Source: Cirrosporium novae-zelandiae
Lineage: Eukaryota
Assembly (NCBI GenBank): GCA_026023565.1
Contig: JAPETS010000006.1
Location: 248,001 to 312,000 of the forward strand
DNA: 64,000 nucleotides
Direction of reading: 5' to 3'
How positions within the stretch are numbered: position 1 is the stretch's first letter; each line of letters begins with the position of its first letter. Positions 1 through 64,000 of the stretch are shown here, piece after piece. The notes below the pieces were generated by a model. That model saw only the letters and a program-made list of their open reading frames with translations, did not search any database and was not told where the DNA came from. A program made the translations under genes and the position numbers.

Positions 1-1857
1 CCCCTTTCTTCTCCCTATCTCCTTTCTTTTACTCTTTTGCTCTTTTTCTCTTTTCCCCTCCCGTCGTAGACATGGATAATATGGCGCAAAAAAACAAGAA
101 ACCTTTCCTACATCCCGTCTCTTTTTTGCTTTTCTTTTCTTTTATTTGTTATTTGTAACTTTTTGGTTTTGAAGAAACAAAAAAAGAAAGAAAAGATTGC
201 TTGGCTTTGGCTTTGGCTTTGATGAAGATGGAGATGCGATGCGATGCGATGCAATGCGGGTTACGGATATAGGAGATTGATTAATGGATGGATAATTGGG
301 GTTAGGTAGGTAGGTGGATGGGATGGGATGGTGGGTGACTGGGACTGCTTATTTGATAGGTACATGAATGGGATGAGATGGATGACTTGGATGGATGGCT
401 CGCCCACACACATATTCTAAGCATGTGTAGGTATGTATGGTATTCTATAGGTCCAAGAAAGGGGCGGGAAGAAGCTCAAGAAAACCAAAGAAAGTGAAAA
501 ACGAAAAAAAAAATTTCCATGATTTCAAGGTTTTTTTTTGGAATCCGGAATTGGTTCGGTTTTTGTTGCTGGTTTTATGAAAGTGGGTGGTGGTTGTAGA
601 TGTGGATGGATGGATGGGTGAAGGAGTTATATTAATGGAAATTAGAAGGGTCAATCAGTCAGTCATAAATGGTACCTATATAAGTATCCTATATAAGTAT
701 CAGACAGCACTCATGACAAATTAGCGGTCGTCTATAAAGCGAGAAGAAGGTGAGAAGCAAGAAGATAGATAAGTTTTGGTTAGTTGAAACCGTTGGTTAT
801 TCGGTTATATGTTCCCGGACTTGCTTTCTTGCTTGCTTGCTTATATATAGATTTTGGATATTGGAAAAAGATTCAGCTTGATGGGTGATTGATGTGTTTC
901 GAAAGAGTTCTTGAGCTTTTAGATGCGGAGAGGGGGGGCTGCTTAGTGTTTAGGTGAGTTAGTGATGTTTTCAGGCAGGGTTAGACCAGCAAGCATCCAG
1001 GAGGTGCTACTTTGGTGGTATGGTAGGAAACCCATCTCCGACTAGACAGCAGCTTATGATAATCTCTCACCTTGTCACCCAAAAGCGTTAATATAAAATG
1101 ATTATATTGCCCCCGTCTGCTGTTGATTGTTTGAATTCTACGTGCATGCGAGCATGTGTTTCTGTTTGTCCCCTTTCGGGGGTTTGAAATGTTGTTGTTA
1201 ATTTTTCTTTTTGAATATCTTCCGTGAAGGATATCAAGGAGGAGGGAGGTCTTCCACCCTCTTGTATGAAATTTTTCACTAACACTGGACTAGATTGGTT
1301 TCGAAATTTATATTCTTATAGATATACAGTGTTGTCCAGTCAAATTCGTGACTTTGGGGGGGGGATGACTTCTACTAAAGTTGGAAGTTGGCCATGTCAA
1401 GTATTTCATATCTCACATGCCCCTACATGCGTTTGTTAGCGTGTTCTATGACTCTTGTATCACGATTATGTACTGTACTTCTTCAAATCCGCTAATTCTT
1501 GATTTCAGGCTTTGAGTATAGTGGGAAGTACCCATAGTTCTAAAGAAATCGAGCATCGATGCGACTGATATTCAATATCAATAGCGGATGGTGCCAATAT
1601 ACCTTAAAGGTGAAGCTTATAAAGTGAAGAATTAAGGAGACAAGGTAGTAAGAGGGAGTCATGTGGGTATAGGTGTGAGGTGTTCACGTCTCTCCAGGTT
1701 ATAAAAGAAGTACAAGGACCCCGTACTTCGAGATTCTGCATTATCCTTTAAAACTTGCAGTTTCAGTCAGTCCATACCAACAAGATTCTCATTATACTTC
1801 CAGTGCCAACAACCCGATATACGCACTCTCTCACATATCTCATTGCCCAAAATAAAG

Positions 1858-3220
1858 ATGTCGACGTTTAAACGCTGGATGGAGGACGACGATGCCATTT
1901 TCGGGTTGAGACACAGCGACTATGCTGTTCCATTACATACTGTAGAGGAGTATGAATATGAGCGACGTGCACTACAAATGGTCCTGGAGCAACCTATATC
2001 TATCAGTACCTTCGGCGAGTTCTTTCAGAATTGTGTCGTTGATGACCACCCCATCTTTACGTAGGCATCAAAGGGTGCCTTGATATATGGAGACGTTGAT
2101 GGCGGAAGCGAGATACTCAAGGCAGAAATATCAGAAAGCTTCAGGGAGAAGCCGCTCACAGAACCTAATCCGGAAATCAAACGAATAAAGACGCGGCTGG
2201 ATCAGTTTGCAAGACGTGCTTCAAGGAAAGGGATTTCAAATCTCATGCCTTGGTTTCTACCATTTACAGTCACCCAGTGTAAATTGGAGGAAGTCTCTAT
2301 CTTGCTTCGATCCTTGAGTCACCAGAGCTGAGTTCCACGCCATCGACCTACACTGATGCTGTTTTCGCTCTTTGAGATGCCAAGAATTAAATACGACAGC
2401 GAGACCATAGGCTTTAAAATAGCTTACGAATTAATCGAAAATCGTATCTTCGTCCGACGCTGGTTCCCTGACAGGCTTGATCGTCACCCAGTAGGTGATC
2501 TGTGGCGCCAGGGCAATGATACACAGAGCAAATACTGGCAAGAAGTTGGTCAGTACATAGAGTTTACTGGAAGACCCATCGATTTTGCGAAGATGATTCT
2601 TCACAAATCTCAAATTCCCTCCCCTGATAAAGTCGCCCCAGAAGTCAAGGACTGGGTTAGAAAACTTGAGCTTGCGATCTGCACCTTTGTTGGAGAAATC
2701 CTCTACCATTACTTTCCCTTGGACTTTCGGTTCACGCTCTGCAGATACCATGAAGGATCTCATATACAAGGTGGAAAGTTACAAGCATAAGCTGTATAAT
2801 ACCCCATATCCGGGTTACAGCCTCCCTAAAAATGGGCAGGAGCCTAGCAATGACAAGGAAGATAATGATGAGGATAGTGATTCTTTCTCCGGCTGGTCTG
2901 TGTCAGAGCCACCTAAATCCGGCCTTCCCATACTGCACCCAGAGAACCAACTGCCCCGGATGAAGCCAGAAACCCGCGCTGATCCTAAGAATCTTTTGGT
3001 GGGTATACAGGAATATCTCAGCGAATAAATTTTCGCCCATGAGCAGCAAGAGTTGATAATTCGAGACATGACTAAGTGGGCATGTGAGTTCGGAAGAGAT
3101 GATATCGCGAGACAGCTTGCTAAATATTGGGGGGATGGCAAGAAACGCTTGTTGGAGTTATACACCTCTCAGTCCATTGAAAGCCTATCCAAGGAGCCCA
3201 AGAAGGAACTGGAACATTGA
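1858..3220 (+). pseudogene. Disrupted ~450-codon gene of unknown family
   Basis: ATG at 1858, downstream of TATAAAAG (~1700). ORFs 1843-2064, 2080-2331 and 2356-2790 share one frame and are separated only by TAG (2062) and TGA (2329). The frame shifts near 2660-2750 into ORF 2666-3028, which continues past TAA (3026) to TGA at 3218-3220. No convincing introns remove all the lesions. Confidence 0.6.
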
Positions 3221-4072
3221 GAGGGTTTTGAGGAGGGGACACTTGATGATAGATGTTTGATGATCTTTTCTGTCATTTGTTAGCGTTGTTGAAACTGTTT
3301 CTTTCAATGTAGAGAGCTTAAATGGGCATTTCATACGGTGACCATCACACTTGTTTGGAGATCTGATTCAATTAAAGCTATTCTTTCATGAGTTTTATGA
3401 TATGTCCGGGACTCTAGAGAAGCTTGGGATTTCAAAATCTTTCAGCATTTTCGGTTCGTGATCACTAATTAGAAGTAAACAAAACTCGGTTGAATTGTTT
3501 CTTCACCCCCTCGTAAGCGTAGATCAAATCTAGAAGTTGTTTAAATTTCCTTTATGGGAAGAAATGACCTCAAGGCTGATGGAATATTGACGATAAAAGG
3601 GAACTAGAGCCCCCAAATATTTTCTCCGAGGATATCTCCGGTGATTCAATCCACCAGAAACATCGACCTTGTCCCTTTTTGTATGTATTTACGCCTTTTG
3701 AATGATAGGCGGAAAGGGTTAACCAGTAGATTGTTATCGGAACTTCTGTTTTTCCCGCCTCCGTATAATCTTCAGTTGTACAAGCCTCGGCTGGGATCAC
3801 TGTAGGCAATAAGCTTCAAGGACAAGCGGGGCATATGTTCCACAAATGGACAGGTGGGGTAAAGAGGGCTTACATAGTGTCCGTATATGCGAAATACCTC
3901 AATGTGATGGACTGATATATGGAATGACTCTTTGATCTATAAACCCGGTTCTTGCTACGTCCATTGAATATATATCGAACAGATACAAGCTATAGCAGTG
4001 GTGACAACAATATCCAAACCGGAATACATAGTGAAGTATAAGTATTTGAACTCCCAGGCCTATAAAGACAAA

Positions 4073-5022
4073 ATGGCAAACTTCCCCAAGCTTCAACCAG
4101 CTTTGAGCATCAAGGTACTAATACTACATTCATAATGCATGGATGACTTAGTTGATATTTGACTATAGGTCACCATTGACCCCCCATTCGGTGTTGGTAA
4201 GTAACAATTGAATTGAAATGGCAAAATTTGTTATAGTACAAAACTGATTGATGCTTTTTACTTTAGGTAGCGCATCTAAAGGAACGCCCTTGGCCGTTGT
4301 GGTACGTTAACCCCGTAGGAGGATACATATGCACAATATCCGAGCTATAACCAGCTAACTGATATTTTTCTTAGCCGATGACTGGGGGGACCGTGAAAAG
4401 CGAACCAGGCTTCTCACCAGTCATCGATGCAGAATTCGTAGGGACTGGGAATGATTATATCCATACCGACCCAGACGGGAGATTTATGAGGTTGGATGCT
4501 CATGGAGTCCTTAAGTATGAATGCTCTCTAATATTGACATAAATTGAAATAATCATTCTAATGGATGTCGTTAGGAACAAATCCGATGGAGCGGTTAGTG
4601 TTAAAAGAGAATATCCATGGCATTCCAAGCATACTGACGATGGTTGTTAGCTTATATACCTACATTACAATGGTACCGTAGATAACAAACCGGCAGTCGG
4701 TGCCGTGCTTTCGGGAAGCCTAGATGCTAAAACGACCGAGTTCGGAACCATATGTATGTTTGAACTTAGCCTGCCCCTTTGACGCATCTTTGGCACTGTA
4801 GAAGCTGACTTGCCGACCTATAGTTAACCATATGACCTTCGAGGTAAGGAATAACTCATTCATAGCAAGGGATATGCTAAGATATGAAACTCGGAATAGA
4901 CCGGCGAGGGTAAGTACAAGGAGCTCGAATGCGGACATTTTGTTGGCTCCGGAAGGTTCGTATATGAACAAGGGAAACCAGTTATTGTTGAGTACAACAT
5001 GAGCAAGGTCGTGCAGGGGTAA
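4073..5022 (+). CDS. DUF3237/UPF0311 family beta-barrel protein (8 exons)
   Basis: Spliced reading: MANFPKLQPALSIK|VTIDPPFGVG|SASKGTPLAVV|PMTGGTVKSEPGF..GNDYIHTDPDGRFMRLDAHGVLK|NKSDGA|LIYLHYNG..|FNHMTFE|TGEGKYKELE..FVGSGRFV..VEYNMSKVVQG*. All 7 introns are GT-AG. Confidence 0.85.
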
Positions 5023-5149
5023 TGATATCTACCAAATGATCCTCGAGAACATGTGTCCTAGCTAGCACAAGGTACAATGTTAATCCGCATTTCAATTGTC
5101 CTCGACCATGTGTTCCATGGATAGATGGGTATAGAATAATCCATACTGC

Positions 5150-5809
5150 TCAACCTAAGAGAGGTCTCCTTTCATCCACGCCATCTTCCTCTCTTCTCTG
5201 CTTTTTCCAAGGTGTCCAGACCCACCAATGACGTCTTTGGGTATCCCCGTTGGGGTTCCAAACCCTCCACCAGTGTGCCTTTCTGCGCTTCCATTTTTTC
5301 CATGCCCATTTTCCGAACCATACAATTAACCATGCCAATGCCGCTGCTGCAAGTGTAGATAAAACAGATGCGAGGCATGCCAGGAAGGTAATTGTGCTAA
5401 CATGACATCCTAATGGTCTTGATCGGAGTTCCCAGCGTTCGTTGCGGAGGGGACAGAGATCGGCGCGACTGAAGGGCGCGAAGATGGGAGCACCTGCGGG
5501 GTGGGGAACACAGGTGGAGGACTGTGAATGAATAGGTTAGAACAATCATGAAGAGGGTTATCTCCTCATATTTCTCTGTAGTGCGAGGCTCCATACGAAA
5601 GGACACCAACTACATCCTGATCTGCTAGCAAGACAACTATCGCAGCTCTGGAAAGAGTAACGCCAGCATTGTTTGAATCGTTCTCCGGACTCCGGAGAAA
5701 TCGGAGAAAGGGACAAATTTGAATACGGTTGACAAGAAAGCAAGTTGTCATGCATATGCGACAGTGAATGTGAATTGTCCCCTAGAGAATTGGATTTGTA
5801 CTCTGTCAT
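5150..5809 (-). CDS. PSI (plexin-repeat)-domain single-pass membrane protein
   Basis: Exon 1 ends CWRYSFQSCDSCLASRSGCSWCPF, then a GTATGG..CACAG intron. Exon 2 reads SSTCVP..CPLRNERWELRSRPLGCHVSTITFL, followed by a transmembrane segment, a basic stop-transfer stretch and C-terminal DERRPLLG. Confidence 0.8.
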
Positions 5810-6087
5810 ACTCTATGTTGATTATCATTTGACATGACACGGCCCCTCTCTGGCGGGCATGAAGTGGGGCTAAGGTATCGAAATCTAGAAGACGCTGCTA
5901 ACTCCATGGAACAGCCGAAGTCCTCCCACCCCCAAGGTTTCTTATCAACTAACTGCACGCAATAAGCAAGCCAGCCACAAGTTCATGAGTATTTGAACCT
6001 AATCAATCATTAACTGACATATCCATAATGTGCTATATACATTTTTTCTCAAGGCATTCTTTCATTCATCACTCTCCCCGAACCTCC

Positions 6088-7332
6088 TCAATAATAAGTA
6101 GCATAACTTGAATTTCCACTGATAACATCCACGAAATTCTTTGCGATGATTCGATCCGTTTGTTCTGATGGGTGTAATATATCATACCAAAGCATGGAAT
6201 CTGGAGAGTCTTGATTGTAGTAAGTACATACGCTTCCATCCACAGTGCAATGATACTCATATCCGGTCACGTTTGCTGGTGCTGAGCCGTTTAAGTAAGC
6301 CGTCGGGTCATTGTAGATGTCAAGTATCTAAATGTATAAGCATCCAATTATCTCCTAGAAATATCCTAGATCTATATCCGCGGAAACGGGTAGCTCACCA
6401 ATTGATCCACGTCATAGACTGCAAAACTAGCACCAGGGAATCTATCTGCAACAATGGACTCGTATGGAACCTTGTATCGGTAGACCGTATTCACCGTTGT
6501 AACATATTCCTTCATCTGCTCTTCAATAGCTGTCAAATTGCTCCCTTTATCTGGCCAGAAATTGTTTGCCCCTATACCTCCATAGGAGGCATTGGCATAT
6601 AATGGAGCAACATATAAAGGAGCAAGATTATTGATGACGAAGAACCTCCCACCCTGAAGGTATAGCTGATCGAATACTTTAAAAACACAGTTCACATAGT
6701 CAGTTAGGGTATTTCCGGGGATCTGACTATCTGTGATGAATGCATTATTCCCAAGATCATTCGTTCCAATCCAGATGGCATATACTGCATTGTCTGCTGT
6801 GAGAGCAGGCGTGAAGTATGGTGTGTTGGTACCATTCCTAACAGCAGGCTTATCTGCCAGAAAAGCAGGTACTTCATATTCGAGAACTGCTGGATAACTG
6901 TCATTGATTGTAGAAAGCCAACGAGGTGAGACGTTGTTCGAGCAGACAGCTCCAGAAACTGCATAATTATATAATGTAAGTTGAGGATCCCATGTGGAAT
7001 TCACCGTAGATCCAGTATACTGCACAACATAACGGGGCCAGGTCCGTCCACCACCGGAGGTGACAAGGTTTTCCGGGAGGAATGTCCCAGCAGGAGGGGC
7101 AGATCCATGCAAGCCGAAATAATTCAGACGATTCTCATCGGTGTAACTGCGTTTTTGTTAACATAAGACTGCCATCGGGGAAATCTCGGTGGTTTGACCT
7201 GTCTCCGAAAACAATGAAATTGTCAAAATTGTTTAGTTGCCACGCATTAGATGCACGTCGCTGTCTCTGTAAAGCTATAACATTGGGTATCAGAGTAAGA
7301 GTGCATGCTATAAGCGCGAGAGAGGACCACAT
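6088..7332 (-). CDS. Secreted GDSL/SGNH esterase, CE16 acetylesterase-like
   Basis: Signal peptide. The FGDS|YTD motif is split by an intron. Also NYAVSGA, WIGTND and C-terminal WYDILHP (DxxH). Two introns. Confidence 0.9.
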
Positions 7333-10051
7333 ATTGTCTTATCTAATGTATTTCATACAGTACATGAAACATTGGAGTTTGTGGAAATTCCACTGGAGCC
7401 CTGGAGCTTTATATGCACCAACGATACACAGGTAATACTTTCGAACGGAAACGATTGAGTTGCGGAGAATGTTACAGTGCATGAATCAGTCACACCCGAC
7501 AATACTAACATACACCATGCCGACCACGAGGTGAAGCTTGCTTGCTTTGATATATTAAAAGAGCAAAGAACGGAAATAAATGCGGAGGATTGCTAGTTCC
7601 CCATCCGTGCCCAAACAGGTGGATGTGGGGAGCAAATAACAGTCATTGGATATGTAGTCGGATGATATTAGGCTAATTATCTGAGTAATGCAAATAATGC
7701 ATTTTGAAAGGTGGTGCAAGTGATAACAAACAGTAGAAAGGGAATAGTGAGGGGTATTTGGGATTGATGAGGGGCACTAGGGGTTTGTGTATTCATTGAT
7801 GTGGGATGCATTGATCTGCACAAGGTACTTCAACCAAAGAAGCTCTTTTGTAGGTGTGGTTCGAAAGAAACCCCTCCTCGAAAGTACTGTGGAAATAATG
7901 TTAGGATTTGGTGGGTTGCTCTTCCTGTAGACTTCAAGCGGTGAAAGAATCATTTAAGACCCCACATTGTCCATCATCGAATATTCCCGCATCCTAACTA
8001 CAGGAGTAGAATATATGGAATTTCCAAGGAAAAAGATGGGATGGTTATTATATATATATATTATTCAGAGCATGGCGGTGTTTGAAAGCATAATTTGTAC
8101 CTGAGAAGAATTCTTGGACGAACAAGAAGGCATCTCGGGTGTGGCTGAAGGTTTCCTAGATTGGATTATTTTTGTGTAAGTTTGCCGGTCCCTAATACGA
8201 AGCTAATGGATCATTCAACCTGTTGGTTCTGGAATCCATGTTGAGTTATTTATTTTATCTTGTGAGTAAATCAAGTCCAGTTGTGTTGAGATTCTGCAAC
8301 CATCGAAATCGAGACATGTTACAACTCTGCTAGGTTAATATTTGATGAAATGGCATCATGATTCATTCCATTCATGACACATGTTTGAATGTGAATCTCG
8401 CCGCTCCGTCTGTTGTGATTATTTCTCCGTGTAGGCCTCAGGTTTTCCATCAAGTCGGTTGTAAAAGATCTTCGCCGGCTTCCGTAAGTTTGACTAGCTC
8501 ATGTTGCGGTGAAGTTAAGCAACAACGACGTGTATCAGAGTTTCCGAAATCTTAAACAAGTTTCCTATCTGTTAACTTCATAGATAGCAAGGTTTGGAAA
8601 AAGAAGAAGATGATGATGACGAAGGAGGATAAGGGGGAAACAGTGATAAAAATTTCCCATCTATTGTGTGAGAAGCATTGGTTGAATAGATACTTTTTGA
8701 AAGCCATGTGTGTGTTGGGAGTATTATGTTTTGTTTTGTTTTGTTGTGTGTGCAGATAATAAAAAAGACTCTAACAGCAGTTATGGTTGCAGTGAAATTC
8801 TTGGATTAAATCGAGGACAACGGCAAGCGCCACAAACGTAAAGTGTTTATGCGCCCGGGTCCGATACATCTGCCTTCCAAAACTCAGGAGACGTGGCTCA
8901 AGTATCAACCGAATACATAGGATACGAATATCAAACCTGGTTAATTCTCCACTATTTTGCAGTCTAACTTACTCATAATCGTCTGCAAAAAAATGGCTCA
9001 TTGTAATTTCATCCATGACCTGGAGAAATTCTAGAGTGTGCAATAGGAGTAAAACAAGGACCAGGAAGACTTGTTTGTTACAGAATAGAATACAGAAAAT
9101 CCTCCGTCTGAGCTGTCAATGTCTGGTGGAAAGTATCTTATAGCTTATAGGGAGATGAGGTATTTTCTGGGTTGTCGTAAAATTCCCTCTCTAAATTTCA
9201 AAATTGAAAATCAAAAAAAGAAAGAAAGAAGAAAAAAACCAAAATTCCAAATTCCAAATTCCCGTGAACTTTCACAGGGTTTACATGTCCAAAATAAGAA
9301 AGCAATGAGCGACTTCTAGCGACTCCAGCGACTGCAGAGAGCCACAAATTAAAGTGCTGGATTAGATCCGCGCCTATGAGACTTTGTGGTTGGCCATTGG
9401 TCTCGGTTACTTTTGGTTGACCGCCCACGCCGCCCAAGGGGCTGTAAGGCCGCTGTAGGCCAATGCAAAGACCAGGGTTGTTTTCCAGGGCAGGCCAGGG
9501 GTGTTGGGAAGGCTCAGGAACATGAGTTTTGGTACCACTGTACATGTACTACATATGTACTACTAAGCTGTAAGACCTGTAAAGGTTGTAATGACCTGTA
9601 AGCTGGTGGCGGAAGGAAGCCCGTCAACTTTTGACAGTTTTCGATCAAAGCTTCAAAAGCTGATCTCCTGATTCGGAATTTCAAATGTAATTCCATGATA
9701 TCAACAGCAAATCCTAGTGGGTGACTTTTAGCCAGACCCTCTTGCCATTGTCCGATATTCTCCTAGCTTTCATCTGAATACACATCCAAAGTCACTCAGA
9801 GCCACCCGTGTACACCCGTCAAGCTCTGACTGTACCCAGCAATCATGGATCAAGCTATTAGCTCTTCTAGCATGACTCCAACCCGCATCGCACTCTATTT
9901 ATATTTGCTCCTCGCGCCGTCTTGTAGAAAAAAAATTATTGTTAAAAAAGAAATCTGCATAGGAATAATACGCCTTGCTTCTAATATATCCCTTTTTTTT
10001 TCTCTTGTTGAATTCGTCTTTCTTGGTCATTGACCTAATTGACTTTCCAAT

Positions 10052-11626
10052 ATGGCTTCCCTCTTGCCTGTTGAGATAATACAGAACATCTTTTCGCATT
10101 TAACCCCCGAGAACTTCGACTCTGCAAGACTCGTCTGCCAATCATGGCGATTCGCCTCCTTCTCCTCACATGTGCTTCGGAAGCAGCTTGAGCAAATTCC
10201 AGTAAAAATTCCAAAGGTCGACGAGTCCGTTCCACAGCCCACTGTCTATCAACTACACGATGCCTTCAGACAAGCTGCCTTTGCGTGTTTGTTCGGAATG
10301 CGTGACAAGATTACAAGAACATCAGAAACAATCAAGATGCCAAATACAACTGGAACCAACGTAATATGGGCGAAATCAGGTGATGGAAAAACTTTGGCTT
10401 CTTTCCATAGTGGTCGTCTCGAGGTTTTTGATCTGACTCATCAAACTCCAGAGCTGGTATCATCGCGGTCACTTTACCCTCTTTGGACGAGTGTCAGCCG
10501 TGCTATCACAGATGGCATGACATCTTGGCTCTCAATGGCTCCTCCATATGCAACTTATCGGTTGGCCTTATCAAGCAATGGAGAAATGTTAGCGGTTGCT
10601 CTTGCCCGAACCATTCAATTCTACGACTTGCGACCGGGAGAAGAAGACACCGATCCAATCGAGTTGGTTCTTAATGTACCTGTTCAGAAGCCTGTGGCTG
10701 CTGCTTGGACCGATGTCAAAGGCGTCATTGAATCAATCGATTTTACTGATTCTGATCGCTTACTGAGAATTAGAGTAGGAAGAGAAGGAGTGGTAAAAGA
10801 GTCTGCTAGAATTAGATATTATGGGATTCCAGCAGCACGTCCCAAATTTGAGATGGACCGTGAGCCAGAGGAGCTAGAGCCCCCAAGAGAATTATTCGAG
10901 TACTGGAAACGAGCAGCCAACTATGTTTTCACCGATTCCGTCGCTTTGTCTCAGACCTTGATTTCGGGAGAAAGCCTCTACCTACGTGGCATGCAGCTAC
11001 TTCCATGGTCAGCACCCACCACAGTAGGGTACCAAGGGCGAATGTTCGTTGCCCTCCTCCAATGTCAAGTTCAGAGCAACTACTGTGTGGGAGTCATCAC
11101 CCGCCTAGGAGAAGCCATGATACTCTCCAAACTCCCCAACAGATTCGAGCGACTCACAGGAGATTGGTACAAAAATTCACCCTCAAACCCGCTCCCATGG
11201 GTCGACCCCGCAAACCTGATCGCTACAGCCGCCGAGAAGTTGACCATCTCAATTCCACGATGGGATCCCTGCAACATGCCTCAAGTGACCACTAGCAAGC
11301 CAATCCTCGCCACCGCTGATGATGGTGAACTCATGGCTGTCTTCGAACCAGGTGCGGCTAAACAATATAGCTTCTGCAACGGCGGAGCTATCTATCTCTA
11401 TCGCCTCTCAGGAGCCATGGCACATCCCTACCACAGCGAGAAGCAGACCGCTCAACCTGAAGGGGCCCCCAGCAGAGTGCAGCCATGGTCGTTCCTTCTC
11501 GACACCATCTCGGAAGAGATTCTGAGTCTGAAAATGCAAAGGTCTTCGGAACCTGGAGCATCGAAGACATACATGCTAGAAGCCGAAACCTCGAAGCGTC
11601 GCATCCGTTGGCAACTCGGCGTTTGA
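10052..11626 (+). CDS. F-box protein with WD40-like C-terminal region
   Basis: 524-aa ORF. N-terminal LLPVEIIQNIFSHL..SARLVCQSWR is an F-box, followed by beta-propeller-like repeats (LALSSNGEMLAVA). Confidence 0.85.
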   Translation: MASLLPVEIIQNIFSHLTPENFDSARLVCQSWRFASFSSHVLRKQLEQIPVKIPKVDESVPQPTVYQLHDAFRQAAFACLFGMRDKITRTSETIKMPNTTGTNVIWAKSGDGKTLASFHSGRLEVFDLTHQTPELVSSRSLYPLWTSVSRAITDGMTSWLSMAPPYATYRLALSSNGEMLAVALARTIQFYDLRPGEEDTDPIELVLNVPVQKPVAAAWTDVKGVIESIDFTDSDRLLRIRVGREGVVKESARIRYYGIPAARPKFEMDREPEELEPPRELFEYWKRAANYVFTDSVALSQTLISGESLYLRGMQLLPWSAPTTVGYQGRMFVALLQCQVQSNYCVGVITRLGEAMILSKLPNRFERLTGDWYKNSPSNPLPWVDPANLIATAAEKLTISIPRWDPCNMPQVTTSKPILATADDGELMAVFEPGAAKQYSFCNGGAIYLYRLSGAMAHPYHSEKQTAQPEGAPSRVQPWSFLLDTISEEILSLKMQRSSEPGASKTYMLEAETSKRRIRWQLGV

Positions 11627-13405
11627 AGGTCACTTGGTTTCCACCTGATTTATAAAAACAAAATTTTCTCCGACCAGTGATTCTTAACCACTCGACGCCT
11701 CACTCGGCACCTACATCATATCACATCACCCCACCCCACCTCACCTCATCTCCCCTCCCCTCACATGTCTTGTCCAAACTTCGACCATACACGGCAGCTG
11801 GCGGAGGATCCAGCATCGGGACTCCCAACCCACGCCGATTCAGAAGCAGAGAAGTTTACCTCAAGAAAGTAACGAAGGCTCTCAACCAAAAGAAACAAAT
11901 GAGAGCAAGATCTCAAACACAAACGAGAGACATCAGAGAAAGAGAAAAACATTGAAGCATAGAGAGCAGAGAGCCCTTGGAATGGCGTTTTTACGAGGGC
12001 TTATATATGGGTTTCAGGATATAATATTATAGAAAGAGCTTTAGACACATTGATACCCCTCGGCATTATTAAGATTTTTCTTCTTCTTTTTTCTTTTTAG
12101 GGGGACTATATGGGATAAAAAGGGGAAAAAAGAGAAATTATGATTTTTATTTGCATAATTATTAGATGGAAATATGGGTATTATCTACTTTTTTTTTAAT
12201 TAGAGAGAGAGAGAATGGAAAGGGAAAGTTTTTTTCTCAATGAGGACAAGCAAATGAATACAGAACTCTTCTTTTTTAATATTTGGTTTGAACTCCTTAG
12301 TTCATAGTACATGTAGCTGCCACCCATCCACCATAACCACCCTCCCCAGGCACCGTTATGGCCCATTACTTCACCTCACCACCATCCGCAGCCACCACCA
12401 CCACGATCGCAACCACGATCGCAACTAATAACCCACCACACCTCTAACTTTTAACCTCCCACTTCGATTCGATTCGATCGACATCACCCACCACCATCGT
12501 CATCATCATCACTCAAGCCCAACAACCTACTGAGTATTACCACAAACCAGAAACGAACGGCCCCCCACTGTCCCCCTCCCTTTCTCTACACCCCCCTCAC
12601 CATCACCCTCCACCATTAACCATAAATATCCAAGAACCATAACAAACAAACAAACAAACAAACAAACAAAATGTAGATCTAAATAAATAAAATAAATAAA
12701 ATAAATAAGCGTTTTAGTCTACTTATCTATGATTTTTCAAGTATTTATTTACATCCCAGCCACACTTACCTAGCCTCGAAACTAATACTAAACAACAAGT
12801 ATTGTTATGAAATTAAATTTAAATTTCAGGTTTAAAAAGGAGTAAAGAAAAGTATTACGTGAGGATGAATGGAAAAGATTTATGTCCAACATTATAACTT
12901 AGAGTCCCTTTTTCTTTCCTTTTCTCTAATTTCCCAAAAGAGTTCAAGATGGATGGCTTTGGATTGGAATAATACAATAATTAGAATACCCTACCTACCT
13001 AATAATACGTTGATAACTTTCTAAGGACTTACTTACTGCTGTAGCTGTAAACTTTGAGCGAAAAGGTACATACACAGTACCTAGTAGGTTTTCGCAGCAA
13101 TGTTCCTCCCGAAACTCAGATTTGCGTCATTATTGAGTGATTTTGATTTCCGTTGCTGCGAGAGCGAGCGAGGACGTGAGCCGTTGAGTGATCCTGAGGC
13201 CTGGCTGCTGACTGCTGACTGCTGACAAGTTTACAACAGCGTGTGCACACCCCGCGGAATATTAACTTATTATTGATCTTTTGAATGTACACATTACTTA
13301 CATTAAAAGTACTAATTAGATTATCACATTGAACCAAACAAAACCCCCCCTCCCATTTTCGAAGATCATTACTACATATATACCTACAAGAATACAAAAA
13401 AAAAT

Positions 13406-14583
13406 ATGCAAGCGGCCAATCGTCTAAGTCAAGTTCTGTGCTCTTCGAGCAAGGGTGTTGCGTTCGGGGCGTGGCAGATGCTGCCTGGGACGAATTTGTC
13501 GAGGATGATGGCTCGGTCGGGAGTTGATTGGATTTGTGTGGATATGGAACATGGAAATATTGATGGTGAGGTTGTGTGAAGTCTTGTCCCCCTTCTTGCT
13601 TTTTTAATCATGATAGTGGTGGTGCATGTGCTGATGATTGCTTGTTTGTCTGCTTTTTTTTGGTTACTGAGTTGACCGGCTGACTTTTTGTCGTGGTATC
13701 GGTGAGATTAGATGCGGCTATGCATGAAGCGGTAGGCGCTATTGCAGCGTGTGGTGTCAGCCCCATTGTTCGCGTTGCCGCAAACGAAGGGTGGATGGTC
13801 AAGAGCAAGTTGTGACTTTTCGATATTATATTAGTGGTCCTCGGGAGGTCTGACTTGAAGTATAGGAGCTCTGGACGCGGGCGCTCATGGCATAATCGTC
13901 CCGTTGCTGAGGACTGCCGATGAAGCAGAGAGGCTTGTTCAGAGCGCCAAATTCCCGCCCTGGGGGATAAGAGGATATGGGAGCCCATTTTCCATGGGGG
14001 CATTTGGAAATGAGACAAGTACCGAGTATCTGCAGCAAGCTAACGATAGCCTGGTGACGGTAGTTCAAATCGAGACAAAAGATGCTTTGAATAATGTGCG
14101 TTTTTCCTATATTTATCCGGGGGGCTCTAGGATATGAGAGACTAACGTAGAACTGTTGTTAGGTCGATGCAATTGCTAAGGTCCCAGGCATTGACGTTTT
14201 GCTGATTGGACCTTTTGACCTGGGAAACAATATTGGCCATCCAATTCTCAATGGCATAATCAAAGACGAATTGAAGGAAGCAATTGCGAAGATTCATCGG
14301 GCAGCGGTTGAGAATAACAAACGGACTGGCATATACTGTACGTCCGGCAAACAGGCAAGGGAGTACGCTGACCAAGGGTACCATATGGTAAGCTGAAGCG
14401 TTGCGACTGATCATGGCTCAATTCTGGCTAACTAAAATCTAGATATCTGTGACAGGAGACACAATTGTCATTCCAGAAGGCATAGCAAGTGCTTTGAGTG
14501 CTGCGAAGGGGGGATACATGCACTCGGCGTTGAACCTAGCAAAGGCGGGAGCTTCCAAGCTGGCTGGGTCATCCGAAAATTAG
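13406..14583 (+). CDS. HpcH/HpaI aldolase family protein
   Basis: Motifs GAWQMLP..DWICVDMEHG, RALDAGAHGIIVP, KFPPWGIRGYG, VQIETKDAL and LIGPFDL. Four GT-AG introns. Confidence 0.9.
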
Positions 14584-15000
14584 AATCTATCCCGGGCCTG
14601 AATTAACAATTACATTAGGACTGGCATCTGAGGCCCATTGCAACATTTCCTACCTCCGTAACCAGTAGAATATGAAGTGTTTTGAGATTGTAATAGAAAA
14701 CAAAGGTTTTTCTGTAGACTTCTAGATAAGCTCAGTCGATCTAGATTCCGTCTCTCGAGAGACTTTTCTAGAAATAGAGGTGTAGCTGTGAGGAGGCATC
14801 GGTGTAAAGTGGTGGTATACTGCATTTGGTGTAGAAGAGAGACTCCTTTAGGTAATGCCATTCGGTCTTTTATAAGTAATGCACCCTTCTCGATCAACTT
14901 AGCATTCTCGAGGTCCCTAACACATTTCTAGTAATATACCAGAGCTTTTTTTGGAAGGAGATTGAATCCGCCCGTAGCCCTTATGATTTCCCTCGGTTTC

Positions 15001-15327
15001 CTAAGCTCTCTCAGCCTCATCCATCAATGTTTCAACCTCCTCTTCCGTAAACCGATGCATGAGTTTCTTTGCTTCAGCAGCAAGATCCGGCTCCCCAGCT
15101 TCTTGTTTATTCTTTTGCACATGTATTACTGGCGTGTCAAATTCGTAGATATCCCTCCATCTCTTTTGTCCAGGAGCCATAACATCGATCTCGCGGTACT
15201 CGAACGGTCTTCGTTTCTGGATCATTATGAGCGTGGTTTTGGCGATCGTGCATAGAGAGCAATTGACACGTGTAAATAATGTAATTCGGCTTGATTGCTG
15301 GAGGAGGAGGCGAGCGGTTGGATACAT
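15001..15327 (-). CDS. Glutaredoxin-like DUF836 protein
   Basis: MYPTARLL..ITLFTRVNCSLC (CxxC)..WRDIYEFDTPVIHV..KLMHRF. Confidence 0.8.
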   Translation of the reverse strand: MYPTARLLLQQSSRITLFTRVNCSLCTIAKTTLIMIQKRRPFEYREIDVMAPGQKRWRDIYEFDTPVIHVQKNKQEAGEPDLAAEAKKLMHRFTEEEVETLMDEAERA

Positions 15328-15566
15328 CCTGAGAATGGAATCGGAGCGAACAAGTGCCTCTTTTCTCGAATGGGGTGCTGCTTGCCGGTTGGCGTAACTC
15401 ATGGAAAGTGAGAGAAGATGGAGAAAGTTCAATTCGACTGGCGAGGATAATCTCCGAATTCAACACTCTCCAATTCAAATTCACAGAAAACAGTTAACAA
15501 ATTAATTTCTTAGATTTGACCTGCAATCACTCATAAATTGATATCCTAAACAAATATCTTTAAATC

Positions 15567-16597
15567 ATGGCGGAGAAGTGTGTTCACAAGGGCTGTGGCA
15601 AGGCTTTTACTGACCCGGAAGAAGAGTGTGTTTATCATCCTGGACCGCCAGTTTTTCACGAAGGCCAGAAGGGTACACACCACCCCTTGCTCTTGAGAGT
15701 TTCTTACTCACTATACACTACAGTCATTCTAACATTTACCTTATAGGATGGAAGTGCTGCAAGCCTCGTGTTCTAACATTTGATGAATTTCTTTCAATCC
15801 CACCTTGTACAAAGGGAAAGCATTCTACTGTCGATGACACGCCTACCCCACCTACCACTTCCGAAGAATCCAAAGAGACCGAAATAAATATACCAATAAC
15901 TCCCCCGGCCCGTACACTTGCCACTGATGCTCTACCGGCTGTCAGTGCCATCCTATCAGCTGAACCTCCAGCTCCGAAACCAGCCCCAGAGCCTGAATCC
16001 GACTCAGATGACCCTTCTTTGTCAATTGCACCAAATACATGCTGTAGGCGACGCGGTTGTAATGCTACATACAACCCCGACTCGAATCGTGAAGAGGAAG
16101 AGTGTATATTCCACCCAGGCGCTCCACTATTCCATGAGGGTAGTAAAGGGTGGACATGCTGCAAAAGACGTGTTCTCGAATTCGACCAATTCATGAAGAT
16201 CGAAGGTTGCAACAAAAAGGCCCGACATTTATTTGTTGGAAGGGGTAAAAAGGCCGAAGTAGAGGAATTACAAAGTGTCAGACATGACTATTACCAAACA
16301 TCTTCGACGGTGATTGCATCCTTATACCTGAAGAAGATCGACAAATCCAACGCAAAGGTTGAATTCTCAGCACCCAATATAGTGAAGTTGGATCTCCCAA
16401 CGGCGGACAACAAGAGGTATACCGCTTCGGTACCTTTGTTTGGACCCATAGACCCTGAAAGGTCCAGCTTCAAAATACTGGGAACAAAGCTTGAACTGAA
16501 CCTTATCAAAACAGATGGGAGTAGCTGGCCTGTTTTTAGAAGCGACGAAAAGAGGACAGGGGAGATATTTCAGATCGGGAAGGCTGGGAAAGTCTGA
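15567..16597 (+). CDS. CHORD and CS domain protein (Hsp90 co-chaperone, CHORDC1-like)
   Basis: Two CHORD repeats (CVHKGC..CVYHPGPPVFHEGQK|GWKCC and CRRRGC..CIFHPGAPLFHEGSKGWTCC) plus a CS domain (RHDYYQT..KLELNLIK). One intron. Confidence 0.93.
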
Positions 16598-16914
16598 CAA
16601 TCGCATAAAGGAGACTTTGTTGTGATCAAGGTCGACATGACAGATTCCTGTAGAATCTTTGAAGACATAGTTTTAGAGTATTCATTGGGCAGCATCGCGA
16701 ATGCTGCTTTTCGGGAACTTCAAGGATAGTGTATCAATCCAATACTCGAACCAGTCAAGTTGCTGGATCTGATATCTCGAATAGGTTCGCTAAGCGCAAA
16801 CGCAGTAACACTCCAATTATCCAAATGGTGTTTTCCTAGAGATAACGATTCCAACATACGAGTGTTGTTACTATTAATTCTTCCTGCTGGTTTCGTACTT
16901 GGTAATCCAGAACC

Positions 16915-18147
16915 TTATTCCATACCTTCCAGCAATGACGTACGATCTAGAACCATACTTTTCTCTCGTATGTATAAACGAAGATCATCCCATTCGGGAC
17001 CTTCCTCCTCTCCTCTCCGATATATATCTTTGAAGCCCCAGGCCATAGCAACCCTGTCTAAAGCCGCTCGTTCCTCTTCCCTCGCCCATCTCTCCCATAA
17101 AGCGGTACCGTCTACCCATGTTACACGGATCATCTGATCGTTGGCGGTTGTAAACGCGACGTATCCGATGATAGAAGTGAACCCGACATAAGCAAAAATA
17201 GCGGCAAATGCAAGGTTAGTTGCTGTTCGTACTTCGAGTGCTGTCTGAAAATGGGCCACCTGGGTAGCTAATGAATAGCAAACTACTGGGGCCATAATAG
17301 CAGCACATATGGGGATTGAGGCCTTGCGAATAAGTTTTGAACGTTGAAAAGCTGGTGCACCAAATGAGGTATCAATAACAGAAAGGGCCAGAGGAAGGTT
17401 CCTGACAGAAATGGCCGTATTGATTGCCTTCTGTGCCACAGATATAGGAATTGCTACCTTAACACTCTTTGGGTTTTGATTTTTGTATTTCACTGGGTAT
17501 GAATTTGGCTTCGGGATTGGTTTCGTAGCATATAGGTCAAAGACTAGTGGAAACAACTTGGGTCGTCTGAGTGATGCTTGAATATTGATGTAAGTCTCTA
17601 GGATTTCTGGACTTATGAAGACATTTGGATGTAATATAATATCGTCCGCTAATTGCGAGATTTCTTGTGTGAGATGTTCTATGTCAGACTTCAATATCGT
17701 AGTAGCCACCCTAGTCCCATCTTCTTCTAGTGACAACAGAGCCGATGTAGGGGATGATGCACCTGTAGGAGCGTCATTGCCAACAGCGTGTCTATCCACA
17801 AGTCTCGCTGTAAGGGATTCTAATGGTCGAAGAAGATCTAGACAAGATTCCTCACTCGGGACGGTATCTGGCTGGAGAACACTTTTTGTTGCTTTAGCTA
17901 ATTGATCTAATTCCGTATTTCTTTCAAGGTTCTTGGTTGAAGATATTCTAGATTGCTTAGTAGTACTAGAAAATCTTATTCCGCTTTTTAAGTATCTCGA
18001 AGAGATAGCTTGTGAATACAACGGTCGAGGTAAGAATGCCGGCGATCTCGAATAGGTCGCAATTGCTCGAACCGGAGTCCTCCTCAACGGCCCTTGTGGG
18101 GCAATAAAATTATATAGCTGACAGCCGGAAGGTCTGAAAGATGGCAT
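16915..18147 (-). CDS. Conserved hypothetical protein, probably mitochondrial membrane
   Basis: 410-aa ORF with an Arg/Ser-rich presequence-like N-terminus, two C-terminal hydrophobic segments and a TANDQMIRVTW..LWERWAREEERAALD block. Confidence 0.75.
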   Translation of the reverse strand: MPSFRPSGCQLYNFIAPQGPLRRTPVRAIATYSRSPAFLPRPLYSQAISSRYLKSGIRFSSTTKQSRISSTKNLERNTELDQLAKATKSVLQPDTVPSEESCLDLLRPLESLTARLVDRHAVGNDAPTGASSPTSALLSLEEDGTRVATTILKSDIEHLTQEISQLADDIILHPNVFISPEILETYINIQASLRRPKLFPLVFDLYATKPIPKPNSYPVKYKNQNPKSVKVAIPISVAQKAINTAISVRNLPLALSVIDTSFGAPAFQRSKLIRKASIPICAAIMAPVVCYSLATQVAHFQTALEVRTATNLAFAAIFAYVGFTSIIGYVAFTTANDQMIRVTWVDGTALWERWAREEERAALDRVAMAWGFKDIYRRGEEEGPEWDDLRLYIREKSMVLDRTSLLEGME

Positions 18148-18527
18148 TGTTAATTGAATTGAAGAAATTGTAGGAACTTTTCAAAAAGGAAACGGCGACT
18201 TTCAGGTCGGATCTCAATTTTTGAGATATCCGGAGGCCGGAGGATCAATGGACGGCATTTGATTTGATTTGGGATTTGGCGGGTCAGAATGTGTGGCTTG
18301 TGCTTTCAGTGACGAACGACGGCCAAGGTTCCAGCGTTAAAGAGTAACCTTTCAGGCCGCAACACTTTTTAATCACAGCTCACTTAACATCTCTCCCGAT
18401 TTTTATATTCTCATCAATTCCTATCAATATAGCCTAGAGGCTTCATCTTACTAAATCATACTCCCACCAGTCGAAACCGTTATCAGTATCCTCCGAATCG
18501 GCTTGCATCAGCCAACACAAGAGGACG

Positions 18528-20021
18528 ATGCCACCTCCACCTCCACCACCTCCTCCCCCCCCAATGCCTGGTTTTGGGGGAGCAGGTCCACCTCCTCCAC
18601 CTCCTCCGCCAGGTGCGGGTGCCCTACCTGCGAGACCACCTGCCGGTGCAGCCAAAAACAGAGTAAGTTATTCTTCCAAAATTGGATTCCTATGCCTCGT
18701 GCTTCGCTATTCTAGGTATATTGCGACCTTGTACTAATCATTTGAACAGGGTGCACTATTAACGGATATCACCAAAGGAGCTCGATTAAGGAAGGCAGTC
18801 ACCAACGATAGATCAGCACCAATAATAGGAAATACTGGAAGCAGTTCAGCCGCTCCTCAAGTGGGCTCCGCACCACCCGTACCGGGAATGATGAAATCTC
18901 CACAAGGCCTTGCACCCCCGGTGCCACCCGCAAATCGAGTTCGGAGTAATAGTGATACCGGTGGTGCTAGTGGGGCGAGCGGTGCAGATAGTGCAAGCCT
19001 GGCAACTCCGCCTCAACTAGGTGGAATATTTGCTGGTGGAATGCCTAAGCTGAAGAAGAGGAGCGGAGGTGTCGATACTGGCGCGAATAGAGACTCCTCT
19101 TATATTTCAGATCCCGAAACTTCAAGGAGTTCAGCACCTAAAGTCCCCGCGCCATCAGCACCCAAACCGCCAATTCTTCCCAAATCCCATAGTCTTCGAC
19201 CTATGACCACAATTTCAGACTCATCACCAGCAATCAACCCTTTAGTAGCCAATCTACGGAAAGTACCTCCAAGACCAGGTCCAAGACCGGCATCCGAGTT
19301 TACCTATTCATCTCATGGACCTGGAAAAGTTACTCCACCAAGACCTCCACCTCCCTTGCCTAGTTCGTCAAAACCACCACCTCCACCTGTGGCACGAAAG
19401 CCTTCGGCTCCAGCCCCCCCACCTCCACCATCAGCTGCGCCTGCGCCTCCACCACCACCTCCGCCATCAAACAGTTCCACCCCTTCAGCACCCCCTCCAC
19501 CCCCGCCATCTGCTGCTCCCAGATTGCCAAATTCCCGTTTAACCCCACCTCCACCGCCTCCTGCGCCTCCCATAGCTTCTCAGTCACACAATGGAGCTTC
19601 TCCCGCATCATTTGCAATGCAAGCAGCTAGGAATGCTTTTGGTGGACGAACATCTCCTGCAGCTCCTCCTCCCCCACCTCCTCCTGCCCCGCCAAGTGCC
19701 CCACCTTCTGCACCTCAATCACCAGCTCCAGTGGCCCCAGCAGCTCCGCCACCTACGGCCAGGCCGCCGATTGGAAATTCAGTTAGGTCTATGCTTGACC
19801 CAAGCTCGTACACCCTTTCGAACGGAAATTCGGGGTCTTCGGGAGGATCAGCAAGAAACAGTTATGGAGGGAAAGGGGGGGCAGTTAGGATTGAAGATGC
19901 ACGATGGAAATTCCAAGACGACAATCAACTACCAAAACCGAGAGAATTCATAGGGGGGCCTAAGAGATACCGTGCTGGAAGGGGTAGCAGTGTACCTTTG
20001 GATCTTAGCGCATTTGAATAA
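18528..20021 (+). CDS. VRP1: Verprolin / WASP-interacting protein
   Basis: Poly-Pro N-terminus, WH2 motif GALLTDITKGARLRKAVTNDRSAP, QLGGIFAGGMPKLKK, Pro-rich body and C-terminal RWKF..YRAGRGSSVPLDL. One intron. Confidence 0.92.
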
Positions 20022-21328
20022 GAGGGAAAGGATGATTATTTTTATTATTATTATTGTTGCTACAAATGGCTTAGTAGAGCGTCAATAGCTACGGCTATCA
20101 TCATCACCTGGGCTGGTGTCTGGGTGGAAAAGGTGTTGTGAAGATAAAGTCTCGGGGGTTGTTCGATCAGGGAATTCATGGTTTCGGGGACGGCGAGGGT
20201 AATGATAAAGGCAATCGACGCCATTTCATCATCATCGAATCTCAAAATTTCTTATCCTACTACTACTTTCGAAAGTATAAAGTATGATAATATGATAAGA
20301 GTCCCATCAATCTGGGTACCCCTGAAGGGATGTATATTCAGCGCTTAAATCGGGGGGTTGAATCAAGGTAATTAATTAATGATTAATTCCATGCAGAATA
20401 GAATAACTGCAGGGCAAGAAAAGTTGGACAAGGCTAATATCCACTTCCAAGGATGCCTGGGATGCCAAGAGATTTCTGACGGGGCTCCACCGTTGAAACC
20501 CGGACAATATATTTCAAACACAAGAAAGACGCTCTAAAAAATGCTCTAAAAAGAACCACAAAACAATTAATACCCGACGCTTGCATAAATATTGTGAAAG
20601 CAATAAATTGCCCTGAGAAATCTATGGCTAGATCGCCCCCTTCGCTTCGAGAAAAAAAAAACTCATAGAAAATATGAACAAGGACATATTAAACTAGCCA
20701 ACTAAACTATTAATTAATTAGCTACTCTAGCTAAATCAATCATGGCGAACCTACCTTAAACTACTCCGACTTAAACTACTGTAGTTACGATCAAACATGA
20801 AAGCCGTGCTGCCCCTCGGTTCCTCATTCAACCAACATCTTTTCTGTTTCGCCCTCTTCCATTTCCTTGAAACGAGTCTATTCCCATTTCCTCATGCTTC
20901 AGCTTATTAGACAACTCGCATTTGTGATACAAGCTTGTTTAGTTACCGTGCCGCTTCCTCGCCAGGCTACCTTATGTTATGTTGGTTGAGATCGACAGCT
21001 ATCGATCATGTCACTCCTAATGTTGTTATATAAATCCCCATCCCCCCTGCTTTTTCTTAGATTTTTTTTTTTTCCTTTTCCTTTTTTCTTCACGAGATCT
21101 CTTCTCTCTGCAAAAAAAACTTACTCTTCTCATTCTTTTTTCGTGGGCTAGGTTCCCCCCTCCTTTCATTCTTTCTAACATTCATTCTTCATCGGTGCTG
21201 CGCGCCTATACCAAAAGAAAACAAAAATCTCAACTCCCTCAAAATTCTTACCAAGACAGATTCCAAGTCCAACACGCTCTTCGAAGGAAACAAGTGTTTA
21301 ACTAACAAAATCTTACCCATCAGTCAAA

Positions 21329-22416
21329 ATGAAGACTGTACAAGCTTCCGCTCTTTACTCTCTCCTCTCTCTGGTCCCTACGGTTCTGGGTCATGGTTTT
21401 GTCACCTCTCCAACCCCTCGCCAGCCTGGTTCGGCCATGGAGTCTGCTTGTGGTGTACAAGTTTACGACAACCAGGCGGCAGACAGCTACGGAAATATCC
21501 AGGGCATGTTGCAGGTGGCGGCTTCGCAGTCGGACTATGATGCGGCTGCGTGTGACATATGGCTCTGCAAAGGCTACAAGTACGCAGATAACACGGATAA
21601 TGTCCAGAGTTACACCGCTGGCGAGTCTGTGGCAATCACTGTTGATATCCGTGCCCCACATACTGGTGTCGCAAATGTTTCGATCGTCAATACCGCCACT
21701 AACACTGTGATTGGTGATGCATTGAAGTCATGGTCAGTGTATGCTTCAACTGCTAGCTCGATCCCCGCAGATGAGGAGCAATTCAGCGTCACTATCCCGA
21801 GTGATTTGGGCGATACGTGCTCGACTGCAGGAGCTTGTGTGATTCAATGGTACTGGAATGCCGCATCCATCGATCAGACATATGAGTCTTGCATCGATTT
21901 CACGGTTAGTGGAAGCGGATCCAGCTCCAGCGGCTCTGGTGCCTCGTCTGCTGTTTCATCCGCCGCAGCGGCTACCAGCGTAGCTGCATCCAGTGACGTC
22001 GTTGCCTCTTCTGCTATTTCCTCTGTCTCGACTCAGGTCGCGGTGGTAAGTCTAACGAAATCCCCTCTATCATAACTATTTCCAAATCCTAACTTTCTTA
22101 CCTCTAGGCTGCGACCTCTGCCATTGCATACTCTAGTGCTGTTCCAACTTCCGCTGCCGTCGCAGCAAGCACCTTTACAACTTCAGCGGTTACATCATCG
22201 GTGGTTACATCCTCAGCGGCTGCCGCTAGCGCTACCTCCACCGACCTCACCAGCCTCGGCCTCAATGACACTATTCCCTCAGGGACCACTTTTGAGGACA
22301 TGCTCGTTGTCTTGGAGAAAGTAGTCAACAAGGTCTTGGCCAGCTCAAACGGCAGCACTTCTAGCAAGCTCCGCCGCCACGCTCGGGACATGTTGATTGC
22401 GGCCTCACGTGCTTAG
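21329..22416 (+). CDS. AA16-family lytic polysaccharide monooxygenase-like secreted protein with Ser/Ala-rich tail
   Basis: Signal peptide ends before His1 (HGFVTSPTPR), second His in APHTG, CVIQWYW..QTYESCIDF. One intron at ~22047-22108. The tail ends RRHARD. Confidence 0.85.
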
Positions 22417-23152
22417 AAAAAGCTAGAGATATTGTAAAGGGAAAGGAGAAAAGCTTTGAAAACTTTTGAATGAGATGTGTACAATTTGGGAGATTTTTTG
22501 ATGAAGGTTTTTTTTAAGATTCTTGTATATAGATTTGTTTCTGTGTGCAGGGATGTAGAAGAGCTCGCGAGAAGGGTACCTTGATTGGTCACTCAGGCCA
22601 TGTTTAAAGAATGATGAAGAGTTTTTTTCCTGGTGACCTGACCTGGTTCTGTTTCCCTGACAGTATTTATCGTTGCTTGTGATTGAATGAAGCCTAACCA
22701 GTGGAGAATATTCATTACGGCATCATCGAATACGCCCAGTTAGGGTGAAGGGACGTGTACAGTAGTATCCGAGCAACAATCAAACCTAACGTATCAGTAA
22801 TTAATCTGCTATTCATTTGGCCTTGTAAGTGTAGATGATCATTTCAAGGTTTCGTAGGTAAAGGCAATTCCTATTTTCTCATAAAAATTCTACCACCACG
22901 CCATAAATATACCGAATGGTTGCTTTTAATGTTGATACATTGAACCCGATGGTGGTAACCCAGAAATTTGTTTTTCATTACTCTCACTCAGAACATGATC
23001 GTTAACTCGTTAAATACAGCAGATCAAAGCCGTACCTGGGAGGGTTGTGCTTGAACATTCACCATATTATCCCAACTTTATAACTGATTTCAACTTAGAT
23101 TGGTCTGTCAGGAACCCAATGCCATCGTTATTCTGCTGGATAGTTATCATCA

Positions 23153-24538
23153 TTAGTTGTGTTCAATCTCATTCTCACTCTGTAACCTTTTCGATCCAGT
23201 CTTATCGTCCCTATCCAGGAGACTTCCTATGCGTTTTCTGTACCTGCCACTCCCTAATTCTGGAAATGAAATTGGTCCGTTCCTTCTTGAACCTTCCGGA
23301 TCTTGACTAGTAGCAGTCTCCCCGCTTCTGTCAACCACACACCATTCATCCATCTCTTCCGGATCAGCCATATCGGAATTATTCGAGAGTACGTCATAAG
23401 ATGACTCTGTATCATAATCTGGTTCTTCAGAGGAGGAATTATTTGCCGCTCCATTTTCGTATATCCCGATGTCGACCATGTCCCGCCACCAGCTGGGGGA
23501 AGGTTCTTTCTTGCAAAATGGGCGAAATGCGAGAAGAAATTCAATATTATAGACAAAATTACCGGTAAGGGAGTTGAGGATGCTAATAATATCTGGAGGT
23601 GTGGTACCTAGGGAATCGTAATTGACAACCCCAAGATGTTGTATTCGACGAGGTCCACCGGCCTTCGCAGCATTTTCAAAAGGGTTTGGAGGGGGAACAT
23701 TGTATGGGATGCTTCGGAGCTGATCATATAATCTTGCTACGTCATCGCTATACCACGCTCTGTTGTTGTCGTTGCCAACAATGAATGACTGGAGACTTCC
23801 TTTCGTTGAGCTGTTGTGCCTGGCTTGTAAATGTCTTGAGTCGTATTGGCGCCTCATCTCTTGTCTGGTTGGTTTGCCATGTAGGGGAAGATCACACCAA
23901 AGACATATCCTCCGGCTGTCCATGTTTTCATCCGTAACAGCGTCACAACAACCTTCTCCCCAACAGCGACTTCCTCTACTATCTACATCTTCATTTTGCT
24001 TGGTCTTGCATTCGATGCAGAGCCAAATATCCTTGGCACTACATTCACAAGTATTCTTTTTAAAATAAAGGACTTTGTCTGCTTTAGAATCAAGTATGCG
24101 GCGTCCTCTGTGGGGGTTTCCTGCGCTCCAACATTCTTTGCATAGATGACGACATCTATTTGAGAAAGTATTTTCGCTCTTGCATTTGCTTTTCTGGAAG
24201 GACGCTCTGACTATGCAGGCATCACATACAGGAATTGAGCACAATTTACAGGCTCGAATGTTGTTCCCTTTCGTATGTCGTGGTTCACTGCAATCATTCA
24301 GGGATTTTGACTTGAGAAGTTTCCAGTAAGATGTTTCATGGCCGCCTAGGAAGAGTTCGGAGCGTCTCGATATTTGAACATCTGGTTTATTTGGAAGCTC
24401 AGCTACAAGGAACCCATGAAGTGCGAGGCGATATGAGGAAGAGGCACGAGACAGCCTGATTAGACTTCCCACGGGGAGGTTTTCGGCGAGAGATGAGGCA
24501 ATGGGATAAATGGACACGACATCCAAAAGAGTTGGCAT
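23153..24538 (-). CDS. Uncharacterised Cys-rich protein with F-box-like N-terminus and eIF4G-like eIF4E-binding segment
   Basis: Intronless ORF starting MPTLLDVVSIYPIASSLAENL..LIRLSRAS. Many CxxC pairs, then FVYNIEFLLAFRPFCKKEPS and an acidic tail. Confidence 0.8.
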   Translation of the reverse strand: MPTLLDVVSIYPIASSLAENLPVGSLIRLSRASSSYRLALHGFLVAELPNKPDVQISRRSELFLGGHETSYWKLLKSKSLNDCSEPRHTKGNNIRACKLCSIPVCDACIVRASFQKSKCKSENTFSNRCRHLCKECWSAGNPHRGRRILDSKADKVLYFKKNTCECSAKDIWLCIECKTKQNEDVDSRGSRCWGEGCCDAVTDENMDSRRICLWCDLPLHGKPTRQEMRRQYDSRHLQARHNSSTKGSLQSFIVGNDNNRAWYSDDVARLYDQLRSIPYNVPPPNPFENAAKAGGPRRIQHLGVVNYDSLGTTPPDIISILNSLTGNFVYNIEFLLAFRPFCKKEPSPSWWRDMVDIGIYENGAANNSSSEEPDYDTESSYDVLSNNSDMADPEEMDEWCVVDRSGETATSQDPEGSRRNGPISFPELGSGRYRKRIGSLLDRDDKTGSKRLQSENEIEHN

Positions 24539-25012
24539 GGTGAAAATAAATGATCCTATCAAGAAGACTGTTCAGAAATTAGAAAGGAATAAGTGGGGGA
24601 GTTAGAATTAGATTAAGAAGTAGGCCATGAAGCTCAAGCAGGTTCAGGAAGAGCATTCTAAAAGAAATAAACTATTAGGCGATTCACATTGACCATATTT
24701 TATGATAAAATAGATATAACTTAATCTAAGTTATCACAACGGAGAATGGTCTAGACTGATGTTCCACAAAGTGTTGAGGGGCAGAGGGTTGAAGGTGCAA
24801 GAGCTATTCTTGGAGGAAGAGCCACTGCAAACAAATGCAAACATAAATTGAAAGTTAGCGCAGTTATACCCACCAGGTCCACATCATTTGAAAGAAGAAC
24901 TCTCGATTCTCGATATACCGTGTGATTTCCGAGAATACAGGAGGTCTTTGACTCTAAGATCTTATGTTTTGCATACCTGTCCGATCATCCATTGTATACT
25001 CAAACCCTGATC

Positions 25013-25368
25013 ATGTCTTTACAACATTATGTGAATAGTATGTACACCCCACTTTCTTTCTTTAGGTCGTACTAATACGACTTTCTCAATTATCAGAGAA
25101 AGTCCTGGTTCTCACCGCAGACGGACGCACTCTGACCGGAACTCTCCTCTCTTGTGACCAGATGACCAATCTTGTCATGGGCGGAACAGTTGAACACATA
25201 ATCCGGCCTCCAGATGACCCCGAAGAAAGTTCCGAAGCGATTCACGGTCTATACTTAATTAGAGGAGATAATGTGGTCGTTTGTGGTCTTGTGGATGAAG
25301 AATTAGATGCCAAGATTGACTGGACGAAGGTGCGAGGTAGTGTGATTGGAGGGACCAAGCATATATGA
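25013..25368 (+). CDS. LSM8: U6 snRNP Sm-like protein LSm8
   Basis: MSLQHYVNK|KVLVLTADGRTLTGTLLSCDQMTNLV..GLYLIRGDNVVVCGLVDEELD. One intron. Confidence 0.93.
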
Positions 25369-26734
25369 TGAGCAATTACGGTTTTCAGAGGCTCCCAATC
25401 AGACAATTCACCAGCTTTGCATCATTCGGGGAGAGGATATTTTTGCTGATATTCGATTGAATCTGGAGCTCTTTGGGCACAACGGGAACTACACCAGTAT
25501 GACACGGGAAACCATTTTGAGTATGTCCCTTCAAGATGAATTTATGAAAACGTCCAAATTAATGACATTATACTTTTCAAGTCATGAAACAGTAATCACG
25601 TCTCTCTTTCCAAGGGGTTCTCAATGTTGGACTCCAGCGTGTGCTCACTCCCGAGATATTCTTGATCATCTGAATATGCGTTTCAACTCATTTCATGACG
25701 ATTCCAGGAAATCTGGGTGCCCTACTACTTATGGATTTTTCGGGACGTTTTATACTATCAACGGGCATTGCTCGCGATCTAAGCCCTTAATTAAAGGGAT
25801 TGAGGACATGCGAGAAATGGGACAGCCGTCGAAATTGCTAAACCTCGAGATGAGGGGTCCCACAAGTCCCTCCATGACCTTCAAGCAACTCCTAGCCAAC
25901 ATTTATTTTTTATTTATTATGCATGGTTATCGATTTTCACGCTAGGGCTTATTTTATGATGAGCTAGCTCTGTTCCTTTAAATATGTACATAGCATTGAT
26001 TCTTCCAGCTCAAGTGGTTCAACGGGTTGAACGTCCAGTCAGTGCAGGCGTTAACCCTCTGGGTAATATGCGGACCATTAATGGCCAGAAGATTTCGGTC
26101 CGAATTCGACTTTAAGCGCCTCAGTTTTCCGCTGAAAGGAAATCGCCTCTCCTAGGTGGTGTTTATAAGATACGTCCTATTAGGGTGTATCTGAACCTTT
26201 GCTTCCTAAAACAAGAACATAAATCTTGTCACACCGCATACAAAAAGTAAAAGGAAGAAAAACTTAAAACGTGACACCGCAAGTTCGTGGATTAAAAACA
26301 TATATAGCCACTTCCACTTCGTGAGGGTTTTAGCTCCTTTGTAGCCAGCTAGTCAAGGTTATATTCAAATTCCATGCGTTTCGATAACTATTATCTTTGG
26401 TTATGTCTAAAATCCCTCAAGACTAAAACACTTTGCCTACCATTTAAATATTTAGGCATACCAAGTGTTTTCTAGCGGGATATCTATGCTAATTTGCGAA
26501 TCACGCCAAGGCCTTCAATAAACTAATGCATCAAACCTGTTAAAGCTCTGTTTCGCAGTAGTCAAATTCCATCATCTACACTTGAATATTTTATCTAAAG
26601 GTCAAAGTCATACTAAAATTCTCACTATTTACACTCTAGGCCAAAAACCAACCATGTTAGAACTTTGTTGAATGAGAATAGAAGTCTGTCATTGTTACTA
26701 ATAAGAATGTCGAAACAAAACTCTTTCTAACCTG

Positions 26735-27966
26735 CTATAAGCTCAATAAATCTTGGACACTCATTGCTCGTCCGCCTAAATATGGAGCTCCGCTGCTATT
26801 GCTACTCCCTATTGTGGACCTGCGGTCTTTATTCAACATCAACAATGCAGCTGTCGCTTCATGATCGGTCATATCTCTACCAGTATTATCTGCACATGGT
26901 AAGAGAACTGACGATGTCAGAGCAGAATGTGACTGGGAGATGATCGGGGTACAGGATTGAGGTCCGGCAGTTGGGCTGGGTAGACTTGGTGGTGGGAATG
27001 AGTCGCTATTTTGGTCCTGGTCCATGATATTCGGGGAATAAAAGGCTAATGGAGTCTGATTCCGACCGGGACGATGGTGGAAATTAACCCGGGAAACGGA
27101 TGTCAATGGAGACACCGGCCGAGAATCAGACATTTCTGTGTCCTCATCCTCCCCATCTTCCTCATCCTCGTCTTCGGATCGCATCTGCGTAGGGGTTGAG
27201 TGCGTTGCTGGAGATTGGGGTAATGAAGGAGTAGACGATTGACGAGAATTCTCGGCCTTGAGATCTAAAACGCATTGTTCTAAATAGTGGAGATATTCAA
27301 TGCTTGCCTATGATAATAGTATTAATTTTCAGAGACGCTATATATAAATAGGAGCTATCTTACCTGAAGAATAGCAAGCTTGTGCATTTCTTGTCCTTTG
27401 CATGCGGGAATCATGTCCTTCAACGTAGCAAACTCTTCATTCATCTTAGACCTCCGCCTTCTCTCAATTAAGCTATGCGCTGTTTTCCTTGCGATTTTCT
27501 TTCCCGCAGCGCTGGTGGAACTTGGTTGTTTCCTCTTATTGCCAGCAGCTGTACTGGTATTTACTCCCGCTCCATTCTTCGTATCGCTTTTTGATACGAC
27601 GGGGTTATTCTCTCTCAATTGCGAATCCCGAGACTTTGGTTTCACTTGTATTATTTTGCGTGACCGGGTCGGGGGAGGAGGGAGTGCAAAATCTTTCCCG
27701 GATTTGCTAATAGTTGTAGGGCACCGGTGCGAATTTGTGATACCATCTCGAGTCACAATTGTAGGGGTAAGAGGGGATGTAGGACGATAAGAAGATTCGG
27801 AAGATGCTTTGGTAGATGATATGGAAGAGCGAGTACTCGTATTGGAGTCGCCTAGTGCTGGAGGGGGGAGGGAGAAAGATATCTCCAAAGACTGTTGAAT
27901 TGCTTCATCTTTACCCACAATATCCATAGACGAGGCTGGGGTAGGTGGGAATCTTGGTCGAGGCAT
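26735..27966 (-). CDS. bHLH transcription factor
   Basis: ARKTAHSLIERRRRSKMNEEFATLKDMIPAC..MHKLAILQ|ASIEYLHYLE and C-terminal EATAALLML..MSVQDLL. One intron. Confidence 0.92.
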
Positions 27967-30182
27967 TGCTAGTCGATGAAGGTTTAAGATAGGTCTTGTT
28001 CACGTCAGGTTAGTTAGTTACTCCGAGAGCTCGTCGTTTTCAAGACAGAGCGTGAAGTATATGTGAAAATATACTAAATTAATAAGAGGGCGGTGAGGAT
28101 GAGAAGGGGAGAATAATGGGGAAATGGCTGCCCCTCGAATAATGAGGGAAAGAGGCATTGAAAGACAAAAATGGCCTTCGATAGCTGGGATGCACAAGTC
28201 CAAGGTGTCGCGTGCTCGTGCGGTAAGTGATAGGCTCTCAAAGGTTCTCAAAAGCGGATTTCAAGAATAATAGAGTTGATCTTCTAACCAAACTCGAATA
28301 ATGGGAAATGGATCTCTCAACCTTCAAATGTTGGCACTTCATGGCGACATTAAGTGCACGAACGAGCACATGTGCAGTTTCAGGCTTCCTGATTGGGTGT
28401 TTGATGATCCTGGAGGTCTGTCACATTCTTAATTATTGGTCTCTTGGTGTCCCTGGACCTCCCTGGATGCTTGGAATATCATGCAGAAATGGAGATAGAT
28501 AAAGCTTCCCTTTCAATTATTTTTCTTTTTTAGACTGCACGTTGATTTGGGATTGGTGTCATGGTTGTTGTGGTGTTATTTTACTACACTCTATATTCAA
28601 GCGATGGGTCAAGATACATAGCTACATATCTATTGATCAATATCTATCATGTCACGTGCTTGCTTTCCTTCGACCGATTTCTTCATGCTTCAAAGAAACC
28701 CTAAAAAGTAGATTACCTACATGTATCTACTACAAATATATAGTAATTATATATCTTCCGAAACTCTCCGGAAGATACCAACCTCACACCTTCTATTGTA
28801 GATGTCCGATCTCATGTGTTCCCGGGGAATTTTGATAACTTGTCGGAATTTTTCAAAAGCTATCAATATAAACGATAATAAACCCCGCAATAGAAATAAT
28901 TATCATCATCACTCCCTGACATATTCAATCATGTATAAAAAAGCCCTGTAAATACTTTGTCTATCAAGATAAATATCATAATATAACATAGTTTTTACAA
29001 CATTCAAAGATTGAAACGTCTCCACTTTCCAATTTATAAACATGTCACCTTTAGCTTCCTCTAGCTTATATGATGCCGTGTTTATTGATGCTAGAGTAGT
29101 TGGTCTATCCATCGTTTTTAGGTTGGCTTTAGTTTATCGTAATATGGTCATCTTCATTGACTCGAAATACCGTAACGAAGGGGTTACAGAAATGCATGCT
29201 GTACCTCCCGAGATAGCATTCATCCATCCGAGTTTCGACGCATCACTCGAGGTCAAATCCTTCAGTATCTAGACATTGATTTTTATTGACAAAGGAATCA
29301 TCAACATCGTAAAAACTAAAGTCGGCAATGGATATGACGGGGTTCAAGTTGAGGACGAGCAAGGACAGATGTGGACGGAAATAAACTTGCCATCGCGACA
29401 GGGAGTAAAGACATATTTCTAGATGGCATTCTAGGTCATGTAGAGAATTAGTTATATGAAATGTAGGAGTTATCCCTTTCTTGACTAAAATTGGGGGATA
29501 ATTCCCTCTAACATATAAATGATAGCTCCTAATACTTATTCTGTGACGGATGTGAATACAACAACATTCCCCAACGGCCCAAATCCCCAAAGAACTCAAC
29601 GGTATTCTAAAAACTGCTCGAGTAATTGGCTATAAGATCAATGGCCGAAAAGTCATTCGTCTGAAAGCGAACCGTTTGAAGAAACAAAAAGGGAAGTTTT
29701 TTATTGCAGGCGATGTCTGACTTTTAACGAAGTATGCCACGGCTGCTATAAGTACAGGAGTAGGGATCGCTGGAGGCATTTCTGCACGACTATGTAAAGG
29801 AAGGGCAAGAAGTATTGGTAAAGGTCAGTAATAAGGGTTAAATATATTCCTTACATATATTTTGGGTGCTGTCAGTTATGAAGTTATTAATAAAGTTAAC
29901 AATTGCGCTTTTGTAGGACAAAAGGCGTCAAGAAAATGCTGAAGGCCGAAAGTTATGGATGTTCTCCTTGTATTAATCGGTTATCGGCAAAAAGCAGGGT
30001 GTTAGAAAAGGCTATCTTTCAGATCAGACCAATTTCTAAACTTTTTACCCATTAGTACCTTGAATTCTGGGTCTCGAGAAACAAAACAACAATTTCGCAC
30101 AAAGCAGCCATAAACTTCGTTCATTCCACTATGGCGGGTCTGTTTCGCTAACATCCACTATTATTCACCCAAGAATATCAAT

Positions 30183-31953
30183 CTATTCCTCCTCCAATGG
30201 AGCCTCTTCATCGTATTCCTCCTCGCCCTCGGAGACAGACGCATCCTGGTACTGTTGATATTCAGATACAAGATCATTCATGTTGCTCTCAGCTTCAGTG
30301 AACTCCATCTCGTCCATACCTTCACCAGTGTACCAATGCAAGAAAGCCTTACGTCGGAACATGGCGGTGAATTGGTCACCAACACGTTTGAAAAGTTCTT
30401 GAATAGACGTTGAGTTACCAACGAAGGTAGCCGACATCTTGAGACCACGTGGAGGAATGGAACAAAGAGCAGTTTGGACGTTGTTGGGAATCCACTCAAC
30501 GAAGTAAGAGGAGTTCTTGTTCTGGACATTGCGCATCTGGTCTTCGACCTCCTTCATGGAAACCTTACCGCGGCTAAATTACATGTTAGTTTTGAAGGAT
30601 ATAATTAGTCGTTATTTGGTAAAACTTACAACATGGCGGAGCAAGTAAGATAGCGACCATTTCTGAAATCGGATGCAGCCATCATGTTCTTAGGGTCAAA
30701 CATCTGTTGAGTCAACTCGGGAACAGTGACGGCTCGGAAAGAGTGGGCACCACGGCTGGTTAAAGGAGCAAATCCGACCATGAAAAAATGTAGACGAGGG
30801 AATGGAACCAAGTTCACGGCAAGTTTTCGGAGATCAGAGTTGAGTTGACCTGGGAATCGAAGGCAAGTAGTGACACCCGACATAACAGCGGAAACAAGAT
30901 GGTTAAGGTCACCATATGAAGGGGTTGTGAGCTTGAGAGTTCGCATGCAAATATCGTACAAGGCCTAGTGGAGATTAGTCATATAGATCCTACTATAATT
31001 GAAATAGAATATTTACCTCGTTATCGATACAGAAGGTCTCGTCAGAATTTTCGACAAGTTGATGGATGGAAAGAGTAGCGTTGTATGGTTCTACAACAGT
31101 ATCCGAAACCTTGGGTGATGGGACAACGGAGAATGTGGCCATCATACGGTCTGGGAATTCTTCACGAATCTTGGAGATGAGCAATGTACCCATACCAGCA
31201 CCCGTTCCACCACCGAGAGAGTGGGTTATCTGGAAGCCCTGAAGGCAGTCACAGCTCTCGGCTTCCCGGCGTACGACATCGAGCACCTGGTCTACAAGTT
31301 CGGCCCCTTCAGTGTAATGACCCTTAGCCCAGTTGTTACCAGCTCCAGATTGGCCAAAAACAAAGTTATCCGGGCGGAAAAGTTGTCCGAATGGGCCAGC
31401 ACGGACGGCATCCATCGTTCCAGGTTCCAAGTCGACGAGGACGGCACGAGGAACGAATTTGTTTCCAGACGCCTATTGAACAATTAAATCAGGCAGTGAG
31501 CAAGAGTGATCTACTATATTTACCTCATTGAAATAAACACTCATGCGTTCGAGCTGGAGATCGGAAGTGCCATTGTAGCTGAAGAAATGTTGGTCAGCTA
31601 GTAAGTAAGAGTTTATCTTGACATAGATACTTACACGCCAGAGCCATCGAGACCGTGCTCTCCAGAGATGACTTGCCTATTCTGTAGTCAGTATATAAAC
31701 GATATCAAACCAGACACCCCAAGGAATTTGACTTACCAGAAGGCAGCACCAATTTGGTTACCCTTATCTGTTGTCAGTATAATTCATTTCTTCAATATAT
31801 CTAGGACCATCATCACATACGCATTGGCCGGTTTGCAAATGAACCTATCAAGAGAGAAGAGTTGTTAGCCATTTATCATGCAAATAGAGTTGAATGTGGG
31901 GGTAGGAAAGGGATGGAACGCGTTAAGGAATCAGAGCATACAATCTCACGCAT
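30183..31953 (-). CDS. benA: Beta-tubulin (benA/tub2 type), 7 introns
   Basis: [28 protein letters not shown], and C-terminal [15 protein letters not shown]. Intron positions are typical of the family. Confidence 0.99.
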
Positions 31954-32379
31954 ATTGTCGATTTGGTTGATAAAAGATGTCTGGTTATTCGAGATGGATG
32001 AGGAGCTGGAGAAAGAAGTTCACAACAGACTGAACTTCTTGAAGGAATGGAGCAAGGTGGAACGTTGTTGGGTGGAGGAAGCGGTGTAGTTGGGAAAGAT
32101 TGTTGTGGGCAAGTGAAGTTGTCTGAAGGGTTCTCCTTAGCGCAGAGTCTGTGTTTGGGTAGCTTGTCAGGCACGGACCAATTATTAAGGAACAACATAT
32201 CCTTGGCTGAAAAAAAGAAGGAAATGGCAACAACGCTATTCTGCCTATCTATCCTAACTATCAACTCTTAGGCACAAATTTACGAACTTCTCTCTCTTCT
32301 AAATTCTAGCTATATCTTCGTTATTCGCTATTAATGTTTTATCTAATATACAAAGCTCATCGCCTATAACCGTCTCATC

Positions 32380-34415
32380 ATGTTTTTCAATTTTTACATC
32401 ATTGAAACACTATCTCTCCTTCCCGTGATAACTGCTCGTAATGTCCAGTTTCCACCTGTTGCTGCCATTGATTTAACGGGGAATCTCCAGAAGCCAATCG
32501 ATATTGATCATGGCATAGATATTACTACTGGGAGTGCCTTTCATGGCTTGGCCACTTTTGCGAATCTTCCATACGCAAATTGTTTTGATGAATCTCGTGA
32601 TGTTGAGAAATATGATATTGCAATTTTAGGGGCCCCATTCGATACTGTGAGTTACTACTCAATGACTTTTCAACAATGGCCAGGAAAATCATTTTTTGTA
32701 TTTCCCGTTGCGATTCATTTAATTTGTAAGATCAATAGGTGGTTCAGAAGAAACAAAAATCCCTTTTGTCTAGTAGTATTTCATGCATGTTTCTCTATTG
32801 CTCATACCCTAGCTCAACGGTTTGAGTCCAGCCCTTAGTGCTATCATCTATTGCCTAATCTATTGGTCTGAACACGTTGATATTGTAGTAGTTCTATCTC
32901 GCATCTTTGGTTAGATTTGGTTGACTGATTGGAATTCCAACATAAAAGGCCGTCACAGCAAGGCCTGGAGCCAGATTCGGTCCAAATGGAATCCGCCGAG
33001 GGTCCCAGCGTATGTCTCCAGAGGCAGGTTGGAGCGTCTATACTGGTTCGCCAACAATGTCCTTCGGCGTTGTGTTAGAACTGATAGAAAAACTTTTGGT
33101 ATATAGGCGAGAATTCTTTGAAAGGATGGGCTAAAATCCTGGATTGTGGCGATGCTCCGTTGACTTTTTTGGATAATACGGTCGCGCTAAAGCAGCTTGA
33201 AAAGGCTCACAGGGTAGGTAGTGAATGTTTTGAACATTGTCCGCTTCAGAAAGATGATCGAGCCTGTCAATCTGATGTCGACATCAATTTTGTGCCTATG
33301 CTCAAATGCGTTACAGGTTATCTCTGGACGCAAAGCAAACACTACTGCGAAGTCTCTGGTCCCTAGAATAATTACCCTTGGAGGGGATCACACAACTACG
33401 CTTGCAGCTCTTCGCTCTGCGTATACGCAGTGGGGTCAAATAAGTGTGATCCATTTCGATAGCCATATTGGTAAGTCATTTTCCACTTTTAGATACCTAG
33501 ATATTGAATGGCAATATAACATGTTCGAGCGGTATGGTTGACAGGCTAGACTAATAGATACCTGGGACCCCGATGTTCTTGGTAAGTGCTCAATATCATG
33601 GATACGCTAGCATCAAGCCTGCTCATATAATATAGGTGGCGGTATTTCACACTATGCGTTAGTATCCCGACAGCCGGCTTTTCATTTATCCATTAGACTA
33701 CATCTCGCATATTGACAAGCCACAATGCAATGCGCGGGATCACCAAGGAAACGATTCTTCACCATGCTTTCGGCAGGAATTATCCTCTGCTTTAGTTGTG
33801 GATGTGGCTTGCTCGGATGCAAAATTCCTTCCGGGGAAATCTAATCAATGAACGATCTAACATTGTATTACAGTGGCGTCAACCATGGAACCTTCCTCCA
33901 TCTTGCTCACGAGGAAGGCCTGATATCGAATAATTCGATACATGCGGGAATCAGGGCACCAGTTATGAGGCCGAGGGGTGATATCAAGAATGATCTCCGC
34001 TGTGGATTCCATATACTTACCGCAAGAGATCTTGATCGTTATGGGGTAGATGGGATCGTAAGCAAAGTGAAGTCTCATATAGGTACATCGAAGGTTTATG
34101 TTAGTGTCGACATCGATGTGCTCGATCCAGCTTATGCTCCAGGTAGGACAAATTCTCTCTGGTTGCTCGAGGTCCTGGTTTGAGGGTAGTCTCTGCTGAC
34201 CTCTATTAGCTACTGGGACAGCCGAACCAGGTGGATGGACAAGTCGAGAGCTTCTGAGTATCCTTGATGGGCTGGAAGGGCTCCAAGTTATTGGTGCAGA
34301 TGTAGTCGAGGTGGCACCAATTTACGATAATCCGGGAGAGACGACAGTCCTTGCTGCAGCGGAAGTTGCACTGTCTCTTTTAACCCTGATGGTGCAGAAA
34401 TCCGTACCGAACTGA
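32380..34415 (+). CDS. Agmatinase (ureohydrolase family)
   Basis: [58 protein letters not shown] and ADVVEVAP. Includes 24-nt and 22-nt micro-exons. Confidence 0.93.
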
Positions 34416-35241
34416 GAAAACTGGAGGTTCGAAGTTGTGAAGAATTGTTGGTCTGGAAATTGATTAGATACGAGCTAGCTATCTTTGTTGATACTAAATA
34501 AACTCTTAGTTCCAAGTCGACCCTATTCTAGCTATCTGGTCCCTTCATGTAGCAAGCTGCCGAGGCCGCACACGTCCGTCCGTCGAGTATACCTGCATTA
34601 TCTGCGGCTCTGCGGAAAATATTTACACGGTGAATTGCATTCTTCAGGAGTTGCACGAGCCAACATATTACGTTGTACGAAGTTGTAGGCCGTGTTCTAA
34701 TTGGGAGTCCCTGTACCCCTCATTTAGATGATGATTGCGGGGAAAGAAAGTGCAGGTACAAGGACAGCAGCATGAGCAGCGTATCGCGCGGGTTATGCGG
34801 TTACCAAAATAAGCGAGACTCACAGACTCCTTTTCCTTTTTTATTTACCGTTATTTGAAATATTTTAATATAGTTATAATAATGACATCATCATAATAAT
34901 CTCCTGATAGCCTATTTATTCTTCTGCTGTCGCTGTTTATAATTAATTATCATTGTGTTGATGTTCATATATCATTTAGTAAGAAAATGGTGAGGAAACG
35001 AATTCGTGCAGGTGTAATCGAACATGTGCATGCAGACCATTCTTGGCAGCTACCTCCTCATTCGCAAAGACAATACCTAACCACCTAATAAACGCCCAAA
35101 CAACACTACCAGCTTCAGATACAATCACTCTTTATCTTACTCTCTATCTCTCTTGGCACCTATAGCGTATTGTTGCATCCAAACCAACTCACCTCTCACA
35201 ACTTCAGACTTACTCAGATCAACTAGTTCTCTACCACCATC

Positions 35242-35870
35242 ATGGCCGAAGAAAGAGCCCATGAGACCGAGCCAAAGAATTTTGAACCCAAGCACCCGGT
35301 AAAGCTTGAACCCCCGAAAGATGATCCTATATCTGTCGCTGAGCTAGCGAAACATGATGGTACTCTACTCTCCCGCCTATCCCCGATAGATTTCTGCCTG
35401 CCCGTTCTAGAGATATGATGGAATTTCGAAGATGAGCTTTAGCTAACTACGGCATCTCATTTACTATTTCAGGCCAGCATGAAGATTATCCGGCTTATGT
35501 TGCCATCAAAAGCACTGTGTTCAATGTCGGTGGCAATCCAGCATACGGTCCTGAAGGGCAGTACAAGGGTAACGTATCCCCTCTTTCCTTTCCTTGTCCA
35601 ACGCCACAATGTTCTAGTTGTACAAAGCCTTTTCTCCTAATCTCCATGCACAACATACATACAACATACAAAGTCTGAAAATTATGGTTGTGTTACATTC
35701 TAGTGTTCGCTGGAAAGGACGCTTCGCGCGCACTAGCTCAATCATCGCTCAAGCCCGAAGACTGTGTGTCCCACTGGGAGGACTTGGATGATAAGGAGAA
35801 GAAAGTGCTTGATGACTGGTTCACTTTCTTTAGTAAGCGATACAGTATTGTGGGGAAAGTGGTATCATAG
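35242..35870 (+). CDS. Cytochrome b5-like heme/steroid-binding (MAPR) protein
   Basis: ELAKHDG..YVAIKSTVFNV..YGPEGQYK|VFAGKDASRALA..LDDWFTFFSKRYSIVG. Two introns. Confidence 0.92.
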
Positions 35871-37734
35871 GGAGTGTGCGAAGAAGATGGCAATTTGTGT
35901 GGGGAAAGCACATGCAATGATTCACTACCAATCGGATAATGCACGCTTGACGACCCTGAAATGATAATGATACTTTTTAGATTTACTACAATGATCGAAA
36001 ATCTACGCCAGAAGCCTTGCTACAGAATAATTCACCCTGTTCATCCCCTAAAAGCTCAGCAATATTTCGTACATAAAGTTTGAACACCTTACTAGATCTT
36101 CTAGTGTTGACCTTCGTTCTTCTCCCCTCCTCTCGGCATCCCGAGAAAGGAGCCGAATTATCTAATTGTTCATGTGGCTGAAGTACTTCGAAAAATCTCC
36201 AGGTTTCAGGGTTGAAGCAAAAGCATAATGTGACAGGCATATCTGAATTACAGAGCATTTTCTTGGACGGCTGTAGCCGCATTCAAGCTTCCTATCTCTG
36301 GAAACAAACAACAGCCCGGGCATGCCAATACCAACTTCGATAGACTTTACGATTATGTTCGGTCAAATGCATCTCCATGAGTACATGAGTGGCCTGAACC
36401 CCGTAGATCCTCTTCATGGTACTTCCCTTCCCCATGTCATGTAGCGATCCGTCAGTCGATACTATGAAGATTTTTTCTTCTCACGGACTTCGGCTAGCAG
36501 CGGTGGTATTGACTTTGAACTAGATTTTGGCTAGAGATTCTTCTCTGATGGGTAGTTGAGGTAAAAACCCGAGAAAATTATTACTAGCATAACTTCCTCA
36601 AGTGGGATACCGAGCAGGTGTCGCGACATTGACTAGCGAATGCATAGTACGCTTATCTCAACGAAGATCCAGAACTCTTGAAGTAGGTTAGAGGTGGATG
36701 ACAGTCCTCACTTTTTTCTTATGATTGTTTGCCTCTATAGTCGCATTAGATCGCCGATGGCCTTCTGAACGTGGATGCTGCTGAGGCCTTGCTGCATATT
36801 CATTTTTACATAGGTCCTAGTCAATAATTATGGCGCAGAAAAAAGAGGAAAAATTTTGTTGATAGCTCCATTTTTCCTGCTATCTTAAGTCTGATGACAT
36901 ACTAAAATTATGTTCTCTACAGACCTATTGGAGATGGGACCGCAGATACTAGTAATCATATTACATGTTAGCAAGGCTCTCCACGTGCATCCGGGTAAAA
37001 GTTTGCTCATTGCATACATAGCAAGGGTTCGCATTTTGCATGCGTGTTTTAATGTTGTTTCATTAACAACCTGAACGCAGTTCTTACATCCACTGAGGGT
37101 AATGTTTCTTGGCCTCTTGGGTTTCATCTGCTCTGGGGACATGAAAAAAAGTCCTGATGAAAGTGAGAAAGGAAATTTCCACTGTAGCTTTTAAACATGT
37201 ATGTAAGCGTCTTCGGTATCTAAATATTTTGTAGAAGGGTATTGTTAGTGACGGCTGGAAACGGGATCAGCCACGCTGCATATCTACCTTGGCAGTGGGA
37301 ACATGGCTCTGAGGATCTAAATGTGTGGAAGTAGATGGAAGCAAACATATAGGGACCCGACGGAAGGGAAAGTAGCCCAGCAATTTGGTTGATACATCAG
37401 GGCTAATTAATTCTGTTGGCAGAAAAATACCTAATAGAGTATCTGATAGAGTATATGGGACTAGAGCGATTGAATCCATGCCTTCCCATCAACCATCAGT
37501 ATTGACCCATACACACAGTCAACCCATCATGACTTATGCAATATCGTTGTGAATCGTGTACACACGAATGACTCCAAAGCTTCGGTGCTGGAGATTAATA
37601 CCGCCCTGCAAAAGAAGAAAAAATCTGTCTGAAGAATGATGACAAAAACCGAAAAGCCGACAAGCCGAATAAAAAACTTCTATGTGTCCGTGTGGCACCA
37701 TGAGCAGTTGTAACTTAATCAAAACAGTCCATCA

Positions 37735-37759
37735 CCCCCCCCCCCCCCCCCCCCCCCCC
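37735..37759. repeat. Poly-C/poly-G homopolymer (~25 nt)
   Basis: Uninterrupted C run. Confidence 0.9.
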
Positions 37760-37898
37760 AAGCTGCTTGCTGTCAAATTCCCTGCCCATTCCTCCCAACC
37801 CGTAACCCAGAAACAAGAGAAGCCCGAAAATGTTGCGCCGATTCGAAAGGTTTTTTTGTTTGAAATTACTGTTGAAGTCGAAACAAAGAAAAAAAAGA

Positions 37899-38099
37899 CT
37901 ATGACCCTGTCATCTGGACGTCTGGATTTTGACCATTTCCCTGGCAGCCTTCGCACTTGATGTCGAGTTGTAGATGGCGCTTGAGGACTTTGACGCGCAA
38001 GCAAGCATGAATAGGATCGTTCCGAGCGAAGTGGCAATAGCTGATGCGACGGTGCTTGTAGTGATTGCAAGAATAGCTGATGAGCTCGAAGTTGCACAT
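37899..38099 (-). CDS. Small Cys/His-rich putative zinc-binding protein (66 aa)
   Basis: MCNFELISYSCNH..YCHFARNDPIHAC..CEGC, with AATATG start context. The spacing resembles fungal MC-x-CxH microproteins. Confidence 0.65.
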   Translation of the reverse strand: MCNFELISYSCNHYKHRRISYCHFARNDPIHACLRVKVLKRHLQLDIKCEGCQGNGQNPDVQMTGS

Positions 38100-39450
38100 A
38101 TTGGGATTTTCTTTCGGTGCTAATGGAGTGGTTTGATATATTGGAAAAGTAAGTTCCAGGAAAGGCTGCGACTTAAGAAGGGAGTGTTAGCTCAGCCTCA
38201 TCTGCAGTGCTGATACTTCAAGAGACATGTCAATTGTTAGGGATCAATTGCAGATCAGGGGTCAGATCCTTATCGCAGGATTATGACTCAGGATCATCCT
38301 AGAAGCAAACAGGTGAGCCTACCTTTCTAGACTTTCTGATATCTCCTAATTATATGAAACAAACTTTGAATCTTCGGATCGAAGCCTTAAAGTTGCGGTA
38401 TCGATATGGAACGGCACTAGCGGGAGGAGCCCCAAAGAGCCGAAGGGATAATGCTAGAAGGTTGCGTTACTGGAATGAAGAGCCGGAGATATGATATTCG
38501 ACACTTTGGAGAAACCGAAGGAGAAATGAAGCCATTATATATACTCTGGATACTACCTGAGAATTTCCCCTCCAGTGCTCCAGTGAGTCCTGCTCTTCTT
38601 ACAGATAATGCCCAAATGATGAGCAAAGGTTAGAGCTCAGAGGGATCTGGCATAGGGAATGGGAAGGAGCAATGTAATGCTTCAGATAAACCCTGGTAGT
38701 CTCACACATACTGCAGTTGTACCTGTGTGCGTTTTACCTCCACAAGTGAAATACCAAAGCCATTCGGCTATATCCCTCTGTCCAGCATTCTAGATATGCG
38801 TCTGTGGGGCAATCAAAAGTAGACAAGATTGGATTGTGGCTGAATTGTAGATAGAATTGAAGAAATCAAGGACTTGTAGTGACATGGTGATGATACCTAT
38901 GCAGGCCCTTGCAAAAACCAGACAAGAATAGGCCCGCAGATTGGCAAGCGGAATATTTTTTGACCAACTGCAGATTGACACCATAGTTTCCGTTAAGCAG
39001 AATCAGAGAACAAGTGGATTTCATCTAGTGTCGTTGGACAGTAGTTGGACAGGGCGCACATCTATCCAATCAAACATGACTTTGGAAAGCAAAGAATTCA
39101 TGAATTCATAATGTACTCTTCCGCTATAGAGAAATTTTCAGCTGTCAGCGCAGCACCAAAAATTTCACGAAAGTTGCGTTTGTTGTTAGTTCTCCCTAGA
39201 TTAACAATACTAGATCATGCAACAACCTGGGTAACCCTTCCGAAATACATGTCCCTGCTTCTGATAGATATATTGACATGTGCTAGGAGTATAATCCCCC
39301 AAGACCCGACATCGCCTTAAGGAACGGCTGTTGTGGGACTGGACTGCCCCAGATTGCGTCAGTTTCGAGATTTGCCCTGTACCAGATCTGAATCCGATCA
39401 GTTGGTTGCACTGGGGAATCGCGGGATGAGGACTCGAACCATCATGTTCC

Positions 39451-41712
39451 TCATTCACTACCACCCTTTCTCCGCCGTCTAATCATCCTCTTCCTTGCAA
39501 TGATCCTATTCCTCTTAGCTATCTTCTCTTCCTCCTCGGTCTTACCCCCATGTTTCGTGTCATCGGATAAGGACTCGACCTGGTTATTGGTCCTCTCCAA
39601 CTGACCCAGATCTGACCCTCGTTTTCGCTTAGAGCTATCTCTAGCTTGTGTCCTTGTGCTACGGTTATCAGTAGATTTCCCTTTGCTGTCCAAATGATTT
39701 TCACCAGGATTTCTATTTCCTGGGACTTGGCCCTTTTCACGGGCCTTTGTTTCTTTCTCTTGCCTCCTTGCAATTACCTGCGCGTTCTCGATAGCAAACT
39801 CGACAACAAGCCGCTTTCTCTTACCGTTTGGATCTGTCTTCGATGCTTTCTCCTTTTCATGTGTTTGTGTAGTAGCAGCTACAGCATGACCATTCAACCA
39901 CCGTAAGCCCATCAGGGCCCAGCGATGAGAATAGTACTCAACAAAACCGTATCCCCTACTCCGCCCAACGTCACCATCTTCCTTAATCTTGGTCCCCTCT
40001 TTACTTTCGAAGACAATCTTAGCCTGTTTAACGATACCTTTCCCCCTCTGCTTCCTCAACCTATCCGCCTCTTTCATCTCTTCACTACCTCTCTCGGTTT
40101 CTTCTTTCGAAAGTGGCGCTCTAACACCCTTTTTGACATCGGTTGCAAAGCCCACAACCGCTTCACGTGCAAGAGCTTTCAATTCTTTTGAAGTGGTGTT
40201 TCGAGGAATGTTTCGGATCGATAAACGGGTTAAACTGAGATGAAGTGATGGGTTATTGCGGACGAGTGTCTGTCTTTGCTTTGCACTAGCTTCCCTCATC
40301 TGGATTTCTGACGGAGAAAGATTTTTATACAGTTCAGAGTCGGCTGGGATAGTACCTTCAGATAGCAAATATAGCCGTCGCTTATCCTTGTCCCTTGCAA
40401 AGCGGCGATCATCTCCTTCTTGTGTAAGCCTAGTGGCCTCGGTCTTATTGACAGCGTGTGAAATATGTAAGACACGGCCCTCCATAGTGTAACGACCAGA
40501 GAGATCAGCAAGTTCATTTTCCAGAACCGAATGTTTCGCAGCGGAATTGGAGTCAGGATGTGAGGTTTGTAGTTCGGAACGTCTTGGAGCTTGACGGAGG
40601 CAGGAGATGGCGTTTTCTTCGTTATAGAAACAGACAAAACCAGTTCCTTTGGACCGCTCGGTCTCGTGGTCCATAACCACTCTAGCATAACGAACAGGAC
40701 CAAATTTTTTGAAATGCTCCCAGAGGCTCTGATCCGTACTTGTGAAAGGAAGGTTGCGAATGAATAACGTTGAAGAGTTTTGTTCTTCAGGAGGAGAAGC
40801 CTCATCGCCCATCTCCTCATCTTCAGAGGATTCATTTTCCGTGTCGAACCCATCACTTACGCGTTCACTCTCATTATCGCTGTTTAGAGCTTCAAGAGCT
40901 TCATCACCATCCTCACCGAAATCAGATCCTTCCACATCAGAACCTTTAGTAGACTCTTCCCTTTTCTCTTCCTCATCTTCTTGCGCCTTTTCCCAAACAC
41001 CCTTTTCAACGGCCCAATCCACAGCCAAAACCCTCCCATCTACTTCTTTTCCATTGACGCCCTCTAAAGCACTCTCGGCGTTTTCCCTGCCTCTGATGAT
41101 GACGAAACCAAAACCAGCTAGAATCCCGGGCCCTTTCTTTGGTAGCACTGTTTGGATGATTTTGCCATAGCTTCTAAAGAGCTGAGCAAGCTGTTCAGGT
41201 TCCTTAATAGACCATGGTAGATTTCGTATAATAAGCTTCGTCGATGTTTGGGTCTCCTTTTGGATGCTATGTTTTGGAATTTTCTTTACAACCGCTGTAG
41301 GTATTCCGCCATCAGGGTCCTTCTTACCGCCTTCTCGCTGTCGATGTTCCGCTATCTCAACCTTGATATTTCGACCCTGGAAATCAGTACCGTTAAGCCC
41401 TTCTAGAGCTTTTTGAGCATCTTCCGCGTCTGCGAAGGTGACAAACCCGTAGCCCTTACACTGGTTTGTTTTGCGATCAATAACAGCAACAGCATGTTTA
41501 ATCGGGTAGTTTTGAGAGAAGTGCGCAATCAATGATTCGGTGGTTGCAATTGCAGGAAGAGAGCGAACAAACAACTGCCGGCGGTGATCAGGTTTTTCAT
41601 CTTCTTTGAGAACAGCAGTCTTTTTGGAGACGACCTCTTCTTTGTCTGCAGGAGGAGCTGCAGTGTAGGCGCCATTGTCTGACAAGCGTCTTCTTTTCTG
41701 GTCTGGAGCCAT
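39451..41712 (-). CDS. NOP4: Nucleolar multi-RRM protein Nop4/RBM28
   Basis: 753 aa with four RRMs (KGYGFVTF, GFGFV, KGTGFVCF, RGYGFVEY), an acidic linker, and DKRRLYLLSEG / RLVVEFAIEN. Confidence 0.95.
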   Translation of the reverse strand: MAPDQKRRRLSDNGAYTAAPPADKEEVVSKKTAVLKEDEKPDHRRQLFVRSLPAIATTESLIAHFSQNYPIKHAVAVIDRKTNQCKGYGFVTFADAEDAQKALEGLNGTDFQGRNIKVEIAEHRQREGGKKDPDGGIPTAVVKKIPKHSIQKETQTSTKLIIRNLPWSIKEPEQLAQLFRSYGKIIQTVLPKKGPGILAGFGFVIIRGRENAESALEGVNGKEVDGRVLAVDWAVEKGVWEKAQEDEEEKREESTKGSDVEGSDFGEDGDEALEALNSDNESERVSDGFDTENESSEDEEMGDEASPPEEQNSSTLFIRNLPFTSTDQSLWEHFKKFGPVRYARVVMDHETERSKGTGFVCFYNEENAISCLRQAPRRSELQTSHPDSNSAAKHSVLENELADLSGRYTMEGRVLHISHAVNKTEATRLTQEGDDRRFARDKDKRRLYLLSEGTIPADSELYKNLSPSEIQMREASAKQRQTLVRNNPSLHLSLTRLSIRNIPRNTTSKELKALAREAVVGFATDVKKGVRAPLSKEETERGSEEMKEADRLRKQRGKGIVKQAKIVFESKEGTKIKEDGDVGRSRGYGFVEYYSHRWALMGLRWLNGHAVAATTQTHEKEKASKTDPNGKRKRLVVEFAIENAQVIARRQEKETKAREKGQVPGNRNPGENHLDSKGKSTDNRSTRTQARDSSKRKRGSDLGQLERTNNQVESLSDDTKHGGKTEEEEKIAKRNRIIARKRMIRRRRKGGSE

Positions 41713-41973
41713 AATTAGATAATTGGAGATGGCTATCTGTTTTGGTGGAATTTATTTGGCGGGAACTTGAAGAAATTCTGAGCTTGAAGGTTTTTTTTTT
41801 CTGTTGGACCTGAAATCAATGTCGGGTAAAGTTGCCTATCACCCACAAACTCAAGCGGCACACAAACCGATTCCAACAACTTCAATCAACTCTGCCCTCT
41901 GCCTCTGAAACCAGCTGGTTCACCACTCTTAATCATACCATATTGCCTTAAACATTCTTGTCGGACGATCAAG

Positions 41974-43236
41974 ATGGCAGAGTAAGAAATGCGACCTTTT
42001 TTTGATTCCTAAAGCTTACAGCTGATTCCATTCTAGGAAAGATGGTCCCCTCAATGCCGTACAGGTGGAATCATTGGTAACCTTCATCTCGATCGCAAAG
42101 ATAACGATCAATGCTAAATCAATTATAGGTAGTGATGAAAATAATCAAACATTGTTCCCAGATGTTCCCTACCATTGCTACCGGGTCCCTTGTTGGTATG
42201 GATGTTGAAGGTGTTTTACAAGTTACCAATACTTTCCCATTTCCAACTGTTGAAATTCCCAATGACCAACATTTCGGTGAAAATGCCGCTGCCAACCTGG
42301 CTGCGGCGGCCCCGCGCGCAAAGATCAATACCCAGTACCAAGCAGAAATGATACGGAATTTACGAGAAGTTAACGTAGATGCAAACAACGTGGGGTGGTA
42401 TACTAGTGCGAACATGGGAAATTTCGTCACCCTAAATATGATTGAAAATCAGTTCTTCTACCAGAAAGATATGAATGAGCGGACTATTGCCTTAGTGTAC
42501 GATATCAGTCGAAGTTCACAGGGGAGTCTCAGTCTGAGGGCTTTCAGGCTCTCTCCTCAGTTCATGACCGCCTATAAAGAAGGCAAATTTAATACTGAAA
42601 GGTCTGTGCCTTATCATAATGTTATTTGGGAACAGGTAATTGACAGGACTATACAGTCTTCAAAAGAGCGGACTTAAGTTTCAAGAGATTCTCCAAGAAC
42701 TTCCTCTCGAAATACACAATTCTCACCTTCTTACTTCTTTTCTCCATCAACTTCCTACACCACCCCCTTCATCGGCTCTTCCGTTCCCCGAATCCCTTGA
42801 ACTTATCACCTCCTCACCGTTTACCCCACCTGCGCCTCTCTACCCGAACTTCGACTCCCTTGATCTAAGCGTCGATCCTTTCCTCGAAAAGACATGTGAC
42901 CTCCTGCTCGACTCTATAGAGACTCACCACACTGAACTCAACAACCATCAATACTACCAGCGACAACTTGCTAGGGAGCAAGCTAAGATCACACAATGGC
43001 AACAGAAGCGCAAAGCCGAGAATCTTACCCGAGGAACTGCAAAGCAACCGTTGTTACCCGAAGATGAGTGGACACGGCTTTTCAAGCTTCCACAAGAGCC
43101 AAGCCGGCTGGAGACCATGCTGAACTCGAGACAAGTTGAGCAATACGCTCGACAGGTTGACGGATTTACAGCGACAGTGACGGGTAAAATGTTTGCCGTC
43201 AAGGGAAATTTACTGCCTGGAGAGCGGGATGAATAA
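41974..43236 (+). CDS. EIF3H: Translation initiation factor 3 subunit H
   Basis: MPN domain [24 protein letters not shown], plus [21 protein letters not shown]. Three introns. Confidence 0.95.
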
Positions 43237-43499
43237 GTGACTTCTGTTTGATTTGATGATTGGTTCTACTAAAGTAGATGGGAAATGATCATGTTTACTG
43301 CATGTATGATGGCGCACGGATCCTGGCTAAGGCCATGATTGCGAAGGCGAACAAAAGACATGATAATCCGAACAAAAAATAGATTATTTATGACGTTTCG
43401 AAACTCACAACAGATTGCCTTTGCTACGAGTCTATCCAGAGCGGAATCGCATCCCTCTCTATACCAAAGTACTTATACAATAGCTCTACCCTCACTTAG

Positions 43500-44631
43500 T
43501 TATTTTCTCCTTTCCTCCAACCAGAATCTCCCACTTTCATAAACTCCAAGGTATAACCCACTGCCCACAAAAGTCCATACGGCCCTGATTAATCCTCCAC
43601 GGAATATACCTCTTGTCCCCTCCGTCTTGAGCACTTCTTTTCCTACTTGCCATGCGCCTTGTCTGCCTCCATTTTTCCCCTTTTGCTCATCCGACGCAGC
43701 AAGCATTACTCTCGTCTTAACGACGTCTATTGGTGTTGTGATGACTGCTGCGATAGAACCTGCCAATCCTCCAGAAAGCCCTGTAATGACTCCACGTTCA
43801 AGGACACTCACGGTTTTCGACTCTCCCCTCTGCTGCCGTTTTCGGACCCGGGACTCCGTGATGCTATCACGTAGCTTCTCAAACATGGGGAATTGCATCG
43901 CTGTAAATGGTAAATTCCTCGCGACCAGTGTCCCATAGCCCCTCCAAAGCCTCCAGGGCTTACCCCTAAACTTTGCTAGCGCCGTTTTTGTGGCCGTGAA
44001 ATCAATTAGAGCCCGTCCATGGCCATTGTGTATCATTTGAGCGTTCTGCTTGAGGACTTCGGCGGGAGTGAGAATCGCACAGGATACCGATTCTGCGATT
44101 CCGGAAGCCATAGCATGGATTACCGGCATAGGAATGGATGTCTGCGAGGAAGAAAAAATATGCTTGACGCCTTCATATGTAGTGAAAAAGGCTCCTGCTT
44201 GAATGTTTCAGTCAATCTCGGGGTCAATTGGGAGGAATTGATAGCCAGGGAAATAAGAAAAAGAAGCTCCTGGCAAGCTAGCTAGCAGCGCATACAAGAT
44301 GGAATTGTAGCTAATATAACACTCCCGACCTGTTTCCCGTTACTATATAGCTTTGTGTCAATGATCAATGGATGATAACTAACCCCCTGATATAACCCTC
44401 GGAACATCATCGAGCGGTTGAGTGCTCCAGTGGTCGAGGAAGTATAGATTCGTACATAGTCGGGGGATTGCCAGCGGGTCTTGAGGGTATCTAAAGGATA
44501 TACAAGAAGATCGACTGAAACTGCCGCAACTGCGCCGGCCTGTCAAGCTAAATGGTTAGCAGTTGAGAGTATGAAGCTTCGGTCGAGGAAAGACCCACAA
44601 TAAGAATATCGGTATTAGTATTGAGAGACAT
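43500..44631 (-). CDS. Mitochondrial carrier, SAM transporter (Sam5/Pet8)-like
   Basis: Three PxDxxK/R-type repeats (YPLDTLKTR, TPAEVLKQ, TPIDVVKTR) and RNLPFTAMQFPMFE. Three introns. Confidence 0.88.
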
Positions 44632-44995
44632 GGGAGGGGAAGAGAACAAAAGAAGGACGAGAATTAGAACGAAAAAAAAATTGAGGGCTGGCGCCCATAA
44701 ATAATAGGGACGCAAGACAGGATAGTAGCTGCTTGATGAGGTAATTGTACTAATCTAGGGCTACTGTATTTATTTTTTTCGACTTAGATTTTTGGGTCCG
44801 TCATGCAAGATGATCAGATAATGATAATTTTTAATCAGATAAGTCAAATAAATAATGGCTTGGCATATCCGACATGTTCCGTCGCGTCCGTGCCGCCGGT
44901 CTCCCAAAAATTGTTCTCTGGGGTAATTAGACCAGACCTTACCACAACGCTACCTTCCAACCAGCACTTCTGATTAGAAGTTAACTATCTTCGTC

Positions 44996-46060
44996 ATGAA
45001 ACCTCTTCGACCGCAATTTTTTTCTATATCACGCCGACCACTCGAAACATGTGTCTTCTGCAACCTGCGTACTACTTACCCTCCCTTTAGAACCTACGCT
45101 TCCGCTCCTCTAATTCCTACCGAGAATCCCAACGAAGATGAATTTTTTCCCAAGCCGCTAGCACGGCCACTTGGACTACAGAAGCCCCCACGGCCAAGTG
45201 AAAATACTGGCATCGATTCTCGGTCATGGCGGGAACGGCGGGAGGATTTTGTCAATTACGACAAGCATATAGTAAAGCGGGAGAAATTGTGAGATATTTT
45301 CTCTCAAGGCCTCTAGTGCCTATTTGCGATTTGGGCTAGTATGCTAATACCGTATGATGTTTTCTCACATAGATCTAACGGCTTGGCAAAATCATACTTC
45401 CGCGACTGGGGGAACCTGCGCGTTGCTAAAGGCAAGACCTTCATTGCAGTCCCAAAGCTCTTCCGTGCCGATCGCGCCCTTTATTATCCCAATCTACAAG
45501 GTGTTACCCTTGCATCACCGGATGAACCTCAGGATACCACACCCATACTACGGGGCAAGCTTTCAGTAGTGCGGATGTTCTCGAGCGAGTGGGCAAAGCG
45601 CCAGACAGAGAGTTTTGTAGCAGAAGATCAGAATCCAGAGCTATGCGAGGTCTTGAGGGCTGGGAAAGCGGTTGGCGCGCAGATGGTTGATGTGAACGTC
45701 GAAGATAATTGGGTGAAAGCTGCATTAATCAAGCTATTCATGCCAAGTTTGAGGAAGAAGCTGCCTGAGGAGGGGCATGGGAGATATTTTCTGATAACAA
45801 GTGGTCTGACGGAGAAGTTAAGAGTATGTATTGGATTGGTAAATAGTAAAGTGGGATATGTATATTTGGTGGACGAAAAATGTAAGATTCGATGGGCTGG
45901 CAGTGGAAAGGCTGACCAAACCGAAAAGGAGTCTATAGTGAATGGGCTGAAGAGACTGATCGAAGTAAGGAAGGGAATAAGGGGAACAGGAGGAACGGCG
46001 GCGAAAAAAGATATAGATAACACCAAGTCAACAAAGAAACAGACCGCGTCCGCGGCATAA
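44996..46060 (+). CDS. ATP10: Mitochondrial ATP synthase assembly factor Atp10
   Basis: PKPLARPLGL..YFRDW..LFRADRALYYPNLQG..VGYVYLVDEKCKIRWAGSG. One intron. Confidence 0.92.
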
Positions 46061-46186
46061 CATATTATTCCTACCCATAAGATGAATATTTTAAAACAAG
46101 TTCCAAAGCCAGTGGTTGTCTCCTCAATTCCCAACGCCCCATAAATTTGATCACCTTTACACCAGAATCTATGGAACCAAAACATG

Positions 46187-46995
46187 TCACAAGAAAAAGA
46201 AGAACACCAGAAAGCAAAATGCGATAAAGCTTCCCAAGATAATTCCATCTCTCCTTTTCTTAGACCCTATACGGCCCATCAAGCTATTGACCCCAGGGAT
46301 CTTGCTGGCGACCCCTACTATCCGTCTATTGATATTTGCCAGAGATTCTCTCTGTAATCCAAAGTTTTCATTTATAGCATAGGCTTGACTCAACACACTA
46401 TCGGTCATATTGTGGCTCTCGTCTATTCGCCGTCTTTCATCAAGCATATAGTCGGCCTCGGCAGCACCAGGATTTGACGCTCGGTAAGCATTTATATCTG
46501 AGCGGACATTTGATAATAAATTTGCGCGATCCCGGGCTTCAGCTATGGAGGAACGTAAGCGGTTGAGCTCACGATGGTGTTCGAGTAGTATTTCGCGATG
46601 ACGGGAAAGATTATTCTGCTTGAGGGCAGATGCTGAGAGAGCGGACTCGGAGTCAAGAAGGCGGGAGAGTTGTGAGATTAGAGCTTCGCGCTGGTTCAGA
46701 TACGGGTTAGGGATGGCTCATTTGAGAGGGTGGGATTGCTAAGTCCACATACTCGTTCAAGAAGGTCTTGGAGTTGCGCTTCTGTACGTAGTTCTTCTTC
46801 TGTTGGTTTTGGGGGTATCTTATTAAGAGACACAAATTGCGAGTAGGTATGGAAGAGGGTTTCAGTCTATTCAGATATCACGAAGTCAGTGAAAGTAGAA
46901 GTAGAGGGGGGCCATTAACAAGGTGGTACCTGGGTTTCAAGAGATCGGGCTTGCTGGCGCAGCTGAGCCCAGCCCGATCCTGTAGCAGACGACAT
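46187..46995 (-). CDS. GOS1: Golgi SNARE Gos1/GOSR1
   Basis: GWAQLRQQARSLETQ..LSRHREIL..YMLDERRRIDESH..KKRRDGIILG plus a C-terminal transmembrane segment. Two introns. Confidence 0.93.
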
Positions 46996-47155
46996 CTAGG
47001 GAAATTCGAATAGGTATTGCTGTTTGAATACCTTTGATATCGTAACAATTAAGTCATAATTGATAAACAACGAATAGCTTTTTAAGCTGCCTGAACAAGG
47101 ATGCCAACATGGAACGGAGGCAACTTAAAGCGGGATCTACCTCAACTCCGACGGA

Positions 47156-47177
47156 GTCACGTGAAATATTAGGGCTT
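47156..47177. promoter_or_regulatory. E-box GTCACGTGA plus TTAGGGCTT (AAGCCCTAA) ribosomal-protein-gene-type motif in the GOS1/RPL35 divergent promoter
   Basis: Both motifs lie ~120-140 bp upstream of the RPL35 ATG. CCCTAA-type motifs are associated with ribosomal protein promoters in filamentous ascomycetes. Confidence 0.5.
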
Positions 47178-47294
47178 TCCCCCACAGACTGAGCTCCCAA
47201 CAAAATTATCCACCGATATCAAGAATTGACTCCCAAGTTGCGACGCCGACCACACGATAAATCCAATAACTAACTCCACCAGCAAACGGTCAAA

Positions 47295-47878
47295 ATGGTG
47301 AGCATATCTATTACTCACTAATAATTTGGAATTTGGATGCCTAACAATCTATTCAAGTCGACCTCCGCCAAAGTCAAGACCGGCCAACTATGGGGCAAGA
47401 ATAAGGATGAGCTCAAGACACAGCTTGACGAATTGAAGACGGAGTTGGGTCAACTGCGTGTCCAGAAGATTTCTGGAGGAGGCCAGTCTAAGCTGACAAG
47501 AATTGTGAGGGTCCATATCGATTGTCCTGAAGGGGCTGGATTATCTTAAAAGGAAATCAATAATTAATAACGAATTTCTTCTACTTGCAGCACGATCTCC
47601 GCAAATCCATTGCCCGAATCCTCACCGTCATCAATGCCAACCAACGAGCCCAACTTCGTATATTCTACAAGAACAAGAAGTACATTCCTCTCGATCTCCG
47701 ACCAAAGCAGACTCGCGCCATCCGACGGAGACTGAACAAGCATGAGGTCTCCTTAAAAACGGAGAAACAAAAGAAGAAGCTGACACACTTTCCCCAGAGG
47801 AAATATGCTGTTAAGGTATGAAGGCTCGAGATTCTCGAAGTTGAGTATATCACTGATGTGCCTCAGACCTCCGCATAG
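47295..47878 (+). CDS. RPL35: 60S ribosomal protein L35 (uL29)
   Basis: [21 protein letters not shown]..|[43 protein letters not shown]. Confidence 0.97.
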
Positions 47879-48493
47879 ATGATGGGTGTCCTTGGAGTTG
47901 ATGGGATGTGACTGGTGAAGGGAGAGTGGTCAGCGGTCGACAAGCTCACGATGTACTTTACGTCCACATAGCTAGAAATCGATTTTCGAATAGGTCTTCA
48001 AAAAAACTATGAGTTTCATTTGCAAAGTCTACCATAGATGATGATCCAGATCCATATTTTCCCTAAGTAGGTCACGATGTCCTCTTAACGAAATATAAGA
48101 GCCAAAAGGCTTCAGTATCTACGTAATATTTTTTCCATTTCTCACTCAATTGCATATCATATATGAAAATCTCATTCTAAGATATATTATCATCATGATA
48201 GCTGTATCCTGATTTTTAATTCTAAACTGCTTGATACTTCCCAAATGTTGTGAACCTAGTACGGCACCTTTGATATAAAACTCCAGCGTCATCTAATAAC
48301 AACGTATATATCTAGGTTTGTTAATATAAATGTCGTATGATTTATCCGTAGAATCTGTCACTATTAAATTGGCTACCCTCGAAAGGAATATTGGTATAGT
48401 AGATAAGATCTTCACATATCTAGCCCATGGGATTTTTACATATCGTATATGTCTAAATCTACCTGCCCTATATAAATACGTTTTATTGGGAAA

Positions 48494-51400
48494 TTATTGT
48501 GCATTCTGTTCTGCGGGATCGATCATCCACATAGACCCACAAATACAATTCCTCTGGATTGTCATCAGCCATGGAGGCTGGCCTTTGTGGAATGGAAGAT
48601 CTTCAACCTGGGCACCGCAACGGACGCATCTCCTTAAAGGGGCATTCTTGGCTAAAAGTATCTTCCTGTGAGCATCGACGACCCGAGTCTTCTGGAATTG
48701 TCGTGTAGCTTTGTCATCACTAACTCCCAGCCAGCTAATATCTCGAAAGTAGATGCCTGCACGATCAATACCCGGCGGGTCGTTTTGGATGCGATCAAGT
48801 GATTGCGAGAGGATCTTTTCGGTGACAGGTAGCATTATTGGAGGAATCTCACAGGAAACAAGCATTTGTTTCTCGGCTGCACGGCGATCTTCTGGACTGA
48901 AATTACCACTCTGATATGCATGTCTAATGATGTTCTCGATTTCGGCTAGGAATCTTTCAAAAACAGAAACTTTTATCGGAGGAGTTTCGATGAGTGCTTG
49001 AAAGTCGACAATAGCTTGTATTTGATTGCCAGGTGCGGAGTTGCACAAGTCAAAAAGTTTGTTGGTTAGTCCTCTTAAACATCGACAATTCGTTTTCATA
49101 TATGTCCGAGGTACACTGGCTAAAATGAGGAGGAGTGCGACTGATTTGGAATCGCGAACTTGATTTACGTTAGTATTTATCCCAGATGCTGCTAGTATGC
49201 AAGGTCACTTACTCAGTTGAAAGCGACAAGCTTGATCTGGTTCCTCCTTCATTTTATCCGCCAATTCAAATAATTCATCCATTATGAAAATCGTGAGATC
49301 GATGTGCCACTTCGTATTCCCAAAGAGAGCCTCGAGTACATCTGCAACTTGTTAGCCATAAATTCACCTCTATCATATCCATTCCATGTCATACCAGGAT
49401 TATTAAGTTCATACTCTCCACTCTGAGGTGCAGTTTTCGTATTAATAGTGAATCCGAACATCATGAACGCATTTCGAAGGCTCAAGGTGATCCAAGCAAC
49501 ATTGCTGGTGAGATTCCGCCTTCCCAAATGAGATTGAGCTCCTAGCGACGCTTGCATGCTTAAGCATCGTTGAATATTGGTATTCCTGAATAGCTTTTCG
49601 TGATTGTGTGCAAAGGCAAAGTCAAGTTCAATTTGGGAAAACCGGTATATCTCATTCTGAAACTCTTGTAAAAGGTCTACTTCCTTAGTGCATATTCCAC
49701 CGTACTATGAATGAAGTTTATTTACCCTTATTATTGTGAACTAATGCAAGAATATCTTCGCAGCTACTACTGCAACCGCTTGAACGTACAAATTGAAGGG
49801 CGAGGGCTGTAACTGCTAGCGCCTGATGGTCTAGATTTCTTCAATATCCGCAGATATAAGGACCTAACGAGGAGCATTATACGTACTTGTAACGGTGGAG
49901 TCATCCCATGAGCTTAATATGTATTCCATCTTTCTCAGGCGGACATCACCAGAAGGGCTAATACTTGCTGCCATACAAGCATTTGGCGAAAATGCAACAT
50001 GTGCACCTATCTTCGATTAACAATCAGTAGTCAACTGAGGTTTAGATCTTACTCACTTGATGTATCTAATGGAAATTCAAATCCCCCATGCGGCATTACA
50101 GAAATCTTATTGGGGTCGGGGTCTGAAGATAGGTCCTTCAGGGTCGTGGAATCATGAAATGTAACTGAGCCATCGCTGTGGGCAAACACCACAGATGTTC
50201 CAAAATTAATTTGATCAAGGGCTACTATATCCTTATCAAGAGTTGCCACTCCATCAATAAAAAGCGCCGTAACGGGCTTCATAGCAAGTAAGCTACTAGT
50301 TTAAAAGGGTGCAAAAATATCTCACCTCTTGATTTTTGCTGTTTGAAGCATTATGCTTCTTAGACGCTACTTCATCAAAGGTAGGATGTAAGCTATCAGT
50401 TAAACGTTTAAACTCCCATCTGACGATGCTGCACGAAGGCATTTGCTGTTCAAACGAGCTTGTAGCTCGAGAGAAAACTGCAAGGATTGCAGAATCACCT
50501 TCAGGATTTGCCGGATCACCTTTTTCATTGCTAGAAGGTACTATTTGAAGATGCGTAAGCTCATATTGATAACGGCTCCTAGAACTTCCAAGGGTTTCTA
50601 GGTCAGATGCTGCCGGTGGTATAAACATTGAGAGGTCTTTGGAGACGACGAGGCGGGCTTGAATCGATGGGTAAGAAAATGCTTGAGGGAGTTTTGTATT
50701 CGGGGTATTCCATTTCATCATTACCCGGTAGATATTGAGAACTTTAGCCGTATTATATGTAGCTACAAGGAGACTATTTTCTGCTGCCTCTAAATTTAGT
50801 AAAGTTTGACGAAGCCTTCCGCTTTCTGGCCTTACCTTTTTGGGGACTGATATGCGAATGTGTTAAAATTTCATCTGATGAGGAAATGCTTTCCAATTCT
50901 AAACTGACATCCATCCACCGGTTATCCGGGGTCTGGTATATGAAGCGCAAGACAGCGGCTTTAGTAAGGCAGAATAGCCCTAGTCCGAACTTTGGCGGCA
51001 AGTAAGGTCCAACATGGTTCCGAGGCAAAATTTGTAAACTCCATGTGTCTTGCTTCTCAGCAGCCGAGAGCACCAGATACTACAAATAGTTAGAAAAGTC
51101 CGAGACATAGAATGGATAAAGTTACCATCCGAGCTTGTGATAACCAAAACATGCCAACAAGAGCAGCCATGTCATCTTCTTGGTCTAGGGATGATGATCG
51201 TGATAAACCATATCGCTTTACAGCGATATTCATAACAAAAATAGAGATTCTTCCATAGGAATCAACAGCTGCAAAATCAGTCCCTGAATGATTCCACGAT
51301 AGATGAACCAGTGGATGAGCGAAGGAAGCCGTAGTTCCCTTAACAGGAACAGATTCGCTTAATATCCAAGAGCCATCATTCTGACGACAGAACAAGCATC

Positions 51401-51647
51401 GAACCTGGATCTCTTGTCCACCATTGCTGAGAGAGGCGACGCAGCCGTTCTTCGACCAAGCTATTCTCCTATGTGAAATAGTTAGAATGATTTGATTAGA
51501 AGGAATAAAGGCTCACTGGACACATGAACCTGCCCTCAGCCCTGAGAGACGTTCGAGATATCCCTTCGCAACTGACGTTGCTGGAATACGGATATTAATT
51601 GGATTAGGGTCCCCGAAGAGTTCATCAACATTGATATCATCCTCCAT
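48494..51647 (-). CDS. MED16: Mediator subunit 16 (Sin4)
   Basis: MEDDINVDELFG..|RIAWSKNGCVA..HLSWNHSGTDFAAVDSYGRISIF..IQRCLSMQASLG..LRRCVRC..RNCICGSMW. About 9 introns. Confidence 0.9.
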
Positions 51648-51749
51648 AGCCGAAGCAATGTCAAAACTGTTGGAGCGGGTGACGAGACAATTGTAGAATA
51701 ATAATTGTGAGTGATACTGCCTAAATAGGTGGTGGCACGAACCAGTATA

Positions 51750-51758
51750 TCACGTGAC
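51750..51758. promoter_or_regulatory. TCACGTGAC E-box (Cbf1-type) upstream of MED16
   Basis: Full RTCACGTGA consensus ~100 bp upstream of the ATG. Confidence 0.4.
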
Positions 51759-52050
51759 TGATTGCTACCAGGATACCCCACGAAAATAAAGGGAGTCAAG
51801 CCACAACGATACTCGAGAGGACTTTACTCGTTAATTCTAGAATTCTTGCTTCAGACCCACTTTTTGACAGGGACCTTAGTCGTATGTATTTTAACCACAT
51901 ATTTCCTGTTTTGTTGCTTTTCTTTCATATTCCATTGAAAAATACGGTTATATCCCACGAAATCTAACGGAATGAAGTCTAGCGTAAGCAAGCCACCCAA
52001 CCCTTATCTAAAACAAGAATTCTAGGATTAATTAATGAAAAATAAGAGGC

Positions 52051-52138
52051 CGAGGGTGGTTCGCATGTTTGAGTGTGTATTCACGATAATTATTGGAGAA
52101 TTAAGCGAGTGCACATTCAAACATGCAACTCACCCTCG
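52051..52138 (+). repeat. Imperfect ~32-bp inverted repeat (hairpin)
   Basis: CGAGGGTGGTTCGCATGTTTGAGTGTGTATTC pairs with GAGTGCACATTCAAACATGCAACTCACCCTCG. Confidence 0.85.
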
Positions 52139-54642
52139 AGCACTCACGAATTGATTCTCGCTATTTTCCTCATTGAATAATGTAATTGATCCATAAGAAT
52201 TTAACCGCAACACAATCATAAATAATTATAATTAACGACCGTAAATTAATAAACAATTATTAAACTAATATATACCGTTGTTATAATAAATGTCTGGGGA
52301 ATTAAATTTGTGAGTCCGTGTGGTGTAGGTGAAATATTCTTAAGTACGTTACTATACATTATAAAAGAAAGCCGTGGAAAAAGCCGTGCCAAGTGTTAAT
52401 ACAACATTGAGCCTTTTACTAAGAAATTAATTATAGTCTACACAATATTTACATGAACTAATATAGCAAATGAGGAAATGCCCGTTTAAGGCTTAGTGCC
52501 AATAAACAAATGCCTTGTGAGCAACGCAACGATCTGTCCTTCAGCTACCAGACAATTGTCAATAAAGAGTTGAGATTAAACTAACTCTCAGACCCACTTG
52601 CCGCGACTATGTACTGACCTAGTACTCCTCGATGATTAGTACCATTGTAGATAAAGCTTAGCAGGGCCATCAATTAACTCACAAACGAAGTTCACACACA
52701 CAAATCACAGCATGGAATTTTAAACATGATTCTATCTTGTAATTTTAATTACATATCGTGATTCGAATTTCGGTATCAATGCTATACTTGTTGATATTAC
52801 TTGATTATGAGTTTTTGTTTTATCCCCTGCTCTAAGCGCTGAATCCCACACTAACCCGCGATGACCGCCTTAGTTAAGAAGCTACTAAAATCCTTTCATG
52901 CGTCTCAAATCCATGAGAAAGCCCTTGGTCTAAGTTCATGGTAAGCCCGACACCTCACTCAAATCAACTAGGTTACCAAGTTCCCTTTCTAGTGAGCTGG
53001 AGTAGCCGCTGCTGACCTGGCATAGCTTCTCTAGCACTTTTTATGATAGTGTCAACCTCGCCTCTCTGTCCCGCCGGGGGGGTTCGTGTATATCTTTATG
53101 TTGGGACTAGTGCACATCGGCCGACAAAATATTTGCTGCAGAGTGGCGTCGATGAGATGTAAGATTCTATGCGCCAGCGCTAGCATGACTGTAGTTACCA
53201 TGGAATTAACGATTGGCAAATGCAATAATTATGTCGAAATCCTTATATCAAAGTGGTGTCCCGAAACTATAGGAGGAATACGGATCTTAGTTTCCAAAGC
53301 TAATATCGAATTCTATAAAACCGGAGATGAACTCGGCTTACGCATCGTGAGAATTTATCGTTAGGCAGGACCGGCTCTCTTTGACAGTGAATCAGTTCTG
53401 GTTGATCTGTCAAAAAAAGTTCTGTTGTCGATCGTGTTAGAATCGTTACACTACTTGAAGGTATTTTTTAGTACCCAGGCAAGCGGTCGACAGAAAAAGG
53501 CAGACTCATAAATTTGATTCCCCAGATATCTATAACTTCACAATTTTTCAGAATAATTATAACAACGATATATGGTACTTTAATAGTAGCTTATCAATCT
53601 ACCATCATTAATTATAATTATTTATTATTGTGCTGTGGTTAAATTCCTTTATGTATCAATTGTATTTATTCTATGAGGAAACTACCTTAGGTAGTAGTAA
53701 AGAACAATTTGTGAGTCCGCCTTTTTTCTGTCGGCCGCTTGCTAGGCTAACTTTGGTCGGGGCCCTTTGCAGTTTTGTGAAAGAAAAAATTTCTCCCGAG
53801 ATTCTGTGCATCACTGTCGCCGTCAACCTAGTGATTGATCACTGGACTTGTTAGATCTATAACACATGTTAGAAATCATAATTATCATCATAAAGGCCAA
53901 TGATATATTGAGCCCTAGCTTTATTCTTGCGCCAACTAAGTATTGAGGTAGAATATCATGTCTGGGATTTCGATTCATCAATTACACAGTATAGGCATGA
54001 CTAACGACTAGTATTATCAATAAGACGGAGCTGCTAAAACTAAGGGGCCTTGTCATGTGCTTGCCAAGAAACAGCTATACTGTGTACACAATAAGGTCAA
54101 GTCGGCTATTTTACTTAGAGCACGAGTCTTGAGGCTCTAGGCGCCCCTCCCATAGGGAGCAGAAGCCGATGATAGCGTTTAGACTGCAATCCCAGAAGAC
54201 CAACAAAGACATAGTATTAAAGACATTTACAATAGCAATTGAAGATAGAAGACCTCAAGTTTCAGCAACTCTTATTACGTCAAATTATAAAACACCAAAA
54301 AATTCATGTCGTCAAAGGAATGCTATATACGCCAACTACTACTGTTAAAACTAGTGGAGGCCCATTGTTTGTTTACAGGGCGGCAAAGCTAGTTAAGTTG
54401 TTAATACAAGCGCCAATTCACCTACGCTCGGTTCCCAGACGTGCCAGAGAATCTCACCTCGTCACTCCTTCCCCAACTTAACTTAACGGCTGTCATTACC
54501 ATCGACAGCCCCTTGTTAAAGCATCTCCTTAACAACTACAGCACTCCCTTCATTTAAACCTTGATCAGCGCCTTTTAGTTGGCCTATGTTCCAAATAGTT
54601 TCTTCGAGCTTAACTTAGGCGTTCCGTCGGGTGACCACAACT

Positions 54643-56503
54643 ATGGAGGATTTCGACAGCACTTCAGATTCATCGTCTGAGCTAAGCTCTCTGCCAGCTT
54701 CTCCTCCTACTCCTCTGGGGTTCTATCCAACTCCTGAACCTTCTCAGGACCTTTCTGATATATCCTTATTGTCCAATGGGTCAAAAGACGAAGCTGAGGA
54801 GAACTCGCGGCCACGCAAGCGAAGAAGGGTGATCGAACCAAAACCTCGCATAACCCAGTATTTAGATATTCAAAACCCCCAGCAAACCCAACTTGAAGAT
54901 CAGAAGATACAACTGGATATACTATTGAAAGTCCTTCGAAAACGTCGCAAGATTGTAGTAGTTGCTGGTGCGGGTATTTCCGTTTCGGCTGGAAGTAAGT
55001 GATGAACGTTGGATTTCAACGCTGGAGGGTCTGTTAACTAACAATTATTCAGTTCCCGATTTTCGCTCGTCTACAGGCTTATTCAAAACACTTCGCAATG
55101 ATTATAAGCTTAAGGCCTCAGGGAAACAATTATTCGATGCATCTGTATACAAAGACGAAACCTCAACTTCGTCGTTTCACGACATGGTTCGATCCCTGTC
55201 TAACCTTGCCGAGAATGCTCAACCCACCGCTTTTCACCACCTTCTAGCTCGCTTGGCAAAAGAAGGACGCTTGATGCGTCTTTATACCCAAAATGTCGAC
55301 GGTATTGATACTTCCCTACCACCTTTAGCGACGGAAGTTCCTCTGCAGCCGCGAGGTCCTTGGCCTCGCACCGTACAACTTCATGGAGGTTTAAATACCA
55401 TGGTTTGCCAGAAATGCAGCCATACTTCTAAGTTTGAGCCAGCTCTATTTGAAGGCCCGTATCCACCACTATGTGAAGAGTGTACTCGAGTTGATGCTCT
55501 TCGAACGGGAGTTGCTGGAAAGAGGAGCCATGGAGTTGGTAAACTTCGACCAAGAATTGTCTTGTACAATGAATATAATCCAGATGAAGAAGCAATTGGG
55601 TCTGTGGTTACTTCTGATCTTAGAACTAGACCAGATGCTATTATAGTCGTTGGTACAACATTAAAAATACCTGGGGTTAAACGAATCGTTAAAGAAATGT
55701 GCGGAGCGGTAAGATCGCGGCGTGATGGCGTTGCCATTTGGATTAACCATGACTCTGCTCCATCTGGAAGAGAATTTGACGGTTGTTGGGATTTGATTGT
55801 AAAAGGAGATTGTGATGAAGTTGCTCGACAGGCAGCTCTACCGCGATGGGACGATAGCGACCCGAATGACTTTAAGGAATGTACTGAATCCGATGTTGAA
55901 AGGGCGAAGAGTCGAGGGTCTGTCAAGATTATTATCAAAAATTCTTTAAAAAAGCTGAACGATGACCGCCCAGGCGTTATGACACCTTCACCAAGTTCCA
56001 GGAGCTCAAGTCCGGGTCGACAGGTCGTAATTGTCAAGAAACCTGCTGGGAGTGTGAGGTCTAAATCACAGAAAAACAGTGGCAAAAGAACCAATCCAGC
56101 AAGTAAGGGTCCTTCTATCAAAGATGCTCTCAAGAAAACATCAAAAGGCTCCAAACCAGCTGTCCAGTCAAACCAAACAAAATCTAAGACGACAAACAAT
56201 ACCCAGAAGATCACTACTGCTTTCCGAGTTACAAAGCCTACAAAATCGGTGACAGAAAATTCGAAGGTTATTTCAGTCATGGTGCCAACATCTCAGCATA
56301 TGCATCCATTACAAACACAAGTTCACAGCAATGGACCTTTAACTCCTCCTCCCTTGTTTCCTAACCTTGTTGAATTTAACCGTGACCACAAAGCCACACC
56401 CCCCGAGGAGGGATATCTACCGCCAGCAACTCGATGGAATGAAGGTCCTATAATATTCCCCACTACCAGGGTTCCACCAGATATCGAGAGTATCTTGAAT
56501 TGA
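54643..56503 (+). CDS. HST4: NAD-dependent deacetylase, Hst3/Hst4 class sirtuin
   Basis: GAGISVSAG|IPDFRS, LYTQNVDG, QLHGG, CxxC..CxxC zinc site, LRPRIVLYNE and VGTTLKIPG. One intron. Confidence 0.92.
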
Positions 56504-59500
56504 GACAGGATAGAGGAGTGGTATGATAGGATGTATGATATTAATCATGCAGAACTGTGGATCGGCATTGTGATACCCATTTGTCTAGGCGCACAGGCGC
56601 AGCAAATTATCTTGATACGTTATGTACTATGCCATGGGCAATGTATTGGTGCCTCGGTGCATTGTAACTCCGGAGTTGGGATTTGGGGGCTTATCTCTCG
56701 TATGAGAGGATCGATGAAAATTTATGTGACTCTTCACTTAATGAATTTGTTCTAGGGTGAATTATTTTCTGCATGCAAAATTTGACTACTAGTGGGGGGT
56801 ATTTTGAATAGTTATGAATTGTTTTGCGGATGACTATTGGGACTATAGTATTTGGACTTGACTGACAAAGTGACAGAAGACGTAGTGGGAAAACTGTTTG
56901 GCGATGCCATTGTCCGTATGGTATCAAATCATTGCTTGCATATCAGCTGTCAAAATAAGGTCGGTCCCGCTTTGCATTGCATGTACCACGACTTGTCCAT
57001 GTTTTGGCTTAGAACTGGCTAGACCTCTCGGAAGAGCTTGGGTCTTATGGCTGTGGCAGGACTCATATGGTTACGAATGTGATTGATTAGTGTGGAAGAT
57101 CGAAAAAACCCCGAAACTAAGCGCTGGTGCATGTTGATCCAGTTTTTTTTTGTTCTTGTTTTTGATGCAAAACATGTGGGAAGCGGACGCCTGCTTTGGA
57201 GCCGCAACGCTGAAGCTTAGTTTGGTGTGCCGACGGGGTGTTGTTCTGAACAACGTGGCTGAATTGGTCAGACGGCCAATTAGGAAGTCTTGGCATTGGA
57301 GGCAGATGACTCTTTGCCACACAACAGAAGCACGCCGCAACCATCATTACTTTAGGTCATGGCTCTATCATCCCAGTCACCCACACAACCCGAGCCTAAA
57401 CTATGGGTGCATGTACTACGTATATCCGTACTGCCCTCGGAACTTTGAATGATCCCCAACATACCTAACTTCTAAGTTTTGTGGTCCATGCTCCATGCTC
57501 CTCTCCATGGGACTTATGATATTTCATTTGTCCTGGTTGGCATAGAGGAGGTTTCTTTGGATTTTTCAGCTCAGGTTGTAAGATGTCGCCAAACTCTCTT
57601 CGGCAGAGTCAGGTTGTGCGGCAGTTCATCAATGCATATTATGGCATAATATGTGCATTTACGCCAGCCAAACCATTACCAGAGTGAGACAGTAGTCAAC
57701 TTGTTCCATTTCGAAATGATCTGGATCGAAAGTGGAAAAAGGAAAACGGAAAACGGAAAACGGAAAATGAAAAATTGAAAATGGTTTCTAAGCAAATTAC
57801 ATGAACATCGCTTGGATGACCGAGGTTTAAACCCATGCGGGACCAATCACATGCGCAATTGACTTGTCCGGAGTTTCCTCTTTCCTCCACTGACTTTTTA
57901 GAAGACCCTTTGACAAAGTTCTCGTCTTGTTTTCTTGAAGGACTTGATAGCACCGGGAAGCTGTGCTGCAGTGTTAGGAGCGACAACAGATAAAAAAAGA
58001 AGAAGCAGGTTGGACAAGGGCCGTTTCGAATTGGTCCCGTCCTTCGGAAGCTAGATGTTGAGAGACCAAAAGAAGCATCTGTGTAAACGGTAAACCGTAG
58101 AACTGGTAGCTGGTGCATTGCACCGTGTAGCGATATGGGGAGGGACATGACAAAAGGGGAGAGAGATAGTACAGGGTACATAAAGTCGATGTAGCGAGTA
58201 TGTTGCTGAGACAGATGACCTTCCCGTTCCTACCCTTGGATTCCATCGCCCCCGCTCTTAGACACGAATAAGGTCTTCTTCTTGTCTTCTCTCATCTTGC
58301 AGACTGCAGCCACCGAAGGATTCCACTGGACATGCATGCATGGTATGTATCATGGTAGACCTCGGACCACCACAACAACCCCTCAAGCCTTCGTTCTCTG
58401 GCACTTCTAGCACTTGGAGCAACGGCATCGCTTATTCACTGCTGGTTTTTAACTTTAGAGCCTATTGGAGTAGCCAAGATAGATGCTCCTCAATCCAGAC
58501 ATGGCTTATCCCAAAATGAAGATGTCTCCGGATTATGGAAGCCTGTTTCATTCTGCATCCATCTTGACTTGCCGCTTTGCACACACCAAACCATGGCGTC
58601 GCGAGGGTTTACAGTGGATAATTGGCCAGCCTTGTGTAGACTTTGATATAGGCAGTGTAGTAGATGATACTCTGTTTTTTTGTTTTGTCTTTGGCGCTGT
58701 TATCCTTGTCACTGGCTATTTTCTGCGTCCTATGTCCGACGCGTTTCGTTGTTTTGGCAAGCCTCGCGTAGTTCTATGACTCAGTTTTCTCAACTCAGCA
58801 TGGCCGGGTGATGGGGTTTCTCTCCACTCTGATGAATTTTTACAGGTCATCTGCTGCTGCTGGTTGCATTTGTCTACGCGGTGCCCTATAATTCCCGATG
58901 CGCCAGAGCAAGGTTTGTCAAACAAGTTTGAAGAGATGACTGATTCAGATGGTTATTATTGGAAAGGGCTTGACTTGATGTAGCAAATGGCAATTGAACA
59001 GTCATGGTTATGGCTGGTTATGGGCTGGTCATGGCTAGTCAATGGCAACCATTGCAACTTTATCCATCCTCGGCCCGCGACGATCCGCAGAAGATCGTCG
59101 TATCCGTAGTGAGGGAGTAGTGAGAAAGTCTTCTGTAATTTCTGAATGGATAATCATGGCAATCATGGGCAATCTTGGTGAGTTCTTCGTGTGGGGATTT
59201 TGACTAAGGTATGATGATGTACCGTATATATTATCATAATATTGCATGTGCATTTTCGCATTTTCACATAGACTATCTTTGCTCACGACATTTTTTTCTT
59301 TTATTTTTTGTGCTGTGGTGATGGTCGGTAACCTAAGGTTGAACAAGACTGACCTACAGATTGACCGCCGTTCTACTTTACATACAGTATAGTACATGGA
59401 GTTTAACAAGCCTGAAGAATGCGACTAGGATATTCCCCAGACTTGGGAAAACAAGATGATTCTGGGCTCAGATTTAAAATGTGGAGGGAAACCAAGTGGA

Positions 59501-60418
59501 TGGGGTTGTTCTTGGTTGAATAGTGAATAGAATAGAAACTAGGACAATGCCAAAAGGTAAATGAGTTGATGTAGATGGGTTGCAGCCGAAAAGAGATGGA
59601 GGAGGGAGGGGCGTCTAGCTGAGACTAGGGGGGGGGAGACTAAGGAGAACCAAGAGGACCAAGAGGACCAAGAGGACCAATTCGAGCCAAGAAGGACCAA
59701 AAGGACGAGACTCTGGGACAAATCGTAGTAATTCCATGTTCGGGTAGATAAGCTTCGGTTTTTTGCTGCACAATGTTTTTTTAAGCTGCTGCATCAGCCT
59801 GCATTCTGCCTGTCAATATCTCCATCATGCCAGATCTTCGGGGCACGTTGTGGTCCCTGCCCATTGTGGATGCTGAAACCCAAAACTCCAAGATAAAACG
59901 AGAAAAGTAGGCTACTCGAGTATAGATAGATATCAAGGTTAATCTAAGTTAGACATCTGATTCAACCCTTTGAATCCCTTGCTCCTTCCTTGTACTTGAT
60001 CCTACTAAGTACAACAGGAATGACAGAGGGCGGCAACAAGGTATAAGGTATATGGCATATATACTCTAGAGTCTCAAGGTTACTAAACTTGCGAAACCCG
60101 CTTCTTCCAAGCCTTTGATTCGGCTGATTCGGGGTATGGCATAGGTTGGCTTGGAGTCAGGTTCTACTTTGGGAAGCCTTATCCACATTTAATAAATTTT
60201 AATGGATTTCATTACTGATCCATCAGCCTGATGGCTTGATGTTACTGCTGTTTACTGATGTTACTTTCCCACTCTCTTTCCTTCTCCATTCTTATTCCTT
60301 CGTCACTCTTCTCGGACAAATCCCTCCGCTTCTAATTAATTATTCGTATTGTGTACCGAGTCTCGAGACAAGACAAAAAATTCTGAGACTTTATCGCGTG
60401 GGGACAAAAGATAGATTG

Positions 60419-60434
60419 ATTATTACTATTATTA

Positions 60435-60471
<37 letters not shown>

Positions 60472-60472
60472 T
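60419..60472. repeat. (ATT/ATC)n trinucleotide microsatellite
   Basis: About 18 ATY units. Confidence 0.9.
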
Positions 60473-61253
60473 ATGCTTTGCCGTATTGCTTTACTTTGTG
60501 TACGCCAACACACAACAATCGCCATAGCCACTAATTAAATGCATTTGTTTAATCTGATATCATCCGAACGAGTCAAAGTCAATCAACTTTTCAACGGTCC
60601 CTTTTTCTTATGCATTGGGTCATTATTCATAGGCGGGACATAGAGTGTACCACTGCAACTCCGAATCCCAGGTTTGAAGGGCCTAGAGAAGGTAACAGGG
60701 TTAAAGCGGATCAAAGGATGACTCGGGTTCAGTTGACCGAGTTTGGGATACTAGGTCTACCCGGTGGTCACAAAAAAGGTCAGTTAGGAACTTAAGGATG
60801 TACGAGTTGGGTTACTTGATATCGCACTTTTCATGATTGTCCCACCGCACTCATATATTTTTTTGGGTTTGGTTTTGGTTTGGTGTGGAATAGGACATGG
60901 AACCTGAGGTCAGTAGGAAGTATGTCAAGGGTATTTGAAGAACAAGGACTTTTCGGTACTTAGTTATTAGTTACTCATTCAAGGGTCAAGGAAAGAAAGG
61001 ACTAAAAAACTAAAAGACAACAAGACAACAAGAAGATGAGGGATGGTTTTGAAGGACTAAAGAAGCACTAAAGACCTAAGGGTAGGCCTAAATGCCTTAG
61101 GTCACCGTCTAAAAAGACCCATGTTTATGCTTCCAAAGCCTCTGATAAGCCAGTTTTGGAGCCAACCGAGATACTGAAGTAAGCCCGCAGGCTAGCTACT
61201 TAGCAGAACCAACATGGGATTGGCATTGGTCTTTAACTCTTTTAGATCAGTTT

Positions 61254-61287
61254 AGAAGGCAGAAGGCAGAAGGCAGAAGGCAGAAGC
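61254..61287. repeat. (AGAAGGC)n heptamer tandem repeat
   Basis: About 5 copies. Confidence 0.85.
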
Positions 61288-62470
61288 CTCTAAGGCTCAA
61301 AGGCTCAAGACTCCTCTCTCCAAGGCCTCAAGGGCTCCAGAGACGCTCACAATAGGTCCCATAGTTAGGTCAAGAGGCCCATAGGTCAATCGCACCATAG
61401 TTACCCACTGCTTCTTTTCCCATTGCCCATTTGCTCATTGCTTCCCAACTGTCTCTTTTACTGTATGTTTGCAGGGTCAACATTACACCCCGCGAACCAT
61501 TGGGGCAAAAATTCGAGTCGTCTACATCAATATCGCCTAAGTGGCCATCATCATCATCAGCCATCATTAAGCAAAATAGTAACATCATCATCACCATCAC
61601 CATCACCATCATCATCATCCTCATTCTCATCCTCTTCTTTCTCCTCCACTATCCAATAATTCCTGCAGAACCTCCAAATTTCGCAACCCCCCTCCTCCCC
61701 CTTAACTCTCTATCTTGTGCGTCTCGATCCTCGTCGTCCATCGCCCGCCGCTCGGTCCAACTGTTGCACATCTTACTGCATTCTGCATTGTCGCGACTGC
61801 CGTGGGGATCTACCAATCCGATTCGCTTTACAGAGTCCAGTACGTACGAACAGTAACTATCTAACTAACTAAATTGTTAATCCTCTGACCTCTGACCTCT
61901 GATCAGCTAATACAAAACAAGAGAAAAACAAAAAAAAGAGAAGAAGAAATAGTAGCCTTGACAATCTTCTGTTGGTTGTATTGTACTGTCTAATCTATCC
62001 GACTTTCCATTCAATCCATCCATTCTACTTCCTACTATCGACCGTTAAGCGTCAAATCCTCAAACGCTCAAAGGTTCAAACTTCAAGTTTACAATCGTCT
62101 CAACTCAAGGTGCTCAACCCAAGAGAGTGAAGGTCTAACGTTTGTGTGTGTCTGTGTGTCTTGTCTGTATCTGTGTGCGCTTGTGACTTGTGTGCTCGGA
62201 TGCATATCGCTACTCGCTACTCGTTGGTCTCTACTCCCGTCCGTAATCCAAGCAAGTAATCCGCTCCCGCCGCTCGGTTCAGGCTGCACCTACGCACCTA
62301 AACTACATGCACTTTGCAACTTTCGTCGCGCCGAACCTCCGCGTCTTGACCCAGTCTGTACACGCCCAACGCCTTGACCAGACTTTCTACCATCATTCTT
62401 ATCGACTACCTTCTGTCGATTTCAACTCTGCTGGCGCCACAGACCTCGTCGTCGATCGTATTCGTCGTCG

Positions 62471-64000
62471 ATGGCCATGTATACCGCCCAGCATCATCCG
62501 CAAATGACATCCTCGGTCAATGGGATGGGATCCGACATCATCGATGGATCCGGCACTATTAATCCCGCCGCACTCAACTCATCAGGTAGTACCATCCCAT
62601 TGCTGTCCTCTGTGAACCCTTTGCGATCGTCTTTTAGGCTATCTAAGCCTTGACTGCCTTAGCAGTTTTTGTCCCGTCCTAACTAAAGTCCTATCGCATC
62701 GCGCTTTAGATAGAGTTAATGCTGACAGACATTCCTACCTTTTTAGCTGTCCTCTCAACTTCGTCCGACGCTGTGCCGAATCCGAGTCCACGAGGATTAA
62801 AACGAAGTCGATCACCGGATGGATATGGGGAATTTCCAACTGGTATAGAACCCGAGGAGGATGGTGGTAAGCAAACCTACCTGACTCCGTTTGCATCCGC
62901 AGCATTCCAAGTTTGCATTTATGAATTTGTTCTAGGATGAAACTAACCATAATTGTTTGCTCTAGATGATCAAAAGCGCAGGAAGCGCGGTAGGCCACCA
63001 AAAGCGAGACCTTCCGCTGCTTTATCCGAGAGTGCAACATCCATAAACCAGCATTCACACCAAATACAAAACCAGCTACAAACGCCGCAATTACACAATC
63101 AGAACCTTCCCCATTCTACTGCCACCCCTACCAAAGCTTCTCCGCCTAAACCTACTCCATCCAAGAGTGTTGTGAAAGCGCTTCCTACGGTCAGAGACCA
63201 CACGACGGACCAACTCGGACCAGAAGGCGATGAATATATCCCGAGAGAATACGATGAGGCGGGAGAAAAAAAGGTCTCGCTAAATGGAGAACCTTTAGGT
63301 GGACGCGTCTTTAGATGTCGCATCTTCCTAGTGCCAAACCGAGGCGACAAGCGATTCATGCTTGCTACAGAATGCGCGCGTGTTCTTGGTTACCGTGATT
63401 CTTATCTGCTTTTCAACAAGAATAGATCACTGTTTAAAATTATTGCGTCGCAGGCAGAAAAGGATGATTTGATTCATCAAGATATTCTACCATATTCGTA
63501 CAGATCACGGCAAATAGCCATTGTCACCGCGAAATCCATGTTTCGTCAATTCGGGGCCAGATTGGTTGAAAATGGCCGACGAGTCCGTGATGATTACTGG
63601 GAAGCAAAAGCTAGGAAACAAGGGTTTACCGAAGAGGATCCAGCTGGCGAAAAACGACCTGGTGCTGCAAAGGCAAGAGAGACAGCTGCCGCTGAAGCGG
63701 CAAATGCTAAGATAGCTGCTTTGAACCAAGGGCGACTTTTCATCGAACCAACGCTTGGAAGTTTGGATGCACAGCAACTCCAGGGTGATGCCAACTTTGC
63801 ACCTCCTTTGCCAATGATCCACCCTCCTCCTACGGATGATCTGAGAATGCGAGATTTCGCAGCTGTTCCACGTTCAAAGTACGAATATACTGGAATTCCA
63901 TATCAAGATCGTTCACAACCTAGCACGGCCACCGAGATTCAAAATCAAGCGCAGCATGCTGCAGATTTCAATAAAAGCCTAAACCAAGATCGATCACATC
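62471..64000 (+). CDS. NPL6: RSC/SWI-SNF subunit Rsc7/Npl6 (runs off the window end)
   Basis: GTINPAALN, AT-hook KRGRPPK, and the CRC domain GEKKV..FMLATECARVLGYRDSYLLFNKN..SMFRQFG..GRRVRDDYWE. Two introns seen. Confidence 0.92.

Follow-up and report, generated by a model that had tools for sequence, protein, structure and literature searches.

The availability of eIF4E is a main control point of cap-dependent translation, and the regulators of fungal eIF4E outside Saccharomycotina are poorly known. Ubiquitination of eIF4E has reportedly been seen via CHIP and cIAP1, and an F-box protein that binds mRNA is said to occur in trypanosomes. For the eIF4E-binding region of Chaetomium eIF4G, the contacts with eIF4E and the roles of individual residues are known from a crystal structure (PMC6061780). 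The protein encoded at the locus under study (P0001) contains a block that shares several features with this Ascomycete eIF4G region (PF12152; 6FBZ and 6FC0 from Chaetomium thermophilum, 1RF8 from yeast): a proline 15 residues upstream of the motif tyrosine, an aromatic residue two positions before it, a Y-x3-F-L-L-x-F canonical helix, a linker of the K/E-P-S/T-P type and, further downstream, an aromatic residue and a predicted hydrophobic helix. Unlike eIF4G, P0001 has no MIF4G/HEAT, PABP-binding or RNA-binding regions, and the host of the block is an F-box/zinc-finger protein rather than the eIF4F scaffold; in its family helix α1 and loop L1 of the “bracelet” that surrounds the N-terminus of eIF4E (helices α1 and α2, loop L1) are not recognizably matched, and a conserved cysteine stands in place of F1012.

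The 4E-BPs and other eIF4E-interacting proteins (p20/Caf20 and Eap1 of yeast, and the metazoan 4E-BP1-3, Cup, 4E-T and Mextli) are similar to the family in that an otherwise unrelated protein carries a canonical motif together with a non-canonical element, but the family shares no sequence with them outside the motif. We know of no 4E-BP that is an F-box protein, and no record of the family as a 4E-BP was present in the literature searched. With the F-box receptors of SCF ligases (Cdc4, Skp2, β-TrCP, FBXL/FBXO), P0001 shares an N-terminal three-helix fold that superimposes at ca. 2 Å on 16 solved F-boxes, and its C-terminal region could bind a substrate; in contrast to these receptors, its sequence has diverged too far to be recognized by the F-box models of Pfam, and it has a zinc-rich domain and a linear eIF4G-like motif instead of WD40, LRR or Kelch repeats. 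An F-box combined with a zinc-binding region is known from Emi1/FBXO5. As in the CHIP and cIAP1 routes, the family would control eIF4E abundance through ubiquitination; CHIP and cIAP1, however, are U-box/RING ligases without an F-box or a docking motif that mimics eIF4G. The preliminary description of the locus, made from the DNA sequence alone, had not recognised the architecture as a described one. The literature searched did not turn up an eIF4E-binding motif in any F-box protein, and no paper in it mentioned “Clr5 domain” and eIF4E together; no description of an F-box, zinc and eIF4G-like block architecture was found there.

The gene occupies positions 23153..24538 (stop codon included) on the minus strand of the window, i.e., of the whole 64,000-nucleotide stretch of DNA that was analysed. 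It is intronless and consists of a single uninterrupted ATG-to-stop ORF that codes for the 461 aa of P0001. An identical predicted 461-aa protein is present in NCBI nr, and the start codon is backed by the N-terminal alignment with homologues. The translation PRRIQHLGVV...SPSWW that had been given initially is exact (residues 296-351, ca. 23486-23653), and the heptamer YNIEFLL had been placed correctly at residues 330-336. When searched as a single sequence, full-length P0001 matched no Pfam domain at E ≤ 10 and none of the PDB sequences; the Pfam result bears out the earlier statement that MIF4G/HEAT regions are lacking. Since the ORF is complete and conserved and has domains of its own, the possibility that it is an eIF4G fragment or pseudogene was rejected.

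A word-indexed protein search retrieved only 2 relatives of P0001, and an exhaustive HMMER search revealed a Pezizomycotina family with 150 cluster representatives at E ≤ 1e-3. The best explanation of the data is that P0001 belongs to an uncharacterised family in which an F-box, a multi-zinc domain, a helical spacer and an eIF4G-like block of ca. 60 residues are combined. The spacer that joins the zinc domain to the block (residues 225-275, 23714..23866, minus strand) consists of long helices in the AF2 model (225-253 and 263-275). The block is present in 37 relatives and is missing in 12 of 47 members for which enough C-terminal sequence is available. Because block-bearing members are found on both sides of the midpoint root of the family tree (33 of 43 rows), their distribution suggests that the block has been retained for a long time.

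The block itself (residues 298-358, 23465..23647, minus strand), as defined by conservation, profile matches and the AF2 model, is composed of a family-specific upstream segment, a canonical motif, a linker and a putative non-canonical helix. The upstream segment, H301-L302...Y307...P315...S323...G326, precedes the putative eIF4E-binding motif of the canonical Y-x4-L-hydrophobic type, YNIEFLL (23531..23551, minus strand), which has F328 before it and F338-R339 after it; flanks of the eIF4G type (an aromatic residue at -2 and phenylalanines at +4 and +8, i.e., F328, F334 and F338) are thus present. The remaining part (residues 337-358, 23465..23530, minus strand), delineated by profile alignment and AF2, includes the linker C342-KKEPSP and a predicted helix 348-358 with W350, M354 and I357. 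Further helices of the block are modelled by AF2 at 317-324 and 332-336.

L302, Y307, S323, Y330 and F334 are invariant in all 37 block-bearing relatives. The motif leucines are found in 33 (L335) and 31 (L336) of them, so the tyrosine and the leucine pair on which the earlier reading had hinged are conserved, though in a few members the last motif position is non-hydrophobic. The position of F338 is hydrophobic in 35 of 37 sequences, and motif position 9 is an arginine in 17 of the 19 members of the subfamily to which P0001 belongs. A bare Y-x4-L-hydrophobic heptamer arises in 4715 of 20,000 shuffles of P0001, and for this reason the heptamer alone is weak evidence; Y-x3-FLL arises in 46 of 20,000. 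The conservation of the block and its profile matches to eIF4G peptides are beyond chance.

These matches were obtained with several profiles. A profile of the block only (A3; 36 sequences, P0071 being excluded from the 37 block-bearing relatives on account of its long insertion) gave five matches at E ≤ 10 among 177,635 PDB sequences. The four best-scoring ones are without exception peptides that bind eIF4E: Chaetomium eIF4G (6fbz_B, E 8e-4), human eIF4G1 (5t46_B, 0.28), yeast eIF4G1 (1rf8_B, 0.86) and 4E-BP1 (3hxg_C, 0.93). Chaetomium eIF4G was also matched by a profile of 9 subfamily sequences (E 4.2e-6, 29.4 bits) and by a full-length profile of 19 sequences (E 2e-5), the latter over 45 ungapped columns corresponding to chain residues 33-77. 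The ungapped match starts on the eIF4G side at chain residue 33 (S982), approximately at α2, reaches back to P315 of P0001 and spans both helices, canonical and non-canonical, with the KEPSP linker between them. In the alignment, Y330, F334, L335 and L336 correspond to Y1000, F1004, L1005 and L1006 of Chaetomium eIF4G, C342-KKEPSP corresponds to F1012-TEKPSP, and W350, M354 and I357 of helix 348-358 correspond to F1020, V1024 and L1027. The position of eIF4G F998 is occupied by F, W or L in 37 of 37 block-bearing relatives, and that of F1020 by W in 16 of 19 subfamily members. Judged from sequence only, P346, S347, P348, W350, M354 and I357 would be the linker and lateral-surface equivalents in P0001 and in its lichen-fungus subfamily. 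The earlier proposal that the eIF4G-like pattern extends beyond the heptamer therefore held, back to P315, for both helices and the linker. The upstream R-x-I-x-x-L-x-x-V-x-Y part of that pattern fared differently: it is conserved in the family but, apart from two relatives that align to positions 22-69 of PF12152, none of the profiles aligned it with eIF4G, and the family's own conserved HL..VNY segment stayed unmatched.

The recurrent Pfam match of the block is PF12152 (eIF_4G1), with 13-21 bits, i.e., below the curated gathering cut-off of 27 bits. It is the sole or top Pfam match in 14 of 19 subfamily proteins, all under 27 bits, and in 9 of 9 block segments; the best relative, P0083, reaches 21.1 bits. 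The 65-aa block of P0001 scores lowest (13.5 bits, E 0.082, profile positions 44-70 of 70), so the above-threshold eIF_4G1 match envisaged in the preliminary description was not obtained. Since the scores stay below the cut-off, we consider the block, at the level of sequence profiles, to resemble the eIF_4G1 region and not to be a member of PF12152. A search of a 5.8-billion-protein set, covering longer proteins only, with the block profile returned 19 matches at E ≤ 10, which were family members only; the lack of eIF4G among them is uninformative, because eIF4Gs scoring ca. 29 bits would exceed E 10 at that database size.

One can ask whether the block is instead a family-specific module that binds a different partner or folds back onto the zinc domain of P0001 itself; eIF4E would then be uninvolved, and the similarity to eIF4G would be that of an amphipathic aromatic/leucine helix arrived at by convergence. 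The ease with which the bare motif arises by chance and the sub-threshold level of every Pfam match speak for such convergence, as does the upstream stretch with the strongest conservation (RHLDTVNY...P), for which no eIF4G counterpart was demonstrated. The conserved cysteine at the F1012 position, present in 28 of 37 relatives, points the same way, and this residue could serve structure or zinc binding, apart from eIF4E. The pLDDT of 83-88 across residues 301-340 in the full-length monomer model also fits convergence and counts against docking on eIF4E, because the block might, given these values, pack in cis rather than act as a free linear motif. A predicted complex of the block (292-362) with the protein's own N-terminal part (1-262), computed from single sequences, had a score of 0.00 and a mark of 0.34, which is evidence neither way. 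Against convergence stands the selectivity of the profiles, which pick eIF4E-binding peptides and essentially nothing else out of the whole PDB sequence set. Moreover, the 45-residue ungapped match goes beyond the helix to take in the PSP of the linker and the downstream aromatic residue, and the positions that contact eIF4E in the canonical helix are all conserved. Taken together, we regard convergence as rather unlikely and binding of P0001 to eIF4E, as far as sequence can indicate, as somewhat probable.

Within its subfamily, P0001 has diverged most, with a terminal branch of 0.84. It has N331 and I332 where the subfamily usually has an aspartate and a polar residue, and G358 where the other members have an isoleucine. 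Together with the lowest score against PF12152, this divergence would suit a block that is truly homologous to eIF4G, having been captured as a fragment, but that is decaying in P0001 as a functionless relic. We find this improbable: the ORF is uninterrupted, and the key positions from F328 to W350 (F328, Y330, F334, L335, L336, F338, R339, C342, P346, P348 and W350) are all kept.

The N-terminal part of P0001 (residues 1-81, 24296..24538, minus strand) is, according to the AF2 model and VIA-align, a divergent F-box-like helical domain. The model (pLDDT 90.5) has helices at residues 4-8, 13-20, 23-32, 34-41 and 70-78, and a low-confidence loop at ca. 45-57. Its comparison with 48,161 chains by VIA-align retrieved 31 chains with Z ≥ 2, of which 16, the top four included, are F-boxes from complexes with Skp1; in every case the aligned part of the model lies within residues 1-81. 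The superpositions cover 38-49 residues with an rmsd of 1.9-3.0 Å; the best matches are Cdc4 (1nex_B, Z 3.6, rmsd 2.2 Å, 49 aa) and cyclin F (9cb3_A, Z 3.3, rmsd 1.9 Å, 49 aa). Since Z is only 2.1-3.6, the F-box fold is supported by this enrichment and not by the score. Low Z values are expected of a 45-residue domain and are not decisive. With the full-length model, the F-box signal in VIA-align was weaker and matches to long helices dominated. A feature search of a protein atlas pointed to an F-box cluster (score 0.88), which served as a lead. In Foldseek searches of the PDB, neither the full-length nor the N-domain model had a match at E ≤ 1e-3; rank 1 with the full-length model was 6fc0_B, at a non-significant E of 4.9. 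On the basis of the model, we conclude that the N-terminus has an F-box-like fold, as had been suggested from the sequence.

At the level of Pfam the picture is different from the fold. The F-box match that had been looked forward to is absent from P0001 at E ≤ 10; PF00646 is found below threshold in 8 of 65 relatives (best E 0.011), PF12937 in 1 of 65, and the Pfam scan gave no F-box matches among the 37 block-bearing members. These sub-threshold matches, and a structural Z of at most 3.6, would be in line with P0001 being a plain lineage-specific 4E-BP repressor that competes with eIF4G, in which the N-terminal helical and zinc domains have another role, such as RNA or protein binding or regulation, and no SCF is involved; the evidence for an eIF4G-like block applies equally to such a protein. 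A repressor of this kind is at odds with the share of Skp1-bound F-boxes among the structural matches and with the lead from the protein atlas. It is also at odds with the N-terminal helices, whose hydrophobic positions are, like P12, conserved at ≥90% in 65 relatives. We hold a plain repressor to be unlikely, less so than a relic, and think it marginally probable, judging by the model, that the F-box works.

The F-box-like domain is followed by a Cys/His-rich domain (residues 83-220, 23879..24292, minus strand), in which the conserved C/H columns predict about four zinc sites, the first module being B-box-like. The 16 conserved positions are C83, H88, C97, C100, C105, C108, C133 and C136, and C164, C166, C174, C177, C192, C197, C212 and C215. 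The subfamily profile matched the B-box of PML (8j25_A) with an E of 0.0097, and zf-B_box (PF00643) and FYVE_2 were found in 7 and 6 of 65 relatives, respectively, all below threshold. Neither Foldseek against the PDB nor VIA-align gave a significant fold match for this domain. The multiple CxxC/zinc modules read from the DNA initially were thus recovered.

Our tentative reading is that P0001 serves as an adaptor of the SCF type and attaches to eIF4E through mimicry of eIF4G. [quoted passage not shown] A block docked on eIF4E in the way eIF4G is would therefore compete with eIF4G. The F-box would bring in Skp1/Cul1, and thereby eIF4E, an eIF4E paralogue or proteins of the eIF4E-bound mRNP could be delivered to an SCF ubiquitin ligase. 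That P0001 both binds eIF4E and has a working F-box is something short of an even prospect. If it were so, one protein would both compete with eIF4G and pass the cap-binding complex on to a ubiquitin ligase. Such a protein would connect that complex directly with cullin-RING ligases, a link not described so far, and P0001 may couple translational control to protein degradation. An eIF4G binding mode specific to Ascomycetes would then have been copied by another protein family, and more than 150 uncharacterised family proteins would obtain a name and a testable function.

It is doubtful that the whole Pezizomycotina family consists of SCF receptors that have had an eIF4G-like region since its origin and that ubiquitinate eIF4E, a paralogue or proteins of capped mRNPs. 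Of the 37 block-bearing relatives, 18 have a Clr5 domain C-terminal to the block. It takes the same place as the tail of P0001 (residues 359-461, 23156..23464, minus strand), which is acidic, Ser-rich and predicted to be disordered (pLDDT 37-53), and which has no Pfam match; the Clr5 domain (PF14420) is absent from P0001 in the Pfam search. The Clr5 domain takes its name from a fission-yeast silencing factor, and its presence in many relatives points away from translation, in favour of a convergent block. If the proposed SCF-type role is correct, the Clr5-bearing relatives would extend the link between cap binding and the ligase to other outputs. The Clr5-type relatives, which form the majority, do not resemble eIF4G in the linker or the non-canonical part. 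Many of these relatives fit the extended eIF4E-binding consensus Y-x-(R/K)-x2-L-hydrophobic-x2-(R/K) (PMC6061780), as 4E-BPs do. The hosts of the family are lichen-forming fungi, black yeasts and their relatives, in which its members are labelled “hypothetical” or “Clr5 domain-containing”.

A single uninterrupted ORF of 461 codons on the minus strand (window positions 23153-24538) encodes the protein studied here, P0001, which is already present in identical form in NCBI nr as a predicted protein. The preliminary description had reported this ORF and a YNIEFLL motif within it; both were confirmed, with the motif at residues 330-336 (window 23531-23551) and the peptide quoted in that description at residues 296-351. 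The bare Y-x4-L-hydrophobic motif is unremarkable by itself and was found in 4715 of 20000 shuffles of P0001 (Y-x3-FLL, 46 of 20000). P0001 alone gave no Pfam match at E ≤ 10 and no match among PDB sequences.

Family profiles were searched against 177,635 distinct PDB sequences. The profile of the eIF4G-like block alone (P0001 residues 298-358; alignment A3, 36 of 37 sequences, P0071 with its long insertion being omitted) gave five matches at E ≤ 10: Chaetomium eIF4G (6fbz_B, E = 8e-4), human eIF4G1 (5t46_B, 0.28), yeast eIF4G1 (1rf8_B, 0.86), 4E-BP1 (3hxg_C, 0.93) and one unrelated protein (1.0). 6fbz_B was also the best match for the subfamily formed by P0001 and its lichen-fungus relatives, both with the block only (A5, 9 sequences, E = 4.2e-6, 29.4 bits) and at full length (A6, 19 sequences, E = 2e-5, 27.1 bits), in the latter case over 45 ungapped columns (chain residues 33-77). 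PMC6061780 gives the crystallised fragment as Q954-D1030 after a four-residue GPHM tag, so that residue n of the chain corresponds to eIF4G residue 949+n and the Tyr at chain position 51 is Y1000 of that paper. With this numbering, P0001 residues P315, F328, Y330, F334, L335, L336 and F338 align with eIF4G P985, F998, Y1000, F1004, L1005, L1006 and F1008, C342 with F1012, P346-S347-P348 with P1016-S1017-P1018, and W350, M354 and I357 with F1020, V1024 and L1027. That paper describes mapped eIF4G residues as lining the "bracelet" or forming the linker, and assigns F1020, V1024, L1027 and I1028 to the non-canonical helix at the lateral hydrophobic pocket. AF2 helices in the P0001 block span residues 317-324, 332-336 and 348-358.

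The recurrent Pfam match was PF12152 (eIF_4G1). It was retrieved with all nine block segments, at best with E 2.4e-5, and it also appeared for 10 of the 37 relatives searched at full length and for 14 of the 19 proteins of the subfamily. All scores lay between 13.4 and 21.1 bits, and no sequence reached the curated cut-off of 27 bits; the P0001 block scored 13.5 bits over profile positions 44-70 of 70, and positions 22-69 were reached by two relatives only. Since this threshold was not attained and the MIF4G region, present in eIF4G, is absent, P0001 is neither an eIF4G, as the preliminary description had also held, nor a formal PF12152 member. The extended eIF4G pattern proposed in that description is upheld only from about P315 onward, because the family's most conserved upstream segment, H-L-x-x-V-N-Y, was aligned to eIF4G by no search. 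In sequence, the block resembles the eIF4E-binding region of Ascomycete eIF4G and may be derived from it.

Residues L302, Y307, S323, Y330 and F334 are invariant in the 37 block-bearing relatives, conservation of P315 and G326 reaches 90% or more, and the canonical-helix positions aligned to eIF4G are kept in 31-37 of 37, so the Y/LL signature is retained in relatives. Within the subfamily, 13 of 19 proteins have the linker P, 16 have the aromatic W and 17 have R at position 9 of the motif. That the block is a decaying relic in P0001 appears very improbable. A Clr5 domain follows the block in 18 of 37 relatives, and P0001 has an acidic disordered tail there. In the Clr5-type majority, neither the linker nor the helix after it is eIF4G-like; many of these proteins conform to the extended form of the canonical consensus, with R/K in positions 2 and 9, quoted in PMC6061780. 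We consider it doubtful that the block is a family-specific module that binds another partner or packs in cis; its pLDDT of 83-88 in the full-length AF2 model and the conserved C342 leave room for such a module. A Ser/Thr-Pro site, T313-P314 in P0001 (residues 312-315, window about 23594-23605), precedes the motif Tyr by 15-17 residues and lies beside the nearly invariant P315; most relatives have S/T-P or P-S/T-P in this column. Metazoan 4E-BPs are regulated through proline-directed phosphosites N-terminal to the motif.

The family was collected by exhaustive HMMER searching over 1.84 billion cluster representatives: 150 proteins match at E ≤ 1e-3, of which 122 lie at ≤ 1e-10 and 81 at ≤ 1e-30. 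Most of them match P0001 residues 1-245, and they are named, where a name is given, "hypothetical protein" or "Clr5 domain-containing protein". The organisms named are Lasallia, Umbilicaria, Acarospora and Loxospora (lichen-forming Lecanoromycetes), Sarea and Cladophialophora; the family therefore spans several Pezizomycotina classes. A strict C-terminal block pattern is present in 37 of 152 stored proteins. Of the 47 members that extend 130 residues or more past the RICLWC motif, 26 carry the strict block, and 9 variant and 12 block-less members were assigned by eye. A quick maximum-likelihood tree of the N-terminal domain (43 rows, omitting those without the core motif or with <150 residues before or <130 after it) contains two groups with 97% support each, and block-bearing proteins (33 of 43 rows) occur in both. 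The pattern would agree with a block that was ancestral and was lost in some lines afterwards, on a tree rooted only at its midpoint. Eight of the ten block-less rows fall in one subclade (P0008, P0010, P0014, P0017, P0021, P0030, P0037 and P0074) that keeps the F-box/zinc domain and has low-complexity tails in place of the block, which these proteins either lost or never had; they are natural "block-minus" comparators. P0161 (136 aa) and P0162 (135 aa) start exactly at the block (M-L-I-D-Y...) and consist only of it and an acidic tail; either their gene models are cut short on short contigs, or these are block proteins that stand alone.

The full-length AF2 model has a mean pLDDT of 73.4, with residues 1-245 mostly above 90 and residues 359-461 disordered; residues 1-247 modelled alone (130-sequence alignment) gave pLDDT 90.5 and pTM 0.81. 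When the latter model was compared with 48,161 PDB representatives, just 31 chains had Z ≥ 2, and 16 of these, the four best included, were F-box domains from solved Skp1 complexes: Cdc4, cyclin F, Fbl10, FBXL17, FBXL5, FBH1, FBXO31, FBXO3, AnkB, beta-TrCP (two entries), FBXL2, Fbw7, COI1 and Skp2 (two entries). All 16 alignments fall on residues 1-81 (rmsd 1.9-3.0 Å, 38-49 residues). Their Z scores of 2.1-3.6 are low, as is inevitable at so small a domain size, so that support for the fold comes from the enrichment rather than from the score. Thus, the F-box-like N-terminus suggested earlier is supported structurally and not by Pfam: PF00646 was sub-threshold in 8 of 65 relatives carrying the N-terminus. 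P12 and several hydrophobic N-terminal positions are at least 90% conserved, and a protein-atlas feature search pointed, as a lead only, to an Ascomycota F-box cluster (0.88). A 527-aa ORF 12 kb away (window 10043-11623, plus strand), unrelated to P0001 in sequence, encodes a canonical F-box that scores above threshold (PF12937, E 1.5e-8; PF00646, E 1e-6), and Pfam models therefore do detect ordinary F-boxes of this organism. Residues 83-220 contain sixteen conserved Cys/His and gave no significant fold match in the PDB comparison; the first zinc module is B-box-like by profile search (PML, 8j25_A, E 0.0097), with zf-B_box sub-threshold in 7 of 65 relatives.

P0001 thus consists of an F-box-like domain, a zinc domain, a helical spacer and an eIF4G-like canonical-linker-non-canonical region. 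Our preferred reading, held tentatively, is that it is an SCF-type adaptor docking on eIF4E by eIF4G mimicry. The resemblance of the block to eIF4G is shown by sequence profiles; the block would bind eIF4E in the bipartite eIF4G manner, would thereby compete with eIF4G, and the F-box would deliver to an SCF ligase either the eIF4E bound in this way or proteins on eIF4E-capped mRNPs. If the putative eIF4E binding holds, P0001 belongs functionally among the eIF4E-interacting proteins, of which the 4E-BPs are one kind; that it is a plain 4E-BP with no SCF role seems unlikely. The interpretation first offered is, overall, partly supported. To our knowledge, no 4E-BP or other known eIF4E-interacting protein is an F-box protein; neither an F-box protein carrying such a motif for eIF4E nor the P0001 family is described in the literature searched, and among the matches listed the "Clr5 domain" was mentioned only in genome surveys. 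What is new in the proposed SCF-adaptor architecture is the joining of a candidate eIF4E-interacting motif to an F-box-like receptor, each known separately.

The window is a fungal chromosome segment (G+C ca. 44%) with ordinary housekeeping genes for tubulin, eIF3h, ATP10, Med16, Sir2 and a mitochondrial carrier. The eIF3h gene (42129-43233, plus strand; JAB and eIF3h_C over two ORFs, presumably intron-split) and a gene for a 766-aa multi-RRM protein (39454-41751, minus strand; RRM_1, E 1.3e-57) lie 15-19 kb from the P0001 gene, probably by coincidence. A short divergent ORF (25162-25368, plus strand) with a weak, below-cut-off LSM-domain match (E 9.4e-4) lies ca. 620 bp upstream of the P0001 gene start and may share a promoter region with it. 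The ORF at 21302-22072 (plus strand) matches LPMO_10 (PF03067, AA10-type lytic polysaccharide mono-oxygenase, E 1e-9), a family that fungi carry less commonly than bacteria and viruses do.
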